A stretch of DNA of 59,299 nucleotides from Firmicutes bacterium UBA3576. GTDB taxonomy: Bacteria; Bacillota; Sulfobacillia; UBA3569. Below are positions 1-59,299 of the stretch, piece by piece. The notes beneath the pieces were generated by a model that did not search any database, was not told where the DNA came from, and saw only the letters and a list, made by a program, of their open reading frames with translations. The stretch spans positions 1 through 59,299 of the forward strand of contig DFND01000096.1 of the NCBI GenBank assembly GCA_002375895.1, written 5' to 3'. Position 1 is the first letter of the stretch; each line of letters begins with the position of its first letter. Both the position numbers and the translations under genes were made by a program.

Positions 1-1
1 A

Positions 2-97
2 GAACACCTTGCACTAGCGGAAAAGCACTTCCCAACCAGGGAAGCCTTGATTGACTACCTTCACAAGCGAGGAGTTGACTTGGTGGAGGTGCAATGA
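2..97 (+). CDS. 3' end of an unknown gene running in from the left edge (EHLALAEKHFPTREALIDYLHKRGVDLVEVQ*)
   Basis: Manual translation: frame open from nt 2 to TGA at 95-97, then TAG; a terminator-like hairpin follows. Confidence 0.4.
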   Translation, partial: EHLALAEKHFPTREALIDYLHKRGVDLVEVQ

Positions 98-130
98 TAG
101 AGCATCTAACGGTTATCTGCCCCTTGCCGG

Positions 131-159
131 GGTGGTGGTTTCGTAACACTACCACCTTT
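131..159 (+). terminator. Putative intrinsic terminator upstream of the CRISPR leader
   Basis: GGTGGTGGT (131-139) pairs with ACTACCACC (148-156), followed by TTT. Confidence 0.45.
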
Positions 160-223
160 GGACGTCCAGGCCTCTTTTCCTTTTTACATACATTTTAGGA
201 CATTACCTTGCCGACACAGACGG

Positions 224-989
224 GTTTGTGACCCAGCTATAGGGGATTGAAACTCTTCCCTCCTCTCTTTCAAGATAGACATTCAAGGTTTGTGACCCAG
301 CTATAGGGGATTGAAACTACCCCTCACCCGAACACCGAGGGCAGGTGCACTCGGGGTTTGTGACCCAGCTATAGGGGATTGAAACTGGTGCCGAGCAGGT
401 ATTCTACCGTGAGGCGAGGGCTGATCGTTTGTGACCCAGCTATAGGGGATTGAAACAAGAGAAACAAAAGAGAAGAGAGGATTCTCAACAACTCAGTTTG
501 TGACCCAGCTATAGGGGATTGAAACCGGGCCCAGCTCAGGGCTGCCGGCGAGCGCGAGCTCGTTTGTGACCCAGCTATAGGGGATTGAAACTGCCGAGTT
601 CGGAAGCTCGCTCTGCCTCTTGACTGGTTTGTGACCCAGCTATAGGGGATTGAAACCCTCCTCCTCTCCAAAGACTTTCACGCGGATTGAAACCGCGTTT
701 GTGACCCAGCTATAGGGGATTGAAACCTGTTCCCGGATCTGCATACCGACCGACGGCCAAGTTTGTGACCCAGCTATAGGGGATTGAAACCCGTTAGGAA
801 TAGAATGGTAGGCCAATTTGTATTGGTTTGTGACCCAGCTATAGGGGATTGAAACTGCAAGACAGAGGCGGGGCCATTGGCGATGGTGATGTTTGTGACC
901 CAGCTATAGGGGATTGAAACTGTTAGTGACGGTACGCCGGAACATCTGGCCGATCCGCCGTTTGTGACCCAGCTATAGGGGATTGAAAC
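224..989 (+). CRISPR. CRISPR array: 12 identical 30-bp repeats GTTTGTGACCCAGCTATAGGGGATTGAAAC, 11 spacers of 34-41 bp
   Basis: Repeats start at 224, 288, 356, 427, 496, 562, 627, 697, 761, 826, 891 and 960. The 3' ATTGAAAC handle is typical of Cas6-processed type I-B/III repeats and gives the + orientation. A pyrimidine-rich leader-like stretch lies at about 160-223. Confidence 0.99.
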
Positions 990-1246
990 GCCGGCGCTGG
1001 CGCCATGTTCGGTCATCTTCCGCACTGAGAAATGACAGCCCATTTCATCTACCTGCATCTTGCAACCCCAACTTCCCGACTCCCGAGGTACGAACTACCT
1101 TACTCGCCAATCATTGCCTACTATTGAAACCCTGCAACTAGTGGAATACAACAGGGGCCCCACCATGAACACAGCCCGCCCCCGGGGTAACAAAGGCTAT
1201 TCAGCAATGGCATGGTAGGCTAGGATTAGCGCGTAACCTTACAGGC

Positions 1247-1271
1247 AGGAGATGTCAACCACTTGGTGAAT
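1247..1271 (+). promoter_or_regulatory. Possible sigma-H-type promoter upstream of the Crp/Fnr gene
   Basis: AGGA-N17-GAAT; short-motif match only. Confidence 0.3.
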
Positions 1272-1462
1272 TTATGGCACCAAGGTTTTCAAAGACAGGG
1301 AAAGCCCAGGGGGCGGTAAAGGGAGCCAAAACCCCTTTGGATCTCTGCGTATAGCAATCTGGAGATCGCCGCCTCGCTCCAATTACAGACTGCTCTGTCG
1401 TTACAGTCAGGGAACGATGTGGGAAGTTAAGATTCGGAGACTGAATGTAGGGAGTGGAAAGG

Positions 1463-2134
1463 GTGACTGATAACTGGCGGCGCTTGGACTTCTTCGCAGG
1501 GCTCGACCCGGCAGAGCTGGATGTGTTTGAGCAGAAGGTCCTGCTGCGACGATATAGGGCCCGTCAGATAATCTTTCTCGAAGGCGAACCGGGCAACCTG
1601 GTCGGGTTCCTGTTGTCGGGAAAAGTTAGGTTGTACCGCATGTCGGAGGAAGGACGGGAGAAGACCATCCACATCCTAAAGCCCGGCGACATTCTGGGTG
1701 AAAGTGCCTACCTCGACGGGGGCGACCATCCCGTGACGGCGGAGAGCCTTGAGGAAAGCCATCTGGCCCTGTTCCGTCACTCTGATTTCAGACAGCTGCT
1801 CAACGAGCATCCCCATCTGGCGCTACATATCGTAGAGAAGATGAACATTAGGTTACGCCAGGCCTACAGACAGATCAGAAACTTGGCCCTGAAGGATACC
1901 TACGCCCGGACCACCAGCAGGCTTTTCAAATTGGCCCGCGACCACGGTGTGTCCACCGACAGCGGGATCCTGTTGAATCTCTCCCTGACACAGTCGGACC
2001 TGGCCAATATGGTCGGAACTTCACGGGAGACAGTGAGCAGAATTTTGAATGACCTACAACGCAAGGGCATTATCGAAATGAAGCGTTCCAAGATCACCAT
2101 CTTAGACCCCGAGAGGTTGCGGCGGTATACCTAA
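1463..2134 (+). CDS. Crp/Fnr family transcriptional regulator
   Basis: cNMP-binding domain (IFLEGEPG...GDILGE) and C-terminal HTH (LTQSDLANMVGTSRETVSRIL). GTG at 1463 has better SD spacing than 1454. Confidence 0.93.
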   Translation: MTDNWRRLDFFAGLDPAELDVFEQKVLLRRYRARQIIFLEGEPGNLVGFLLSGKVRLYRMSEEGREKTIHILKPGDILGESAYLDGGDHPVTAESLEESHLALFRHSDFRQLLNEHPHLALHIVEKMNIRLRQAYRQIRNLALKDTYARTTSRLFKLARDHGVSTDSGILLNLSLTQSDLANMVGTSRETVSRILNDLQRKGIIEMKRSKITILDPERLRRYT

Positions 2135-2213
2135 TCCCACTCCACCGTGCACAGCCGTGGGTTTGGGGCCAACAACGGCTGCCTCGGTGGTTTAAGAAGA
2201 GGGCCTTAAAGGA

Positions 2214-2894
2214 TCACCCTTCACCGTCAGCATGAACGGTGGATTGCCCGTGCCTCTTAGCGAGCTCTCCTAGTACCTCTCTCAGCGTTGTCCCAGAGTA
2301 CACCAGATAGGCCAGCAGGTGGTACACTAGATCGGCCGCCTCCTCCACAACCCGTCTCCTTCGCTCATCGGAGGGATCTGCCTCCAGGTCCTTTCCTGCG
2401 AGGGCAACCTCCGTCGCCTCCTCCACGATCTTCCTCACCAGGGCATCGGTTCCCCTTCGATACAGAGAGGCCGTGTAAGAGCCCATGGGCATGTCCCGCA
2501 GCCGCTCCCGGAGCACTTGCTCCAGGGTCAGCAGGAGATCTCCGCTGCGTGGGCCGGGCTTCCCCGCCAACCGACGGTGAAAGCAGCTCCTCTCCCCCGT
2601 ATGGCAAGCTCCCTTCCCGAGGGGCTTGGCCAGGTAGAGCAGGGCATCCCGGTCACAGTCGGTGAACACCTGCAGGACCTCGAGCAGGTCGCCGGAAGTT
2701 GCACCCTTCAACCACAGCTCGTCCCTGCTACGGCTGTAAAACCAGGCCCATCCCTCCTCGATGGTCCGGCTCAGGGCCTCCTCATCCGCGTAGGCGAGCA
2801 TGAGGACCTCACCTGTATCCACATCCTGAACCACTACCGGGACGAGACCACGGGAGAAATCCGGCCAACGTGACTCTACCTCAATCAGGCTCAA
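2214..2894 (-). CDS. hisI: Bifunctional phosphoribosyl-AMP cyclohydrolase / phosphoribosyl-ATP pyrophosphatase (HisIE)
   Basis: Motifs [32 protein letters not shown], then KIVEEATE and EEAADLVYH. Confidence 0.96.
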
Positions 2895-3648
2895 TTCTCA
2901 CCGGCACCCCCTCGCGGGCTAGCTCCGCCTTAACCTCCGAGATGCGAAGCTGTCTGTAGTGGAAGACCGAGGCGGCCAAGGGGGCATCGGCGCCGGCGTC
3001 GCGCAGGACCTCCACGAAGTGCCGCGGCTCACCCGCCCCTCCCGAGGCTATCACCGGAATGCTCACCGCAGCCACAACGGCCCTGGTAAGGGCCACAGCA
3101 TAACCCTCCCTGCGGCCGTCCTCGTCCATGCTGGTCAGGAGGATCTCGCCGGCCCCGAGCTCCTGTACGCGCCGTGCCCACTCAACTGCATCTAGGTCCG
3201 TAGGTTTCGAACCCCCATGGGTCCACACCCGCCACCGACCAGGGCCGTCCGCCCTGGCGTCGATGGCAACCACCACGCACTGACTGCCGAAGCGCAGCGC
3301 GGCCCGTGTGATGAGGGCAGGGTCCCGTACAGCCGCGCTGTTTATAGACACCTTGTCGGCGCCAGCGGCCAGGATATCACCGATCTGTCCCTCATCGGAG
3401 ATACCGCCTCCCACCGTGAGCGGGATGAAAACGCGGTCGGCAGTCCTCCTCACAGTCTCCAGAAGGGTACGTCTGCCCTCCTTAGAGGCCGATATATCCA
3501 GGTACACGAGCTCGTCAGCCCCCTCCCTGTCGTAAAAGGCGGCCTGTTCGGCAGGGTCGCCCGCATCTCTCAGGGACTGGAACTGGACTCCCTTGACGAC
3601 CCGTCCGTCCTTAACATCGAGACAAGGTATTATCCGCCTCGTCAGCAT
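2881..3648 (-). CDS. hisF: Imidazole glycerol phosphate synthase cyclase subunit
   Basis: [46 protein letters not shown]. Confidence 0.98.
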
Positions 3649-4372
3649 CGCTCTCCCCCTCTACCGCTCTCATCGCCTCCTCCAGCGTCACCCTCCCGGT
3701 GTACAGGGCCTTGCCCAGGATGACGCCGGCTATGCCGGACACCTCCTCTGCGATGGAGCGGACATCGTCGACTGACGCGATGCCCCCGGCGACCATCACC
3801 CCTAGACTCGGGCAGTTCTCCACAACTCCCTGCAAGAAGGCCAGATCGGGCCCCTGCAGAGTACCGTCGCGGCTCACATCGGTGAGAAGGATGTCCTCGA
3901 TCTCGAGGTCCTGGAGTAGCCGCACTGCCCCCGTCACACCCAGGCCCGAAGCTGCGGTCCATCCGCGAATCATGACCCGGCCCGCCAAGATGTCCAGGCT
4001 CCCGATGATCCTTCCGGGGTAATCCCTCACGAACTGCGGCGGGCCATCTCCCGAGAACAGGGCGGAGCCCATTATGACATAATCGACTCCGGCTTCCAGC
4101 GCCCGGGCCAGCGACGCCTCTCCCCTGACCCCACCGCCGTACTGAACCTTAGCTCCAGTGGCCTCTTTTATCCTGGCCACGACGTCCAGGTTACAAGGCT
4201 CTCCACAGAAGGCCCCATCCAGGTCGACTATATGCAGACGGCGGGCGCCCTGTCTGCACCAGTTCACCGCCGCCTCGACCGGGTCAGCGTATACACTAGC
4301 CCTGTCAGCGCGACCGCGAACCAGCCGCACACACCGTCCGTCCTTGATGTCCACAGCCGGGATGACCATCAT
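3611..4372 (-). CDS. hisA: ProFAR isomerase
   Basis: [43 protein letters not shown]. Confidence 0.97.
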
Positions 4373-4983
4373 CAGGCCGCCACCTCCCGGGCGTAGGCCA
4401 ACAGACGCCCCAGGACGGCCAGGCCCGCCCTGCCGCTCTTCTCGGGATGAAACTGCACCCCGAAGATCGAACCCCGCCGCACCGCTGCGGGAAAGGTCAG
4501 GCCGTAGGTCACCCGGGCCAGCACCTCGCCTTCCTCGGGGGCGTGGTAGGAATGGGCGAAGTACAGGTAGCAGGGCTCTCCAGCCGGGAAAAGGGGTGAA
4601 GGGCCCGTCGGCTCAACCAGGTTCCAACCCATATGGGGCACCTTAACCGTCCCCGGCAGTCGCCTCACCCTGCCGGGGAGGAACCCGAGGCCCCTCTCCC
4701 GCCCCCCCTCCTCGCTCCCTTCGTACAGAATCTGCATGCCCAGGCAGATACCCAGGACGGCCTTCCCCGCCTCTCTTGCCGCCTCGATGACCGGTAGTAG
4801 GCCCCGCCGGCGCAGATGGGCCATGGCGTCATCGAAGGCCCCGACGCCCGGCAGGACCAGAATCTCAGCCCTGGTGAGCCGAGCGGGATCAGAGGTAACC
4901 TCCGCCCGATAGCCTAGGAGCCTCAGGGCGTTGTACACACTTCTCACATTGCCGAGGCCGTAATCGACCACGCAGACCAGCAT
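4372..4983 (-). CDS. hisH: Imidazole glycerol phosphate synthase glutaminase subunit
   Basis: VDYGLGNVRSV, LGICLGMQ (catalytic Cys), VPHMGWN, QFHPEKSG. Confidence 0.98.
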   Translation of the reverse strand: MLVCVVDYGLGNVRSVYNALRLLGYRAEVTSDPARLTRAEILVLPGVGAFDDAMAHLRRRGLLPVIEAAREAGKAVLGICLGMQILYEGSEEGGRERGLGFLPGRVRRLPGTVKVPHMGWNLVEPTGPSPLFPAGEPCYLYFAHSYHAPEEGEVLARVTYGLTFPAAVRRGSIFGVQFHPEKSGRAGLAVLGRLLAYAREVAA

Positions 4984-5565
4984 CTAGAGCACACCCTTCG
5001 TAGAGGGAAGGGCCCGACCGTCCGCCCTCGCCGCATCCCTCAGCGCGACGCCGAGCGCCTTGAAACTGGCCTCCGCCACGTGGTGGACGTCCCTGCCGCG
5101 GAGCTCCTCGAGGTGGATGTTCATCGCTGCCTTCCAGGCAACGGCCCTCATGAACTCCGGTACCAGGGCCAGTGGAAAGCCGCCGGCGGTCCCCTTGCTG
5201 GTGAACCGACAGTCAACGTAGGGCCTGCCGCCGAAGTCGACGGCGACCAGGACGAGGGCGTCGTCCATGGGAACGTGGGCGGAGGCGAACCTGCGGATAC
5301 CTCTGGCCTCTCCAAGGGCCCTCCTCAGAGCTTCCCCGAGACATATCCCCACATCCTCCACCGTGTGATGCAGGTCCACGTGTAGATCCCCGACCGCCCT
5401 GACCACGAGGTCCATACTACCATGGCAGGCCAGGGCCTCAAGGAGATGGTCGAAGAAACCTATCCCGGTGGAGATATCGCCCCGCCCCTCGCCGTCAAGA
5501 CAGAGCCTGACCCTGACTTCCGTCTCCCGTGTCCTTCGCTCTACCACAGCTGTCCTTATCGCCAA
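4984..5565 (-). CDS. hisB: Imidazoleglycerol-phosphate dehydratase
   Basis: RETEV, TGIGFFDH, DLHHTVED, HHVAEASFKA and C-terminal PSTKGVL. Exact start uncertain (TTG 5565). Confidence 0.96.
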   Translation of the reverse strand: MAIRTAVVERRTRETEVRVRLCLDGEGRGDISTGIGFFDHLLEALACHGSMDLVVRAVGDLHVDLHHTVEDVGICLGEALRRALGEARGIRRFASAHVPMDDALVLVAVDFGGRPYVDCRFTSKGTAGGFPLALVPEFMRAVAWKAAMNIHLEELRGRDVHHVAEASFKALGVALRDAARADGRALPSTKGVL

Positions 5566-6550
5566 CCCCTCCCAATATCTCCCCTAGGGTCTTCAGGAAG
5601 AGGGCGTTTTCCTCCGGGGTCCCCACGCTGACCCGCAGGTACTTCCGCAGCACCTGATGCCCCGGGTATCTCCTGATGAGGACTCCCTTATCCCTGAGGG
5701 CCCGCCAGAGCAGGTCTGGATCGCATGCCAACGGCCTGAACAGAATGAAATTGGTCTCTGACGGATAGGCTTCGATCCCGTCTATCGCCTGAAGTCCGCG
5801 GTACAGGTCCTGCCGCCAGGCTCGGATGCGCCGGGCCATGGACTCTACCAGGGGTAGGTTCTCCAGCATGAAGAGACCCGCAGCCTGGGCCAAACAGCCG
5901 ACGTTGTAAGGCTGGCGTACCCTCTCCAGCCGCCGGACGAGCTCCTCCGGCGCCAGCACATAACCGAGACGCACCCCCGCCAGCCCGAAGGCCTTGGACA
6001 TCGTGCGGCCGATCATCAGCCTCTCCTCCGAGGCCAGGAACCTGCTCATCCCAGCGTCAAGGGAGAATTCGATGTAGGCCTCGTCCACGAAGACGACGGC
6101 ACCCGAGCGCAGGCACTCTAAGACCAACTGCGGCGGGTAGAGGTTGCCTGTGGGGTTGTTGGGCCTGCAGATGAACACCAAGTCGGGACGCGCGGCGATG
6201 ACCTCTCCGGGCTCGAAGAGGAAGTCTCCGTCCAACTGAACCGTGAACACCTCAGCCCCCAGCGACCGGGCCGCGTCCTCGTACATCTCAAAGGTCGGCC
6301 CCACCACAGCGACCCTGCCCCCCAGAGCAAAGGCGTGACAGGCCATGAAGATCACCTCGTCGCCGCCGTTTCCCACGAGCACCTGGCGGATGTCAACCCC
6401 GGCGTAACGGGCCAGGGCCCGTCTCAGCTCCCACGCCTCACCGTCGGGATACCGCGAGAGCTCCGTACTCGCCAGCCGTTCAGTTAACCCCTCCCGGGCC
6501 TCTTTCGGCAGGGGGATGGGGTTCTCGTTGGCATCGAGCTTGAGTCTCAC
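5495..6550 (-). CDS. hisC: Histidinol-phosphate aminotransferase
   Basis: LDANENP, RYPD, VGNGGDE, PNNPTG, VDEAY, RTMSKAFGLAGVRLGY. Real start is GTG 6550 (SD GGAGGAGG, GTGA overlap with the hisD stop); the ORF-track extension to 6979 is spurious. Confidence 0.95.
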   Translation of the reverse strand: MRLKLDANENPIPLPKEAREGLTERLASTELSRYPDGEAWELRRALARYAGVDIRQVLVGNGGDEVIFMACHAFALGGRVAVVGPTFEMYEDAARSLGAEVFTVQLDGDFLFEPGEVIAARPDLVFICRPNNPTGNLYPPQLVLECLRSGAVVFVDEAYIEFSLDAGMSRFLASEERLMIGRTMSKAFGLAGVRLGYVLAPEELVRRLERVRQPYNVGCLAQAAGLFMLENLPLVESMARRIRAWRQDLYRGLQAIDGIEAYPSETNFILFRPLACDPDLLWRALRDKGVLIRRYPGHQVLRKYLRVSVGTPEENALFLKTLGEILGGVGDKDSCGRAKDTGDGSQGQALS

Positions 6551-7836
6551 CTTGATTCCTCCTCCCGAGCCTGGAGAGCCGCCCCGTGGGCCAGAAGGCC
6601 CTCGGCCTGGGCCAACTCCCGAGCCGTTGGAGACAGCTCCCGGAAGGCCTCCCTGGTACAGTACATGACGTTGCTGGCCACCAGGAAATCGCGCACACCC
6701 AGAGGTGAGGAGAAGCGCGCGGTCCGGCCGGTGGGCAGGACGTGGTTGGGGCCGGCCGCGTAATCGGCGAGGGCCGCGGGGGAGTAGGGCCCCAGGAATA
6801 TGCTGCCGGCGTGTTTGATGTAGGGCAGTAACCTCCAGGGGTCTTCCACCATCAGCTGTAGGTGTTCGGGCGCCAGGTAGTTGACGACCCGGGCTGCTGC
6901 CGCGAGGTCGGGAACCACCACGGCCACCGCGTCCTGGAGGGCGGAGCTGGCCACCTCGCCCCGGGGGAGAGCCCGACATTGCTCCTCGATCTCCTGCCGG
7001 ACCTATCCCGGGATTTCCTCCTCCGTTGTGACCAGGAAGATGCCGGCCTCGGCATCGTGCTCAGCCTGCGCCAGCAGGTCGGCGGCTATCAGGCCCGGAT
7101 CGGCGCCCCCGTCGGCCACCACCGCCACCTCACTGGGGCCGGCCAGCATATCTATACCTACCACGCCGTAGACCTGCCGCTTCGCCTCCGTGACCCAGGT
7201 GTTGCCCGGGCCGACGATCTTGTCCACCCTCTTCACGGTGGAGGTGCCGTAGGCGGCCGCGGCCACGGCCTGCACCCCGCCCAGGGCGTACACCTCCAGC
7301 CGCCCCAGCACGTGGGCTGCGGCCAGCAGGTGGAGATCGGGCCGTCCCGACGGGCCCGGCGGCGTGAACACGGCGATGCGCCCGACGCCTGCAACCCTGG
7401 CCGGGATGGCGGTCATGAGCAAGGACGAGGGATAGGCAGCCGCTCCCCCCGGCACGTAGAGGCCCACGCTCTCCAGGGGCCTATACACCTGGCCGGTCAC
7501 CAAGCCGCTGGCCCCGACCGACCACCACGACGACTCCCTCTGGCGGGAGTGGAACTGCTCAATGCGCTCGGCGGCGCGTCTTACGGCCTCGAGGAAGGCC
7601 GGTGAAACCCTCGCCGCCGCCTCTTCCATCTCCTCAGGTCCAACCCCGATGTCAGCGGCCCGCCTGAAGCTAACACCATCGAACATCCTGGTATATTCCA
7701 ACAGAGCCTCATCACCGCGCCGGCGTACGTCACGGATGATGGCCTCGACCCTCTCCCGGCGCACATGCCGCCTATCACCTCGCTCCAAGAGCTCCTCAAG
7801 GCGCCCCTCCCAATCCCCGGTGATCAGCCGCAACAT
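6547..7836 (-). CDS. hisD: Histidinol dehydrogenase, 429 codons, with an in-frame TAG at codon 278 (7003-7005)
   Basis: ATG 7836 with [31 protein letters not shown] and DLLAQAEH precede the [30 protein letters not shown] and FSSPLGV follow it in the same frame. Could instead be a pseudogene. Confidence 0.93.
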
Positions 7837-8477
7837 CTGTCTCCCCCCTTCATCGCCTCCCTGAGCCCCTCGACCAGGCGCCGGATGGCACCGCCCTTGA
7901 GCCTCAGGCTCGCGGGGTTGGCGATGAGGCGCCCGCTGACCCAACCGAGCTCGGCGATAACCTCCAGCCCATTGGCTCGCAGCGTACTGCCCGTGGATAC
8001 GAGGTCGAGCACGACGTCGGCCAACCCCACGAGGGGTGCCAGCTCCGCGTTGCCGTGGAGCTTAATTACCCTGGCCTCCAAACCCATCTCCCCTAGCGCC
8101 TGTTCGGCAATGCAGGGGTACTTGCTGGCCACGTTCAGGGTAGGACACCTCTACCACTCCCCATCCGGATAGCGGCCGGCGGGGGCCGCGAGCACGATCC
8201 TGCACGGAGTTAAGCCGAGGTCGAGAAGCTCGTAGACCTCGCCTCCCTGCTCCATGAGGACGTCCTTGCCCACCACGCCCACGTCCACGGCTCCGGCCTC
8301 CACATAGGTGGGCACGTCGAAGGACCGCATGATGACGAACCTGTAGTCGGGTAGGTCGTAGATGAGCTTGCGGGTTTCTCCCGACAGCCCCTGTACCGGC
8401 AGTCCCGCCGAGGCCATTAGCTCCACCGCCGACGAAAAGAGCTTCCCCTTGGCAAGGCCGATGCTGACCTTCTCCAC
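7824..8477 (-). CDS. hisG: ATP phosphoribosyltransferase, short form, 217 codons, with an in-frame TAG at codon 109 (8151-8153)
   Basis: IGLAKGK, DVPTYVE and DVGVVGKDVL precede the TAG. VASKYP, LHGNAELAP and DLVSTGSTLRANGL follow it in the same frame. Could instead be a pseudogene. Confidence 0.93.
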
Positions 8478-8500
8478 TCTCTTCTTCCCTCTACCCTGGA

Positions 8501-9796
8501 TCAGTGAATGCTCTGGAGGCGGCAGGGACGCGGCGTCGGCGGTGAATCCTGTGCTTTGGCCGCGACATCGCCTCGTGCCCTGACCTCAGCCAGGAGATCC
8601 GCGGCGTTCTGCGCGTTGACCCTGACGACCTCCCTGGCCGGCGGGCCGCCCTCTCCCTCCTGTACGCATACGGAGAACCCGCACCGCCGGAGCTCCCGGC
8701 CGAGCGCCCAGGCCTCCTTCATTAGCCCCTCCTCCGGGATCACCAAGTAGTCGAGAAGGTGCGCTGGACGGTCCTCGCGAAGGGCCACGGCCGCCATTTC
8801 GTCGAGGTTCAGGGCGAAGCCGGTGGCCGGCCGGACAAGGTCGAAGCCGGCCAGCAGGCCGTTATAGCGACCACCACCACCTATGAGGAGCCCCGTCCCC
8901 GACGCGTAAATCTCGAACACCGGGCCGGTATAGTAATCGAGGTCGCGCACGAGGCCCAGGTCCACCGTCACCTTGTCAAGGCCCGAGTGCACCTCCACGA
9001 GCTCCACAACCGTCTCCAGGTCGCCGAGGGCTCTCTGGGATACCTCTCCCAATAGGCCGCAGAGTTCGGCCGGCAAGACGGGGCCCTCCCGCGGGGGCGG
9101 CCAGGCGTAGGAGCCTGTGAGAAGGGCCTCAAGCGCAGCCGCATGGTCGGGGGCGAGCCTCAGCCGGCCCGATTCCCGCAGGGACACCAGATGTCTCCGG
9201 ATGCCCGCCAGGTCCCGGGCCTGCAGCAGTTTCAGCAAGCAGCTACGGTCATCCGGCAGAAGCCCTGCGTCCTGTAGCAACGCCTCCAGCAGCCCCGCAT
9301 GGCCCAGGGCCAACCGGAAATCGTTAAGACCCACCGACGCGAGGCAGTCCAGGGCCATGCAAATTACCTCTGCGTCCCCGTGAGGTCCGGCCTGCCCGAT
9401 AAGTTCAGCTCCCATCTGGAAGGTCTCGTTATTGCGGGAATCGTTCCTGTCGTAATACCTGAAGATGCTTCCCGCGTAGAACAGCCGGAGCGGCATCGAC
9501 TCCAGGGCCAATTTAGTCGCAGCCAGGCGGGCCACCGGGCCCGTCATGTCGGGCCGCAGGGTAAGGACCTCGCCGCTCCGGTCCACGAACCGGTAGGTCC
9601 GCCTCGATCCACTACCTGCTGACACCACGCAGCAGTCGAATTCCAGGGTGGGGGTTACGACCTCACGGTATCCCCAGCGACGCATGACGTCCGCGATGGT
9701 TTCCTGCGCCCGCCTGCGCCAAGTAGCCTCCTCAGGCATGATGTCCCGGCAGCCCTCGGGAAGCCGGATCAACCGCCCGTTTGTACTGTCCTCCAC
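8501..9796 (-). CDS. hisZ: ATP phosphoribosyltransferase regulatory subunit
   Basis: HisRS-like: PEGCRD, TPTLE, LRPDMTGPVAR, QMGAELIG, DLDYYTG, GGGRY; first gene of a his operon with short HisG. Confidence 0.95.
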   Translation of the reverse strand: MEDSTNGRLIRLPEGCRDIMPEEATWRRRAQETIADVMRRWGYREVVTPTLEFDCCVVSAGSGSRRTYRFVDRSGEVLTLRPDMTGPVARLAATKLALESMPLRLFYAGSIFRYYDRNDSRNNETFQMGAELIGQAGPHGDAEVICMALDCLASVGLNDFRLALGHAGLLEALLQDAGLLPDDRSCLLKLLQARDLAGIRRHLVSLRESGRLRLAPDHAAALEALLTGSYAWPPPREGPVLPAELCGLLGEVSQRALGDLETVVELVEVHSGLDKVTVDLGLVRDLDYYTGPVFEIYASGTGLLIGGGGRYNGLLAGFDLVRPATGFALNLDEMAAVALREDRPAHLLDYLVIPEEGLMKEAWALGRELRRCGFSVCVQEGEGGPPAREVVRVNAQNAADLLAEVRARGDVAAKAQDSPPTPRPCRLQSIH

Positions 9797-9825
9797 AGCC
9801 CAAACCCTCCCGGCGTGAATTTTAA

Positions 9826-9845
9826 GATATTACCATGTTAAAGGG
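9826..9845 (-). promoter_or_regulatory. Candidate HisR (YerC) operator
   Basis: Minus strand CCCTTTAACATGGTAATATC partly matches the HisR palindrome as I recall it (YACTTTANYNNRNTAAAGTR) and lies just downstream of the predicted -10. Confidence 0.4.
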
Positions 9846-9861
9846 ATAAAATATCATGTAT

Positions 9862-9891
9862 ATGGTACACCCCTCCCCTGGAAGAAGTCAA
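9862..9891 (-). promoter_or_regulatory. Sigma-A-type promoter of the his operon
   Basis: Minus strand TTGACT-N18-TACCAT, about 65 nt upstream of hisZ. Confidence 0.55.
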
Positions 9892-10089
9892 GCACTTTTC
9901 CTCAAACTCCCTCCAGTGTTTTGGGGAAATTCAGTCATAGGACTGCCTACAGAACTCCTTCAGTGGGGATCTGGATGCTCTTTGTCCAATTGGAGGAGAT
10001 GACCGCAATCCTTGAGAGGCTTAGCCAAACTTCAACAACAGTGACTGCATCTGTACAAGAATGTCCTCTTTCTTAAAAATGCAGAATCG

Positions 10090-10971
10090 TCACTTTTTGT
10101 CTTTGGCAGCTCGTTGCCCAATACGAGAAGCGTTTATCCGTCGCCATATACCGTACTCCTCTAACGATAGATTGAGTTTCTGGGTCACTACGCTCCCTGG
10201 GGCAAAGCAGACACCACTATACTCCACGTGCTGGCCAGCATAGCGATGGCGCGGGTTATATGACTGCCACTCCCGCCCGATGAGCGGTTCCACTTCACCC
10301 TTCGCGGGCAGGTTCCTGGCCACAGCGTGGGCCAGCAAATGTTCTCCGCACGGCACACAGATATATACCTGCTTGCCACTGCAGTCGAACTTCACTTTCC
10401 CGTCAAACAACTGGTCACCTTTAACTTCCCGAGTTTCGATCAATCTCACGTCGCCCCAGCCGTAACTGCGCTCTCCGCCAAACTGCACCCTCGTGAGCGC
10501 CTCCTGCCAGGCTAGTTCACTGCCGTCGCGCTCAAATATGTAGCCGACCAGAAAAACCGGCTCACCTGTATCCATGGTATAGGGCGATATGAACTCGACT
10601 TCGCGAAGCATCCCTATGGCCGCAGAGTGACTGAAACCAGATAGGGCTATCCCTTGGTAGCTGCCGAGAAAACGGAACAGATTCTCTTTCTTCCACGGCC
10701 AGGCAATGTCATAACCGCCCTTTCCCTGCGTACATGGGTATAAGTAAGTAAAGGCCAAACTCTGGTGAACCTGTTTACCAATGGCTTTGTACCTACGGGA
10801 ATCAGTGGCCGGAGCACCCTGCACCGCATCCCGGGTTAGACGCATGGTCAATGCACCCCATACTGCGCGGCCGGTCACGTAAGGACGAGTAGTCTGGAGA
10901 TTCCCCACCTTGCCCCAACCTATATGCATAGGAGAACGCAGGCGAAATATAACCCGGTAAATACGCCACAT
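10090..10971 (-). CDS. cmr3: Type III-C Cas5-family RAMP (Cmr3-like)
   Basis: RAMP N-terminus LRSPMHIG, G-rich loop GGERSYGWG, last position in the cmr operon. Confidence 0.75.
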   Translation of the reverse strand: MWRIYRVIFRLRSPMHIGWGKVGNLQTTRPYVTGRAVWGALTMRLTRDAVQGAPATDSRRYKAIGKQVHQSLAFTYLYPCTQGKGGYDIAWPWKKENLFRFLGSYQGIALSGFSHSAAIGMLREVEFISPYTMDTGEPVFLVGYIFERDGSELAWQEALTRVQFGGERSYGWGDVRLIETREVKGDQLFDGKVKFDCSGKQVYICVPCGEHLLAHAVARNLPAKGEVEPLIGREWQSYNPRHRYAGQHVEYSGVCFAPGSVVTQKLNLSLEEYGIWRRINASRIGQRAAKDKK

Positions 10972-10977
10972 AAAATC

Positions 10978-11436
10978 TTACCTCCTAAACGCCTTAGCCC
11001 CGTAACGGGCATAAATCAGCATCTGTGCCAGCGTCTCTTTCGCCAATAGTAGACGGTCGAGCCTGACCGTGACCTTTTCGGTGATGTGCTTCAAGACCAC
11101 GTCGGTATTTGTATCCACATTGCCATGTTCGTCCGTCGGTTTGCCCCAGCCAAAACCTAGCCTATCCAGCAATTTGAGCATCTCCTCCACGACCACCTCG
11201 CCGTTTTCCTTTTCCTTCGCCATAAGATAGAGAAAACAGGCGTAAACGCCGTTTTCCTGTAGAACGCCCAGTGCTTTGGTCACGGTGTTATCCGCACTGC
11301 TAGCAGCCTTCTTCTTTTCTTCGTTATCTTCTCTTTTCTTGCCGTCCTTGTCTTCCATAACCAGACGGCAAATGATATTCTGTGCGTGTTCAGCAGCCAA
11401 CCGGTCCAGATTAAGTTGTGCCACGCTGTTCTTCAC
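10978..11436 (-). CDS. cmr5: Type III small subunit Cmr5 (Cas11)
   Basis: 152-aa helical protein, NLDRLAA and KALGVLQENGVYACFLYL, between cmr4 and cmr3. Confidence 0.85.
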   Translation of the reverse strand: MKNSVAQLNLDRLAAEHAQNIICRLVMEDKDGKKREDNEEKKKAASSADNTVTKALGVLQENGVYACFLYLMAKEKENGEVVVEEMLKLLDRLGFGWGKPTDEHGNVDTNTDVVLKHITEKVTVRLDRLLLAKETLAQMLIYARYGAKAFRR

Positions 11437-11441
11437 TAGCG

Positions 11442-12419
11442 CTAAACCTCCTCACCATGAGCCCAGGGGGCACCGACAAGAGCCATGCGACCGAATCCGC
11501 GAGTGCCCATGCCGCCGACGCCCAGCCACTTGATCATGTTTAGGCCGGCACCTAGCACATCCAATGGTCCTTTCCAAGGTGCAGGTAGAGGATTTCCTTC
11601 GGCAGTATGGTTTTTCGGAAATACCGTCGCCTTCTCTCCGTGCCGATAATCGTCGAACACCACTTCGACGGTCAAGAAGGTTGTACGGGGCAGCGCTTCA
11701 TACGTGAAGAGGGCGCCTTCTTCAGCTGCACCCCGTTCCGGGTCTATGGCCACCGACGTACGCACCTCCAGATTGCTGTTAACCACCTGACTGAAAAGCG
11801 CGGGCTGCAGCAAAGCGATACGGTTTTGCACCTCGCGCCAGCACTCTTCATCTTTCCACGCGTCCGGAGCAGTGACCACCACCTGACCAGCGCTTTCAAC
11901 CATCAGCCAGCCCAGGTTCAGGGCGTCTTTCCGCTCCCAGGTCAGCAGGGCGGCCCCAATATCCCACTCTGAAGGCAAGTCGGTTACGCTGAAACCCGCC
12001 TCTCGCAGTCTATCGACCGTACTCACCCATACTGGCCCATGTATGGAATACACAGGGAACAGCAGCAAGTGGGCATCAAAGACGTTGACCACCCCTGAAT
12101 AGCCCACGGTGTTGTCTTTCCGACCCGCTTCACCCCTGAGGTAGCCGAAGGTATAGCAGATCGGACAATTGTCTTGGCCACAGTGTCCGTCTCGCCCCTC
12201 TCGGTTAGCTCCCTGTCCCGCACACGTAGGGCTTTCATATATTCTGGCAGCGTAGGAGCGGGCCGCACCATGCAGGCTGGTACCGGGGATCTTGGGTATA
12301 CGGGTGCCGGGCTCCCGGACAATGCTCAAATCCACTCGCCCCAGGCGGTAGCCCCCGGTACCGATGTGAACAGGGTCGGTCGTCATCAATAGATAACGTC
12401 GCCTCTCGTAAATCGCCAT
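11442..12419 (-). CDS. cmr4: Type III backbone RAMP Cmr4 (Cas7)
   Basis: DPVHIGTG...VDLSIVRE (Asp at the Cmr4 catalytic position), IPGTSLHG, ALFTYEALP, GVGGMGTRGFG. Confidence 0.92.
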   Translation of the reverse strand: MAIYERRRYLLMTTDPVHIGTGGYRLGRVDLSIVREPGTRIPKIPGTSLHGAARSYAARIYESPTCAGQGANREGRDGHCGQDNCPICYTFGYLRGEAGRKDNTVGYSGVVNVFDAHLLLFPVYSIHGPVWVSTVDRLREAGFSVTDLPSEWDIGAALLTWERKDALNLGWLMVESAGQVVVTAPDAWKDEECWREVQNRIALLQPALFSQVVNSNLEVRTSVAIDPERGAAEEGALFTYEALPRTTFLTVEVVFDDYRHGEKATVFPKNHTAEGNPLPAPWKGPLDVLGAGLNMIKWLGVGGMGTRGFGRMALVGAPWAHGEEV

Positions 12420-12433
12420 GGCCATTTACCTCC

Positions 12434-15271
12434 TTACTCCTTCAAGATCTCCATGTATAACTCAGCCAGGTCGGCCAGTTCGCCGCGAACGCCAGCCTCA
12501 ACAAGTCCCTGCAAATCTGGTTGGCTTGAGGCCCGCCATTCCGCTCCAGCCAGGGTATCGGCCACAAATTGCCGGAATACCGGGTCGTACCGGGACCGGC
12601 CATCAACGTCTTGGCCGTACCATCTTTCACGGGTGGCCTCGATAATGCTGATAACCTGGTGACGCTGGGATACGGTTAGCTGCTTAAACAGACTCCAAAG
12701 GCTATCCAGACGGTCTAGATCCTCTAGGTAGAAGGGACGGGTTCGACGTGGACAGCGGCCATTCGACCCATAGTAGACTTCAAAGCGTCGGCCGGTGGTA
12801 TCCAGGAACTCAAAATCAAATCGACTGGGCTTGACCCAGACTTTCAAATCTACCTGGAGGTCCTTTACGTATTCGGCCTTCTTAGTCTTACATGTGTTAC
12901 CTTCATACATCCTCGGATACCATTCGTCCTCTCGTTCACCGTCGCCGGTTACCACTGGTATGCGCCACGTAATGCCGTTATCAAAGACGAGCTCGCATTC
13001 ACTCCCGTTGTTGTAGTTCTTCTGTACTAACCGCCAATCGTCCCATTTGCATCGGCCGCCCATGTTCAGCATATTCCGCCCGGCTTGTAGTACGGCGCGG
13101 AGCGGCGTGCGGCGATGGCAGAAAACGAGACCCAGGTAGAGGGGCAGCCGGTCACGGACCCGCCCCATCTCTCTTTCGTACTTGCGCTTTACTGCTTGGG
13201 CCAGCTCCAGGGCCTTAGCAGCTGGTACCAACGTCATACATACGCTCGGTTCAGCCAGAAGGGGGATGGCCGGAATATACCCGTCGAGTCTATTCACACG
13301 TTCAAACTTAACTCTCGCTATGACCTGACTTGGCCTCAGGAATTCGGAAGGTTCCAGAATATCGATGGTGCGCCCCTGAAGCTCGTCAACGAGATCATCT
13401 TCGGATACCTGCCAGCGCCTAGCAAAGTAAGTTAGATTCTCTACGGTGAGGAAACGGCCCTTGGACGCATCCCAGACAACGTCTAGAGTAAGGCCGTCTA
13501 TCTTCAGCTCGTAGGCGTGATACTTGCCCAGCTCCAGCGAACTGTCAGGTGCGGGGTAAAGAGCCAGGCGGAACGGCCGCTGGCCAACAACCTCACGCGT
13601 CAAGTCACCGATAACCTGTTGCCAGAAAGAGCGGCCTGTTTCGACAATGCGGTACAGCCTGGCCGGCGAGGGAGCCTTAGTACGCTCGCGGGTTACCCGA
13701 ATGGTAGATACCAGAGAGCCATCCAACCATCCCTCCAAACCCAGTCTACCGACTAATAAAGCCAGCCGACCTTTGTCGTCGGCCACCTCCTCGGTCCATA
13801 TAGTGCCCCGCAAACCCTTCTTCGCCCAATCTTCAGCGCGGCGCCCGCGCCGGTCAAGGCAGACGCGGCAAATGTGACGCCGTTCGGCCTTGTCCTGCCC
13901 AGCCCAGGGGCCCAGTTCCCGCTCCATCTCGGGACTTGTCCCCAGGCGGGGGTAACCGACCGGGTAGACCCCACAGGCACTGCAGCTTTCGGCGTTCTCT
14001 GGACGTGCCTCGCCCCATTCCTTGTCGAAAAGGTAGATGTTGTTATCAGCCCACACTGCAGGTTCCTGCATTGACTGCTTACGTGGTTCAGCCACCAGTT
14101 TCTCCACAGGTGGCGCCTCATCATCAAGCTGTCCCGCCGTAATCGGTTCGCCTACGTTGACCCTCGGCCGTAAATCGGGCGGAAACTGGGCCTGGATCGC
14201 CCGGCGCAGCGCAGCTACTTCTTCCTTGCTATATTCGAGGTCAGGGAAAAGATAGTATTCTCCTGTCTCATCATGGTAAAAGCAGTTGGCCAGGGCATAC
14301 GTCTCCTCCAAAAGGGTTCGGACTTTCTGGAAGGCATCGTCAAGTGCTCGGCGGACTCCCAGCAGATCGGCCACCCTGTGACAGCGCGCGTAGCGGTCGA
14401 GTCTGTCGAAATTGATACGCAGGACGCGGAAACGAATATTTTTAAGACTTTTTGGCCAGCCATGCTTGAAAATCCAGACCGTGGCAGCCTTCACCAGGGT
14501 AGCTGTAATAAAGCTCCAGTCCCACAGCGTAACGTCGTTATACGGTCGGCGGTTATCGGCCAGGCCGCGGCTCATGTCCTTTTTCATCGCTCGCAGCCAT
14601 TGGCGGCGCTGGTCTGAAGTGATGTGTTCAATGTCATTCAGGGGTAAGCTATTAAGTGCATTCGTCAGCTCCCCCATGTCCCCCGTTTCAATTCGTTCCT
14701 CTCGGCCAAAGGGGGTAGCACGAAAGACGTTGCTGTAAGGCTGCTTATGCTTGCTGAGCTCATCTTTTTCATCTTTGTCTTCCCCAACCTTCTTTTCAAT
14801 ATGAGCCACACCGTGGAAATAGCCAACCAGCAAGCCCGGCATCATTCCCTTGCCGAGAACTTCTTGCCACTCTGATGGCGGTTGGTTTTCCGCCAGCCAG
14901 GGTCTGGCAACCAGAGGCATTAACTCGGCGAAATTATATGTCGTACCGCTCCAATCGTTTAGTTGGATCCTCAAGAAAAGAGATGTCAGGTCGGGGCGCT
15001 CTTGAAATGCGGCCGGTTTGTTTCGCGCATCTTTCAGCCACTTCTTAACCGCTTTCCTGACTGTCCCAGATATTGCCGCATGGTTCTTGTAGATATCAAT
15101 CTTACGTGGGTCAACCAAGAGATTATGTACGTATTTTATAGTTGGATCTGGATCCTGACTCTGTAAGAACCGGTCACTCAGTTTGCCCAAGTCATGTATT
15201 ATCGCCAGCGCTTCCAAGAGTAGGATAGTGCGCCGTTGCTCCTTGCTTGGTCGCCAGAAAGAACCGCTCAT
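12434..15271 (-). CDS. cas10: Type III-C large subunit Cas10 (Csx11 family): HD motif, Zn finger, Palm lacking GGDD
   Basis: AIIHDLGK, ADNRRPYNDVTLWD, CSAC...CRVC. AEPSVCMTLVP occupies the usual GGDD position. Operon order cmr1-cmr6-cas10-cmr4-cmr5-cmr3 is that of subtype III-C. Confidence 0.9.
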   Translation of the reverse strand: MSGSFWRPSKEQRRTILLLEALAIIHDLGKLSDRFLQSQDPDPTIKYVHNLLVDPRKIDIYKNHAAISGTVRKAVKKWLKDARNKPAAFQERPDLTSLFLRIQLNDWSGTTYNFAELMPLVARPWLAENQPPSEWQEVLGKGMMPGLLVGYFHGVAHIEKKVGEDKDEKDELSKHKQPYSNVFRATPFGREERIETGDMGELTNALNSLPLNDIEHITSDQRRQWLRAMKKDMSRGLADNRRPYNDVTLWDWSFITATLVKAATVWIFKHGWPKSLKNIRFRVLRINFDRLDRYARCHRVADLLGVRRALDDAFQKVRTLLEETYALANCFYHDETGEYYLFPDLEYSKEEVAALRRAIQAQFPPDLRPRVNVGEPITAGQLDDEAPPVEKLVAEPRKQSMQEPAVWADNNIYLFDKEWGEARPENAESCSACGVYPVGYPRLGTSPEMERELGPWAGQDKAERRHICRVCLDRRGRRAEDWAKKGLRGTIWTEEVADDKGRLALLVGRLGLEGWLDGSLVSTIRVTRERTKAPSPARLYRIVETGRSFWQQVIGDLTREVVGQRPFRLALYPAPDSSLELGKYHAYELKIDGLTLDVVWDASKGRFLTVENLTYFARRWQVSEDDLVDELQGRTIDILEPSEFLRPSQVIARVKFERVNRLDGYIPAIPLLAEPSVCMTLVPAAKALELAQAVKRKYEREMGRVRDRLPLYLGLVFCHRRTPLRAVLQAGRNMLNMGGRCKWDDWRLVQKNYNNGSECELVFDNGITWRIPVVTGDGEREDEWYPRMYEGNTCKTKKAEYVKDLQVDLKVWVKPSRFDFEFLDTTGRRFEVYYGSNGRCPRRTRPFYLEDLDRLDSLWSLFKQLTVSQRHQVISIIEATRERWYGQDVDGRSRYDPVFRQFVADTLAGAEWRASSQPDLQGLVEAGVRGELADLAELYMEILKE

Positions 15272-16617
15272 GCTTCACCTCCATTCCTCAACTGGTCTGC
15301 CACGCGCTGCGCCAGTTCTCGCATCTCACTTAAGGTTGTGAATTTCAGCTCTGATATCGGTGGCGTCTCTATAGGAGACGGCGTAGTACCCGACTCCTTC
15401 GGGCCGGCTTCCCACAATTGCCGTCCCTCCCGTTCCCACCAACGTTGCGCCTTTTCGTAGAGCTGTCTGTATTTCTTGCTATATCTCTGCTTCCGCGCCT
15501 CAACTAAGGCCCGATATTCCGTTTCGGACTTGAGGGACCCATCCGGTCGGCGCAAGTCAGCGCGTAGCCGGTCTGGCGTCTCCAGATATCGGGGCAAATC
15601 GTTCGCGCGTTGCGGAGGTTCTGAAACGGCAACAGTCTTACCCTTATCCTCATGTAGTTCTGCCCTCAACACTAATACTCCCTGCCCGTCTAACTGATCA
15701 TCAGCAGTGCCAAACCCGCTGCTAGTCTTGGCCCCAAAACCATAGGTGGTAAGCATGGCCCGGACGCCCTCAGCCAATACCTCCAGGTCCTGGGCCACTT
15801 CAAGGCGCTGCTCCTGTTCACCTTGACCCGCCGACCCAAAGGGGACGTAGAGAAGTATGAGCGTACCGGTGGTGTTCTGAGGTACGCACTCCATCAGAAT
15901 CGGCCCTCTTTCCCCCACGCCGCTTTCACGACTGTGTGGGTTAATAACCTCAATCCCGATTCGATCAAAAAAGGTGGGATAAAAGTGCAACCGGCCGGCC
16001 CGACCTTCCTCGCTTTCGCGCGGATTCCCCAGCAGGCGAATGATCACGGGGTGGTCTTCTTTGTAACCTAACTGCCAAAAGGCCGCCCGCAGAGCCCCCT
16101 TCCAACCTGATGCCGCAACCATAGGCACGTTGAAGATCTTCTCCTTGCGAAGAGGGTTATCGAGAAGGTAAAAGTCACAATCATCTTTGCTTATGTACGG
16201 CTTTTCAAGTCTGAAGGGAATCTTAAGGGCAAAAGCAAGCGGTGGCATGTAAGTGAACGCCTGGTCTTTGACATGAGGAACAAATCCAAAAGCATCTGGA
16301 ATCCTCCCTATGCTATCAGGTAACCGCCTGCACCAGAAATCGCGGATTCTATTTGCAGCATCAGAAGCACGTCGCGACAGCGGCTTATTACCTGCCCGTT
16401 TGGCTTGCTCTCTCAAAGCCCAAAACCACAGGTAGGCTAGGTGTGGCTGAAGGTGCACTGCTTTTCCTGCTGCCTTTTTCAACTCGGTTTCAGCTCGTCT
16501 TTTTTTGCGTTCGTCTCGTGCTCTTCCTGCTCTTTCCAAGTCATCAAGAGCTTGCTCGAGATCACTCAAAGTGCTATCTAATCTTAACTGCTGTAAAGCA
16601 TGATAATCACGTTCCAT
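15268..16617 (-). CDS. cmr6: Type III RAMP Cmr6
   Basis: KPYISKDD, VPMVAASGWKGALR, EVINPHSR, GFGAKTSSGFG. Start taken at ATG 16617. Confidence 0.85.
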   Translation of the reverse strand: MERDYHALQQLRLDSTLSDLEQALDDLERAGRARDERKKRRAETELKKAAGKAVHLQPHLAYLWFWALREQAKRAGNKPLSRRASDAANRIRDFWCRRLPDSIGRIPDAFGFVPHVKDQAFTYMPPLAFALKIPFRLEKPYISKDDCDFYLLDNPLRKEKIFNVPMVAASGWKGALRAAFWQLGYKEDHPVIIRLLGNPRESEEGRAGRLHFYPTFFDRIGIEVINPHSRESGVGERGPILMECVPQNTTGTLILLYVPFGSAGQGEQEQRLEVAQDLEVLAEGVRAMLTTYGFGAKTSSGFGTADDQLDGQGVLVLRAELHEDKGKTVAVSEPPQRANDLPRYLETPDRLRADLRRPDGSLKSETEYRALVEARKQRYSKKYRQLYEKAQRWWEREGRQLWEAGPKESGTTPSPIETPPISELKFTTLSEMRELAQRVADQLRNGGEA

Positions 16618-17668
16618 AACGTTTCTCCTCCAACCGCAAGAGACTGCGAAGAAATTCACGGAAATCGCCATTATTAGGCGTCTCAGTATCTCTGGGTGAA
16701 TTCATCTCGCGCCAAACCTCCAGGGAATATCTCGTCCTCAGATGCTCATGAATCGCACCTACGACTGAATCTCGGTCCCAGAAACCTTGATAAACTTCCG
16801 CCTGTTCTGGGATCCAGCCCCACACGCGCATCAGCCGATTGCCATAGGGGCGTGACATTTTGACTTTAGCGGCCATCCGCTGACCTTTAGTCGTGCCCAT
16901 GATAAAATGCCGCAAAGACGTGTTTTGCTGTCCGGAAAAGAGCTGGCGAAGATCGTACTTGAGGTTGAAGGTCTCCTGCATCTTCACGTTTTCGAGTCGG
17001 ATGCGGGCCAGGAAAATGTTGCGCAACGAGGGCATCCTGGTATAAGTACGAGTTCCGGCGTTAGCAGTCAGCCAGTCGTAAAGGGGTGCGGTGTCGAGAC
17101 GGCCGCCTGGCAGCTCAAAAACACCAAATCCCATCTGCGCCCGCGCACCTATGGTCACCCAATCGGCCATGAACTGGAGTAAACCACCAATGATTGCTGG
17201 TTGGAACTCTAGCTTAGCACCTGTTTCCAACCCTTTGGGCGTTGTGGATTGAATTCGAATGGTCAAACTTCCAGAGCGAGGCTTGTCTTTCAGATTCTCA
17301 GGGAAATACCATGTTGGCGTGCGCTTGCGCCCCCTGCGGTCAACATACGAGCGGTCGGCCTTCACCAGTGGCTTAACAGTGGGGTCGGGCTCGGTACGAT
17401 CGCAAATGATACTGATGCGGAAACGCCTACGCCAGCCGGTAGCTCCAAAAACCTTACAAACGTCGCAAAGCCCGTGGTTGCGCTTGCTAGGGTCATACAA
17501 GCACTTCTGCATTGTCGGATCACATACTTTGCCCCCTAGCCCACGCAGAATAGCTTCGTACCACCAGCGCAGGCTGCCGATAATCGCCGTCTCATGAACC
17601 CGATCGACCGCGCCGCTCTCTGCACCGCCCGTCCAAAGAGGAGTCAAGGTTCTAATTTCAACTTCCAT
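16607..17668 (-). CDS. cmr1: Type III RAMP Cmr1
   Basis: RTLTPLWTGG, IIGSLRWWYEAILRG, FGATGWRRRF, GARAQMGFG. ATG 17668 has optimal SD spacing. Confidence 0.88.
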   Translation of the reverse strand: MEVEIRTLTPLWTGGAESGAVDRVHETAIIGSLRWWYEAILRGLGGKVCDPTMQKCLYDPSKRNHGLCDVCKVFGATGWRRRFRISIICDRTEPDPTVKPLVKADRSYVDRRGRKRTPTWYFPENLKDKPRSGSLTIRIQSTTPKGLETGAKLEFQPAIIGGLLQFMADWVTIGARAQMGFGVFELPGGRLDTAPLYDWLTANAGTRTYTRMPSLRNIFLARIRLENVKMQETFNLKYDLRQLFSGQQNTSLRHFIMGTTKGQRMAAKVKMSRPYGNRLMRVWGWIPEQAEVYQGFWDRDSVVGAIHEHLRTRYSLEVWREMNSPRDTETPNNGDFREFLRSLLRLEEKRYGT

Positions 17669-17761
17669 GCTCATGGCCTCCACTTAACGTTAAACATCTT
17701 CCCTTCTGGTGCAAGCCCTCAGGTCTTTACCATGTCTTGGCTAATTTAGGTCTTGTAACCA

Positions 17762-17786
17762 ATTCGTCAGAAGCTGTAAAATTCCT
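17762..17786 (-). promoter_or_regulatory. Possible sigma-H-type promoter of the cmr operon
   Basis: Minus strand AGGA-N17-GAAT (gcAGGAattttacagcttctgacGAATt), about 95 nt upstream of cmr1. Confidence 0.4.
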
Positions 17787-18487
17787 GCAAGAAGAGGAAA
17801 GAGCCGACAAATAGCCGCTAGCTCTCTGAAAGACCTATCTATGGGCCGTGTACTGCATCGGTAGTACTAGCACGTCAATCAACAGCTTGCAGAAGGTATG
17901 GCGCCGGCTGCACAAGTTTAGAATGTTTCTTGAGCCGTTATATTCAACACCATTTCGGCCAACGAGGAGATAGCAAAGCAATGGTGCCGGTTGCATGAGG
18001 GCTACCGCACCCTTCGTTCTTCGGCCCTTGGAGCTTCTTGACTTCCTCTCTGAACCCTATTGATCACGGGGGTTATAGGGCTGGATGGTAGCCGATCTTT
18101 GACAACAGTCGTCACATCCAGCCCAAATACTGTGGGACCAAGATCATCTAAACAGCTGAAGCGGTCACAGGTCGGGCGTGTAGCAACCGAAGCCTGGACG
18201 CAGACGGAGAAGGGAAACAAGAAACAAGAAGCCCGCATCAAAAACTCGGGCGGAGCTACCCTCCCTGCACCTTATGCTCTTGGCAGTCTTGGGCAGCGAG
18301 CACTTCGCTTTGGCCTCTACAGGCCTCATCAAACTGCCACTAGTCTCGCCTTCGTTCCTGGCCCTCATCCTGGACGTTTGCCGCTGGCTTCTTTCGATCG
18401 ATCCCGAATCGCTGCGGACGACGGTTTCTGCTACTTTCGCCGTTCGGGACCTTTACCCCAGGAGACAGCGTCTACGCAGGCACACAT

Positions 18488-18513
18488 AAAAAAACACGCC
18501 GGACATCCCGGCG
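18488..18513 (-). terminator. Intrinsic terminator after yerC
   Basis: CGCCGG-N5-CCGGCG stem followed by a T7 run on the minus strand. Confidence 0.75.
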
Positions 18514-18526
18514 CTGCGGTATTCTC

Positions 18527-18823
18527 CTAATCTCCAGCCAGCCGCTTCAAGACCAGGTTGTACCCGTCAGCCCCGTAGTACAGGAACCTCTTGATACGGC
18601 TTATGGTAGCGGTGCTCATCCCCGTCTCGCGGACGATCTCGTCGTAGGTCTTGCCCTCGCTGAGCATCGTGGCCGCCTTGAAGCGATGGGCCAGCTTCTG
18701 AATCTCGGTGACCGTGCAGAGGTCCTCGAAGAACATGTAGAACTCATCCACGTTCTTCAGCTGAAGCATGGCCTCGAACAACCTGTCCACATCCGGGTTA
18801 CGAAGCCTGGCGTTGTATCCCAA
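18527..18823 (-). CDS. yerC: YerC/YecD TrpR-like regulator (HisR candidate)
   Basis: FFEDLCTVTEI, TYDEI...STATISRIKRFLYYGADGY. Confidence 0.93.
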   Translation of the reverse strand: MGYNARLRNPDVDRLFEAMLQLKNVDEFYMFFEDLCTVTEIQKLAHRFKAATMLSEGKTYDEIVRETGMSTATISRIKRFLYYGADGYNLVLKRLAGD

Positions 18824-18889
18824 CCCTCCACCTCCTCAGGCCTGGGTCATGATAGACTTCGCCACTTTTCCGGAAAGTTCCTGCAGCCT

Positions 18890-20089
18890 TTAGAAGGGAA
18901 AGGCCGGATCCAAGAACACCTCCAGCATACGCCTGATGACCCGGGGCAGGGTGACCTCGGCTACGTCTCCTAGGGCGACCAGGTCCACCCGCCTGAGGGG
19001 CTCGCCCTGATGGGACACCACGATGAAACCCACCTTCTGGCCCCTCCCCACCGGGGCTCGCAGTACCTCGGGGGAGCGAAGGGCGATGAGCGGTGGGCCT
19101 ACGTCCCGCGGCATAACGATATCGAGATCAGCGGCGGGGCCCACTGGGACCTCCTCGGCCATGCCCCCCTTCACGGGCAACTCCCGCAGGACCTCCCCGC
19201 GGCTGAGCACCCTCCGCCTGGTGAAATTCTCGAACCCGTAGTCCAGGAGGCGCCTCGCCTCATACCAGCGGTCCCCGGCGTGCAGCACCACGGCTATGAG
19301 GCGAAGCCCGCCCCGACGTGCAGACGCCACCAGGCACCTGCCAGCGGCAGCGGTGGTGCCCGTCTTGACCCCCTCGGCGCCGGGATAGGCATACAGAAGC
19401 TTATTGGTATTGTTCAGAAGCAGGGTCCGCTTCCTGCCGTGGCGGTCTCGCCCCGTAACCTTCCTCTGCTTGGTACCGACTATCTCCCGGAACAGCTCGT
19501 ATTGAAGGGCGTAGCGGGTGATCAGCGCGAGGTCGTAGGCCGTCGAGTAGTGATTGGGGGCCGTGAGCCCGTGGGGATTCTGAAACCTGGTCTGATAGGC
19601 CCCGATCTCAAAAGCCTTCTCGTTCATCATCCTTATGAACTCCGCCTCGCTGCCGCCCCCTACGTGGATGGCGATGGCCAGGGCGGCATCGTTGCCGGAC
19701 ACCATGAGCAAACCCCACAGCAGATCGCGGAGGGTAAAGACGTCTCCCGGACGCAGATGCATTGAGGAGCCGTGGATGTAGGCGGCGCGGGCGGGGATCC
19801 GTACCTCGTCATCCAGGATACCCCTCTCAATGGCCACGATGGCGGCCATGATCTTGGTTAGGCTCGCCGGCGCACGACGCCGAAGGGCGTCCTTACCGTA
19901 GAGCAACGCCCCCGTTTCCTCCTCCATGAGGGCCGCCGTGTAGGCCCGTAGCTCGGGCTGTTCTGTCGCCTCCGACCTTATTACCGCGCCGGGGTACGGC
20001 TGAGACAAAGCAGCGACTGGGGCGCCGGCGCACGCAACCACGAGTACCACCGCCAGTGCCCCGACTGTGACCTTCGTCAATTGCATCAC
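18890..20089 (-). CDS. D-alanyl-D-alanine carboxypeptidase (peptidase S11, DacB/DacF-like)
   Basis: Signal peptide, PASLTK (SxxK), SGN, KTG motifs and a C-terminal PBP5 domain. Confidence 0.93.
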   Translation of the reverse strand: MMQLTKVTVGALAVVLVVACAGAPVAALSQPYPGAVIRSEATEQPELRAYTAALMEEETGALLYGKDALRRRAPASLTKIMAAIVAIERGILDDEVRIPARAAYIHGSSMHLRPGDVFTLRDLLWGLLMVSGNDAALAIAIHVGGGSEAEFIRMMNEKAFEIGAYQTRFQNPHGLTAPNHYSTAYDLALITRYALQYELFREIVGTKQRKVTGRDRHGRKRTLLLNNTNKLLYAYPGAEGVKTGTTAAAGRCLVASARRGGLRLIAVVLHAGDRWYEARRLLDYGFENFTRRRVLSRGEVLRELPVKGGMAEEVPVGPAADLDIVMPRDVGPPLIALRSPEVLRAPVGRGQKVGFIVVSHQGEPLRRVDLVALGDVAEVTLPRVIRRMLEVFLDPAFPF

Positions 20090-20152
20090 CCACAGTGCTC
20101 TGTTCTCTCCCTGAAATCCCTATTCCCCATCCCCTGGAAAAAGAAGACCCCT

Positions 20153-20182
20153 TTGACAGAGAAGTACGATACTTGATACAAT
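20153..20182 (+). promoter_or_regulatory. Sigma-A promoter of the THF riboswitch-folT unit
   Basis: TTGACA-N18-TACAAT with TGn extended -10. Confidence 0.7.
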
Positions 20183-20213
20183 GACCTTGACCGTCTGGCG
20201 TAAATGGGTAGGT

Positions 20214-20309
20214 GGCAGAGTAGGTGTTCCTGCGTTAAGTGCCGGAGGATGGGATGTTGCCTCCGGACGAAGGGCCTCGAGCCCGCGGTAGGGCACCGCA
20301 TCCGCTGCC
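20214..20309 (+). ncRNA. Tetrahydrofolate (THF) riboswitch
   Basis: Conserved blocks GCAGAGTAG, TGCGTTAAGTG, GGATGGGATGTTGCC, ACGAA, GCGGT and CACCGCATCCGCTGC, directly upstream of folT. Confidence 0.93.
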
Positions 20310-20372
20310 GCATCAGAAGCACCTCGTCTCCTGGTGTGGCACCTGCCACCCAAGGAGAGGAGGTGAGTTTTT

Positions 20373-20912
20373 ATGCGCATTACGACGCGTCAGGTTACCT
20401 ACCTGGGCCTTCTCATAGGCCTGGCCATCATCCTCACCCGCCTGGCCAGCATCCGGATAGCCTTCGGCGGGGTGGAGGGAATCCGCCTCGGCTTCGGGGC
20501 CCTGCCCATAATCATGGCCGGGGTATACTTCGGTCCCCTGAACGGGGCCCTCGTGGGCGCCCTCGCCGACGTCGTGGGCTACTTCATCAATCCCATGGGA
20601 GCCTACATGCCCCACTTCACCCTCACTTCGGCCCTGACGGGGGCTATCCCGGGCCTGGTGGTCTTCTGGTCAGGCCGGGAGAAGCAGCCGAGCCTGGGCC
20701 TCTTGCTGGCCTTCATCGCCCTTGGACAGCTGGTAACATCCATCATCCTGGTACCGTATTTCCTCTGGACCCTGTTCGGGATCCCGCTGCAGGCCACCCT
20801 GCCGCCGAGGATAGTGGCTCAGTTTATTCAGGTTCCCACGTACGCGGTTTTTCTGCACATCCTGTTGAGACGCCTTCGCCCGGTGGAGTTGGGCGAGGTC
20901 CACAAGGCCTGA
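20373..20912 (+). CDS. folT: Folate ECF transporter S component
   Basis: LTRLASIRI...RLGFGALPI, GPLNGALVGALADVVG, PHFTLTSAL; THF riboswitch upstream. Confidence 0.93.
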   Translation: MRITTRQVTYLGLLIGLAIILTRLASIRIAFGGVEGIRLGFGALPIIMAGVYFGPLNGALVGALADVVGYFINPMGAYMPHFTLTSALTGAIPGLVVFWSGREKQPSLGLLLAFIALGQLVTSIILVPYFLWTLFGIPLQATLPPRIVAQFIQVPTYAVFLHILLRRLRPVELGEVHKA

Positions 20913-20917
20913 AGGAT

Positions 20918-20946
20918 GAAACCCCCTCCCGCGCGGAGGGGGTTTC
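20918..20946 (+). terminator. Intrinsic terminator after folT
   Basis: 12-bp perfect stem GAAACCCCCTCC-N5-GGAGGGGGTTTC. Confidence 0.75.
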
Positions 20947-21051
20947 CTTCACGGCCACAGTGAAAGGGCCCGAAACCGCCCGACTAGGGAGGAACGGGCC
21001 CTTTGAGCGGCTAAAATAGTCTTAGGCTATAATGGTTGGGAGGGCAAGGCC

Positions 21052-22188
21052 TTGCAAATCGACGCCATATTACTCTGGTTGACGCTCTTTTTCTCCGGGA
21101 TGATCTTCCTCCACTTCGCGCTCGGCCTCGGAGCGATGCGCCGTTTTCCCCCTCCCCTGCCGGGCGAGCTGCCCGGGGTTTCGGTGATAAAGCCCATCAA
21201 GGGGGCCGACCCGGAGACCTACCTGTGCCTCGAGTCCTTCTGTCGTCAGAGGTACCCGGGCCCGTATGAAATAGTTTTCAGCCTGCAGGACCCCGAGGAC
21301 CCGGCCCTCCCCCTTCTCGAGCGGCTCCGACGGAATTACCCGGAGGTGCGGATGAAGATAACGGTGAACCCGGTCCGCCGGGGTATGAGCGGGAAGACCA
21401 GCAACCTCTTCTACGGCGTGAAGGAGGCCTCCCACCCCTACCTGGTTTTCAGCGACGCCGACATGAGGGCGGAGCCGGACTTCGTGCATCGTCTGGTGAG
21501 CCCGCTGCTCACACCGGCAACCGGCCTCTCAGCGGCTGTTCCTGTCCACACATCGGGCAGGGGTCTCTGGGCGCTCCTCTATCAGCTGCAGCTTAACGTC
21601 ACCATCCTGGCCCAGTGGCTTCCCTGGGCCAAGGTCCTCCCCCTGGGCGTCTCCGGCGGCACACTGGCCCTGCCCAGGTCCGTCCTGGAGGAGATCGGAG
21701 GGGTCGAGGCCTTCGGCGGCTTCCTCCTCGACGACGTGAAGATCGGCCTCTTGGTGAGAGAGGCCGGATATCGCATCGAGCTCGGCCCAGCCCTTGAGGC
21801 CTCCGTGGGGGAGAAGGCCCCTGTGGACGTGATAAGCCTTCTGTCCAGGGGAGCCGCCATCTATCGGTTCATGCTCGGGGCTCTGCTGACAGTCACCTAC
21901 TTGCTCGGCGCCTACTTCTACCTCCCCGTCTGGCTGGTATCGCTTGTCACCTTATCCCCTTCCATCTTCGCCATCGGCTGGCTACATCTTGGGTTGAAAA
22001 CGCTCGCCTTTTACCTCATAAGCCGCTTCTTGGCCGGATCGTCGGGAAGAGAGGCCCTTTACACCGTCGTGCTCGACGGCCTATTCCTGTTCACCTTCGC
22101 CAAGGTCTCCCTGACCCGACGGATTCACTGGCGCGGGATGGACTATACCGTCGATAAGGACGGCCGGATCGTCCCCATAGAGGGATAG
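21052..22188 (+). CDS. Glycosyltransferase, ceramide-glucosyltransferase/HpnI-like (GT2/GT21)
   Basis: VSVIKPIKGAD, ESFCRQRYP, GKTSNL, FSDAD, LLDD; N- and C-terminal hydrophobic segments. Confidence 0.8.
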   Translation: MQIDAILLWLTLFFSGMIFLHFALGLGAMRRFPPPLPGELPGVSVIKPIKGADPETYLCLESFCRQRYPGPYEIVFSLQDPEDPALPLLERLRRNYPEVRMKITVNPVRRGMSGKTSNLFYGVKEASHPYLVFSDADMRAEPDFVHRLVSPLLTPATGLSAAVPVHTSGRGLWALLYQLQLNVTILAQWLPWAKVLPLGVSGGTLALPRSVLEEIGGVEAFGGFLLDDVKIGLLVREAGYRIELGPALEASVGEKAPVDVISLLSRGAAIYRFMLGALLTVTYLLGAYFYLPVWLVSLVTLSPSIFAIGWLHLGLKTLAFYLISRFLAGSSGREALYTVVLDGLFLFTFAKVSLTRRIHWRGMDYTVDKDGRIVPIEG

Positions 22189-22650
22189 AATGGAACCGAC
22201 CAACACAGTCGCTGTCGCTGACAAGTTTAGCAACAGTGTCCTATACCGCCGCCCCCGTGAATTCTCGGACGGCGGTCTTCTTACTTGAGGTTCCCTGGAA
22301 GGGATGGGCACAACCCTCCACTGCAGAGCCCATGCGCTACAGGTGCCCCGGGCGGCCAAACCTGACGCATTCTGGGATAACCAGGAGGAGCCATGGCTTC
22401 GCCAGCGAATAAGGAATCATATATTGGTTATCAGGATACATTGGCTTGATGCCTTTTTGGATTTTGTACAAACACAGCCGTTAACGAAACAGGGCGGAGG
22501 CGAAACAGGGGGTCCATGGCCGTGCTCCGCTGCGCCAGAGCAGCAGTGATACTTGTGAAGCGGCAACGGTATCTATGGGCAGTTTGGCCAGAACACTGGA
22601 GCGGCCGCCGTTCACCCCAGGCAGCTGCTCCAATGCAGGAGTTGAGCCTG

Positions 22651-25600
22651 ATGGCTATCTCCCTGCTCGAAGCCAAGATACGCCGTCCCACTCTGCCGCG
22701 AAGGGTAGTACGGCCGAGGATACGCTACCATCTACAGAAAGCAGCCGAAGGCGCCCGGGTGACCGTCGTCTGGGCAGGGCCGGGTTACGGTAAGACCACC
22801 GCAGTGCTGGACTTCCTCGAGTGGCAGGCGAAACCCAACGTCTGGTATCAGCTGGGCCCCGAAGACACTGACGTAATGTTCTTCCTGGCCCACCTGGCAA
22901 TGGCCCTGAGCAGGTCTGCTGCAGCCCAACCTCCGGCCCTACAAGAACTCGTGAACCTGCGGGACCCGCTGTCGGCCGTCAAGCTCCTGTGTGCTCGGCT
23001 CAGCCAAGTTCCTGACGACCGGTTCTTTCTGGTGCTTGACGACCTGCATGCTGCCCAGAGTCAGCATCTAATGACCACTCTCGAGCATCTCATTCGTCTG
23101 CTCCCCGGTCACGTACGCCTGTTCCTGTTGAGCCGAGAGCGCCCCTTCCTTTGTCTGGAGAACATGCTGCTGTCAAGGGCAGCAGCAATGATCACTTCCA
23201 AGGAGCTCCGTTTCACGCGGTCTGAGACGGAAGAGCTGTACCGTGTCCTGGCACCCGAAACCGTGGGAGACGAGCTGGTGGACCGCGCCCTGGCAGAAAC
23301 CGACGGCTGGGTAACCGGGCTAATTCTGCTGCTCCTATCAGGAGACAGCCACCTGGTGGCGTCAGCTGGGGAAACGGAACGGGTCTTTAACTATCTGGCG
23401 GAAGACGTGCTGCAGAAGCTGGAGCCTGACCTACAGGAGTTCCTGCTCATCAGTGGGGTGCCCGACCAGTTTACCGCTCAGCTGCTGCAGTATCTCGTGC
23501 CGGACAAGCCGGCGGAGGAGTGGTTGCGTAAGATAAGGAGAAAGGACCTATTCCTGTACCGGTTGGACGAAGGGGGTTACCGCTACCACGAGCTGTTCCG
23601 GTCCTTCTTGCGTAGCCGGCTGCCGGCGGAAGAGGCCCGCGTGTTCTTGAGGCGTACCGCCGAGCACTACGAGGCCCGGGGCGACCTCATCCAAGCCCTC
23701 GACTACCGACTGCGAGCAGCTGAACCTGACCAGGCGCTGCGCCTGCTGGAGCGTTGCGGCGACCAGCTGGTCCAATCGGGCCAGGTAGATACCCTGATCC
23801 GCTGGACCAGAGAACTCGCTGTCGCAGGGGCGCTCTCACCCCGACTCCACCTGCATCTCGGACGGGCGTATGAGACCAAAGGCGACTTCCGGCATTCGCT
23901 GGATCATTTCCAGGCCGTACAGGGTGCGGACGACCAGGAGCTGGTCATCGAGGGGTTGTTGGGCGAGGCCCAGGTTCTCACCCAGATGGGGAGATCGCAC
24001 CAGGCACGCCAGGCCGCTGAGCGAACCCTGGAATTGGTAGCGTCCGACGATCACGCCACTCGCGGCCTGGCCTACACCGTGCTGGCGCGGGCCATCTGGA
24101 TCACGCACAACTGGGACCGGACGGAGCAATATCTGGAACAGGCCTACACTGCTTACCGGCGAGCCGGCGATGAATTTGGTCAGGTCCGTGCGCTGAATGC
24201 GCTCGGGGCCACCGTTCGCGAACCCCGGGGTAACTTCCATGGGGCCCGCTTGCTTTACCTGGATTCCTATGCCCAGAGCCGGGAGCTTCAGTACCTTCCT
24301 CATGCCGCCCTTACTTTGGCCAATGCCGCTCATGCCGCAGCCATGGTAGGAGAGTTTGATCGGGCCCGGGAGGAGTTCACTGAAGCTCTGCGGCTGGCCA
24401 GGGCAATAGGCGGCCAGAGCGAGCTCGTCAATGCCCTGCTGCAGTACGGAGAGTTCTTGCTCCTGGTAAACGATCAACATCAGGCCTTCGAGGTGCTAGC
24501 AGAGGCCATGGAGGTCAACGACCTCCTGGGTGACCCGTGGCGACGGGCGGGGATCTACTACAACTTGAGCATAGCCCACCGGCTGGCGGGGAATATACCG
24601 CAGGCTAGACGCTATGCAGAGCGGGACTGGGAGATCATCGTAGAGCTGGGCAATGTGCACTTTCTGGCCCAGAGCTGTGTGAATATGGCCCATGTAGCCC
24701 TGACCTCCGGCAGGCTGAAAGAGGCCCGAGAATATGCCGCCAAGGCTCTGGACACTGCGCTTCGGCTGGAATGTCGCTACATTGAGGTGGAAGCCCGTCT
24801 GCTCCTGGCCTACCTGACCGGTGAACTGGAACACCTGGCAGTAGCCTTCGGTCTGGCTGCCGCCCACGGTTACTGGCCGCTCATCGCCCGAGAGTGGCAG
24901 CTGACCCTGCCGCTGATGTTCTATGGCAAGGTTGACACCTTCGCCGCTGAGTTGACCCGAGAAGTGACCAGGTGGCTGCAGACCCACCTGGCCGACTCGG
25001 ATTACATGGAATTCCCCGAGGTCTACCGTCTGCGGGCCCAGGGTCAGGTGCCGAGGATATACCTGATGGGACAGTTCCGGTTGCTAGATGGCCACGGCCG
25101 CCAGCTTCAGTTCAAGCTTGCGAAATCGCAGGCCTTATTTCAACTGCTCGTCCTGAAACGAGGCAAGTGGTTCCAACGGGAGGCCCTTCTCGATCTGTTC
25201 TGGCCAGGACTGGACACCAGACGGGCACAGTCCAACTTTCGGGTGACTCTTCATGCGCTCCGCCAGACCCTGCGGGAGGGCAACCTGCAAGAGTGGCTAG
25301 AAGTCACCAACGCGGCGCTACGGTTGAGCCCGCAGGCCGAGTACTGGTGCGACCGGGACGAACTTGAAGCCCTGGGCAAACACCTGAAGCCGCAGGAAAG
25401 TGAACAGCCCGCCTTCATCCGCCAACAGCGGGCCCTGAGAGTCGTCGAGCTCTATAGCGACGGACTGCTGCCCCTGGCGGGGGGTGATGAATGGGCCCTG
25501 CTGGAGAGAGAATACCTACAGGAAATATTCCTAAAGGCCCTCGAGCTTTTGGAAGAGGAGGGCCTAGAGCGGCAGACCTACCACCGGGTTATCGCCTTCT

Positions 25601-25791
25601 GCCTGACCCATCTGCAGGTGGACCCCCTGGATGAACAGGCCTGCATGCGTATGCTCCGAGCCTATGTCGCCACTGGCCAGAAGCATAAAGCAGCAGCGGC
25701 CTACCAAACCTTCGTCCAGAACCTCTCCGAGGAACTGGGCATAGGGCCGTCCCCGGAGCTGGAAAGGCTGTATCGGTCCATCGTAGGGTAG
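22651..25791 (+). CDS. Large transcriptional regulator: MalT-like ATPase + TPR + C-terminal winged helix/BTAD
   Basis: Walker A GPGYGKTT, Walker B LVLDDLH, YRYHELFRSFL, TPR-like repeats, wHTH (REALLDLFWP...NFRVTLHALRQ) and BTAD (DPLDEQACMRMLRAY). ATG 22651 has an AGGAG SD. Confidence 0.88.
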   Translation: MAISLLEAKIRRPTLPRRVVRPRIRYHLQKAAEGARVTVVWAGPGYGKTTAVLDFLEWQAKPNVWYQLGPEDTDVMFFLAHLAMALSRSAAAQPPALQELVNLRDPLSAVKLLCARLSQVPDDRFFLVLDDLHAAQSQHLMTTLEHLIRLLPGHVRLFLLSRERPFLCLENMLLSRAAAMITSKELRFTRSETEELYRVLAPETVGDELVDRALAETDGWVTGLILLLLSGDSHLVASAGETERVFNYLAEDVLQKLEPDLQEFLLISGVPDQFTAQLLQYLVPDKPAEEWLRKIRRKDLFLYRLDEGGYRYHELFRSFLRSRLPAEEARVFLRRTAEHYEARGDLIQALDYRLRAAEPDQALRLLERCGDQLVQSGQVDTLIRWTRELAVAGALSPRLHLHLGRAYETKGDFRHSLDHFQAVQGADDQELVIEGLLGEAQVLTQMGRSHQARQAAERTLELVASDDHATRGLAYTVLARAIWITHNWDRTEQYLEQAYTAYRRAGDEFGQVRALNALGATVREPRGNFHGARLLYLDSYAQSRELQYLPHAALTLANAAHAAAMVGEFDRAREEFTEALRLARAIGGQSELVNALLQYGEFLLLVNDQHQAFEVLAEAMEVNDLLGDPWRRAGIYYNLSIAHRLAGNIPQARRYAERDWEIIVELGNVHFLAQSCVNMAHVALTSGRLKEAREYAAKALDTALRLECRYIEVEARLLLAYLTGELEHLAVAFGLAAAHGYWPLIAREWQLTLPLMFYGKVDTFAAELTREVTRWLQTHLADSDYMEFPEVYRLRAQGQVPRIYLMGQFRLLDGHGRQLQFKLAKSQALFQLLVLKRGKWFQREALLDLFWPGLDTRRAQSNFRVTLHALRQTLREGNLQEWLEVTNAALRLSPQAEYWCDRDELEALGKHLKPQESEQPAFIRQQRALRVVELYSDGLLPLAGGDEWALLEREYLQEIFLKALELLEEEGLERQTYHRVIAFCLTHLQVDPLDEQACMRMLRAYVATGQKHKAAAAYQTFVQNLSEELGIGPSPELERLYRSIVG

Positions 25792-25884
25792 AAAGACCAT
25801 ACAGAACGGCCCTTCGTTTAGGCTTCTCTAGTCTGGCCCCCTTTTCCCCCTCTGTCCTCGAGTTCCCTCCGTGGTCCGGGACGA

Positions 25885-25915
25885 TTAACGCCGCGTTAAC
25901 GCCTCTTTATTAACG
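25885..25915 (+). promoter_or_regulatory. Candidate operator: TTAACGCC direct repeats 11 bp apart plus a third TTAACG
   Basis: TTAACGCC at 25885 and 25896, TTAACG at 25910; 25885-25899 is also a palindrome (TTAACGC-C-GCGTTAA). Confidence 0.5.
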
Positions 25916-25947
25916 TAGAAGAAACCTAGAGAAAGGAGGTGTATGCA

Positions 25948-27687
25948 ATGCGGCGTTTCGTTTTTCAGCTGCACAAGTACTCGGCCGTCCGGGCACTAGC
26001 GATAGTTGGAGCAGTAGTCCTCGTCCTCACACTGATACCCAGTAGCGCATCAGCAGGGCCACCAACTGTAAGGTTACCAGACTTCAAAGATGGAGTAGAG
26101 TATGACTATGATCGGGTGTACTTCCCCGGTGGTAATCTCCGCCTGGAGCTCAGCGGGTTCAACAGCAACGGCTTACCTGACGGTACTTCGATGCGGGTGT
26201 ATTTCGGCATCATCACTGAAGGAAACGGCTTCAGTTACGATCAAGAGGTCCTGGAAGGCCTCTCCCAGGACGGTAATGGCTGGTACGCAGAGACTCAAGT
26301 TATGGGCGATACGGTGACAGTCATCGGCGTAGTAAATTCCGGCCTTCCACCCGGTGTGCTTTGCGTCTCCCTTTACATCCCCTCCGGTCAGTCGGGGGGC
26401 TGGGATCGGATCATCCCCGATCTACCGCTTGTAGACAGCAGCACTGGGGAGTCCTTCCCAGCCATTGTCGGCGTTACGGTACCCTCAGGGGACATCATCG
26501 TCCAACCTGGTTTGGAAGAATTCAACAACCTCTATGACACCGATATAGCGATCGAGTTCGAAAAGCAGGGCTTGGGCAGCATTGAGTTTGAAGCCGGGCT
26601 CAACATCATCGAGAACCGAGATCAGCTGATGCAGCTGCAAGATGCGATTAGTCTGGAGTTCGCGGACGGCGCCCTCAGAGCCAGCGTCGACACAGAAACC
26701 CTCGAGTTTCTGGCCGACCATGCGGCGACAATCGTATTCTACAACGCTATGGCGAAGCTGGGCCTCACTGGGGTCACAGCAGATAATATCCTCGACTACA
26801 TAGCCATCCTAGTAACTGACAACGACGACCAAGTCGTGCCTGAAGGGGAGCTATCCAACTACCTGGATCTGGAGGAACTTGGCTACGACTCAAGAGAAGA
26901 CATGTTGATTATTCCCGTCAAGCACTTCACCAGCTACATTGTAAAGCCCTCCAGCCCTCCCGAAGCCGACACAACACCGCCGGAAGGGTCGATCACCATC
27001 AATGACGGTGACGAAACCACCAATAGCCGCACCGTAACTTTGACGCTCACAGCCTCCGACGACGTTTCTCCAACAGCGAACCTGGAGATGCGCTTCAGGG
27101 ACAATGGCGGCAGCTGGACCGGGTGGGAGCCCTTCAGCACCAGCAAGGACTTTGAGCTGACTGCGGAATACGGCAAACACACCGTCGAAGTGGAGTTCCG
27201 TGACGAGGCGGGCAACATCTCGGACCCAGTCGGGGCCACTATCGAGCTGGTCAAGCGGCGCTTGAGACTGGTCAGGCAGAAGCCCTTCTGGGGCGTCTAT
27301 CCTCCTGACGAGGCACCGGCGGTGGTCGAGCTCTTCTTCGGTCACCCGTACGTTCGGGTCGACGGTCGGTTAGTGGATATCGATGCCCAGCCCTATGTGG
27401 CTGACAGCGGCAGCACCATGGTCCCCGTGCGTTTCCTGGCGGAGCTGCTGGGCGGCGAGGTAACCTGGCACCGCGACGGCACTATAACCGTTACTGTGGG
27501 CGAAGACCGCTTCAACCTGAGGGTCGGGTCAGCCACCGTCTACTTCAACAGCACCTACCGTACGGGCGATTACCCGGTGACCATAGTCGACGGTCGGGCT
27601 TACATGCCTGTCAGGCTCCTGGCCAAGATCTACAACCTGGTTATCGGCTGGGTACCCGACGAGGGGAAGGTCCGGCTGCTGAAGTAG
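25948..27687 (+). CDS. Secreted/surface protein with an Ig-like repeat and a C-terminal copper-amine-oxidase N-terminal (stalk) domain
   Basis: Signal peptide ending ASA; DTTPPEGSITINDG...EFRDEAGN Ig-like unit; TMVPVRFLAELLG and RAYMPVRLLA motifs; strong SD. Confidence 0.8.
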   Translation: MRRFVFQLHKYSAVRALAIVGAVVLVLTLIPSSASAGPPTVRLPDFKDGVEYDYDRVYFPGGNLRLELSGFNSNGLPDGTSMRVYFGIITEGNGFSYDQEVLEGLSQDGNGWYAETQVMGDTVTVIGVVNSGLPPGVLCVSLYIPSGQSGGWDRIIPDLPLVDSSTGESFPAIVGVTVPSGDIIVQPGLEEFNNLYDTDIAIEFEKQGLGSIEFEAGLNIIENRDQLMQLQDAISLEFADGALRASVDTETLEFLADHAATIVFYNAMAKLGLTGVTADNILDYIAILVTDNDDQVVPEGELSNYLDLEELGYDSREDMLIIPVKHFTSYIVKPSSPPEADTTPPEGSITINDGDETTNSRTVTLTLTASDDVSPTANLEMRFRDNGGSWTGWEPFSTSKDFELTAEYGKHTVEVEFRDEAGNISDPVGATIELVKRRLRLVRQKPFWGVYPPDEAPAVVELFFGHPYVRVDGRLVDIDAQPYVADSGSTMVPVRFLAELLGGEVTWHRDGTITVTVGEDRFNLRVGSATVYFNSTYRTGDYPVTIVDGRAYMPVRLLAKIYNLVIGWVPDEGKVRLLK

Positions 27688-28165
27688 GTGGCGTGTGGTC
27701 CGTACATCAGACAACGTCCATAATGACCTAACATTGGGGCGGCCCCATTGCGCGGGCCGCCTTTGGTGTGCCCCCTGCCGAGTCCGTTTCCGGCCTCTGC
27801 GGTGATTTGCCAGAGGCAGGTGAGTCTCCGAGATAGATCCGGATTCAAGGAGCCCGATTCAGGTGCCCTGGTGGCGCGGATCCAAAGCGCTTTCCAGCCG
27901 GCTCTTAAGAAACGTTAGGGGACTACAGTGCTGCCGTGCATCTCACCACAGTTCAGCTGCGAGGGCGGGTGATATCATGATACTGCGATGGTTGTACACA
28001 GCACCTGCGGGGCGACATACGGGTTGTTCTCGACCAGGGATTAAGAGATACTGTTAGAGGTGGTATAATGATGGAGTTGGCGGACGTGGCCTCTTCGTAA
28101 ATCGAACCGGCGGCTAGCCAGGAGCACATATTCGTTCTCGGAAAGGAACTGAGAGGACGGTAGAG

Positions 28166-28849
28166 TTGACGCGAAGGAATTACGCATACTTAACCCTCAG
28201 ATACCTTATCCTCTTCCTCGGCTTCTACGTGCTGTCTTACGGGATAGTCCTCAGCTACAGAGCAGAGCTCGGGGTGGGGCCGTGGACGGTCTTGGACATC
28301 GGCATTGCACGTAACCTAGGCCTGACTCTGGGTCAGGCCAGCCAGTTAACGGGAATTTTGGTGATACTCGCCGGCTTCCTACTGGGAATCCGACCCACGC
28401 TGGCGACCTTTCTCAACATGTTCGTGATCGGGGAGTTCATAGACGTGATCCTGTCGAGCCCGCTCTGCCCGTCGGCGCCGGAAGCGTACTCATGGCGTCT
28501 CGGCTACTTGGTCGCTGGGAGTTTTCTCATGGGGGGCGGCGCGGCGCTGTACATCTCAACTAACCTAGGAACCGGTCCGCGGGACGGGCTCATGCTCGGG
28601 CTTACCCGGTTGACGTCGAGCAGCATGGGAAGGGTGAGAGTAGCCATGGAGCTCACCGCCTTGACCCTCGGTTTCTTCTTGGGCGGACCCGTAGGCGTGG
28701 GCACCGTGGTCTCCGCCTTCCTGGTGGGCCCCTCTATGGAGAGGACCCTTAGATCGCTGGCGCTGTTCCGAGATCATCCGGTCCTCTCCAACATCTTCAT
28801 GATACCCGGGAGCACAAGAATCAGACCGCGCAGGGCCCACGCCGGCTAG
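28166..28849 (+). CDS. YczE/YitT-family membrane protein
   Basis: ELGVGPW, GTGPRDGLM, GGPVGVGTV; extended -10 TGgTATAAT about 100 nt upstream. Confidence 0.88.
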   Translation: MTRRNYAYLTLRYLILFLGFYVLSYGIVLSYRAELGVGPWTVLDIGIARNLGLTLGQASQLTGILVILAGFLLGIRPTLATFLNMFVIGEFIDVILSSPLCPSAPEAYSWRLGYLVAGSFLMGGGAALYISTNLGTGPRDGLMLGLTRLTSSSMGRVRVAMELTALTLGFFLGGPVGVGTVVSAFLVGPSMERTLRSLALFRDHPVLSNIFMIPGSTRIRPRRAHAG

Positions 28850-29457
28850 TCGCCGCTCTCGAGGCCCTTGAAGTCCTCCACCATTATCTCGACCTCAGCC
28901 TGCTGCTTCAGGCCCATCAGATAGAGCTCCATCGGTCCGGCATGTTCCTTCTTGATGGCGCGGATGATGTAGTCTCGCATCTCCTCCATGGTCTTGTCCG
29001 GGTACCTCTCCTTGTTCATCTTCCAGAAGGCCTGGATCTGCTCTTCGGAGACCTCAATACCCTGGGTGGCCAGTCTCTCCAGCAGAAGCTGCCACCTGAC
29101 CTGCTCCTTAAGCTCGTCCCTGTCCCATCCGTATTGACTTATGGTCGCCTCGAACATCTCCCGCGAAGGGTAGCTCGCAGCGATGGCCTCGATCTCGGCC
29201 TCAACCTCCTCGTCCGTGACCTCGATCCCCGCCTCCGCCGCCGCCTGGGCCAGTATGGTCTCGATGATCAGGTCATCGAGAATCTGCTCGCCTGCCCTGT
29301 CCCAGAGGGCCTCCTCCAATTCGGCCCGCGTAATCTCCACGCCGTTTACCGCCGCCACCGCGCTCCGGTCCTGAAGGTCGGCAACCCAGTAACCCGCACC
29401 GAAGCTCGCCGCACTCACAATGATGATTATCAGCACCAACTGCCATATCCTGATCAT
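28846..29457 (-). CDS. SurA N-terminal domain / PrsA-like foldase lacking an obvious PPIase domain
   Basis: N-terminal TM, VAAVNGVEIT, EAGIEVTDEEVEAEI. Confidence 0.75.
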   Translation of the reverse strand: MIRIWQLVLIIIIVSAASFGAGYWVADLQDRSAVAAVNGVEITRAELEEALWDRAGEQILDDLIIETILAQAAAEAGIEVTDEEVEAEIEAIAASYPSREMFEATISQYGWDRDELKEQVRWQLLLERLATQGIEVSEEQIQAFWKMNKERYPDKTMEEMRDYIIRAIKKEHAGPMELYLMGLKQQAEVEIMVEDFKGLESGD

Positions 29458-29532
29458 ATTCGACCCTCCCGCTTATTTTCCGAGCGCATTAGTTATGATA
29501 AGGCTTTTGCCCTCCCACGTCAAACACCAATG

Positions 29533-29557
29533 GGGGGACCCTCTCTTTGGGTCCCCC
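29533..29557. terminator. Hairpin terminator downstream of the SASP gene
   Basis: GGGGGACCC-N7-GGGTCCCCC perfect stem. Confidence 0.55.
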
Positions 29558-29590
29558 TATCGTAACTCCCGTCTCCAGGCTAGAGGTCAG

Positions 29591-29830
29591 CTAGCCCTGT
29601 GGCTGTTGGGGTTGAGTGTTAGCGAGCTGCTGTTCCGCTATCTGGATCATCCGGCGGACCATGTGGCCGCCCACGGCCCCGCAATCCCTGGAGGAGATGT
29701 TACCCCAGTAGTCCTCCGAGCCCTGCTGCACCGGTATTCCCAGCTCGGCGGCTATCTCGTACTTCATGTTATCCAGGGCCCGGTGAGCCTGGGGAACCAG
29801 CTGTCTGCCACCGGCACTGCCCTTGGCCAA
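29591..29830 (-). CDS. Alpha/beta-type small acid-soluble spore protein
   Basis: LDNMKYEIAAELG and SRDCGAVGGHMVRRMI signatures. Confidence 0.96.
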   Translation of the reverse strand: MAKGSAGGRQLVPQAHRALDNMKYEIAAELGIPVQQGSEDYWGNISSRDCGAVGGHMVRRMIQIAEQQLANTQPQQPQG

Positions 29831-30008
29831 GTGATCTCACCTCCTGATTCTGTTAACTCTAACTTTCAGTCATATTGTGCACGCTCGAATGCCGGGATAT
29901 ATTATAGAATCAGAGGATTTGAAGGTACAATTTTCGACGGTAACGCAGGGAAACTTTAAGCGAAATTCTTAAGTTATGTTAATTAGGCCCGCCAAAGCGG
30001 GCCCAGAG

Positions 30009-31586
30009 CTACTTTATCACCGACCAGAAACGCTCGTCCTCCTGTCCCAGGCTCCAGAGGGCATATCCTCCAAGCCCGTACTTATCCACCAATTTAAGCT
30101 TGAGCTCGACGCTGTAGCTGTTCTCAAACCATACCTCGTGCTTGCCGGCCCAATCCCAGTAGGTGAAGTGCGGCACACCGGCCCCGGCATCCCAATGTAT
30201 CTCGGCTCCGATGCGCCAGGCTAGGGCCATGGCCTCGTGGGCCTTGATGGACCTGGTTCCGGCCTTGGACCAGTCGTATCCGTAACCGGCCAGGCCCAGG
30301 AGGACCTTCTCCCTCGGAACATGCCTCACGGTGTACTGTACCACCTGCTCAACCCAGTCCACCGGCGCCACCGGCCCAGGTCCGCTCCATTTGCCGTGTC
30401 GGTCGTAGGTCATTATTACCATTTTATCAACGTACTTGGCCAGGTTATCATAATCGAAGGCTATGGCGACGTCGTTCGTGGATTCGTTCTCAGACCACTT
30501 AGGCATCACGGCCATGGTCACCACCAGCCCCTCTGGGCTCAGACGAGCGTGCAGCTCCCTCATAAAGGCCGTGAGGTAGGGCCGGAGATAGGGCTTCAGT
30601 CGCTCGAAGTCGATGTTAACGCCGTCGTAGCCGTTCTCCTTGACCATCCGGTAGATGTTCTCGATGGCCCGCGCGCGGATCTTCGGGTCGGTGAGCATGG
30701 CGTCGCTGGACCCGGTCTTATTGATCAGGGGCATGACTTTGATGCCCTTGTCGTGCGCCTCGGCGGTCAAGGCAGCTCGACCGGTCTCCCGGGCCCTGAG
30801 GCTGCCATCCCCCAGGACCGTGTACCAATAGGGCGCCAGAATATCAATCCTCTCCGCGCCGCGTCGGAAGGAGCTCAGAGGATCGGGGTCGCCGCCCCAC
30901 TTGGCCCAGTAGGCCATGAAGGTCTTATCGTCGGAGGTCGGCTGGCTCGGGGCCTCCGGTGTCTTGGGCGCCGGCGGGTTCGCTGCCTTGCCGACCTCAG
31001 AAGTCGTGCTCTTGCGGGCACCCGACGCGGGGGGCTCCGCCCGTCTGCCCGCCAGGAATTCGGCCACGGCGGCATGGCCTGTGGCGTCCAGGAGGCCGAA
31101 GACCATGCCCCTCGCCACCGCCTCGGCGTCCGTTATGCGGTAGTAGTCGGCCTCTACGGCCACGTGCGAGCGCTCGCTCGCCCCGGGGCCCTCTATTACT
31201 CTCAGGCCGCGGCCGTAGGCCCCGGTCTCCTCGACCAGGTACTGCTGTATGAGCGAGGCGATGACCTCTCCGTCGCCGCCGAGGACGTAGAGGGTAGATA
31301 TGCCCTTGGCGTCACCCTCCTGCGTCAGGCCCAGTTGAATCTGAGCCTCCCGGGCGGAGTCCTCCTGCGGCAGAAGGACATCAGCGCCCAGCGCCTTCAG
31401 CCAGTCTATGAGGTGATAAGCCACCTCAGAGGTAGCCTCGGCCGTGGGGCCCGGGTCGATCAACACGCTGAGGCCGGCCAGCGGGCCGACCTTGCGCGGG
31501 CGCTCACCCGCGGCGGCCGTTCCCGCCACAGTGAGTATACATAATAGTATCGTGATGGCAATAACAATTCCTCGCCTATGTAGCAA
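30009..31586 (-). CDS. Secreted GH18 glycoside hydrolase (YaaH/SleL-like) with an N-terminal degenerate amidase_3-like domain
   Basis: GYDGVNIDFE (DxDxE), VIMTYD, KVLLGLAGYGYDW, VWFENSYS; N-terminal LAGLSVLIDPG resembles amidase_3. Confidence 0.85.
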   Translation of the reverse strand: MLHRRGIVIAITILLCILTVAGTAAAGERPRKVGPLAGLSVLIDPGPTAEATSEVAYHLIDWLKALGADVLLPQEDSAREAQIQLGLTQEGDAKGISTLYVLGGDGEVIASLIQQYLVEETGAYGRGLRVIEGPGASERSHVAVEADYYRITDAEAVARGMVFGLLDATGHAAVAEFLAGRRAEPPASGARKSTTSEVGKAANPPAPKTPEAPSQPTSDDKTFMAYWAKWGGDPDPLSSFRRGAERIDILAPYWYTVLGDGSLRARETGRAALTAEAHDKGIKVMPLINKTGSSDAMLTDPKIRARAIENIYRMVKENGYDGVNIDFERLKPYLRPYLTAFMRELHARLSPEGLVVTMAVMPKWSENESTNDVAIAFDYDNLAKYVDKMVIMTYDRHGKWSGPGPVAPVDWVEQVVQYTVRHVPREKVLLGLAGYGYDWSKAGTRSIKAHEAMALAWRIGAEIHWDAGAGVPHFTYWDWAGKHEVWFENSYSVELKLKLVDKYGLGGYALWSLGQEDERFWSVIK

Positions 31587-31848
31587 CTTTATACCCCCTC
31601 ACGACATTTCGCCTACTTTACATAAAAGATTATACTGAAGGGGAACGCCCCTGTCAGCGCCTCGCATTATGTGCCAGCCCACCTCGCGCCCGTTATCCTT
31701 GCTGCACGTCGTCCATTCTCACCGGGTCGGACTATCTTCCTCGCATGGTAATGGGCCCCTGCTCCCTGGCCGGCCCTACCTGTGGGGCTTCGCCGGCGAC
31801 GCTGAGCTAGGAGGAAGCCCAAGCTTCCGCCTCTTCCGGAGCAGGAGT

Positions 31849-31854
31849 TATAAT
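31849..31854 (+). promoter_or_regulatory. -10 element (TATAAT) ahead of a leader of about 150 nt before the CBS-ACT gene
   Basis: Consensus TATAAT; no clear -35 identified. Confidence 0.4.
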
Positions 31855-32006
31855 GATCGGTCGGGAATAATTTGGAGTGACCCGAAGGTCTTGGCAATAA
31901 CCTTAAGCGGGCTTCGGGCCTTGAGGTACGAGAGCCGCCCCTTGATCCCTTTACGTTCGTGGGGACTTAGTCCCTTCGCTGGACCACGACCTAAGGAGGT
32001 ACAAAG

Positions 32007-32639
32007 ATGTTCGTCCGCATGCGTATGACCAAGGGAGCAGTGTCCGTGCACGAGGATTCCACCCTCGCCGAGGCGTGGCAGGTGATGGAAGACAAGGCCT
32101 TTGAGGGGCTCCCCGTCACCTCCAACGGGAAGATCATCGGCCTCCTCACCGCCTGGGACGTGATGTACCGGGCGTGCCAGCGGGAGAACCCGCAGCGTTT
32201 TCTCGACACCACCAAGGTCAGCGAGGTGATGGTCAGGAGGGTCATCACCGTCTCGCCCGACGATGTGATAGAGAGGGCGGCCTTCCTCATGCGCAGCAAC
32301 GACATCAGCCTTCTGCCGGTGGTCGAGGGTGAGAGGCTCGTGGGGATCATCACCCAGTCGGACCTCTTCGAAGTGTTCACGGAGATGGTGGGCTTCAACC
32401 GGAGGGGAACTCGCATCACCCTACAGGTGGAGGACAGGCCCGGGCGCATCGCCGACATCGCCCAGATCGTGAAGCGGTGCGGCTGCAGTATCATCGGCAT
32501 AGCCACCTTCAGCCCCGCGGTAATCGGCGTGGGGAACGTGGTGCTGAGGATCCGCGGCGGCGACACGGAAAGGGCCGTGCGGGAGCTCGAGGAGCATTAT
32601 AAGGTCATACACGTCACGGAGGTCACTGAGGACTACTGA
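32007..32639 (+). CDS. CBS-pair + ACT domain protein (AcuB-like)
   Basis: Two CBS domains (GLPVT...IGLLT; LLPVVE...VGIITQSD) and an ACT domain (EDRPGRIADI). Confidence 0.9.
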   Translation: MFVRMRMTKGAVSVHEDSTLAEAWQVMEDKAFEGLPVTSNGKIIGLLTAWDVMYRACQRENPQRFLDTTKVSEVMVRRVITVSPDDVIERAAFLMRSNDISLLPVVEGERLVGIITQSDLFEVFTEMVGFNRRGTRITLQVEDRPGRIADIAQIVKRCGCSIIGIATFSPAVIGVGNVVLRIRGGDTERAVRELEEHYKVIHVTEVTEDY

Positions 32640-32751
32640 AGGCCGGGGCCGACGTATAGTCGGCCCTTCGTCCGTATGGGGCCGGGCATAGAGGGAAACT
32701 ATCAGTAACGCAGGAAGGTCACACCCAGTTTAGTCATGGGAGGGATGGAAG

Positions 32752-33822
32752 TTGAACGTCGAGGAATTCTTACGCGCAGCCACTGAGGCCTCCGGCGTCT
32801 CGGGTCACGAAGCCAGCGTGGCCCATATTTACGAGGAGGCCCTTCGAGGATACGTAGACGACCTTCGCAGGGACAGCCTCGGCAACTGCATCGCCTTCAA
32901 GGCCGGCGACGGCAAGCCGCCCCGGCCCCGGATCATGTTCGCGGCCCACATGGACGAGATCGGGCTCATGGTCACCAAGATCGAGGAGAGGGGGTTCTTA
33001 CGCTTCACCACCGTCGGCGGCATCGATCCCAGGACGTTGGTGGGAGCAGAGGTCACGGTCCACGGCAGGGAGAGGCTCAGGGGGATCATCGGCACCAGGC
33101 CGCCCCACCTCATCCCCGAGGAGGAGCGAACCCGGGCCTATAAACTCGAAGACCTCTTCATCGACGTCGGCATCGACGGCGACCGGGCCGAGCAGCTGGT
33201 ATCGGTGGGCGACGTCGTGACCTTGAACCGGCCCCTCCTCAAGCTGTGCTCGGACCGGCTGGCCGGCAAGGCCCTGGACGACCGGGCGGGCGTGGCGGCC
33301 CTGGTGGGGGCCATGGAGCACCTCAGGCGGATCCGCCACGAGGCCGATATCTTCGCCGTCGCCACCGTGCAGGAGGAGGTCGGGCTGCGGGGCGCGGTGG
33401 TCAGCTCCTACGGCCTGGAGCCCGACCTCGGCGTGGCCGTGGACGTCGGCTTCGGCGATATGCCGGGCCTCGGAGAACACGAGACCATCAAGCTAGGTAA
33501 GGGCCCGGCCATCGTCCGGGGCGGCACCGTCCACCCCCGCCTGTACGAGAGGCTGGTGGAGACCGCCAAGCAGCACGGCGTCAAATGGCAGAGGGAGGTG
33601 GAGCCGGCCGGGTCGGGAACCGATGCCTGGGCCATCCAGGTCAGCCGCTCCGGGGTCCCCACCGCCGTGCTGTCCATTCCCCTGCGCTTCATGCACACAT
33701 CGGTCGAAACCTTATCTACGAGCGACGTTCGGGAGACGTCACGGCTCCTCGCCCTGTTCGCGGCTGGGGTCGATGCCGAGTTCGTGAGGGGGTTCGAATA
33801 TGATCTTACAACAGCTCAGTGA
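32752..33822 (+). CDS. M42 family aminopeptidase 1
   Basis: AAHMDEIG, KALDDRAG, QEEVG, RFMHT. Confidence 0.94.
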   Translation: MNVEEFLRAATEASGVSGHEASVAHIYEEALRGYVDDLRRDSLGNCIAFKAGDGKPPRPRIMFAAHMDEIGLMVTKIEERGFLRFTTVGGIDPRTLVGAEVTVHGRERLRGIIGTRPPHLIPEEERTRAYKLEDLFIDVGIDGDRAEQLVSVGDVVTLNRPLLKLCSDRLAGKALDDRAGVAALVGAMEHLRRIRHEADIFAVATVQEEVGLRGAVVSSYGLEPDLGVAVDVGFGDMPGLGEHETIKLGKGPAIVRGGTVHPRLYERLVETAKQHGVKWQREVEPAGSGTDAWAIQVSRSGVPTAVLSIPLRFMHTSVETLSTSDVRETSRLLALFAAGVDAEFVRGFEYDLTTAQ

Positions 33823-34819
33823 GGCCTACGGACCCTCCGGCGATGAGGGTCCCGTCAGGGAGCTGATAGCTGAGGAGGTCCGGCCCCACGTAGAAGTCCT
33901 CAAGGTAGACTCTATGGGCAACCTCATCGCCGCCAAAGGCCTAGCTTCGTCCCGCCCGCCGGTCATGGTGTGCGCCCATATGGACGAGGTGGCCCTGATG
34001 GTCTCCTGGATCGAGGAAAACGGCCTCCTCAGGTTCAAGAAGGTGGGGGGAATTGACGACCGGATCCTCCTGTCGCGGGCAGTGAAGGTGGGGCGTAAGG
34101 GCGTGCACGGGGTGATCGGCGCCAAGCCCATCCACCTTCAGAGGCCTGCGGAGCGGAAATCCGTGGTGCAGTCCACGGACATGTTCATAGATATCGGGGC
34201 CACGGATCGGTCCGAGGCCGAGAAGGTCGTCGAGCCGGGCGATTACGCCCTGTTCGACACCCGGTTTGAGGTCACAGGAGACGGCATGCTCAAGGGCAAG
34301 GCCCTGGACGACAGGGTCGGCTGTGCCATACTGTGCGAGGTGTTGAAGGGGGACTACTCCTTCCCCCTGTACGCGGTCTTTACCGTGCAGGAGGAGCTCG
34401 GACTCCGCGGCGCTACGGTGGCCGCCTACTCCATAAGCCCTGCGCTGGGGCTGGTGCTCGAGGGAACCACATGCGCCGACATCCCGGGCACCGAGGAGCC
34501 CAGGTGGGCCACCCGGCTCGGTGGGGGCCCGGCGCTGAGCGTCATGGACAGGGCCTCCATCGCCAACAAGGACATGCTGAGGAGGCTCCGGGAGGTGGCC
34601 GAGAGGGAGAAGATCCCCTATCAGTTCCGGCGCACGACGGCGAGCGGCAACGACGCCGGCCCCGTGAGCCTGACCCGGGAGGGAGTGCCGACGGCCACGG
34701 TGTCCGTCCCCTGCCGTTACATCCACTCCGCAGCCTCCATGGCCAGCCGATCGGATTTCGAGAACACGGTGAATCTGGTGTCCGCGTTCCTCGCGGACCT
34801 CTCGCAAAGGGGGTACTGA
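33800..34819 (+). CDS. M42 family aminopeptidase 2
   Basis: CAHMDEV, KALDDRVG, QEELG, RYIHS. Confidence 0.94.
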   Translation: MILQQLSEAYGPSGDEGPVRELIAEEVRPHVEVLKVDSMGNLIAAKGLASSRPPVMVCAHMDEVALMVSWIEENGLLRFKKVGGIDDRILLSRAVKVGRKGVHGVIGAKPIHLQRPAERKSVVQSTDMFIDIGATDRSEAEKVVEPGDYALFDTRFEVTGDGMLKGKALDDRVGCAILCEVLKGDYSFPLYAVFTVQEELGLRGATVAAYSISPALGLVLEGTTCADIPGTEEPRWATRLGGGPALSVMDRASIANKDMLRRLREVAEREKIPYQFRRTTASGNDAGPVSLTREGVPTATVSVPCRYIHSAASMASRSDFENTVNLVSAFLADLSQRGY

Positions 34820-34821
34820 CG

Positions 34822-35820
34822 TTGCAAGAGCTCATACGGGAACTGACAGAAGGCTACGGACCATCGGGAAACGAGGAACGTGTAAGAACGATGATCCAAG
34901 AACACGTCCAGGGGCTGGTGGATGAGGTCAGGACCGACGCCCTGGGCAACCTCATATGCGTGAGGAGGCCCACGGCCCCGGGGAGCGGCCTCAAGGTCAT
35001 GCTCTCGGCCCACATGGATGAGATCGGGTTCGTCGTCACCCATATCGATGACGATGGCTTCGTTCGCTTCGACCTCGTCGGGGGGAACTCGCCCTTCCGT
35101 CTGCTGGGGCAGCGGGTGGCCTTCGCCGATGGGACCGTCGGCGTCATCGGCACCGAGAAGATCGACGAGATCAAGGACCTCAAACTCGAGAAGCTGTTCA
35201 TCGACGTGGGGATGTCCGGCGAAGGGGCGAAGTCGCATATCACCATCGGCGACATGGCAACCTATCATCGTCCGATGGAGACCAGCGGGGACAGGGTTAT
35301 CGCCAAGGCCCTGGACGACCGGATCGGCTGCGCCATCCTAGTGGAATTCCTGAGGCGCAAAGCTCCCTCGCCGCATGAGATATACTGTGTGTTCACGGTA
35401 CAGGAGGAGGTGGGGCTGAGGGGCGCCACGACCGCGGCCTTTGGGGTGAAGCCCGACCTAGGCATAGCGGTTGACGTCACTTCAACCGGTGACACGCCCA
35501 AGGCCCGGACCATGGACGTTAAGCTGGGGAAGGGAGTAGCCATCAAGATGAAGGACCGGAGCCTCATAGCTCACCCCAGGGTAAAGGACCTCCTCCTCGC
35601 CACGGCCGAGGACAGGGACATACCGCATCAGCGGGAGGTCCTCGAGTTCGGGGGAACCGACGCCGGCGCTATTCATCTCACCCGCGGCGGAGTCCCCTCC
35701 GGCACCCTCTCCATACCCTGCCGCTACATCCACACCCCCTCCGAGATGGTGGACATGGTCGACGTGAGGGCCTGTGTGGACCTGTTGGAGGCCACGCTGG
35801 CCCGTGAGATAACCCTCTGA
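34822..35820 (+). CDS. M42 family aminopeptidase 3
   Basis: SAHMDEIG, KALDDRIG, QEEVG, RYIHT. Start TTG 34822; the ORF-track extension to 34333 is spurious. Confidence 0.94.
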   Translation: MQELIRELTEGYGPSGNEERVRTMIQEHVQGLVDEVRTDALGNLICVRRPTAPGSGLKVMLSAHMDEIGFVVTHIDDDGFVRFDLVGGNSPFRLLGQRVAFADGTVGVIGTEKIDEIKDLKLEKLFIDVGMSGEGAKSHITIGDMATYHRPMETSGDRVIAKALDDRIGCAILVEFLRRKAPSPHEIYCVFTVQEEVGLRGATTAAFGVKPDLGIAVDVTSTGDTPKARTMDVKLGKGVAIKMKDRSLIAHPRVKDLLLATAEDRDIPHQREVLEFGGTDAGAIHLTRGGVPSGTLSIPCRYIHTPSEMVDMVDVRACVDLLEATLAREITL

Positions 35821-35837
35821 GAAGGAGGTATGGAAGG

Positions 35838-36329
35838 ATGGACATACTGGAGTTCTTCCAGAAGCGGAGGTCGATACGAAAATACCAGGACAAGGAGGTT
35901 CCGAAGGAGGCCCTGGAGGCCATCCTGGAGGCCGGCAGGATCGCTCCTTCGGCCATGAACGCCCAGCCGTGGAAGTTCATCGTCGTGACCGATGCCGACA
36001 CCATACGGGCCCTGGCCGGGACCACACCCTATAATTTCGTCGCCAAGGCCCCGCTGATCATCGTGGCCTGCGCGCTGGAGAGCCAGGCCACCCTGGGACC
36101 TCGCTTCGACGTGGCCATAGCCGTGGATCACATGTCCCTGGCCGCCGCCAACCTGGGGATCGGAAACTGCTGGGTCGCCGGCTTCGACAGGGAGGCGGTG
36201 CGGAAGATCCTCGGCGTGCCCGAGGACGTAGACGTGGTGGTCATGATGACCTTCGGTTACCCCGTCGAGGAGCCGCGGCCGCGGCCGGTGAAGGACATGA
36301 GCGAGGTGGTCTCCTACGAGAGGTTCTGA
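35838..36329 (+). CDS. Nitroreductase family protein
   Basis: RRSIRKY, APSAMNAQPW, LGIGNCWV. Confidence 0.93.
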   Translation: MDILEFFQKRRSIRKYQDKEVPKEALEAILEAGRIAPSAMNAQPWKFIVVTDADTIRALAGTTPYNFVAKAPLIIVACALESQATLGPRFDVAIAVDHMSLAAANLGIGNCWVAGFDREAVRKILGVPEDVDVVVMMTFGYPVEEPRPRPVKDMSEVVSYERF

Positions 36330-36533
36330 AACACTCGCTCGGGGGCGGGGCGAGCGGCCGCTCCCCCGCCCGTCCTCCCTCCTTAGGGTCTTCCCGCCAA
36401 ATGTTTCCATCAATGCACGATCTTTTCAGCATACCCTGTGTCCTTCACGGCGGCCTCTTTCTCTCTCGGATAAAATCTCAGCTCGGAACCCACATTAATA
36501 TCGAGAACTTGAGGCTGAAAGGAGACAGGGCTT

Positions 36534-36728
36534 ATGACCGTTCTCGACAACCTCAAGGCCGCCATGTACGCGGAAAAGCAGATGGCCTCTCAGTACGCCA
36601 AGTACGCCATCGACTGCCAGGACCCACAGGTCAAGGCGCTCTTTCAGCAGATGAGTTCCTCGGCCAAGAGGAACGCGCAGCAGCTTCAAAACCGCATCAA
36701 CCAGATCGCTGATAACTACGAGCAATAA
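36534..36728 (+). CDS. Small ferritin-like / spore-coat-type protein (64 aa)
   Basis: SD upstream; helical pattern (AEKQMASQY...DPQVKALFQQ) resembling CotF-like domains. Confidence 0.6.
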   Translation: MTVLDNLKAAMYAEKQMASQYAKYAIDCQDPQVKALFQQMSSSAKRNAQQLQNRINQIADNYEQ

Positions 36729-36760
36729 CACGGGAAGGGGGTCGAAGAATCCACCGAGCG

Positions 36761-36818
36761 AGAGGGGGCAAAAGCCCCCTCTGAGTTATCTAAAGGGGAA
36801 CCGATCCCTCGGTTCCCC
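36761..36818. terminator. Two hairpins between convergent genes
   Basis: AGAGGGGGC-AAAA-GCCCCCTCT (36761-36782) and GGGGAACCGA-TCCC-TCGGTTCCCC (36795-36818); the second is followed by TTT on the minus strand (thiI). Confidence 0.65.
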
Positions 36819-36910
36819 GCGACCATGACAACTGGTTTACAGTCCCCCACCGGAACACAACGCACGATCACATCGAGAGGTGGGGGCTAATCGCTTGCCG
36901 CATAAGGACC

Positions 36911-38101
36911 CTAGATCTCGGCCCTCACGATCATCAGCTCGGTCTTCTCCAGGGCCTCCTCCACGAGCTCCTCTATGGGGAGCTCCGCCTCGGCGGCGAG
37001 CACCTTATCGCGATGCGGCCGCGTGGCCGGACGCCGCGGCACAAACAGCGTACAACAGTCCTCATAGGGCCGGATGGAGATATCATAAGTCCCTATCTCC
37101 TGCGCCTTTCGGGTGATCTCCTCCTTGTCCATGCCCGCAAGAGGCCGTAACACGGGCAGGTTCACGACCTCGTTGATGACCCTGATGCTCTCCAGGGTCT
37201 GGCTCGCCACCTGCCCCACGCTCTCGCCCGTCACCAGCACCAGGGCGCCCCGCCGCTCAGCGAGCCCCTCCGCTATCCTGAACATCATCCGTCGCATCAG
37301 GGTGATCCGGAGCTCCTCAGGACAGCTCCTCTGGAGGGCCTTCTGGATGGAGGTGAAGTAGCTTATGAACAAGGGATATACCCCGCCGCGGTACCCGGCC
37401 AGGACACGCGCCAGGTCCACGACCTTCTGCCGGGCCCTCTCCGAGGTCAGCGGGTAGCTGTCGAAGTGGATCGCGGCCACGTCGACCCCCCGCTTCATGG
37501 TCATCCAGCCGGCGACCGGGCTGTCTATGCCGCCCGACAGCAGCAGGAGCCCTTTGCCGCTCGTCCCCACCGGCAGCCCGCCCGGGCCTGGGAAGGCCGC
37601 CGCTGAGAGGTAGACGTAGTCCGACCGGACCTCCACCGTGAGCTCGACCTCGGGCTCATGCACGTCCACCGAGAGGCCCTGGACCTTCCGCAGGATGTGC
37701 GCGCCGAGCTCCCGGTTCAACTCCATGGAGGTGAGGGGGAAGGACTTGTTCGACCTCCGGGCGGAGACCTTGAAGGTCACGGCCCCGCCCCTCGCCGCCT
37801 CCCTGAGCAGCTCCAGCCCGGCCTCCTTGACGGCCTCGAGCTCGAGCGGCACGCGCAGGACGGGGCTTACGGAGACCACGCCAAAGACCCTGCCCAGCAG
37901 CCGAGCGCCATCCGCGGCGCGGACGCCCTCCGGGAGGTGGACGAAGATCCTGCCGTGGGACCTCTCCACCCGACACCGGCCGAGGGGCTTCAGCGTCCTC
38001 TTTATGTTCCTCACCAGGGCGGCCTCGAAATAGTGGCGGTTTTGGCCCTTGAGACCTATCTCCCCGTATCTCACCAGCAGCATCTCGTACCTCTCACCCA
38101 C
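36911..38101 (-). CDS. thiI: tRNA 4-thiouridine synthetase (THUMP + PP-loop, no rhodanese domain)
   Basis: RYGEIGLKG, LLSGGIDSPVA, TGESVGQVASQT, PYEDCC. Confidence 0.97.
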   Translation of the reverse strand: MGERYEMLLVRYGEIGLKGQNRHYFEAALVRNIKRTLKPLGRCRVERSHGRIFVHLPEGVRAADGARLLGRVFGVVSVSPVLRVPLELEAVKEAGLELLREAARGGAVTFKVSARRSNKSFPLTSMELNRELGAHILRKVQGLSVDVHEPEVELTVEVRSDYVYLSAAAFPGPGGLPVGTSGKGLLLLSGGIDSPVAGWMTMKRGVDVAAIHFDSYPLTSERARQKVVDLARVLAGYRGGVYPLFISYFTSIQKALQRSCPEELRITLMRRMMFRIAEGLAERRGALVLVTGESVGQVASQTLESIRVINEVVNLPVLRPLAGMDKEEITRKAQEIGTYDISIRPYEDCCTLFVPRRPATRPHRDKVLAAEAELPIEELVEEALEKTELMIVRAEI

Positions 38102-39248
38102 GGCCGAACAGCTCCTTGAGCTCCCTGTAGACCTCTACGACGACGGCGGCGGCGCGCCTTACGTCCGCCTCCGTGGTCTCGGCGGATAGGCTGAACCGCA
38201 GCGCCCCCTGCAGCAGCTCCTCCTCGAGACCCATGGCCTCCAGCACATGGCTCGTCGGCTTGCGGGAGGAACAGGCCGAGCCCGTGGAGACGTAAACCCC
38301 CGCCTCGGCCAGGTGATGGACCATCATCTCCCCGCTCACCCCCGGGAAGGAGATGTTGGCTATGTGGGGCGCCCCCTCGGGGTAACCGTTCCACACCGCA
38401 TCCGGCGCGCCCTCGAGCACCGAGCTCACCAGCAGGTCGCGCAGCGCGGCCACCGCCCGAGCGTCGAACTCCTCTAAGCTCAGCTCCAGGGCCCGAGCCA
38501 GCCCCACTGCGCCGGGCACGTTCTCCGTCCCGGGCCTGAGCCCCCGCTCCTGCTCTCCTCCGGTCATGAGGGGCGAGACCTCCACCCCCTGCCGCAGGTA
38601 CAGGAAGCCCACGCCCTTGGGACCGTGGAACTTGTGCCCGCTGGCGGTGAGGGCGTCCACTCCCCAGTCGGAGGGCCGCAGCGGCAGCTTCCCGACCGCC
38701 TGTACCGCGTCCACGTGGAAGAGGGGACGGCGGCCCGTGCGCCCCTTCAGGATCTCCCCTATGGCCTCGACCGGCTGTAATGAGCCGACCTCGTTATTGA
38801 CCATCATTACGCTGACCAAGGCCGTGTCCTCCCTGAGGGCCCGCCCGAGATCCTCGGGGTCGATCCGCCCCTGCCTGTCCACTGGGAGATAGGTCACCTC
38901 CCAGCCCTCCTCCTCGAGGGCCTGGCAGGTGCGCAGGACCGACGGGTGTTCCACGGCGGTCGTGATCAGGTGACGGCCCCACGACCTCCGTGCCGCACAC
39001 CCCCCGCGCAGCACCATGTTGTTGCCCTCGGTCCCGCCGGAGGTGAAGTACACCTCTGACGGGGATACCCCGAGGTAGCGGGCCACCACTTCCCTGGCCT
39101 CCTCAAGCGATCTCTCGGCCCCGGCGCCCATCGTGTGCAGAGATGAGGGGTTGCCGTACTGCTCCGTAAAGCATCTCATCATAACCTCGGCAACCCGAGG
39201 ATGGACGCGGGTGGTGGCGCTGTTGTCCAGGTATATCTCTAGGCTCAC
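38094..39248 (-). CDS. iscS: Cysteine desulfurase (IscS/NifZ-like), ThiI partner
   Basis: YLDNSATT, GNPSSLH, FHVDAVQ, SGHKFHGPKG, STGSACSS. Confidence 0.93.
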   Translation of the reverse strand: MSLEIYLDNSATTRVHPRVAEVMMRCFTEQYGNPSSLHTMGAGAERSLEEAREVVARYLGVSPSEVYFTSGGTEGNNMVLRGGCAARRSWGRHLITTAVEHPSVLRTCQALEEEGWEVTYLPVDRQGRIDPEDLGRALREDTALVSVMMVNNEVGSLQPVEAIGEILKGRTGRRPLFHVDAVQAVGKLPLRPSDWGVDALTASGHKFHGPKGVGFLYLRQGVEVSPLMTGGEQERGLRPGTENVPGAVGLARALELSLEEFDARAVAALRDLLVSSVLEGAPDAVWNGYPEGAPHIANISFPGVSGEMMVHHLAEAGVYVSTGSACSSRKPTSHVLEAMGLEEELLQGALRFSLSAETTEADVRRAAAVVVEVYRELKELFGRG

Positions 39249-39436
39249 GCAGATCCACCCCCGAAGTCATTATGCGTCCCTCTTCGGCCAGGACCGCCTT
39301 CATCATATCACCCGCCCGAAAAGGGGGTCAAGGAAGGACCACGGGGAGGGCGCCAACGGGAGGGGCCCGCAGGGAATCGTCCGTGGCGGAAGCCCGGAGA
39401 TCCCCGCGGGCCCCTTGGGCTCGGGAAGGGAAGCCG

Positions 39437-40117
39437 TTATTCCTTCAGCTCGCGCAGGAGCTCAACTAGGTAATCGTTCCGCTCCACCTGGGCGGTGGCC
39501 ACCCGGAGCTCCAGCCGCAGGAGCTCCAGCAGCCTGCCGAGCTTCGAAATGACCTCCGGGTCCTCGGTGTTGGCGATCCGTTCCTCGAGCCGGCTGATGT
39601 TGGCCTCAAGCCTCTGCACCCGTTCCTCGGAGGCGGCCAGCATGCGCTCCGCCCGGGCGGGGTCCATCCCCATCAGCCGGGCCAGCGGGTCGTGGTCCCC
39701 CGACTCCGGGAGTCGGATCATGGCCCGCCAGAAGCGCGCGTGCTCCTCCAGGACGGGCTGCAGGCGCTCGAGCAGGGCGCGAGCCTCGGCCTCCGGCAAG
39801 CGCCTGAGAATCTCGTTGAAGGCCCTCGCCTGAGCGCGCAGACCGACCCGGGCGAGCTGCGGCTTCTCGTCCAGGAGGCTGTCCCAGGCCATCACGTAAT
39901 CCGCCAGGGCCTTCAGCGCCCCCGGTACATCTTCGGACCCCAGGGCCTCCCCGGCCGCCTTCAGGTAGCCGAAGGTCTCCCTGACCTCCTGAGGGATGCC
40001 CTGCGGGTGGTGCGCCGCGCGCGCCCTCCCCGACGGCGCGATCTCGGCGGCGCTGGCCGTTCCGACCACGCCGGCCAGCAGGGCCACAACCAACGCCAAC
40101 GCAACTACTCTCGTCAT
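39437..40117 (-). CDS. Hypothetical exported helical / coiled-coil protein
   Basis: Signal peptide ending ASA; SD GGAGG 8 nt before ATG 40117; no family recognised. Confidence 0.7.
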   Translation of the reverse strand: MTRVVALALVVALLAGVVGTASAAEIAPSGRARAAHHPQGIPQEVRETFGYLKAAGEALGSEDVPGALKALADYVMAWDSLLDEKPQLARVGLRAQARAFNEILRRLPEAEARALLERLQPVLEEHARFWRAMIRLPESGDHDPLARLMGMDPARAERMLAASEERVQRLEANISRLEERIANTEDPEVISKLGRLLELLRLELRVATAQVERNDYLVELLRELKE

Positions 40118-40174
40118 GCTCAACACCTCCCGTGTTGTGTTGCCTTTATTGTGCCATCGGGAGATGAACTGGTC

Positions 40175-40201
40175 TTTACCCAAATGTTAAGAAACCTTTA
40201 A
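40175..40201 (-). promoter_or_regulatory. Candidate OmpR-family binding site (three half-sites, 11-bp period)
   Basis: Minus strand TTAAA-N6-TTAAC-N6-GTAAA in the short gap between the kinase and the exported protein gene. Confidence 0.45.
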
Positions 40202-41556
40202 CGCAGGGGAAGGGTGAAGTCGATACAGGTGCCGCCGCCCGGCCCCCTCTCCGCCCATATCCTCCCCCCGTGCCTGGAGATGATCTCACGGGCGATGGCC
40301 AGGCCGAGCCCCGCCCCCCTCTCGCCCCCGCGCTGGTTGGAGGCCTTGTAAAACCGGTCGAAGATCCTCTCGAGGTCCTTCTCGGGGATCCCCGGGCCGC
40401 TGTCGCAGACCCGGACCTCGGCCTCCCCTCCGACGCGGCGAGCGGTCACGGTCACCTCCCCGCCGTCGGGTGTGAACTTCAGGGCGTTGCCCAACAGGTT
40501 GTCGAGAACCTGACCTACGCGGTCCGGGTCGGCGGTGACCGGGAGCTCGTCCCCCACCCTCAGGCGGAAGTCTATCCCCCGTTCCCTGAACCTCGGGTCG
40601 TACCTGTCGGCCTCAACCCGCAAGATCTCTACGAGGTCCAAGGCCTGGTAGTCGAAGGCGAGCTCGCCGGTCTCAAGGCGCGCCAGCTGGAACAGGTCGT
40701 CGATGAGGCGGTTGAGCCTCTCCACGTCCGACGCTATGATGTCAAGGTACCGCCCCCGCTCCGCCTCCGGGACTATCCCCTCCCTCAGGGCCTCCACGAA
40801 GCCGGCGACGGAGGTCACGGGAGTGCGCAGCTCATGGGACACGCTGGCCAGGAGCTGACGCCGGCCCTCGATCATCGCCTGGATACGGTCGGCCATCTCG
40901 TTGAAGTCCTCAGTGAGGCGGCCGAGCTCATCCCTCGACAGGGCCCTGGCCCTGGCGTCAAGGTCGCCGGCCCTGAAGCGAGCCGCGGCCCTGCTGAGCT
41001 CCCTGATGGGGTTGGAGAGCCCCCGCCCGAGGAGATAGGCGAGCCCCAGGGCGACCGCTAGGCCGACGAGCAGGCCGCGGAGGAGCAGCACCCTCAGCTC
41101 GGCGAGGACGATGTCGATCTCCCGCAGGGGCTTGATGAGCACCACCGCCCCGTCCCTGGCCTCCAGAGGCACGATCACGGCCAGGACCTCCGCGCCCGAC
41201 ACCGTCGTACGGCTGATGACCTGAGGGCTCCGCGTTCTGATGGCCCTCTCAAGCTCATGGGGGCGGAAGGTGCCGGGTATCCGACCCGAGCCCATCAACA
41301 CCTCGCCGTCGCCCGAGACCACCAGGTATCCCGCGCCCACCAGCTCCGGCACCAGCTCCCTGAGCAGGAGCGGAGATCTCACCGGGGTACCGACCAGCGC
41401 CCTGGCGATCACCTCTCCCTGATGCATCATCTCCCGGACGGTGGAACGGTGGATGTAGGCGGTGAGCATCTGCTGCATCAACAGGCCCACGACCAACATT
41501 ATGATGACCACGAACAAGACGTAAGATACGGTCAGCCTGGCGACGATGCTCCTCAA
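40198..41556 (-). CDS. HAMP sensor histidine kinase
   Basis: Two TMs, HAMP, H-box VSHELRTP, NALKFT, DSGPGI, GLGLAI. TTG 41556 overlaps the regulator stop. Confidence 0.95.
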   Translation of the reverse strand: MRSIVARLTVSYVLFVVIIMLVVGLLMQQMLTAYIHRSTVREMMHQGEVIARALVGTPVRSPLLLRELVPELVGAGYLVVSGDGEVLMGSGRIPGTFRPHELERAIRTRSPQVISRTTVSGAEVLAVIVPLEARDGAVVLIKPLREIDIVLAELRVLLLRGLLVGLAVALGLAYLLGRGLSNPIRELSRAAARFRAGDLDARARALSRDELGRLTEDFNEMADRIQAMIEGRRQLLASVSHELRTPVTSVAGFVEALREGIVPEAERGRYLDIIASDVERLNRLIDDLFQLARLETGELAFDYQALDLVEILRVEADRYDPRFRERGIDFRLRVGDELPVTADPDRVGQVLDNLLGNALKFTPDGGEVTVTARRVGGEAEVRVCDSGPGIPEKDLERIFDRFYKASNQRGGERGAGLGLAIAREIISRHGGRIWAERGPGGGTCIDFTLPLR

Positions 41557-42245
41557 GGATCTCCCCCCTGCGCGAACTTGTAGCCGACTCCCCACACGGT
41601 GACGATGAGACGGGGGTGAGAGGGGTCCTCCTCCACCTTCTGTCTTAGCTTCCTCACGTGAACGTCGACGGTACGCTCATCTACATAGGCGCTGTATCCC
41701 CACACCCGTTCGAGCAGCTCCGAGCGGGTGAAGACCCTGCGGGGGTTGCTCATGAACAGCCAGAGGAGGTCCATCTCCTTGCCCGTACAGTCCACCCTCC
41801 GTCCGTCCACATACAGCTCGCGGGCCCTGTAGTCCAGCCTGACCCGGCCCACGGTGATGACCTCTTGATCTTCGGCGTTGGCCGACCCCGCCCGGCGCAA
41901 CACGGCGCGGACCCTGGCCAGGAGCTGTCGCGGGCTGAAGGGTTTGGTCACGTAGTCGTCGGCGCCGAGGTCGAGCCCCCGTATGCTGTCCTCCTCGTCG
42001 TCCCTGGCCGTCAGCATGATCACCGGGACGGCGGAGATCTCGCGCAGCCTGCGGCACACCTCCCAGCCGTCCATGCCCGGGAGCATGATATCCAGGATCA
42101 CGAGGTCCGGGGGGCTGCGGCGGACCAGCTCCAGGGCCGCGGGCCCGTCCTGGGCCTCCTCCACCTCGTAGCCCTCCTGCCTGAGATAGAGGGATAGGAG
42201 CTCTCTGATGTGGGCTTCATCGTCCACTACGAGGATCCTGGACAA
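41553..42245 (-). CDS. OmpR-family response regulator
   Basis: ILVVDDE, LDIMLP, GADDYVTKPF, TVDVHVRKLR, TVWGVGY. Confidence 0.97.
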   Translation of the reverse strand: MSRILVVDDEAHIRELLSLYLRQEGYEVEEAQDGPAALELVRRSPPDLVILDIMLPGMDGWEVCRRLREISAVPVIMLTARDDEEDSIRGLDLGADDYVTKPFSPRQLLARVRAVLRRAGSANAEDQEVITVGRVRLDYRARELYVDGRRVDCTGKEMDLLWLFMSNPRRVFTRSELLERVWGYSAYVDERTVDVHVRKLRQKVEEDPSHPRLIVTVWGVGYKFAQGGDP

Positions 42246-42248
42246 GGC

Positions 42249-43133
42249 CTAACCCTCCCTGAGCGCCTTCCTGATCTCCTCGAGGTAGGCGTCGTCGTCG
42301 CCTGTAAGCTGGATCTCCTCAGGGGAGGAAACCCCGAGGCCCAGCTCCACCGCCCGGGCGATCTGCTCCTGCTCGAAGATGGGCGTGTGCATGATCTCTT
42401 GGTTGCTCCCGAGCACCTTGAGGATGGCCAGCCCGACGGCGTCCACCGCGACCCGGTCCGTCCCGGCCACCATCACGCCGGCCCGCTTGCGCGTGCCCCG
42501 GTCGGGCCCGCCGTCGGTGAAGACGTCGACTCCGTCCATGAGGATCAGGGCCGGCGAGTAGCAGAGGTTTATCTCGGCGATCATCCGCCTCATCTGCGAC
42601 GAGGAGTGCAGCTCCTTCATGTACTCGTAACCCCGCCTGGGGACCAGCCCCACGGCCAGCTTGAGGGACATGCTGAAGACGCCGCCGTGGGCGTGGGTCT
42701 TCAGACAGCAGGTGGCCACCACCGCCTCCGCCCTCTCCACCGGCGCAGGGTACAGAAAGCCCTTCCGCCACGCCAGGTCCTCGCGGCGATACTCGAGCCA
42801 ATCGGCGGGGGCCAGCCGGTCGAAGTCTATGAAGGGGACCTCCAGCTCAGCCAGCAGGAGGTCCACCCCCTTCTCGCGCACGACGTCCGCGGTCAGGGGC
42901 GGACCGCTCCGCTCCCCCACCTCGAGGGACGCCGCCCCCATGGCCCTCAGCTCCCTGATCAGGGCCGCCAGGGTATCGTTGTGGGTAGAGCCCGGGGCCT
43001 GGTCGGCCGTGTTGAAGTTGGGCTTGATCAGGGTTCTGCGGCCCCTCACCGGGTTGGCCCCAAGCGCCCGCAGGGCGCGCACGGTTCCCTCTCGCCTGTC
43101 CTCGGTCCTGATCACCACCACTCGCGACTCCAC
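42249..43133 (-). CDS. DUF362 domain protein
   Basis: LIKPNFNTA, CCLKTH, FSMSLK, LILMDG, DRVAVD. Confidence 0.88.
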   Translation of the reverse strand: MESRVVVIRTEDRREGTVRALRALGANPVRGRRTLIKPNFNTADQAPGSTHNDTLAALIRELRAMGAASLEVGERSGPPLTADVVREKGVDLLLAELEVPFIDFDRLAPADWLEYRREDLAWRKGFLYPAPVERAEAVVATCCLKTHAHGGVFSMSLKLAVGLVPRRGYEYMKELHSSSQMRRMIAEINLCYSPALILMDGVDVFTDGGPDRGTRKRAGVMVAGTDRVAVDAVGLAILKVLGSNQEIMHTPIFEQEQIARAVELGLGVSSPEEIQLTGDDDAYLEEIRKALREG

Positions 43134-43246
43134 GCCTTATCACCCTCCCTTCCCCTAGTCTCTCCAGCTCCGACCAAACACAGAAGGCCACCCCTCTTCG
43201 GCGGCCTCGGAAAACCGCGAGGGCGGGCGCAGCCCCTCACCCGCCC

Positions 43247-44287
43247 TCAGGTCGCCTCCTCGCGTCGGAAGAGAACCTCCGGGCCCACCGACGCCAGGTC
43301 GGGGCAACCGGTGAGGATCATGGCCGTCCTGAGGCCCCGCGTCAGCTCGTCGAGGACGAGCCGCACCCCCTCGGCGCCTCCGCCCACCGCTCCCCGCACC
43401 GCGGGACGCCCCACCATCACCGCGTCGGCTCCCAGGGCCAATCCCTTGAGCACGTCCTCGCCCCGCCGGAACCCGCCGTCCACGAGGATCACCGGCCTCG
43501 GCGACAGGCCCCGCAGCCTCCTGGCTATGACCCCCAGGACCTCGGCCGTGCCCGGGGTGTGGTCGAGGGCGCGGCCCCCGTGGTTGGAGACCACGATCCC
43601 GGCCACCCCGGCCTCGGCGGCCAGGACGGCCTCGTCGGGGGTCATGATCCCCTTGAGGATCACCGGCAGCTCGGATCCCTCTACCAGCCTCTGGACGGCG
43701 GCGGGTGAGAGGGGGCCCACGGGCTGCCCGGCCCTGGTCATGTTGACCAGTGCGGCGGCGTCCACGTCCACGGCCGCCGCCAGCGCGCCGGCGGCCCGGG
43801 CCTGGGCGAAGCGCTCCAGGATCTCCTCCACCGCACGGGGCTTCACCACCGGTATGACGGTGCCGGGGAACTGGCGCGCCGCCGCCAGCCCGGCCTCGAA
43901 GAGGGCCGGATCCGGTCCGTCCCCCGTGAGGGCCAGGGACCCCGCAGCCCGAGCGCCACCTACCATGGCCAGGACCAGCTCCTCCTCGGTCAGGCTGCCG
44001 CCGAGGTTTATGGCCGCCCCGGCTACCGCGGCCACCAGCACCGGCGTCTCGAGGCGCGTGCCGAAGAGGGATAGCCCGGTGTCGGGCTCGCCGTGACGGT
44101 GCAGCACCCGCAGGTTGAGCTTGTAAGAGGCGAGGGCCCTGACGTTATTCTGAAAGGACGCGCCCGTGCCCACGCCCCCCATGCCGGGCACCTCGCCGAC
44201 ACAGGCCCTGCCGTCGCAGACCCGGCAAACCCTGCAGATCCCCCTCAGCCTCTCCCTGGCTTGGGCCATCACTTCCTCAAGCTTCAT
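43247..44287 (-). CDS. FMN-dependent alpha-hydroxy-acid oxidase/dehydrogenase family
   Basis: CRVCRVCDGRAC, LKGIMT, VSNHGGR, VDGGFRRGEDVLK, VMVGRP. Confidence 0.92.
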   Translation of the reverse strand: MKLEEVMAQARERLRGICRVCRVCDGRACVGEVPGMGGVGTGASFQNNVRALASYKLNLRVLHRHGEPDTGLSLFGTRLETPVLVAAVAGAAINLGGSLTEEELVLAMVGGARAAGSLALTGDGPDPALFEAGLAAARQFPGTVIPVVKPRAVEEILERFAQARAAGALAAAVDVDAAALVNMTRAGQPVGPLSPAAVQRLVEGSELPVILKGIMTPDEAVLAAEAGVAGIVVSNHGGRALDHTPGTAEVLGVIARRLRGLSPRPVILVDGGFRRGEDVLKGLALGADAVMVGRPAVRGAVGGGAEGVRLVLDELTRGLRTAMILTGCPDLASVGPEVLFRREEAT

Positions 44288-45804
44288 TCCACATCCCCCC
44301 CAAGCTCCCGGGCCAGGTCCGCCGCGGAGAGGTCCTTCCCCGTGAGCTCTCTCACCTTCTCCTGCCAGGGCACCCTCGCCCCCGGCTCCCAGTACACTTC
44401 TCTCAGCCGGGCGAAGATCTCAGGGTCTGCCTCCGCCCGCCCGAACTCCCGGCGCAGGTAGGCGTGGGTCTGGGCGGCTATGGCCGCGGCGATGATGTAG
44501 TTTTGGCGGTACACCGGGTAGCCGCTCGGGAAGGGGCTTGCGGCCCAGCGCGGGGTGGTGTTCACCGCTACGTGCAGCAGGGCGGCCTCGATCTCCCCAC
44601 ACACCCGGTCGGGATCGGCCACCGAGCCGTCGTAGAGCCCGTACTCCAGCCTGACCTGCGCCGCCAAGCTCCGCAACCCATACAGCCGGCGCCCCAAGGA
44701 GGAATCCAAGAAGGCCCGGGCCGTCGCCAGGTCCGTCCCCGCCGTCCGCGCCACCCACTCGGGGTACCGGGTGAAGAAGCCCAGGACCTCGGCCATGCCC
44801 TCGGAGAAGGGCCCGGGGTCGCGCCGGAAGATGTATACGTCCCTGGGGGCGAAGGCGGCGTGCAGGGCGTGCCCGTACTCGTGGAACAGGGTCGCGTAAT
44901 ACTGGTGGCCGTCGCGCGGGTTGGCCAGGATGCGGATGTCCTCTGGCCGCACCGGCACGCACAGGCCCCCGAAGGGTATGTCATAGTAGTGGACCTCGAT
45001 GGGCAACGAGCCGGGGTCGAGCCCGCAGGCCGCGAGGAAGGCGTGGATGGCGTCCAGGATCCCGTCCCGCGGGAAGGCCTCGTCGGGGAGCGGGCTCTCG
45101 CCCTCCAGGACGTAGGCGAGGTCCCAGGGCTCGCAGGAGGGAAGCCCCGCGGCCCGGCAAGCGCCCGCCAGGAGCTCCCGGTAGGTCTCCTCCGTCAGGG
45201 TGACCAGCTCCTCCAGGAGGCCCTCCACGGCCGTCCGGTCCAGGTCGTCGCAGGCGAGGGACAGGTCCACGAAGGTATCGAAGCCGTACTCGCCGGCCGC
45301 CCGGTTCCGGGCGTGAATCAGGGACAGGGTGCGGGGCGCCATCTCCTCCGACAGGGGGGCCATGGCCTCCCAGGCCTCCCGCCTGAGGCCCCGGTCGTCG
45401 GCCCGGCGCAGGATATCCCGCAGCTCGCTGATCTCCCTCTCCTTCCCGCCCACCACGGGACGGAAGGAGATGATGCGGTCGGTGATCTCGTTCCTCAGGG
45501 CGAAGATATCCTCCCTGCTCTCCACCCGCGACCGAAGCAGGACCTTCTCCCAGACCTCCAGCCGCCTCCTGAGGGTCGGATCCCCGACCCGGTCCATCCC
45601 TTCGCGCACCATCTCCAGGTAAGGGCCCCTACCCAGCAGCTCGGCCCTCTCGCGGTCGAGGCGGTTCAGGTCCTCAGCTCCGCCCTCACCGGTGGTGTAC
45701 CTCTTCCACAGACACTCCGCGTACCTTACGTTGAGGTCCTCCAGCGAATCCTCCAGGTTGTCGAGGAACCCTATGAGCTCCTCCTCGTTGCGCGGTAGGT
45801 TCAT
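44284..45804 (-). CDS. M2/M3-like (gluzincin) metallopeptidase
   Basis: FHEYGH (HExxH) with downstream FSEGMA. Start ATG 45804 overlaps the acuC stop. Confidence 0.8.
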   Translation of the reverse strand: MNLPRNEEELIGFLDNLEDSLEDLNVRYAECLWKRYTTGEGGAEDLNRLDRERAELLGRGPYLEMVREGMDRVGDPTLRRRLEVWEKVLLRSRVESREDIFALRNEITDRIISFRPVVGGKEREISELRDILRRADDRGLRREAWEAMAPLSEEMAPRTLSLIHARNRAAGEYGFDTFVDLSLACDDLDRTAVEGLLEELVTLTEETYRELLAGACRAAGLPSCEPWDLAYVLEGESPLPDEAFPRDGILDAIHAFLAACGLDPGSLPIEVHYYDIPFGGLCVPVRPEDIRILANPRDGHQYYATLFHEYGHALHAAFAPRDVYIFRRDPGPFSEGMAEVLGFFTRYPEWVARTAGTDLATARAFLDSSLGRRLYGLRSLAAQVRLEYGLYDGSVADPDRVCGEIEAALLHVAVNTTPRWAASPFPSGYPVYRQNYIIAAAIAAQTHAYLRREFGRAEADPEIFARLREVYWEPGARVPWQEKVRELTGKDLSAADLARELGGDVE

Positions 45805-46955
45805 CCTTGCCTCCTCCTGACCAGGCCGCCCAGGACGCGGGCGACGGTAATTCGGTTCTTCTCCTCTATCTCCCGGCGCCTCCTCACGGGCGGAAACCCC
45901 TCGTCGGTCACCCGCTGCGGTAAGGGGACCGGGCTCCTCGGGGCCCACTTGGCCGACCAGTTGTGGGGTATGACCTCGGGGACGCTCCGCTCGGCCATGG
46001 ACGCCCACAGGTAGGCCCAGGCCCGGGGGACCACCGACCAGATGTTGTAGCCGCCCCCTCCCACGGCCACCCAACGGCCGTCGCACAGGGCGTGGGCGAG
46101 CTCGTGGATGAGGCGGGGCACGAGGGCGTAGGAACGGATGCTGAGACACAGGTCCGTCAGCGGGTCCAGGCGGTGTCCGTCGCACCCGTGCTGGCTGACG
46201 ATGATGTCCGGGCGGAAGTCCTCGAGGACCGGGGGAAGCACCTTCTCCAGGGCCTCGATGAAGGAGTCGTCCTCCGTGAAGGCCTCGAGGGGGACGTTGA
46301 CCGAGTAACCGTAGCCGGCGCCGGCCCCCCTCTCCTCCACATAGCCCGTCCCCGGGAAGAGATAGCGGCCGGTCTCGTGGACGCTCACCGTCAGCACCTC
46401 GGGATCGCTGTAAAAGAGCCACTGCACCCCGTCCCCGTGGTGGGCGTCGGTGTCGATATAGGCCACGCGAACCCCGTAGCTCCTCTTGAGATGCTCTATG
46501 GCCACGGCGATGTCGTTATAGATACAAAAGCCCGACGCCGTGTCGGCCCCGGCGTGATGGAGGCCGCCGCCGATACTGAGGGCGTGCGTGTAACGGCCCG
46601 ACGCCACCAGCTCCGCCGCGGTGAGCGTGCCGCCGACGATGAGAGACGCGGCCTCGTGCATGCCCGGGAAGACGGGGTTGTCCTCCGTGCCCAGCCCGTA
46701 CTCGGCGGCCCCGGGCACGGGCCTTCCCGTCCGGCTCGAGGCCTCAACGGTGGCCACATACTGCTTGGAGTGTTTCAGCTCTAGCTGCTCGGGCGTAGCG
46801 GGGCGGGGTTCTTCGACGTCCGACGGGTAGAGGAGCCCCATGGACTGCAGGAGGTCCACGGTGAGCTCCAGGCGCCGAGCGTTGAAGGGGTGTTCTGTAC
46901 CGAAGCTGTACGCGGCGTAGGCCGGGCTGTATACAAAAGCGGCGCGGTGCTTCAT
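45801..46955 (-). CDS. acuC: Acetoin utilisation protein AcuC (class I HDAC-like deacetylase)
   Basis: HPFNARRL, GGGLHHA, SGFCIYND, DTDAHHGDG, DGHRLDPL, GGGGY. Confidence 0.95.
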   Translation of the reverse strand: MKHRAAFVYSPAYAAYSFGTEHPFNARRLELTVDLLQSMGLLYPSDVEEPRPATPEQLELKHSKQYVATVEASSRTGRPVPGAAEYGLGTEDNPVFPGMHEAASLIVGGTLTAAELVASGRYTHALSIGGGLHHAGADTASGFCIYNDIAVAIEHLKRSYGVRVAYIDTDAHHGDGVQWLFYSDPEVLTVSVHETGRYLFPGTGYVEERGAGAGYGYSVNVPLEAFTEDDSFIEALEKVLPPVLEDFRPDIIVSQHGCDGHRLDPLTDLCLSIRSYALVPRLIHELAHALCDGRWVAVGGGGYNIWSVVPRAWAYLWASMAERSVPEVIPHNWSAKWAPRSPVPLPQRVTDEGFPPVRRRREIEEKNRITVARVLGGLVRRRQG

Positions 46956-47593
46956 CGCGTCTCATCGAGGGTCGGAGGCCACGTTATCCGGTAGCCCGCC
47001 TCCCTGATATCCCCGGCTATCCTCCTCAGATCGATGGTCTGGAGCCTGAAGACCAGTTTCTTCTCCCCGGCCTCCTCGGCCGGCAGCGTGAGCACGCTCG
47101 AGATGTTGACGCCGTGCTTCCTGATCAGCTCTGCTATCTGGGCCAGCATCCCCGGCCGGTCCGGTACCTGTACCTCCAGGCGCGAACTGGACCTGTTCAC
47201 GCCCATGAGCTCCACCAGAGACCTGATGAGGTCGGTCTGGGTGACGATGCCCACCAGCTCGCCCCCCGAGACCACCGGCAGGCACCCTATCCGCCGCCGA
47301 TACATCACCAGCGCCGCCTCCTCGATGGGATCCAGGGGGTGGGCGGTGAAGACCCGCCTCCGCATCACCACCTCCACCGGGGTCCGCCGCTCGGCCCCCT
47401 CTCGGCAGTCCCGAATCACCAAGGACTGGGCCTCCTTGAGGTCTCCCTCGGAGACTATGCCCACCAGGGCTCCGCCCGCCAGGACCGGCAGGTGGCGGAT
47501 GCGCCTCTCCTCCATGATGGCCAGGGCGTCGCAGATATTGGTGCTGGGGGACACGGTCTCGACGTCCCTGGTCATGATATCCTCGACGAGCAA
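46952..47593 (-). CDS. acuB: Acetoin utilisation protein AcuB (CBS + ACT)
   Basis: CBS pair plus ACT (DRPGMLAQ), located between acuA and acuC. Confidence 0.92.
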   Translation of the reverse strand: MLVEDIMTRDVETVSPSTNICDALAIMEERRIRHLPVLAGGALVGIVSEGDLKEAQSLVIRDCREGAERRTPVEVVMRRRVFTAHPLDPIEEAALVMYRRRIGCLPVVSGGELVGIVTQTDLIRSLVELMGVNRSSSRLEVQVPDRPGMLAQIAELIRKHGVNISSVLTLPAEEAGEKKLVFRLQTIDLRRIAGDIREAGYRITWPPTLDETR

Positions 47594-47611
47594 GCACAGG
47601 TCACCCCCGTC

Positions 47612-48241
47612 TCAGACAGTCCGCCCACGGCCTCGGTGCCTCAGGCGCTCGAACTCCAGGAGGGCCTCTGGATGCACCCTGCTCCCCACCCTGACCATCA
47701 ACATATTAGCCGGGTGACAGACCACGTCCGGCTCGTCTGTGCTCATCTCGCGCATTCCCGCCCTGCCGAGCAGCCTCTTCAGAACGTCCTGGTACTCCCA
47801 GATGGAGAGCCCCGTGCCCTTGAGGTCCCAATGCCAGTAGAACTCCGTGGAGATGACTATGTAATCCTCGAAGAAGTCGTCGGCGAAGGACACCTCGAGG
47901 AGGGCCGAGGCCACCCCACAGCCCCGCCAGGCCGGAGAGACCTCCAGGGCGCCCATCTCGAGGATCTCCGAGATGCTCGCCTGGCTCCATCTCTCGATCT
48001 CGTCGGGCGGGTGAAAGGCGACGTACCCCACGATGGTCCGGCCGTCATGGGCGGCCACCACCCTCCCCAGCGGCATCTCCGCGACGGTCATGAGGGCGCC
48101 GTGCTGCCGCTTGGGGGGCCTGAAGCTCGTGAGCCCCTCGTCCAGGACCAGGCGGCGCATCTCCTCGGGCGGGATCGGCCCCTCTACCATCAGGTCGCCC
48201 TTGGGGGTGTGGAGGTCCTTCTGGACCCTCTGACCCTTCAT
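47612..48241 (-). CDS. acuA: Acetoin utilisation protein AcuA (GNAT acetyltransferase)
   Basis: FRPPKRQH, GYVAFHPPD, ILEMGALEV, STEFYWHWD, HPANMLMVRVG. Start ATG 48241 with GGAGG SD. Confidence 0.94.
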   Translation of the reverse strand: MKGQRVQKDLHTPKGDLMVEGPIPPEEMRRLVLDEGLTSFRPPKRQHGALMTVAEMPLGRVVAAHDGRTIVGYVAFHPPDEIERWSQASISEILEMGALEVSPAWRGCGVASALLEVSFADDFFEDYIVISTEFYWHWDLKGTGLSIWEYQDVLKRLLGRAGMREMSTDEPDVVCHPANMLMVRVGSRVHPEALLEFERLRHRGRGRTV

Positions 48242-48902
48242 GGATGAGGCCTCCGGAAGCTCGACATAGATACACGACGCAGTCCAACCCAGAATCCTCC
48301 TGCACAGTGACTTCGGCATGCGCGGGGAACACTCCTGCCAGGAGGTTTCGAAAGCGGGCGGACGGCGCGTGGGACCACAGGGTGAACAGTCCGCCCGGGG
48401 CCACGGCGTCCCTTATTAGCCTGAGGCCGTGGGGGGTGTAGAGCCGGGCGTTCGCCCCCCACACCGTCCATTCCGGCCCGTTGTCGACGTCCAGGGCCAC
48501 GAGATCGTACTGGGCGGGGGGGCTCTGGATGAACTCCAGGAAGTCGGCGCAGAAGACCCGTACCCGGTCGGACTCCAGGGCCCGCCCGTTCAAGCCCGCC
48601 AGGACCCCCCTGTTCCACTCGATTACGGCGGGCTCGATCTCCACCACGTCCACGAGCGCCTGGTATCGCAGCGCGGCCCTCACGGTTAACCCGAGCCCCA
48701 GGCCGCCTATGAGGAACCTGTAGGGGCCCGGGGTCCCGAGGTGCGGCACGGCCAGGTCCACCAAGGCGGCCTCACCCCGGCCGTTGGCCTCCGAGGACAT
48801 CAGGAACTGCCCGTTCATGATGATCTCAAAACAATCGCCCCGCCGGCAGAGGACCACCTCGCCGCGGGGCGTGTGCCTTCGCTCCACGACCTCTCGCATC
48901 AA
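48045..48902 (-). CDS. Spermidine-synthase-like SAM-dependent methyltransferase
   Basis: FEIIMNGQFLM, LIGGLGLG, VVEIE, ALDVDNGP. C-terminal ~65 aa overlap acuA and are low complexity. Confidence 0.8.
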   Translation of the reverse strand: MMREVVERRHTPRGEVVLCRRGDCFEIIMNGQFLMSSEANGRGEAALVDLAVPHLGTPGPYRFLIGGLGLGLTVRAALRYQALVDVVEIEPAVIEWNRGVLAGLNGRALESDRVRVFCADFLEFIQSPPAQYDLVALDVDNGPEWTVWGANARLYTPHGLRLIRDAVAPGGLFTLWSHAPSARFRNLLAGVFPAHAEVTVQEDSGLDCVVYLCRASGGLIHEGSEGPEGPPHPQGRPDGRGADPARGDAPPGPGRGAHELQAPQAAARRPHDRRGDAAGEGGGRP

Positions 48903-49501
48903 GCCGCTTCCTCCGGCCGCAGCAGCTCCTCGGCGTCCAACAGGAGCACGAACTTGTCGTCCACCTCCACCATCCCGATCAGGAAATCACCGCCCGTGAC
49001 CGAGCCCGGGTCCTGAATGGCCTCCGGGGCGATGAACTTCACGTCCGAGACGTCATCTACCAGTATGCCCACCCATCCCTCGCCGTGCTCCACGACGACG
49101 ATCCTCTCGGCCTGTTCCACGCTCCAGTTGTCGACAGCCAGCTTGCCCGACAGGTTGACCACAGGAGTGACCTCGCCCCGCAGGTTTATGATCCCCTCCA
49201 CGAAGGGCGGGGCCCCGGGCACGCGGGTGATCTCCCCGCAGGGGACTACCTCCCGCACTCGACCTACCTCGAGGCCGAAGAAGGAGTCCCCCAGACGGAA
49301 GAGGACGAACTTGTCGCCGACAGTGGCCCTCGTCCTGGCGACCCCCTCCGCCTTGCTCTCCTCCTGGCTCACGGCGGCAGGCGCCGCCTGCTGCGCAGCG
49401 GGCGCGGGCTCCTCCGTGGGGAAGAGGACGACGTCTTCAGATTCGTAGATCTGCTCCCCGAGGCCGCTCATGCTGGCTTTCTTCTTCTTCTTTTTCGTCA
49501 A
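48899..49501 (-). CDS. cheW: CheW-domain protein with a ~60-aa N-terminal extension
   Basis: VREVV...ITRVPGAPPFVEGIINLRGEVTPVVNL, GILVDDV; N-terminal K6 run and Pro/Ala-rich linker. Confidence 0.9.
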   Translation of the reverse strand: MTKKKKKKASMSGLGEQIYESEDVVLFPTEEPAPAAQQAAPAAVSQEESKAEGVARTRATVGDKFVLFRLGDSFFGLEVGRVREVVPCGEITRVPGAPPFVEGIINLRGEVTPVVNLSGKLAVDNWSVEQAERIVVVEHGEGWVGILVDDVSDVKFIAPEAIQDPGSVTGGDFLIGMVEVDDKFVLLLDAEELLRPEEAA

Positions 49502-50274
49502 CTGGCATCAACCTCCCTGGCCAAGGCCCTGTAGGCCTCCGCCCCCTCGAAGGAGGGCGCATAGGCCGTTATGGGCTGCCCCACCACCGGGGCCTCCTTG
49601 AATTTGACCGAACGCTTGACGACGTGGTCGTAAACGTGTAGCTTCCCCTGGAGGACCCTCCGGGTCTCCTCCAGCGCCTCCCGGCTGTGCAGCGTACGGG
49701 AGTCGAAGAGCGTAGGCAACACGCCGAGCACCTTGAGCTCGCCGTTCCAGGTGTTCTTCACCGATCGCAGGGCCGTGAGCAGCTGCCCCAGCCCCCGCAT
49801 CGACAGGTAGTCACAGGCCAGGGGGACGATGATCTCCGTCGCCGCCACGTAGGCGTTCATGGTCAGCACCCCCAGCGAGGGCGGGCAGTCCACGAGGATA
49901 TAATCGTAGCCGAGGCCGTCGCCGAGGGCCCTGGCCAGCCGGTCGTACCAGGGCACGCCCCGCGCGTGGAAGGCCGTCAGCAGCTCCACCTCGGCCGCCG
50001 CCAGGTCTATATTCGCCGGGATCAGGTCGACCCCGTGCTCGGTCACCTGGATGACGCCGCGAGCCGAACGGTTGCCCTTTATGACCTCGTAGATGGTCCG
50101 GCCGCGCAGGCTCTCGGGCTGGTAGCCGAAGTGAAGGGTCAGCGAACCCTGGGAGTCGAAGTCGACCAGCAGCACCTTACGGTCCAGCTCCGCCAGGGCC
50201 GCCCCGAGGTTGGCCACCGTCACCGTCTTCCCCACTCCACCCTTGGCGTTACTCACGGCTATGACCCGGGTCAT
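49498..50274 (-). CDS. ParA/Soj family ATPase
   Basis: AKGGVGKT (deviant Walker A), DFDSQG, VDCPPSLG, EAPVVG; translationally coupled to cheW. Confidence 0.93.
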   Translation of the reverse strand: MTRVIAVSNAKGGVGKTVTVANLGAALAELDRKVLLVDFDSQGSLTLHFGYQPESLRGRTIYEVIKGNRSARGVIQVTEHGVDLIPANIDLAAAEVELLTAFHARGVPWYDRLARALGDGLGYDYILVDCPPSLGVLTMNAYVAATEIIVPLACDYLSMRGLGQLLTALRSVKNTWNGELKVLGVLPTLFDSRTLHSREALEETRRVLQGKLHVYDHVVKRSVKFKEAPVVGQPITAYAPSFEGAEAYRALAREVDAS

Positions 50275-50364
50275 CTCGCACCTCCCGGTTATCTCTCAAT
50301 CTTACATCGATAGGATGGAACACCGCCTTTAGGGCGGCCTTTGACCGTCAGAAGACGGGGCACT

Positions 50365-51699
50365 TCATGGCGTCCGATGAGCTCTCTCTACGCCCGTCAT
50401 CCGGCGCACTACCTCCCAGCCAACCTCCAGGCCGAAGGCGAGGCTGGCCAGGGAGATGCGTTCGTTGACGCCGTGGACGGACCTCTCGTCGACGTCGGGC
50501 AGGGTGGGCACGAACCCGTAGACCGTGGTGCCCCTCGACCTCAGGTAACGAGCGTCGGTGGCGCCGGGGACGAGCAGGGGCACGAGCACGGAGCCGGGCC
50601 TCTTCTGCTCGAGCACCTCCCCTATGACCGCCGCGAGCTCCGTGTCCGCGGAGGACCAGTTGGGCTGCCCGCTGCGCACGACCTCCAGCTCGAGGTGCTC
50701 GAGAACCTCGGCCCCCAGGACCTCGCGGACCTCCCTGAGGACGTCCTCGGGGCCCTGCCCGGGCAGAAGCCGACAGTCGACGTCGGCCTCCGCGCCCGAG
50801 GGTATGACGTTGGTCTTAGAGCCCGCCCTCAGGACGGTGGGGCAGGCGGTGTTCCGGAGCATGGCCAGGAAGGTCAGCGCCTGGTACTCGTCGCCGGCCA
50901 GGGCCCGGGCCTGCCTCACCGGGTCGGAGAGATCCAGGTCCCGGCCGAGGCCCTCGGCGATCCCCCTCAGGAACCTCTCCGGGGTCTCGGTGAGATGGAC
51001 GGGCAGGGAGGAGCGCCCTAGACGAGCCACGGCCTCCGCCAGCCTCACCACGGCGTTCTCGCCATGGGGGACGGAGGCGTGACCGCCCACGCCCCTTGCC
51101 CTCAGCCGCAGCCAGCAGATGCCCTTCTCGGCCGTCTGGTAGGTGAAGAAGGTGCGTCCCCCGAGGACCATGCTGGCCCCGCCGCCCTCGTTGAGGCAGT
51201 ACTCGGCGTCAAGCTCCTCGGGGTGATTCTCCACCAGCCAACCCACCCCCAGCGAACCGCCCGCCTCCTCGTCGGCCGTCGCGGCGAAGATGATGTCCCT
51301 TTTGAGCCTCAGGCCCTCCTCCTTGGCCCGCAGGAGGACCGTGAGCCAGAGGGCCACCGCCCCCTTGCAGTCCAGCGCCCCGCGGCCCCAGACCTCGCCT
51401 TCCGCGAGCTCTCCCCCGAAGGGGTCTCGAGACCACTCCTCGGGCTCGGCCGGGACTACGTCCAGGTGTGAGAGGAGGAGAAGGGGCCTCGCCGACCCGT
51501 CCCCCCTGAGCCGGGCCACGATGCTGCCCCGCCCCGGCTCGGGCTCGTAGATGCGGTGCTCGATTCCCGCCCGGTCGAGGACGTCGGCGATGTACCGGCA
51601 GGCCGCCGTCTCACCGCCTGGGGGGTTGGTGGTGTCGATCCGGATCAGGTTCTGAAGGTGCTCCCGAAGTAAGTCAGTCCACTTGGTCACGGTCATCAT
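50365..51699 (-). CDS. M20/M25/M40 family metallopeptidase
   Basis: SHLDVVP, GRGALDCKG, ADEEAGG, GGHAS, GATDAR, HGVNE. Confidence 0.92.
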   Translation of the reverse strand: MMTVTKWTDLLREHLQNLIRIDTTNPPGGETAACRYIADVLDRAGIEHRIYEPEPGRGSIVARLRGDGSARPLLLLSHLDVVPAEPEEWSRDPFGGELAEGEVWGRGALDCKGAVALWLTVLLRAKEEGLRLKRDIIFAATADEEAGGSLGVGWLVENHPEELDAEYCLNEGGGASMVLGGRTFFTYQTAEKGICWLRLRARGVGGHASVPHGENAVVRLAEAVARLGRSSLPVHLTETPERFLRGIAEGLGRDLDLSDPVRQARALAGDEYQALTFLAMLRNTACPTVLRAGSKTNVIPSGAEADVDCRLLPGQGPEDVLREVREVLGAEVLEHLELEVVRSGQPNWSSADTELAAVIGEVLEQKRPGSVLVPLLVPGATDARYLRSRGTTVYGFVPTLPDVDERSVHGVNERISLASLAFGLEVGWEVVRRMTGVERAHRTP

Positions 51700-51853
51700 C
51701 CACTCCTTTCCTACGTCGGTTTTCTCCCGACGGGCGGGCCCTTCCTGCTCCAGGGAGGGGGAAAGGGCTCCTCCGGGACTCCGCAGGGAAACCGCCGCCG
51801 GTCGGAGAAGTTACCCTATGTTTTAACTTACGCAGAGAGGAGTGAGATCGGGG

Positions 51854-53227
51854 ATGAGAGAGATCCTGCAGAGGGCCCTGTCCCTGGACAGTAGCGAGGG
51901 CTACGCGGATATCCGCTACGAGGAGACGACCATCACCTCCGTCCGGTACAGCGGCAAGGAGCTCGTCGACATCGGCTCCTCGAGGGTGGTCGGCGGACAA
52001 GCGCGGGCCCTGATCGGCGGCGGCTGGGGCGCCATGTCCTTCAACGAGATCGAGCGCGCCGCAGAGTCCCTGGAGAGGGCCGCCCGGTCCGCGCGGGTGG
52101 TGGCCCGCCACGTCAAGGAGCCGGACAAGATGGCGCCAGTAGAGACCGTGGTGGACACGGTGAGGGTGAACCCCTCCGAGGACCCGAGGCTCGTGGACCT
52201 GGAGGAGAAGAGGCAGCTCATCTGGGAGTACAATCAGATCCTGCTGGGCTCCCCACACATCCAGTCGACCGACGTCTCCTACCTGGAGATCGCCAGCCGC
52301 AAGTACTTCGCCAATAACGAGGGGACCTTCATCGACCAGGAGCAGCTGCTGGTCTTCGCCCGGATAGGGGCCGTGGCCCGCCGGGGCGACCTGACCCAGC
52401 GGCGTTTCATCGCGCTCGGCGGCACCGATGACCTCGCGCTGCTGAGGGGCCGCGAGGAGGAGGTCGAGGCCGTCGCCCGTGAGGCTGGCGCACTGCTGGA
52501 CGCAGAGCCGGTCGAGGCCGGCAACTACACGGTGATCTTGGACCCCAGCTCGGCCGGCGTCTTCGTGCACGAGGCCTTCGGTCACCTGAGTGAGTCGGAC
52601 AACCTGGCCGATAACCCCCGTCTCAAGGAGACCATGAAGCTCGGGAGGCGGTTCGGCGGGCCGCACCTCAACATCGTGGATGACCCCTCCTTCTCAGGCC
52701 ACCCGGGCTCCTACGTCTACGACGACGAGGGGGTCAGGGGCCGCAAGACCTACCTGGTCCGCGAGGGGATACTGACGGGGCGGCTTCACTCCCGGCAGAC
52801 CGCCGGCAAGCTCGGCGAGGAGGTCACGGGCAACTGCCGGGCCAAGGACTTCACCCACCCCCCGATAGTCCGCATGTCCAACATCTTCATCGAGCCCGGC
52901 GACGCCTCCCTCGAGGAGATGATGGCCTCCATAGATGACGGCCTGCTGCTCATAGGGGCCGCGGGCGGCCAGACCTCGGGCGAGATGTTCACCTTCGGGG
53001 TGCAGTTGGGCTACCGCATAAAGAAAGGCAAGAGCGAAGCGATGGTCAGGGACATAGTGCTCTCCGGCAACCTCTTCACCACCTTGGCCAACATCTCCAT
53101 GGTCGGCGAGGAGCTGATCATGAACCGGGCCGGAGGATGCGGCAAGAAAGGCCAGATCATCTACGCCTCGGGGAGTGGCAGCCCCTACATTAAGATAGAC
53201 AGCCTCACCATTGGGGGGAGAAAGTGA
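51854..53227 (+). CDS. tldD: TldD family metalloprotease
   Basis: VFVHEAFGHLSE (HExxxH), DDEG, RMSN. Confidence 0.93.
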   Translation: MREILQRALSLDSSEGYADIRYEETTITSVRYSGKELVDIGSSRVVGGQARALIGGGWGAMSFNEIERAAESLERAARSARVVARHVKEPDKMAPVETVVDTVRVNPSEDPRLVDLEEKRQLIWEYNQILLGSPHIQSTDVSYLEIASRKYFANNEGTFIDQEQLLVFARIGAVARRGDLTQRRFIALGGTDDLALLRGREEEVEAVAREAGALLDAEPVEAGNYTVILDPSSAGVFVHEAFGHLSESDNLADNPRLKETMKLGRRFGGPHLNIVDDPSFSGHPGSYVYDDEGVRGRKTYLVREGILTGRLHSRQTAGKLGEEVTGNCRAKDFTHPPIVRMSNIFIEPGDASLEEMMASIDDGLLLIGAAGGQTSGEMFTFGVQLGYRIKKGKSEAMVRDIVLSGNLFTTLANISMVGEELIMNRAGGCGKKGQIIYASGSGSPYIKIDSLTIGGRK

Positions 53228-54549
53228 TGAGAGCTCTGTTGGATAAGGCCCTCGAACACGCCGAGAGCGCCGAGGTGTTCGTGAGCGAGGACGCCGTGAC
53301 CCCGGTCGAGTTCGTCAACGGCTCCCTCAAGGCGGTGACGGAGAAGGACGTCTACGGCTTGGCGCTGAGGCTGGTGGCCCAGGGGCGGCTCGGCATGGCC
53401 GCCTCCACCGCCTGGGAGCGGGGGGGACTGGTGGAGCGGGCCCTGCAGTCGGCCCGTTACGGGCAGCCGTGCCGGTTCTCCTTCCCCGACCGGAGCCCCC
53501 TGCCGGAGGTCAAGACCTACGACGAGAAGACCTCCTCTCTCCAGGTGGAGGATCTCATCGCGCGGGGCGAGGACATCCTGAGGAGGATCAGGGCCCTCGA
53601 CCCGGACATCAACTGCACCCTGGGGATCGAGAGACGCGTGCGCAAGATCAGCGTCGCCAACTCCGCGGGCCAGGAGGCCTCCTACTCGAGGACTAACTAC
53701 GCCGTCGGCATGTGGAGCCTCTCCCCCCAGGGGTTCATCGAGGTCCCCTTCTGGCGAGAGGAGGGGGCCGAGTTCAGCGTCACTGACGAGGACATCGAGG
53801 AGTTCGTCCGAAAGCACCGCCTGAGCCAGAGGCGAACCTCGGTGCCGACGGGAAGGTACCCCGTGATCTTCACCGCCGGCGCCGCCTGGGCCCTGCTGTT
53901 GAGGTTCTTCGCCGGCATATCCGGCGAGTCGGTGGCCAAGGGCACGTCCCCTCTGCTCGGCAAGGTCGACGAGCGGATCGTGGACGAGCGAATAACCCTG
54001 GTGGACGACCCCCTGCGCCCCCTCGGGCTCAGGAGCCTGGTCGTCGACGACGAGGGCGTCCCCGCCCAGAGGACGGTCCTAATCGACAGGGGACACCTCA
54101 AGGGGTTCCTCTTCGACCTCAGGACGGCGACCGAGACCGGCGCCGAGCCCACCGGCAACGGCTTCAGGCGGAACCTCTTCTCCGAGGGGGTAGAGGTAGA
54201 GCCCACCCCGCAGCCCAGCAACTTCGTGCTGGAGCCCGGCGACGTTTCCCTCCGGGATATGATCAAGGACATCAAGCGGGGGATAATCGTGGAGTCGGTC
54301 ATGGGGGGACACACGGGCAACCTGGTGGCCGGTGAGTTCTCGCTGCACATCGGGACGGGGTTCCTGGTGGAGAAGGGCGAGGTCACTGGGAAGGTCATGG
54401 ACGCCATGGTCGCCGGCAACGTCTACGAGGTCTTCAACCGGATCGAGGCCCTGGGCGACACCCTGGAGCCCACCCTGGCCATCTTCTACGGCTTCGGCTA
54501 CGCCCCGGCCATCTACTTCAAGGACCTGCCGGTAGCCGGCAGGGACTAA
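53224..54549 (+). CDS. pmbA: TldE/PmbA family protein
   Basis: Follows tldD; DDEGVP, TGNG, GEFSL; no HExxH. Confidence 0.9.
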   Translation: MMRALLDKALEHAESAEVFVSEDAVTPVEFVNGSLKAVTEKDVYGLALRLVAQGRLGMAASTAWERGGLVERALQSARYGQPCRFSFPDRSPLPEVKTYDEKTSSLQVEDLIARGEDILRRIRALDPDINCTLGIERRVRKISVANSAGQEASYSRTNYAVGMWSLSPQGFIEVPFWREEGAEFSVTDEDIEEFVRKHRLSQRRTSVPTGRYPVIFTAGAAWALLLRFFAGISGESVAKGTSPLLGKVDERIVDERITLVDDPLRPLGLRSLVVDDEGVPAQRTVLIDRGHLKGFLFDLRTATETGAEPTGNGFRRNLFSEGVEVEPTPQPSNFVLEPGDVSLRDMIKDIKRGIIVESVMGGHTGNLVAGEFSLHIGTGFLVEKGEVTGKVMDAMVAGNVYEVFNRIEALGDTLEPTLAIFYGFGYAPAIYFKDLPVAGRD

Positions 54550-54612
54550 CCCGACCGCCGGGCCGGGGAAAAGGACCGAGAGTGGGGATAATACGACTCA
54601 GGGGGGTAAAGG

Positions 54613-54765
54613 ATGCAGTTGCTGGCTTCGTTCCTCACGGGAGTGTTGTTAGGCGCCGTCTTCCGCCTCCTCGGGCTTCCCGTCCCCGCTCCGGAGGCGC
54701 TGGCAGGGGTGGTGGCCATCGGCGGGATCTGGGCCGGCGCGGCCCTGGTGAACCTCTTCAAGTAA
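54613..54765 (+). CDS. Small membrane protein, XapX/DUF1427-like (50 aa; absent from the ORF track)
   Basis: Manual translation MQLLASFLTGVLLGAVFRLLGLPVPAPEALAGVVAIGGIWAG...; LPVPAP is typical of the family. Confidence 0.82.
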   Translation: MQLLASFLTGVLLGAVFRLLGLPVPAPEALAGVVAIGGIWAGAALVNLFK

Positions 54766-54779
54766 AGGGGAGAACAGCC

Positions 54780-55763
54780 GTGGCGAGGCTTGTGCGAAGG
54801 CTCGAGGAGGCGACCCTGGGTGCCTTCAGGCTTCTGACGGCCCCGCCCGTGCCGCGGCACCTCGCCAGGGTGCCGCCGCGCAGGGGCCTCGGGTTGCCCC
54901 CGCGGGTGGTGATCGAGAAGGCGGAGCGGGACATGTCCGTCGAGGAGGCCGCCGCCCTCCTCGACGCCCTCCTCGGCACGGTCCTCGGGAGCGCCTATCG
55001 GAGCACCTTCAAGGACGCCGAGGTGCTGGTCAAGCCCAACTTCAACAGCGCACACCCGTACCCGGCCTCCACTGAGCTGCGGCTGCTGGCGGGCACCCTG
55101 GTCCTGCTCAAGGACCTGGGCGCCCGCCTCACCGTCGGGGAGAGCTCAGGCGCCCCCTGGTGGCCGACCCGACGGGTCCTGACCGACGCCGGCCTGCTGG
55201 ACGTCGCCGGGCAGCTGGAAGTCCCCGTGGTCATCTTCGAGGAGCAGGAGGAGTGGGTCTGGGTGGAGACGAGGGGCGACGTCCTCCCCGGGGTGGCCGT
55301 CGCCCGCGCGGCCTATGAGGCGGAGGTCCTCCTCTTCCTCTCCCTGCTGAAGACCCACCGCTACGCCGGATTCTCCCTGTCCCTGAAGTCGGCCTTCGGC
55401 CTGGTCCACCCGGGTCAACGCCGGCTCATCCACGCCTCACGGCTCCAGGAGAAGATCGGCCAGCTGGCCGCCGCCTGCCGGGCCGACCTGGTGATCGCGG
55501 ACGGGCGCGAGGCCTTCGTCACCGAGGGCCCGACCATGGGCGACGTGGCCCGACCGGGCCTCATCCTGGCCTCCTCGGACCAGGTGGCGTGTGATATGGA
55601 GGGGGTGGCGGTCCTCGGGCAGCATGGGGCACGGGCCCTCCTCGCCCGTAGGCCCGGTGAGCACGTGCAGATAAGGTGCGCCTCGCGGCTACTTCACCGG
55701 TCCGGGGACGAGTACGAGGTGCTGGGGCCGGCGGGAGCCCGCAAGATGGTTAGATTTCCCTGA
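54780..55763 (+). CDS. DUF362 domain protein (second copy)
   Basis: LVKPNFNSA, SLLKTH, FSLSLK, VIADG, DQVACD. Start GTG 54780 after an SD. Confidence 0.85.
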   Translation: MARLVRRLEEATLGAFRLLTAPPVPRHLARVPPRRGLGLPPRVVIEKAERDMSVEEAAALLDALLGTVLGSAYRSTFKDAEVLVKPNFNSAHPYPASTELRLLAGTLVLLKDLGARLTVGESSGAPWWPTRRVLTDAGLLDVAGQLEVPVVIFEEQEEWVWVETRGDVLPGVAVARAAYEAEVLLFLSLLKTHRYAGFSLSLKSAFGLVHPGQRRLIHASRLQEKIGQLAAACRADLVIADGREAFVTEGPTMGDVARPGLILASSDQVACDMEGVAVLGQHGARALLARRPGEHVQIRCASRLLHRSGDEYEVLGPAGARKMVRFP

Positions 55764-55771
55764 GGGGGGCT

Positions 55772-56677
55772 TCAGGAAGGAGCGCGCCCCGTGGTGGTGA
55801 CCAGGACCCCGGAGATGACCAGAGTGCCGCCCAGGAGGTGCACGACGGTCACCGGCTCACCCAGGAAGGCCGCCGAGAAGATCACCGCCGAGACGGGCAT
55901 CAGGTTGACGAACACCGCCGTCCTGCCGGCGCCTATGCGACGGACGCCCTCGTACCACCAGACGAAGGCCAGGACGGTCATGAACAGGGACATGTACAGC
56001 AAGGAGGCAACCGCGGCGAGGTCATACCGCCCCACCTCCCCCGCCAGGTACTCCCTCACGCCAAGGGGAAGCAGCCACAGGAACCCGAAGGCCGAGGCGT
56101 AGGCGGTGGTGGTGAGGGGCGAGTAGCGGGCCATGACGACCTTCCCCACCACGCTGTAGACCGCCCAGGAGAGGACCCCGCCCACCAGGAGCAGCCTCTC
56201 TGGCCGGAGGTCCAGCCGCGCGATGGCGCCGAGGTCGCCGCCGGAGATGATGGTGGCGACGCCCAGGAGGGACAGGAGCAGCCCCACGACGTGCCTGGCC
56301 CCGAACCTCTCGCCCAGGAACAGGGCCGAGAGCAGGCCCACCACGATGGGGTTCGCGGCGACGATGAGGGCGCTCTCCCCCGCACCGTTGAGCTTGACCC
56401 CGTAGATGAAGAACACGTTGTACAGGAAGGCGCCTGTGAAGCCCAGGAAGGCGAAGAGGAGCACGTCCCAGAGGTCACGCGGCCGGATACGTCCCTCGAC
56501 CCGGATGGCCCAGGGGATGAGGAACAGGCTCGACAGGAAGAACCTGAGGGCCGCGAGGGTCATCGGGGGGATCATCGACACGGCGGCCTTGGTGACGACG
56601 AAGCCGCCTCCCCAGATGGAGGTGGTGGCTATCAGCAAGAGGTATACGGTCAGGTTGGAACTTTGGCGCGCTTTCAT
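55772..56677 (-). CDS. EamA/DMT family transporter
   Basis: About 10 TMs; IWGGGF, SALIVAANP, LFLGERF, FVNLMPVSAV. Confidence 0.93.
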   Translation of the reverse strand: MKARQSSNLTVYLLLIATTSIWGGGFVVTKAAVSMIPPMTLAALRFFLSSLFLIPWAIRVEGRIRPRDLWDVLLFAFLGFTGAFLYNVFFIYGVKLNGAGESALIVAANPIVVGLLSALFLGERFGARHVVGLLLSLLGVATIISGGDLGAIARLDLRPERLLLVGGVLSWAVYSVVGKVVMARYSPLTTTAYASAFGFLWLLPLGVREYLAGEVGRYDLAAVASLLYMSLFMTVLAFVWWYEGVRRIGAGRTAVFVNLMPVSAVIFSAAFLGEPVTVVHLLGGTLVISGVLVTTTGRAPS

Positions 56678-56685
56678 GCCCGAGA

Positions 56686-56711
56686 ATTCGTCACCCGGCC
56701 CGCCTTTTCCT
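56686..56711 (-). promoter_or_regulatory. Possible sigma-H-type promoter of the DMT transporter
   Basis: Minus strand AGGA-N18-GAAT. Confidence 0.3.
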
Positions 56712-56714
56712 CCC

Positions 56715-57509
56715 TCAGCGGGGTTTGACCTCGAGCGAGGAGCCCGGCTTCGCCACCTGCCGCCCCTGATGATCGATGTAGTATTCTCCCCTGTGGAGGA
56801 GCTCGGAGACGGGGACCATCTCGTAACCCTGGGACCTGAGATAGGCGATGATGCCGGGCAGAGCCTCGGGCGTGTGCTTGCCGTTGTTGTGGAAGAGGAT
56901 TATGGAGCCGGGCTTTACCCTCCGCGTGACGCGTTCGACCATGGCCGGCCCGGAGAGGTCGTGCCAATCCAGGGAGTCCACGTCCCACTGTATGGTCACC
57001 AGCCCGAGCTCGTCCTCGGCCACCGCCAGAAGCCTGTCGCTGTAGGCGCCGAAGGGGGGCCGGAAGAGCCACGGCCGCCGTCCCGTCACCTCCTCGATGA
57101 TCCTGCGGTTCTCCTCCAGCTCCCAGATGATGTCCTCCCGGGACAGCGTGGTCATATCCGGGTGGGTGGTGGAGTGGAGGCCGATCTCATGGCCCTCCTC
57201 CGCTATCCTCCTGGCCATCTCCGGGTAGTCCTCCACCCAGAAGGAGACCAGAAAGAAGGTCGCCTTGATGTCGTTCTCCCGCAGGATCTCCAGGATGCGC
57301 GGGGTCCTCTCCGCTCCCCAGGCGGCGTCGAAGGTGAGGGCCACCTTCTTCTCCTCGGTGGCCACGGAGTATATGGGGAGGCGCCTCGAGGCCTTGAAAA
57401 CCGAGATGGCCCGGTCCAAGAGGTCTCCCCTCAGCACAAGGACCGCTAGCAACACCAGGGCCGCCGCCAGGGCCAGGCAGCGCCTGTTGACCCGGAGCAC
57501 CACCAGCAT
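56715..57509 (-). CDS. pdaB: Polysaccharide deacetylase, PdaB-like (copy 1)
   Basis: ALTFDAAWG, GLHSTTHP, LFRPPFG, QWDVDSLDW, ILFHN. ATG 57509. Confidence 0.88.
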   Translation of the reverse strand: MLVVLRVNRRCLALAAALVLLAVLVLRGDLLDRAISVFKASRRLPIYSVATEEKKVALTFDAAWGAERTPRILEILRENDIKATFFLVSFWVEDYPEMARRIAEEGHEIGLHSTTHPDMTTLSREDIIWELEENRRIIEEVTGRRPWLFRPPFGAYSDRLLAVAEDELGLVTIQWDVDSLDWHDLSGPAMVERVTRRVKPGSIILFHNNGKHTPEALPGIIAYLRSQGYEMVPVSELLHRGEYYIDHQGRQVAKPGSSLEVKPR

Positions 57510-57558
57510 AATAACCCCTCCGGACAATACTTACGCTGCCCGGAGGGAGTGAAGAACC

Positions 57559-58344
57559 TCAGTCCGCTGACGGGCGCTCGGAGCCGTCGGGAAGGTCCAC
57601 CTGCCTGCCCATGGGGTCCACGTAGTAGTCGCCCTTGTGGAGGAGCTCGGAGACGGGCACCATCGCATAGCCTCGTTCCCTCAGGAAGGCTATGATCTCA
57701 GGCAGGGCCTCGGCGGTGTGCCTGGCCGTACTGTGAAAGAGGACTATGGAGCCTGGCCTTACCGCCCGGGTCACCCTCCTCACTATGGCCCGTGCGGATA
57801 GGCCGCGCCAGTCCCGCGAGTCCACGTTCCATTGAATGGCCACCAGCCCGAGCTCGTCCTCGGCGATGGACAGCAGCCGGTCGTCGTAGGCGCCGAAGGG
57901 TGCCCGGAAGAGACGGGCACGCTGTCCCGTGACCTCCTCGATGGCCCTCCGGTTCGCCTCCAACTCGGCGATGATGTCCTCCCGCGAGAGCCGCCTCATA
58001 TCGCGGTGGCTAGTGGAGTGAAGTCCGATCTCGTGCCCACCCCGAGCTATCATCCGCGCCATCTCCGGGTAGCGCTTCACCCAAGGCGTGGTGAGGAAGA
58101 AGGTGGACCTCACGCCGTGAGCCTGTAGGACCGCTAGGATCCTGGGGATGGCCTCAGGATCCCACGGCGCGTCGTCGAAGGTAAGGGCCACCTTCCTCTC
58201 GTCGGTCATCACCGAGTTAATGGGCATCCTCCTCGGGGCCGACGTCACTTGACGACGCCCGATCTCAAAGGTCAGGGGCAGGGCCAACATCAGGGCCGCC
58301 GCCACGGCCAGGTGCCACGCCTTGATCCTGAGCACCAGGAACAC
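57559..58344 (-). CDS. Polysaccharide deacetylase, PdaB-like (copy 2)
   Basis: ALTFDDAPW, GLHSTSHR, LFRAPFG, QWNVDSRDW, VLFHS; tandem paralog of copy 1. Confidence 0.88.
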   Translation of the reverse strand: MFLVLRIKAWHLAVAAALMLALPLTFEIGRRQVTSAPRRMPINSVMTDERKVALTFDDAPWDPEAIPRILAVLQAHGVRSTFFLTTPWVKRYPEMARMIARGGHEIGLHSTSHRDMRRLSREDIIAELEANRRAIEEVTGQRARLFRAPFGAYDDRLLSIAEDELGLVAIQWNVDSRDWRGLSARAIVRRVTRAVRPGSIVLFHSTARHTAEALPEIIAFLRERGYAMVPVSELLHKGDYYVDPMGRQVDLPDGSERPSAD

Positions 58345-58422
58345 GATGATCCCCCTGGAGGACCCTACGCCGGGCGGCCCGAGTTAAGAACCGCAAGGGC
58401 ACTGGCGAACCTCACCGCCCGC

Positions 58423-58938
58423 CTATTCTCCCCCTCCGCCACCCCCTATGATGTACTCGCACCTCTCATCGCCCATGCCCATCCTCCGCACGGGCAGCAC
58501 GGGAGGCGGGTCGCCGAGCAGCACGGACAACCACGCCTCCCACAGGCCCGGGCAGCCGAGACAGGCCTGGTCTGACCTCGGAAGGCCCGCCCGGCGGGAG
58601 CCCTCGTAAGCCTTGCACCGGTCGATGAGCACCCGGCAGCGGCCGTCGGGCAGGACTTCGAAGGAGGCAACTACCGTATCCCCCATGAGCATGGGGGTAT
58701 AGGCTCTGATAATGGCCAGGGCATCGGTGAGATCGTCGGCGCGCTCCTTGCCCAGCGCCCTCAGCATCGCCCTCATCTCCAAGCGCCCCTGGGCCGCGCG
58801 AACCCTGGCGTTGATCCTCACCGCCGTATCCAGGCCGCACTCCTCCATCACCTTGAGAAACCACTGCCCGTCCCAGGCCATGGCCAGCTCTCCCATGACC
58901 CGGGCCCTCACCTCGGCCGGCAACCTGTACTCCCTCAC
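58423..58938 (-). CDS. Hypothetical protein, DUF6125-like (V4R/H-NOX-like ligand-binding fold suspected)
   Basis: AWDGQWF...GLDTA N-terminus and Cys-containing C-terminal half; GTGA overlap with the thiolase stop. Confidence 0.6.
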
Positions 58939-59299
58939 GCTTCCACCCTTTCCAGGATCGTCGCTATGCCCATGCCGAAGCCGATGCACATGGTGATCAG
59001 GGCGTACCGTCCGCCCCTGCGCTCGAGCTCCCTCACGGTCGAGCCTATGAGCCTGGCGCCCGTGGTCCCCAGGGGGTGGCCGAGGGCTATGGAGCCGCCG
59101 TTGGGGTTGACCCTGCTCCAGTCGGGCTCCAGCTCCCGGCCCCAGGCCAAGACCACCGAGGCGAAGGCCTCGTTGACCTCGAACAGATCGATGTCGTCGA
59201 TCTTCATGCCGGCCTTTTCCAGCGCCTTCTTGGTTGCGTGCAGCGGCGCGTCGAGCATGATGACAGGATCGCCGCCGGTCATGGTCATGTGATGAATGC
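58935..59299 (-). CDS. Thiolase (acetyl-CoA C-acyltransferase), 3' part; the rest lies beyond the right edge
   Basis: [38 protein letters not shown]. Confidence 0.95.

Follow-up and report, generated by a model that had tools for sequence, protein, structure and literature searches.

The histidine biosynthesis operon of Firmicutes bacterium UBA3576 contains two in-frame TAG codons, one in hisD and one in hisG. These are probably recent nonsense mutations which have made pseudogenes of both genes, pointing to an emerging histidine auxotrophy. Both stops were present in several assemblies, and TAG normally served as a terminator in the genome. Machinery for decoding TAG was not found in the assembly, and a scan for internal stops returned no other convincing internal TAG. 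The phenomenon is of an already known kind.

The operon is encoded on the minus strand of the window, the window being the whole stretch of DNA that was analysed (59,299 bp). The gene order was hisZ-hisG-hisD-hisC-hisB-hisH-hisA-hisF-hisIE. The seven genes other than hisG and hisD were intact and no frameshift was found anywhere in the operon. hisZ, encoding a HisRS-like regulatory subunit, was located at 8501..9796 (-), with PF13393 present in an identical gene. hisC, encoding histidinol-phosphate aminotransferase, was located at 5495..6550 (-) based on translation and on the annotation of an identical gene. hisB, hisH, hisA, hisF and hisIE were located within 2214..5565 (-) and were assigned from the Pfam families of identical genes. 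The 3' end of hisG overlapped the start of hisD by 13 nt and the GTG of hisC overlapped the TGA of hisD (GTGA). The hisC frame was open for approximately 140 codons upstream of its GTG, overlapping hisD at its 3' part in a different frame. A 494 amino acid ORF at 5495-6979 (-) was considered as a gene fusion and rejected as a spurious high-GC artefact. One match each to hisD and hisG was returned from the assembly, a MAG estimated as 86% complete, and no second copy of either gene was found in it. Upstream of hisZ, RAMP/type III-like cas genes were present at 10090-17668 (-), with PF03787 found in identical contigs. A CRISPR array with the 30 nt repeat GTTTGTGACCCAGCTATAGGGGATTGAAAC was present at approximately 490-990 of the window. 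The only Rfam match at gathering level in the window was a tetrahydrofolate (THF) riboswitch (RF01831) at 20214-20309 (+) with a score of 89.6 bits.

hisD, encoding histidinol dehydrogenase, was located at 6547..7836 (-) and comprised 429 codons plus TGA with one TAG inside. The frame ran from ATG at 7836..7834 to TGA at 6549..6547, a total of 430 codons, and the TAG was its sole interruption. The earlier note had placed this TAG at 7003-7005, as codon 278 of hisD with the frame kept across 48 nt. This was confirmed by translation and by reading the minus strand, where 7020..6979 is GAG GAA ATC CCG GGA TAG GTC CGG CAG GAG ATC GAG GAG CAA (TAG at 7003..7005, or 7005..7003 as read on the minus strand). 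In the ORF list the halves of hisD, at 7003..7944 and 6547..6954, were both in one frame. The distance from the TAG to the GTG of the second ORF was 48 nt (16 codons, 7002..6955), and the GTG at 6954 was the first in-frame start.

The HisD read-through product was predicted to be a single Histidinol_dh domain (PF00815, residues 27-424, E 7.7e-157) and it aligned full-length with solved HisD structures (PDB chains, E 4e-110). The nearest named sequences were those of Ammonifex and Desulfothermobacter (52-53% identity). All of the columns invariant in 20 class relatives and in 31 database homologues were kept. The portion past the TAG, comprising 151 codons at 6547..7002 (-), carries the APEH motif and other invariant catalytic and metal-ligand columns based on translation and alignments. 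A322/E324/H325 (APEH), H365, E412 and H417 were conserved and all were downstream of the TAG. Since these residues lie beyond the stop, the 277 amino acid product should be inactive, as the earlier note had claimed. Column 278 itself was variable among homologues, with E, R, A, Q, D or S in the alignment. An AlphaFold2 model of HisD with the TAG read as Q had a mean pLDDT of 91 and a pTM of 0.89. In this model residue 278 was in a helix (275-288) directly after a strand (265-270, IFLVTT). The description of the site in the earlier note, a poorly conserved position in the helix following LVT, was thus borne out by both the alignment and the model.

hisG, encoding a short-form ATP phosphoribosyltransferase, was located at 7824..8477 (-) and comprised 217 codons with one TAG inside. 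The TAG was codon 109, at 8151..8153 (8153..8151 as read on the minus strand), and the surrounding sequence translated as ...PDGEW*RCPTLNVASKYP... The Pfam domain PF01634 spanned the TAG as one domain (residues 51-206, E 2.4e-45). In the homologue alignment codon 109 was in a variable, gap-rich loop column. The TAG was upstream of the invariant DxxxxGxTL residues, found within DLVSTGSTL. The premature stops in hisD and hisG therefore both fall inside conserved domains and upstream of essential residues.

A motif resembling a Shine-Dalgarno sequence (GAGGTG) overlapped the hisG TAG. In-frame GTG codons were present 6 codons past the TAG in hisG (GTG 8132) and 16 codons past it in hisD (GTG 6954). 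Each gene could on this basis be split into two polypeptides, with re-initiation at these codons and non-covalent assembly of the parts. This is very improbable. The spacing of the Shine-Dalgarno motif to the GTG was poor in both genes, at 13 nt for hisG and 0 nt for hisD. The break in hisD would fall inside helix 275-288, and 16 residues would be missing after a restart at GTG 6954. Among 39 homologues from relatives, not one was split at the TAG sites.

Both TAGs were also found in three other assemblies. The contig from NCBI assembly GCA_002376455.1 (20,601 bp) was 100% identical over 15,076 bases, the contig from JGI sample 3300032171 (17,052 bp) over 12,629 bases and the contig from JGI sample 3300032172 (59,150 bp) over 15,805 bases. 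Truncated HisD and HisG products had also been recorded from other assemblies. It is very unlikely that the TAGs arose by random assembly or sequencing error, because the three other assemblies carry both at 100% identity. All four assemblies may come from one source reactor, and their agreement is a measure of reproducibility, not of evolutionary conservation. The source of the sequence is a MAG and the assemblies may come from related samples, which would suit a consensus artefact or a majority-allele call masking a functional sense allele that the population also carries. Such an artefact is highly improbable. The four contigs (59,299, 59,150, 20,601 and 17,052 bp, from NCBI and two JGI samples) agreed base for base. 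It would be implausible for two stop-making errors to strike neighbouring genes of a single pathway and no other site in 2 Mb.

The whole genome was scanned for internal stops with a codon log-odds model. This was trained on long ORFs and scored every stop with open, coding-like sequence on both sides. The TAGs of hisD and hisG were the only convincing internal TAGs in the genome by this codon-score scan. Two in-frame TGA selenoprotein candidates were recovered, serving as a positive control. The first, on contig C58 at 17497-17499 (-), encoded AGVG-U-GGPRYGL. It was HesB/IscA-like by eye, with a weak, sub-threshold Pfam match to Fe-S_biosyn (E 0.0057). The second, on contig C77 at 48367-48369 (-), encoded LTPV-U-PICNQ and was GrdB/PrdB-like by eye with no Pfam match. 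Both are probable selenoproteins. A tRNA-Sec gene was present in the genome on contig C13 at 4847-4947.

Other candidates from the scan were rejected. At C56 402 (DUF1670) and C55 30314 (Gate) the best Pfam match was wholly downstream of the stop. C29 11718, C27 8321, C38 7993 and others were taken as gene junctions based on translation, and some scan candidates were antisense frames. Stops followed by the next gene in the same frame comprised 45 TAG compared to 28 TGA and 18 TAA, while overall use was 35, 46 and 19%, respectively. These TAG junctions included dnaG-rpoD, pheT, flgK-flgL, clpP-clpX and atpH-atpA. The excess of TAG was considered as a sign of recoding and rejected, as nearly all were normal gene termini with a start codon after them. 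It may be caused by overlap with the next Shine-Dalgarno sequence (TAGGAGG-type).

The identity of the two stops was also considered. In the codons of hisD and hisG, 57-65% of the possible single-base nonsense changes give TAG under several transition and GC-to-AT biases. The occurrence of two TAGs is unremarkable because approximately 60% of single-base nonsense changes yield this codon, and the probability of two stops out of two being TAG was p ~0.35.

The capacity of the genome to decode TAG was examined in the assembly, which consisted of 98 contigs with a total of 1.99 Mb, a GC content of 62.6% and a completeness of 85.7%. PylS was not found in this 86% complete MAG, the best score to the HMM TIGR02367 being 19 bits compared to a cut-off of 178. 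Searching the genome by tblastn with PylS of class relatives G062 and G030 gave no match at 1e-5. The same was true of pylB, pylC and pylD, for which the queries were three ORFs downstream of G062 PylS assigned by position and size. Thirty-four tRNAs including tRNA-Sec were predicted by ARAGORN at default settings in the 86% complete MAG, and none had a CUA anticodon. As a positive control, ARAGORN detected tRNA-Pyl beside PylS in G062. At an 80% threshold a few of 2524 ARAGORN calls were labelled tRNA-Pyl and these were discarded as noise. RF1 (prfA) was present with a score of 543 bits, over the cut-off. TAG terminated 412 of 1177 confident coding ORFs (35%). rplO, atpH, clpP, grpE, rpsU and sdhA ended in TAG with the next gene in the same frame. 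Efficient TAG suppression would be harmful because TAG ends essential genes in frame with the next gene, and read-through would fuse essential proteins. Genome-wide reassignment of TAG was not seen, as RF1 is kept, TAG is in use as a terminator and convincing internal TAGs are limited to hisD and hisG.

No stable RNA structure was found in the 103 nt past either TAG, where the folds were no better than those of shuffled sequences (z = +1.9 and -0.1). A PYLIS-like or other read-through-stimulating structure was rejected on the same grounds. The genome encoded three MttB homologues, none of which had an internal stop. These MttB-superfamily genes were of the non-Pyl type and were located at C20 10505-11980, C26 4-1386 and C66 13252-13830, all without an in-frame TAG. 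The last is cut by the end of its contig and had sense codons across the Pyl-equivalent position.

PylS was found in 3 of the 151 class genomes sampled, namely G030 (L051, L054), G062 (L050, L053) and G076 (L052). In G062, tRNA-Pyl and PylS were followed by three ORFs whose sizes agreed with those of pylB, pylC and pylD. Among the class relatives, G030 had the most similar HisD and HisG, and on the contig carrying its PylS an MttB-family gene was interrupted by one in-frame stop (TAG). The PylS of G030 was identical to that on a marine-sediment metagenome contig, OSAE01000033. At the columns of the two TAGs G030 has the ordinary residues D and N. The column variability and the ordinary residue in this relative were the outcome of the homologue alignment which the earlier note had proposed as a check for hisD.

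Pyrrolysine at both TAGs, with pylTSBCD in the unassembled 14% of the genome, would fit the presence of PylS in these relatives, the tRNA-Pyl adjoining it in G062, the interrupted MttB-family gene of G030 and an 86% complete MAG. The rest of the evidence makes this extremely improbable. All four pyl genes and tRNA-Pyl were absent from the assembly and the three MttB homologues had no in-frame TAG. G030 has ordinary residues at both columns, and TAG is an abundant terminator. When metagenome contigs were scanned with a PylS alignment, none from the two JGI samples was among the best 80 matches, which is a weak negative. To our knowledge, there is no published instance of pyrrolysine in HisG or HisD. 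The pyrrolysine-like decoding implied by the earlier note was not supported, given the lack of pylS, pylB, pylC, pylD and a CUA-anticodon tRNA in the assembly, MttB genes without TAG, the presence of RF1 and the use of TAG as a common terminator. The case cautions against inferring pyrrolysine solely from the presence of an in-frame TAG.

A low level of full-length HisG and HisD could also be made by leaky or regulated read-through, in which near-cognate tRNAs, or a non-Pyl suppressor tRNA encoded in the unassembled part, insert a standard residue. The variable positions of both TAGs should accept most residues, the remaining operon is fully intact with all invariant residues kept, and with 34 tRNAs assembled a quarter of the tRNAs and 14% of the genome are unassembled. 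Read-through is nonetheless unlikely. No suppressor tRNA was among the 34 and RF1 was present. No stimulatory structure followed either TAG, 35% of genes end in TAG with many in frame with the next gene, and no other gene uses such a TAG. Two sequential low-efficiency events, together with the loss of translational coupling, would leave very little enzyme. It is very improbable that hisG and hisD are translated through the ambers by a dedicated suppressor system in the unassembled 14%, whether a pyl cluster as in the three relatives or another tRNA-CUA. If such a system were present, conditional amber decoding would control the output of a housekeeping biosynthetic pathway, and the operon would be the first example from nature in which amber recoding governs the synthesis of an amino acid. 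The operon would be relevant to the biology of the genetic code only if read-through were shown.

Some of these observations also count against the favoured interpretation of the TAGs as nonsense mutations. The operon is pristine but for the TAGs, and the inactivation must be very recent or the genes must still be in use. Both TAGs are at variable positions, as would be predicted for a tolerated insertion, and this would occur by accident with p ~0.25. PylS was present in 3 of 151 class relatives and the 86% complete MAG contained just 34 tRNAs.

If the TAGs are nonsense mutations the events were very recent because there are no other lesions, the branch lengths are normal and the downstream parts are conserved. 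No further lesions were found in the operon beyond the two TAGs. HisD and HisG were not long-branch outliers, and the parts past the TAGs were as conserved as in relatives. For HisD the mean identity past the TAG was 43%, no lower than the 41% among relatives. Scanning genome contigs with the HisD N-terminus matched relatives at ≤58% identity, and no relative closer than 56% identity was found among 5.8 billion protein clusters. Relatives at this distance leave no basis for dN/dS, and the other assemblies, at 100% identity, carry no divergence that could reflect selection.

Neither hisG nor hisD was found in 16 of 40 class relatives, nearly all of the 16 being >90% complete. The pathway has therefore been lost repeatedly in the class, as these 16 genomes lack both genes. 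The earlier note had named decay of hisD in relatives as evidence that would speak against decoding of the TAG, and at the level of the class such loss was seen (hisD and hisG lacking in 16 of 40). A histidine utilisation cluster was present on contig C21 at 238-4737 (+), with urocanase, imidazolonepropionase-like, glutamate formiminotransferase and cyclodeaminase-like genes. Urocanase and glutamate formiminotransferase were confirmed by Pfam, with the imidazolonepropionase-like gene between them. The contig begins inside hutU, and hutH was accordingly not seen. The hut genes and the candidate Stickland-type selenoproteins are what would be expected of an organism fermenting amino acids with histidine supplied from outside.

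Taken together, a course of events may be suggested. Both TAGs would be genuine nonsense codons in a clonal, uncultured Bacillota-like population and would be read as stops. HisG would stop after 108 residues and HisD after 277 in vivo, and both would lose essential downstream residues. The early stop in hisG would also uncouple the translation of hisD, the start of which overlaps the hisG stop. The organism would have become, or be on the way to becoming, a histidine auxotroph in an anaerobic, protein-rich community from which it would obtain histidine, and this supply would make the loss tolerable. With one gene of a linear pathway inactivated, the rest would drift neutrally, and a second stop would be expected in the same operon and purged elsewhere. 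The his operon would on this account be a very young pseudogene cluster. If this ordinary reading is right, the operon captures a pathway at the outset of its loss, with two point mutations in an otherwise perfect nine-gene operon, and histidine biosynthesis should be scored as non-functional in annotation of the MAG.

Similar phenomena have been described. Pyrrolysine decoding of in-frame UAG, with pylTSBCD, is found in Bacillota and methanogens (PMC3941956, PMC12626013, PMC1976440). The his operon resembles these systems in having a single in-frame TAG in each of two otherwise intact enzyme genes, with TAG still a terminator elsewhere, and members of the class carry PylS. It differs in that no pylS, pylB, pylC, pylD or tRNA-Pyl was found here, the genes affected are those of histidine biosynthesis and not methylamine methyltransferases, and the MttB genes have no TAG. 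Selenocysteine recoding of UGA in the same genome likewise involves a stop codon inside a gene and was detected by the same scan. Unlike the TAGs of hisD and hisG, it uses another codon with a dedicated tRNA present in the assembly.

Amber mutations in hisG and hisD are well known from the classical his-operon genetics of Salmonella and E. coli. As in those mutants, a TAG would truncate HisG and HisD and lead to histidine auxotrophy, and polarity would be expected on coupled downstream genes. The alleles described here are natural, occur two together and are fixed in an uncultured environmental population, unlike laboratory mutants. Adaptive or neutral loss of amino-acid biosynthesis also occurs in community-dwelling bacteria as Black Queen-type auxotrophy. 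The his operon is comparable in that the pathway would be going in an organism able to obtain and even catabolise the product, with the loss recurring among relatives. It differs from other cases of this type in being at the very first stage, with two point mutations and neither deletions nor frameshifts as yet.
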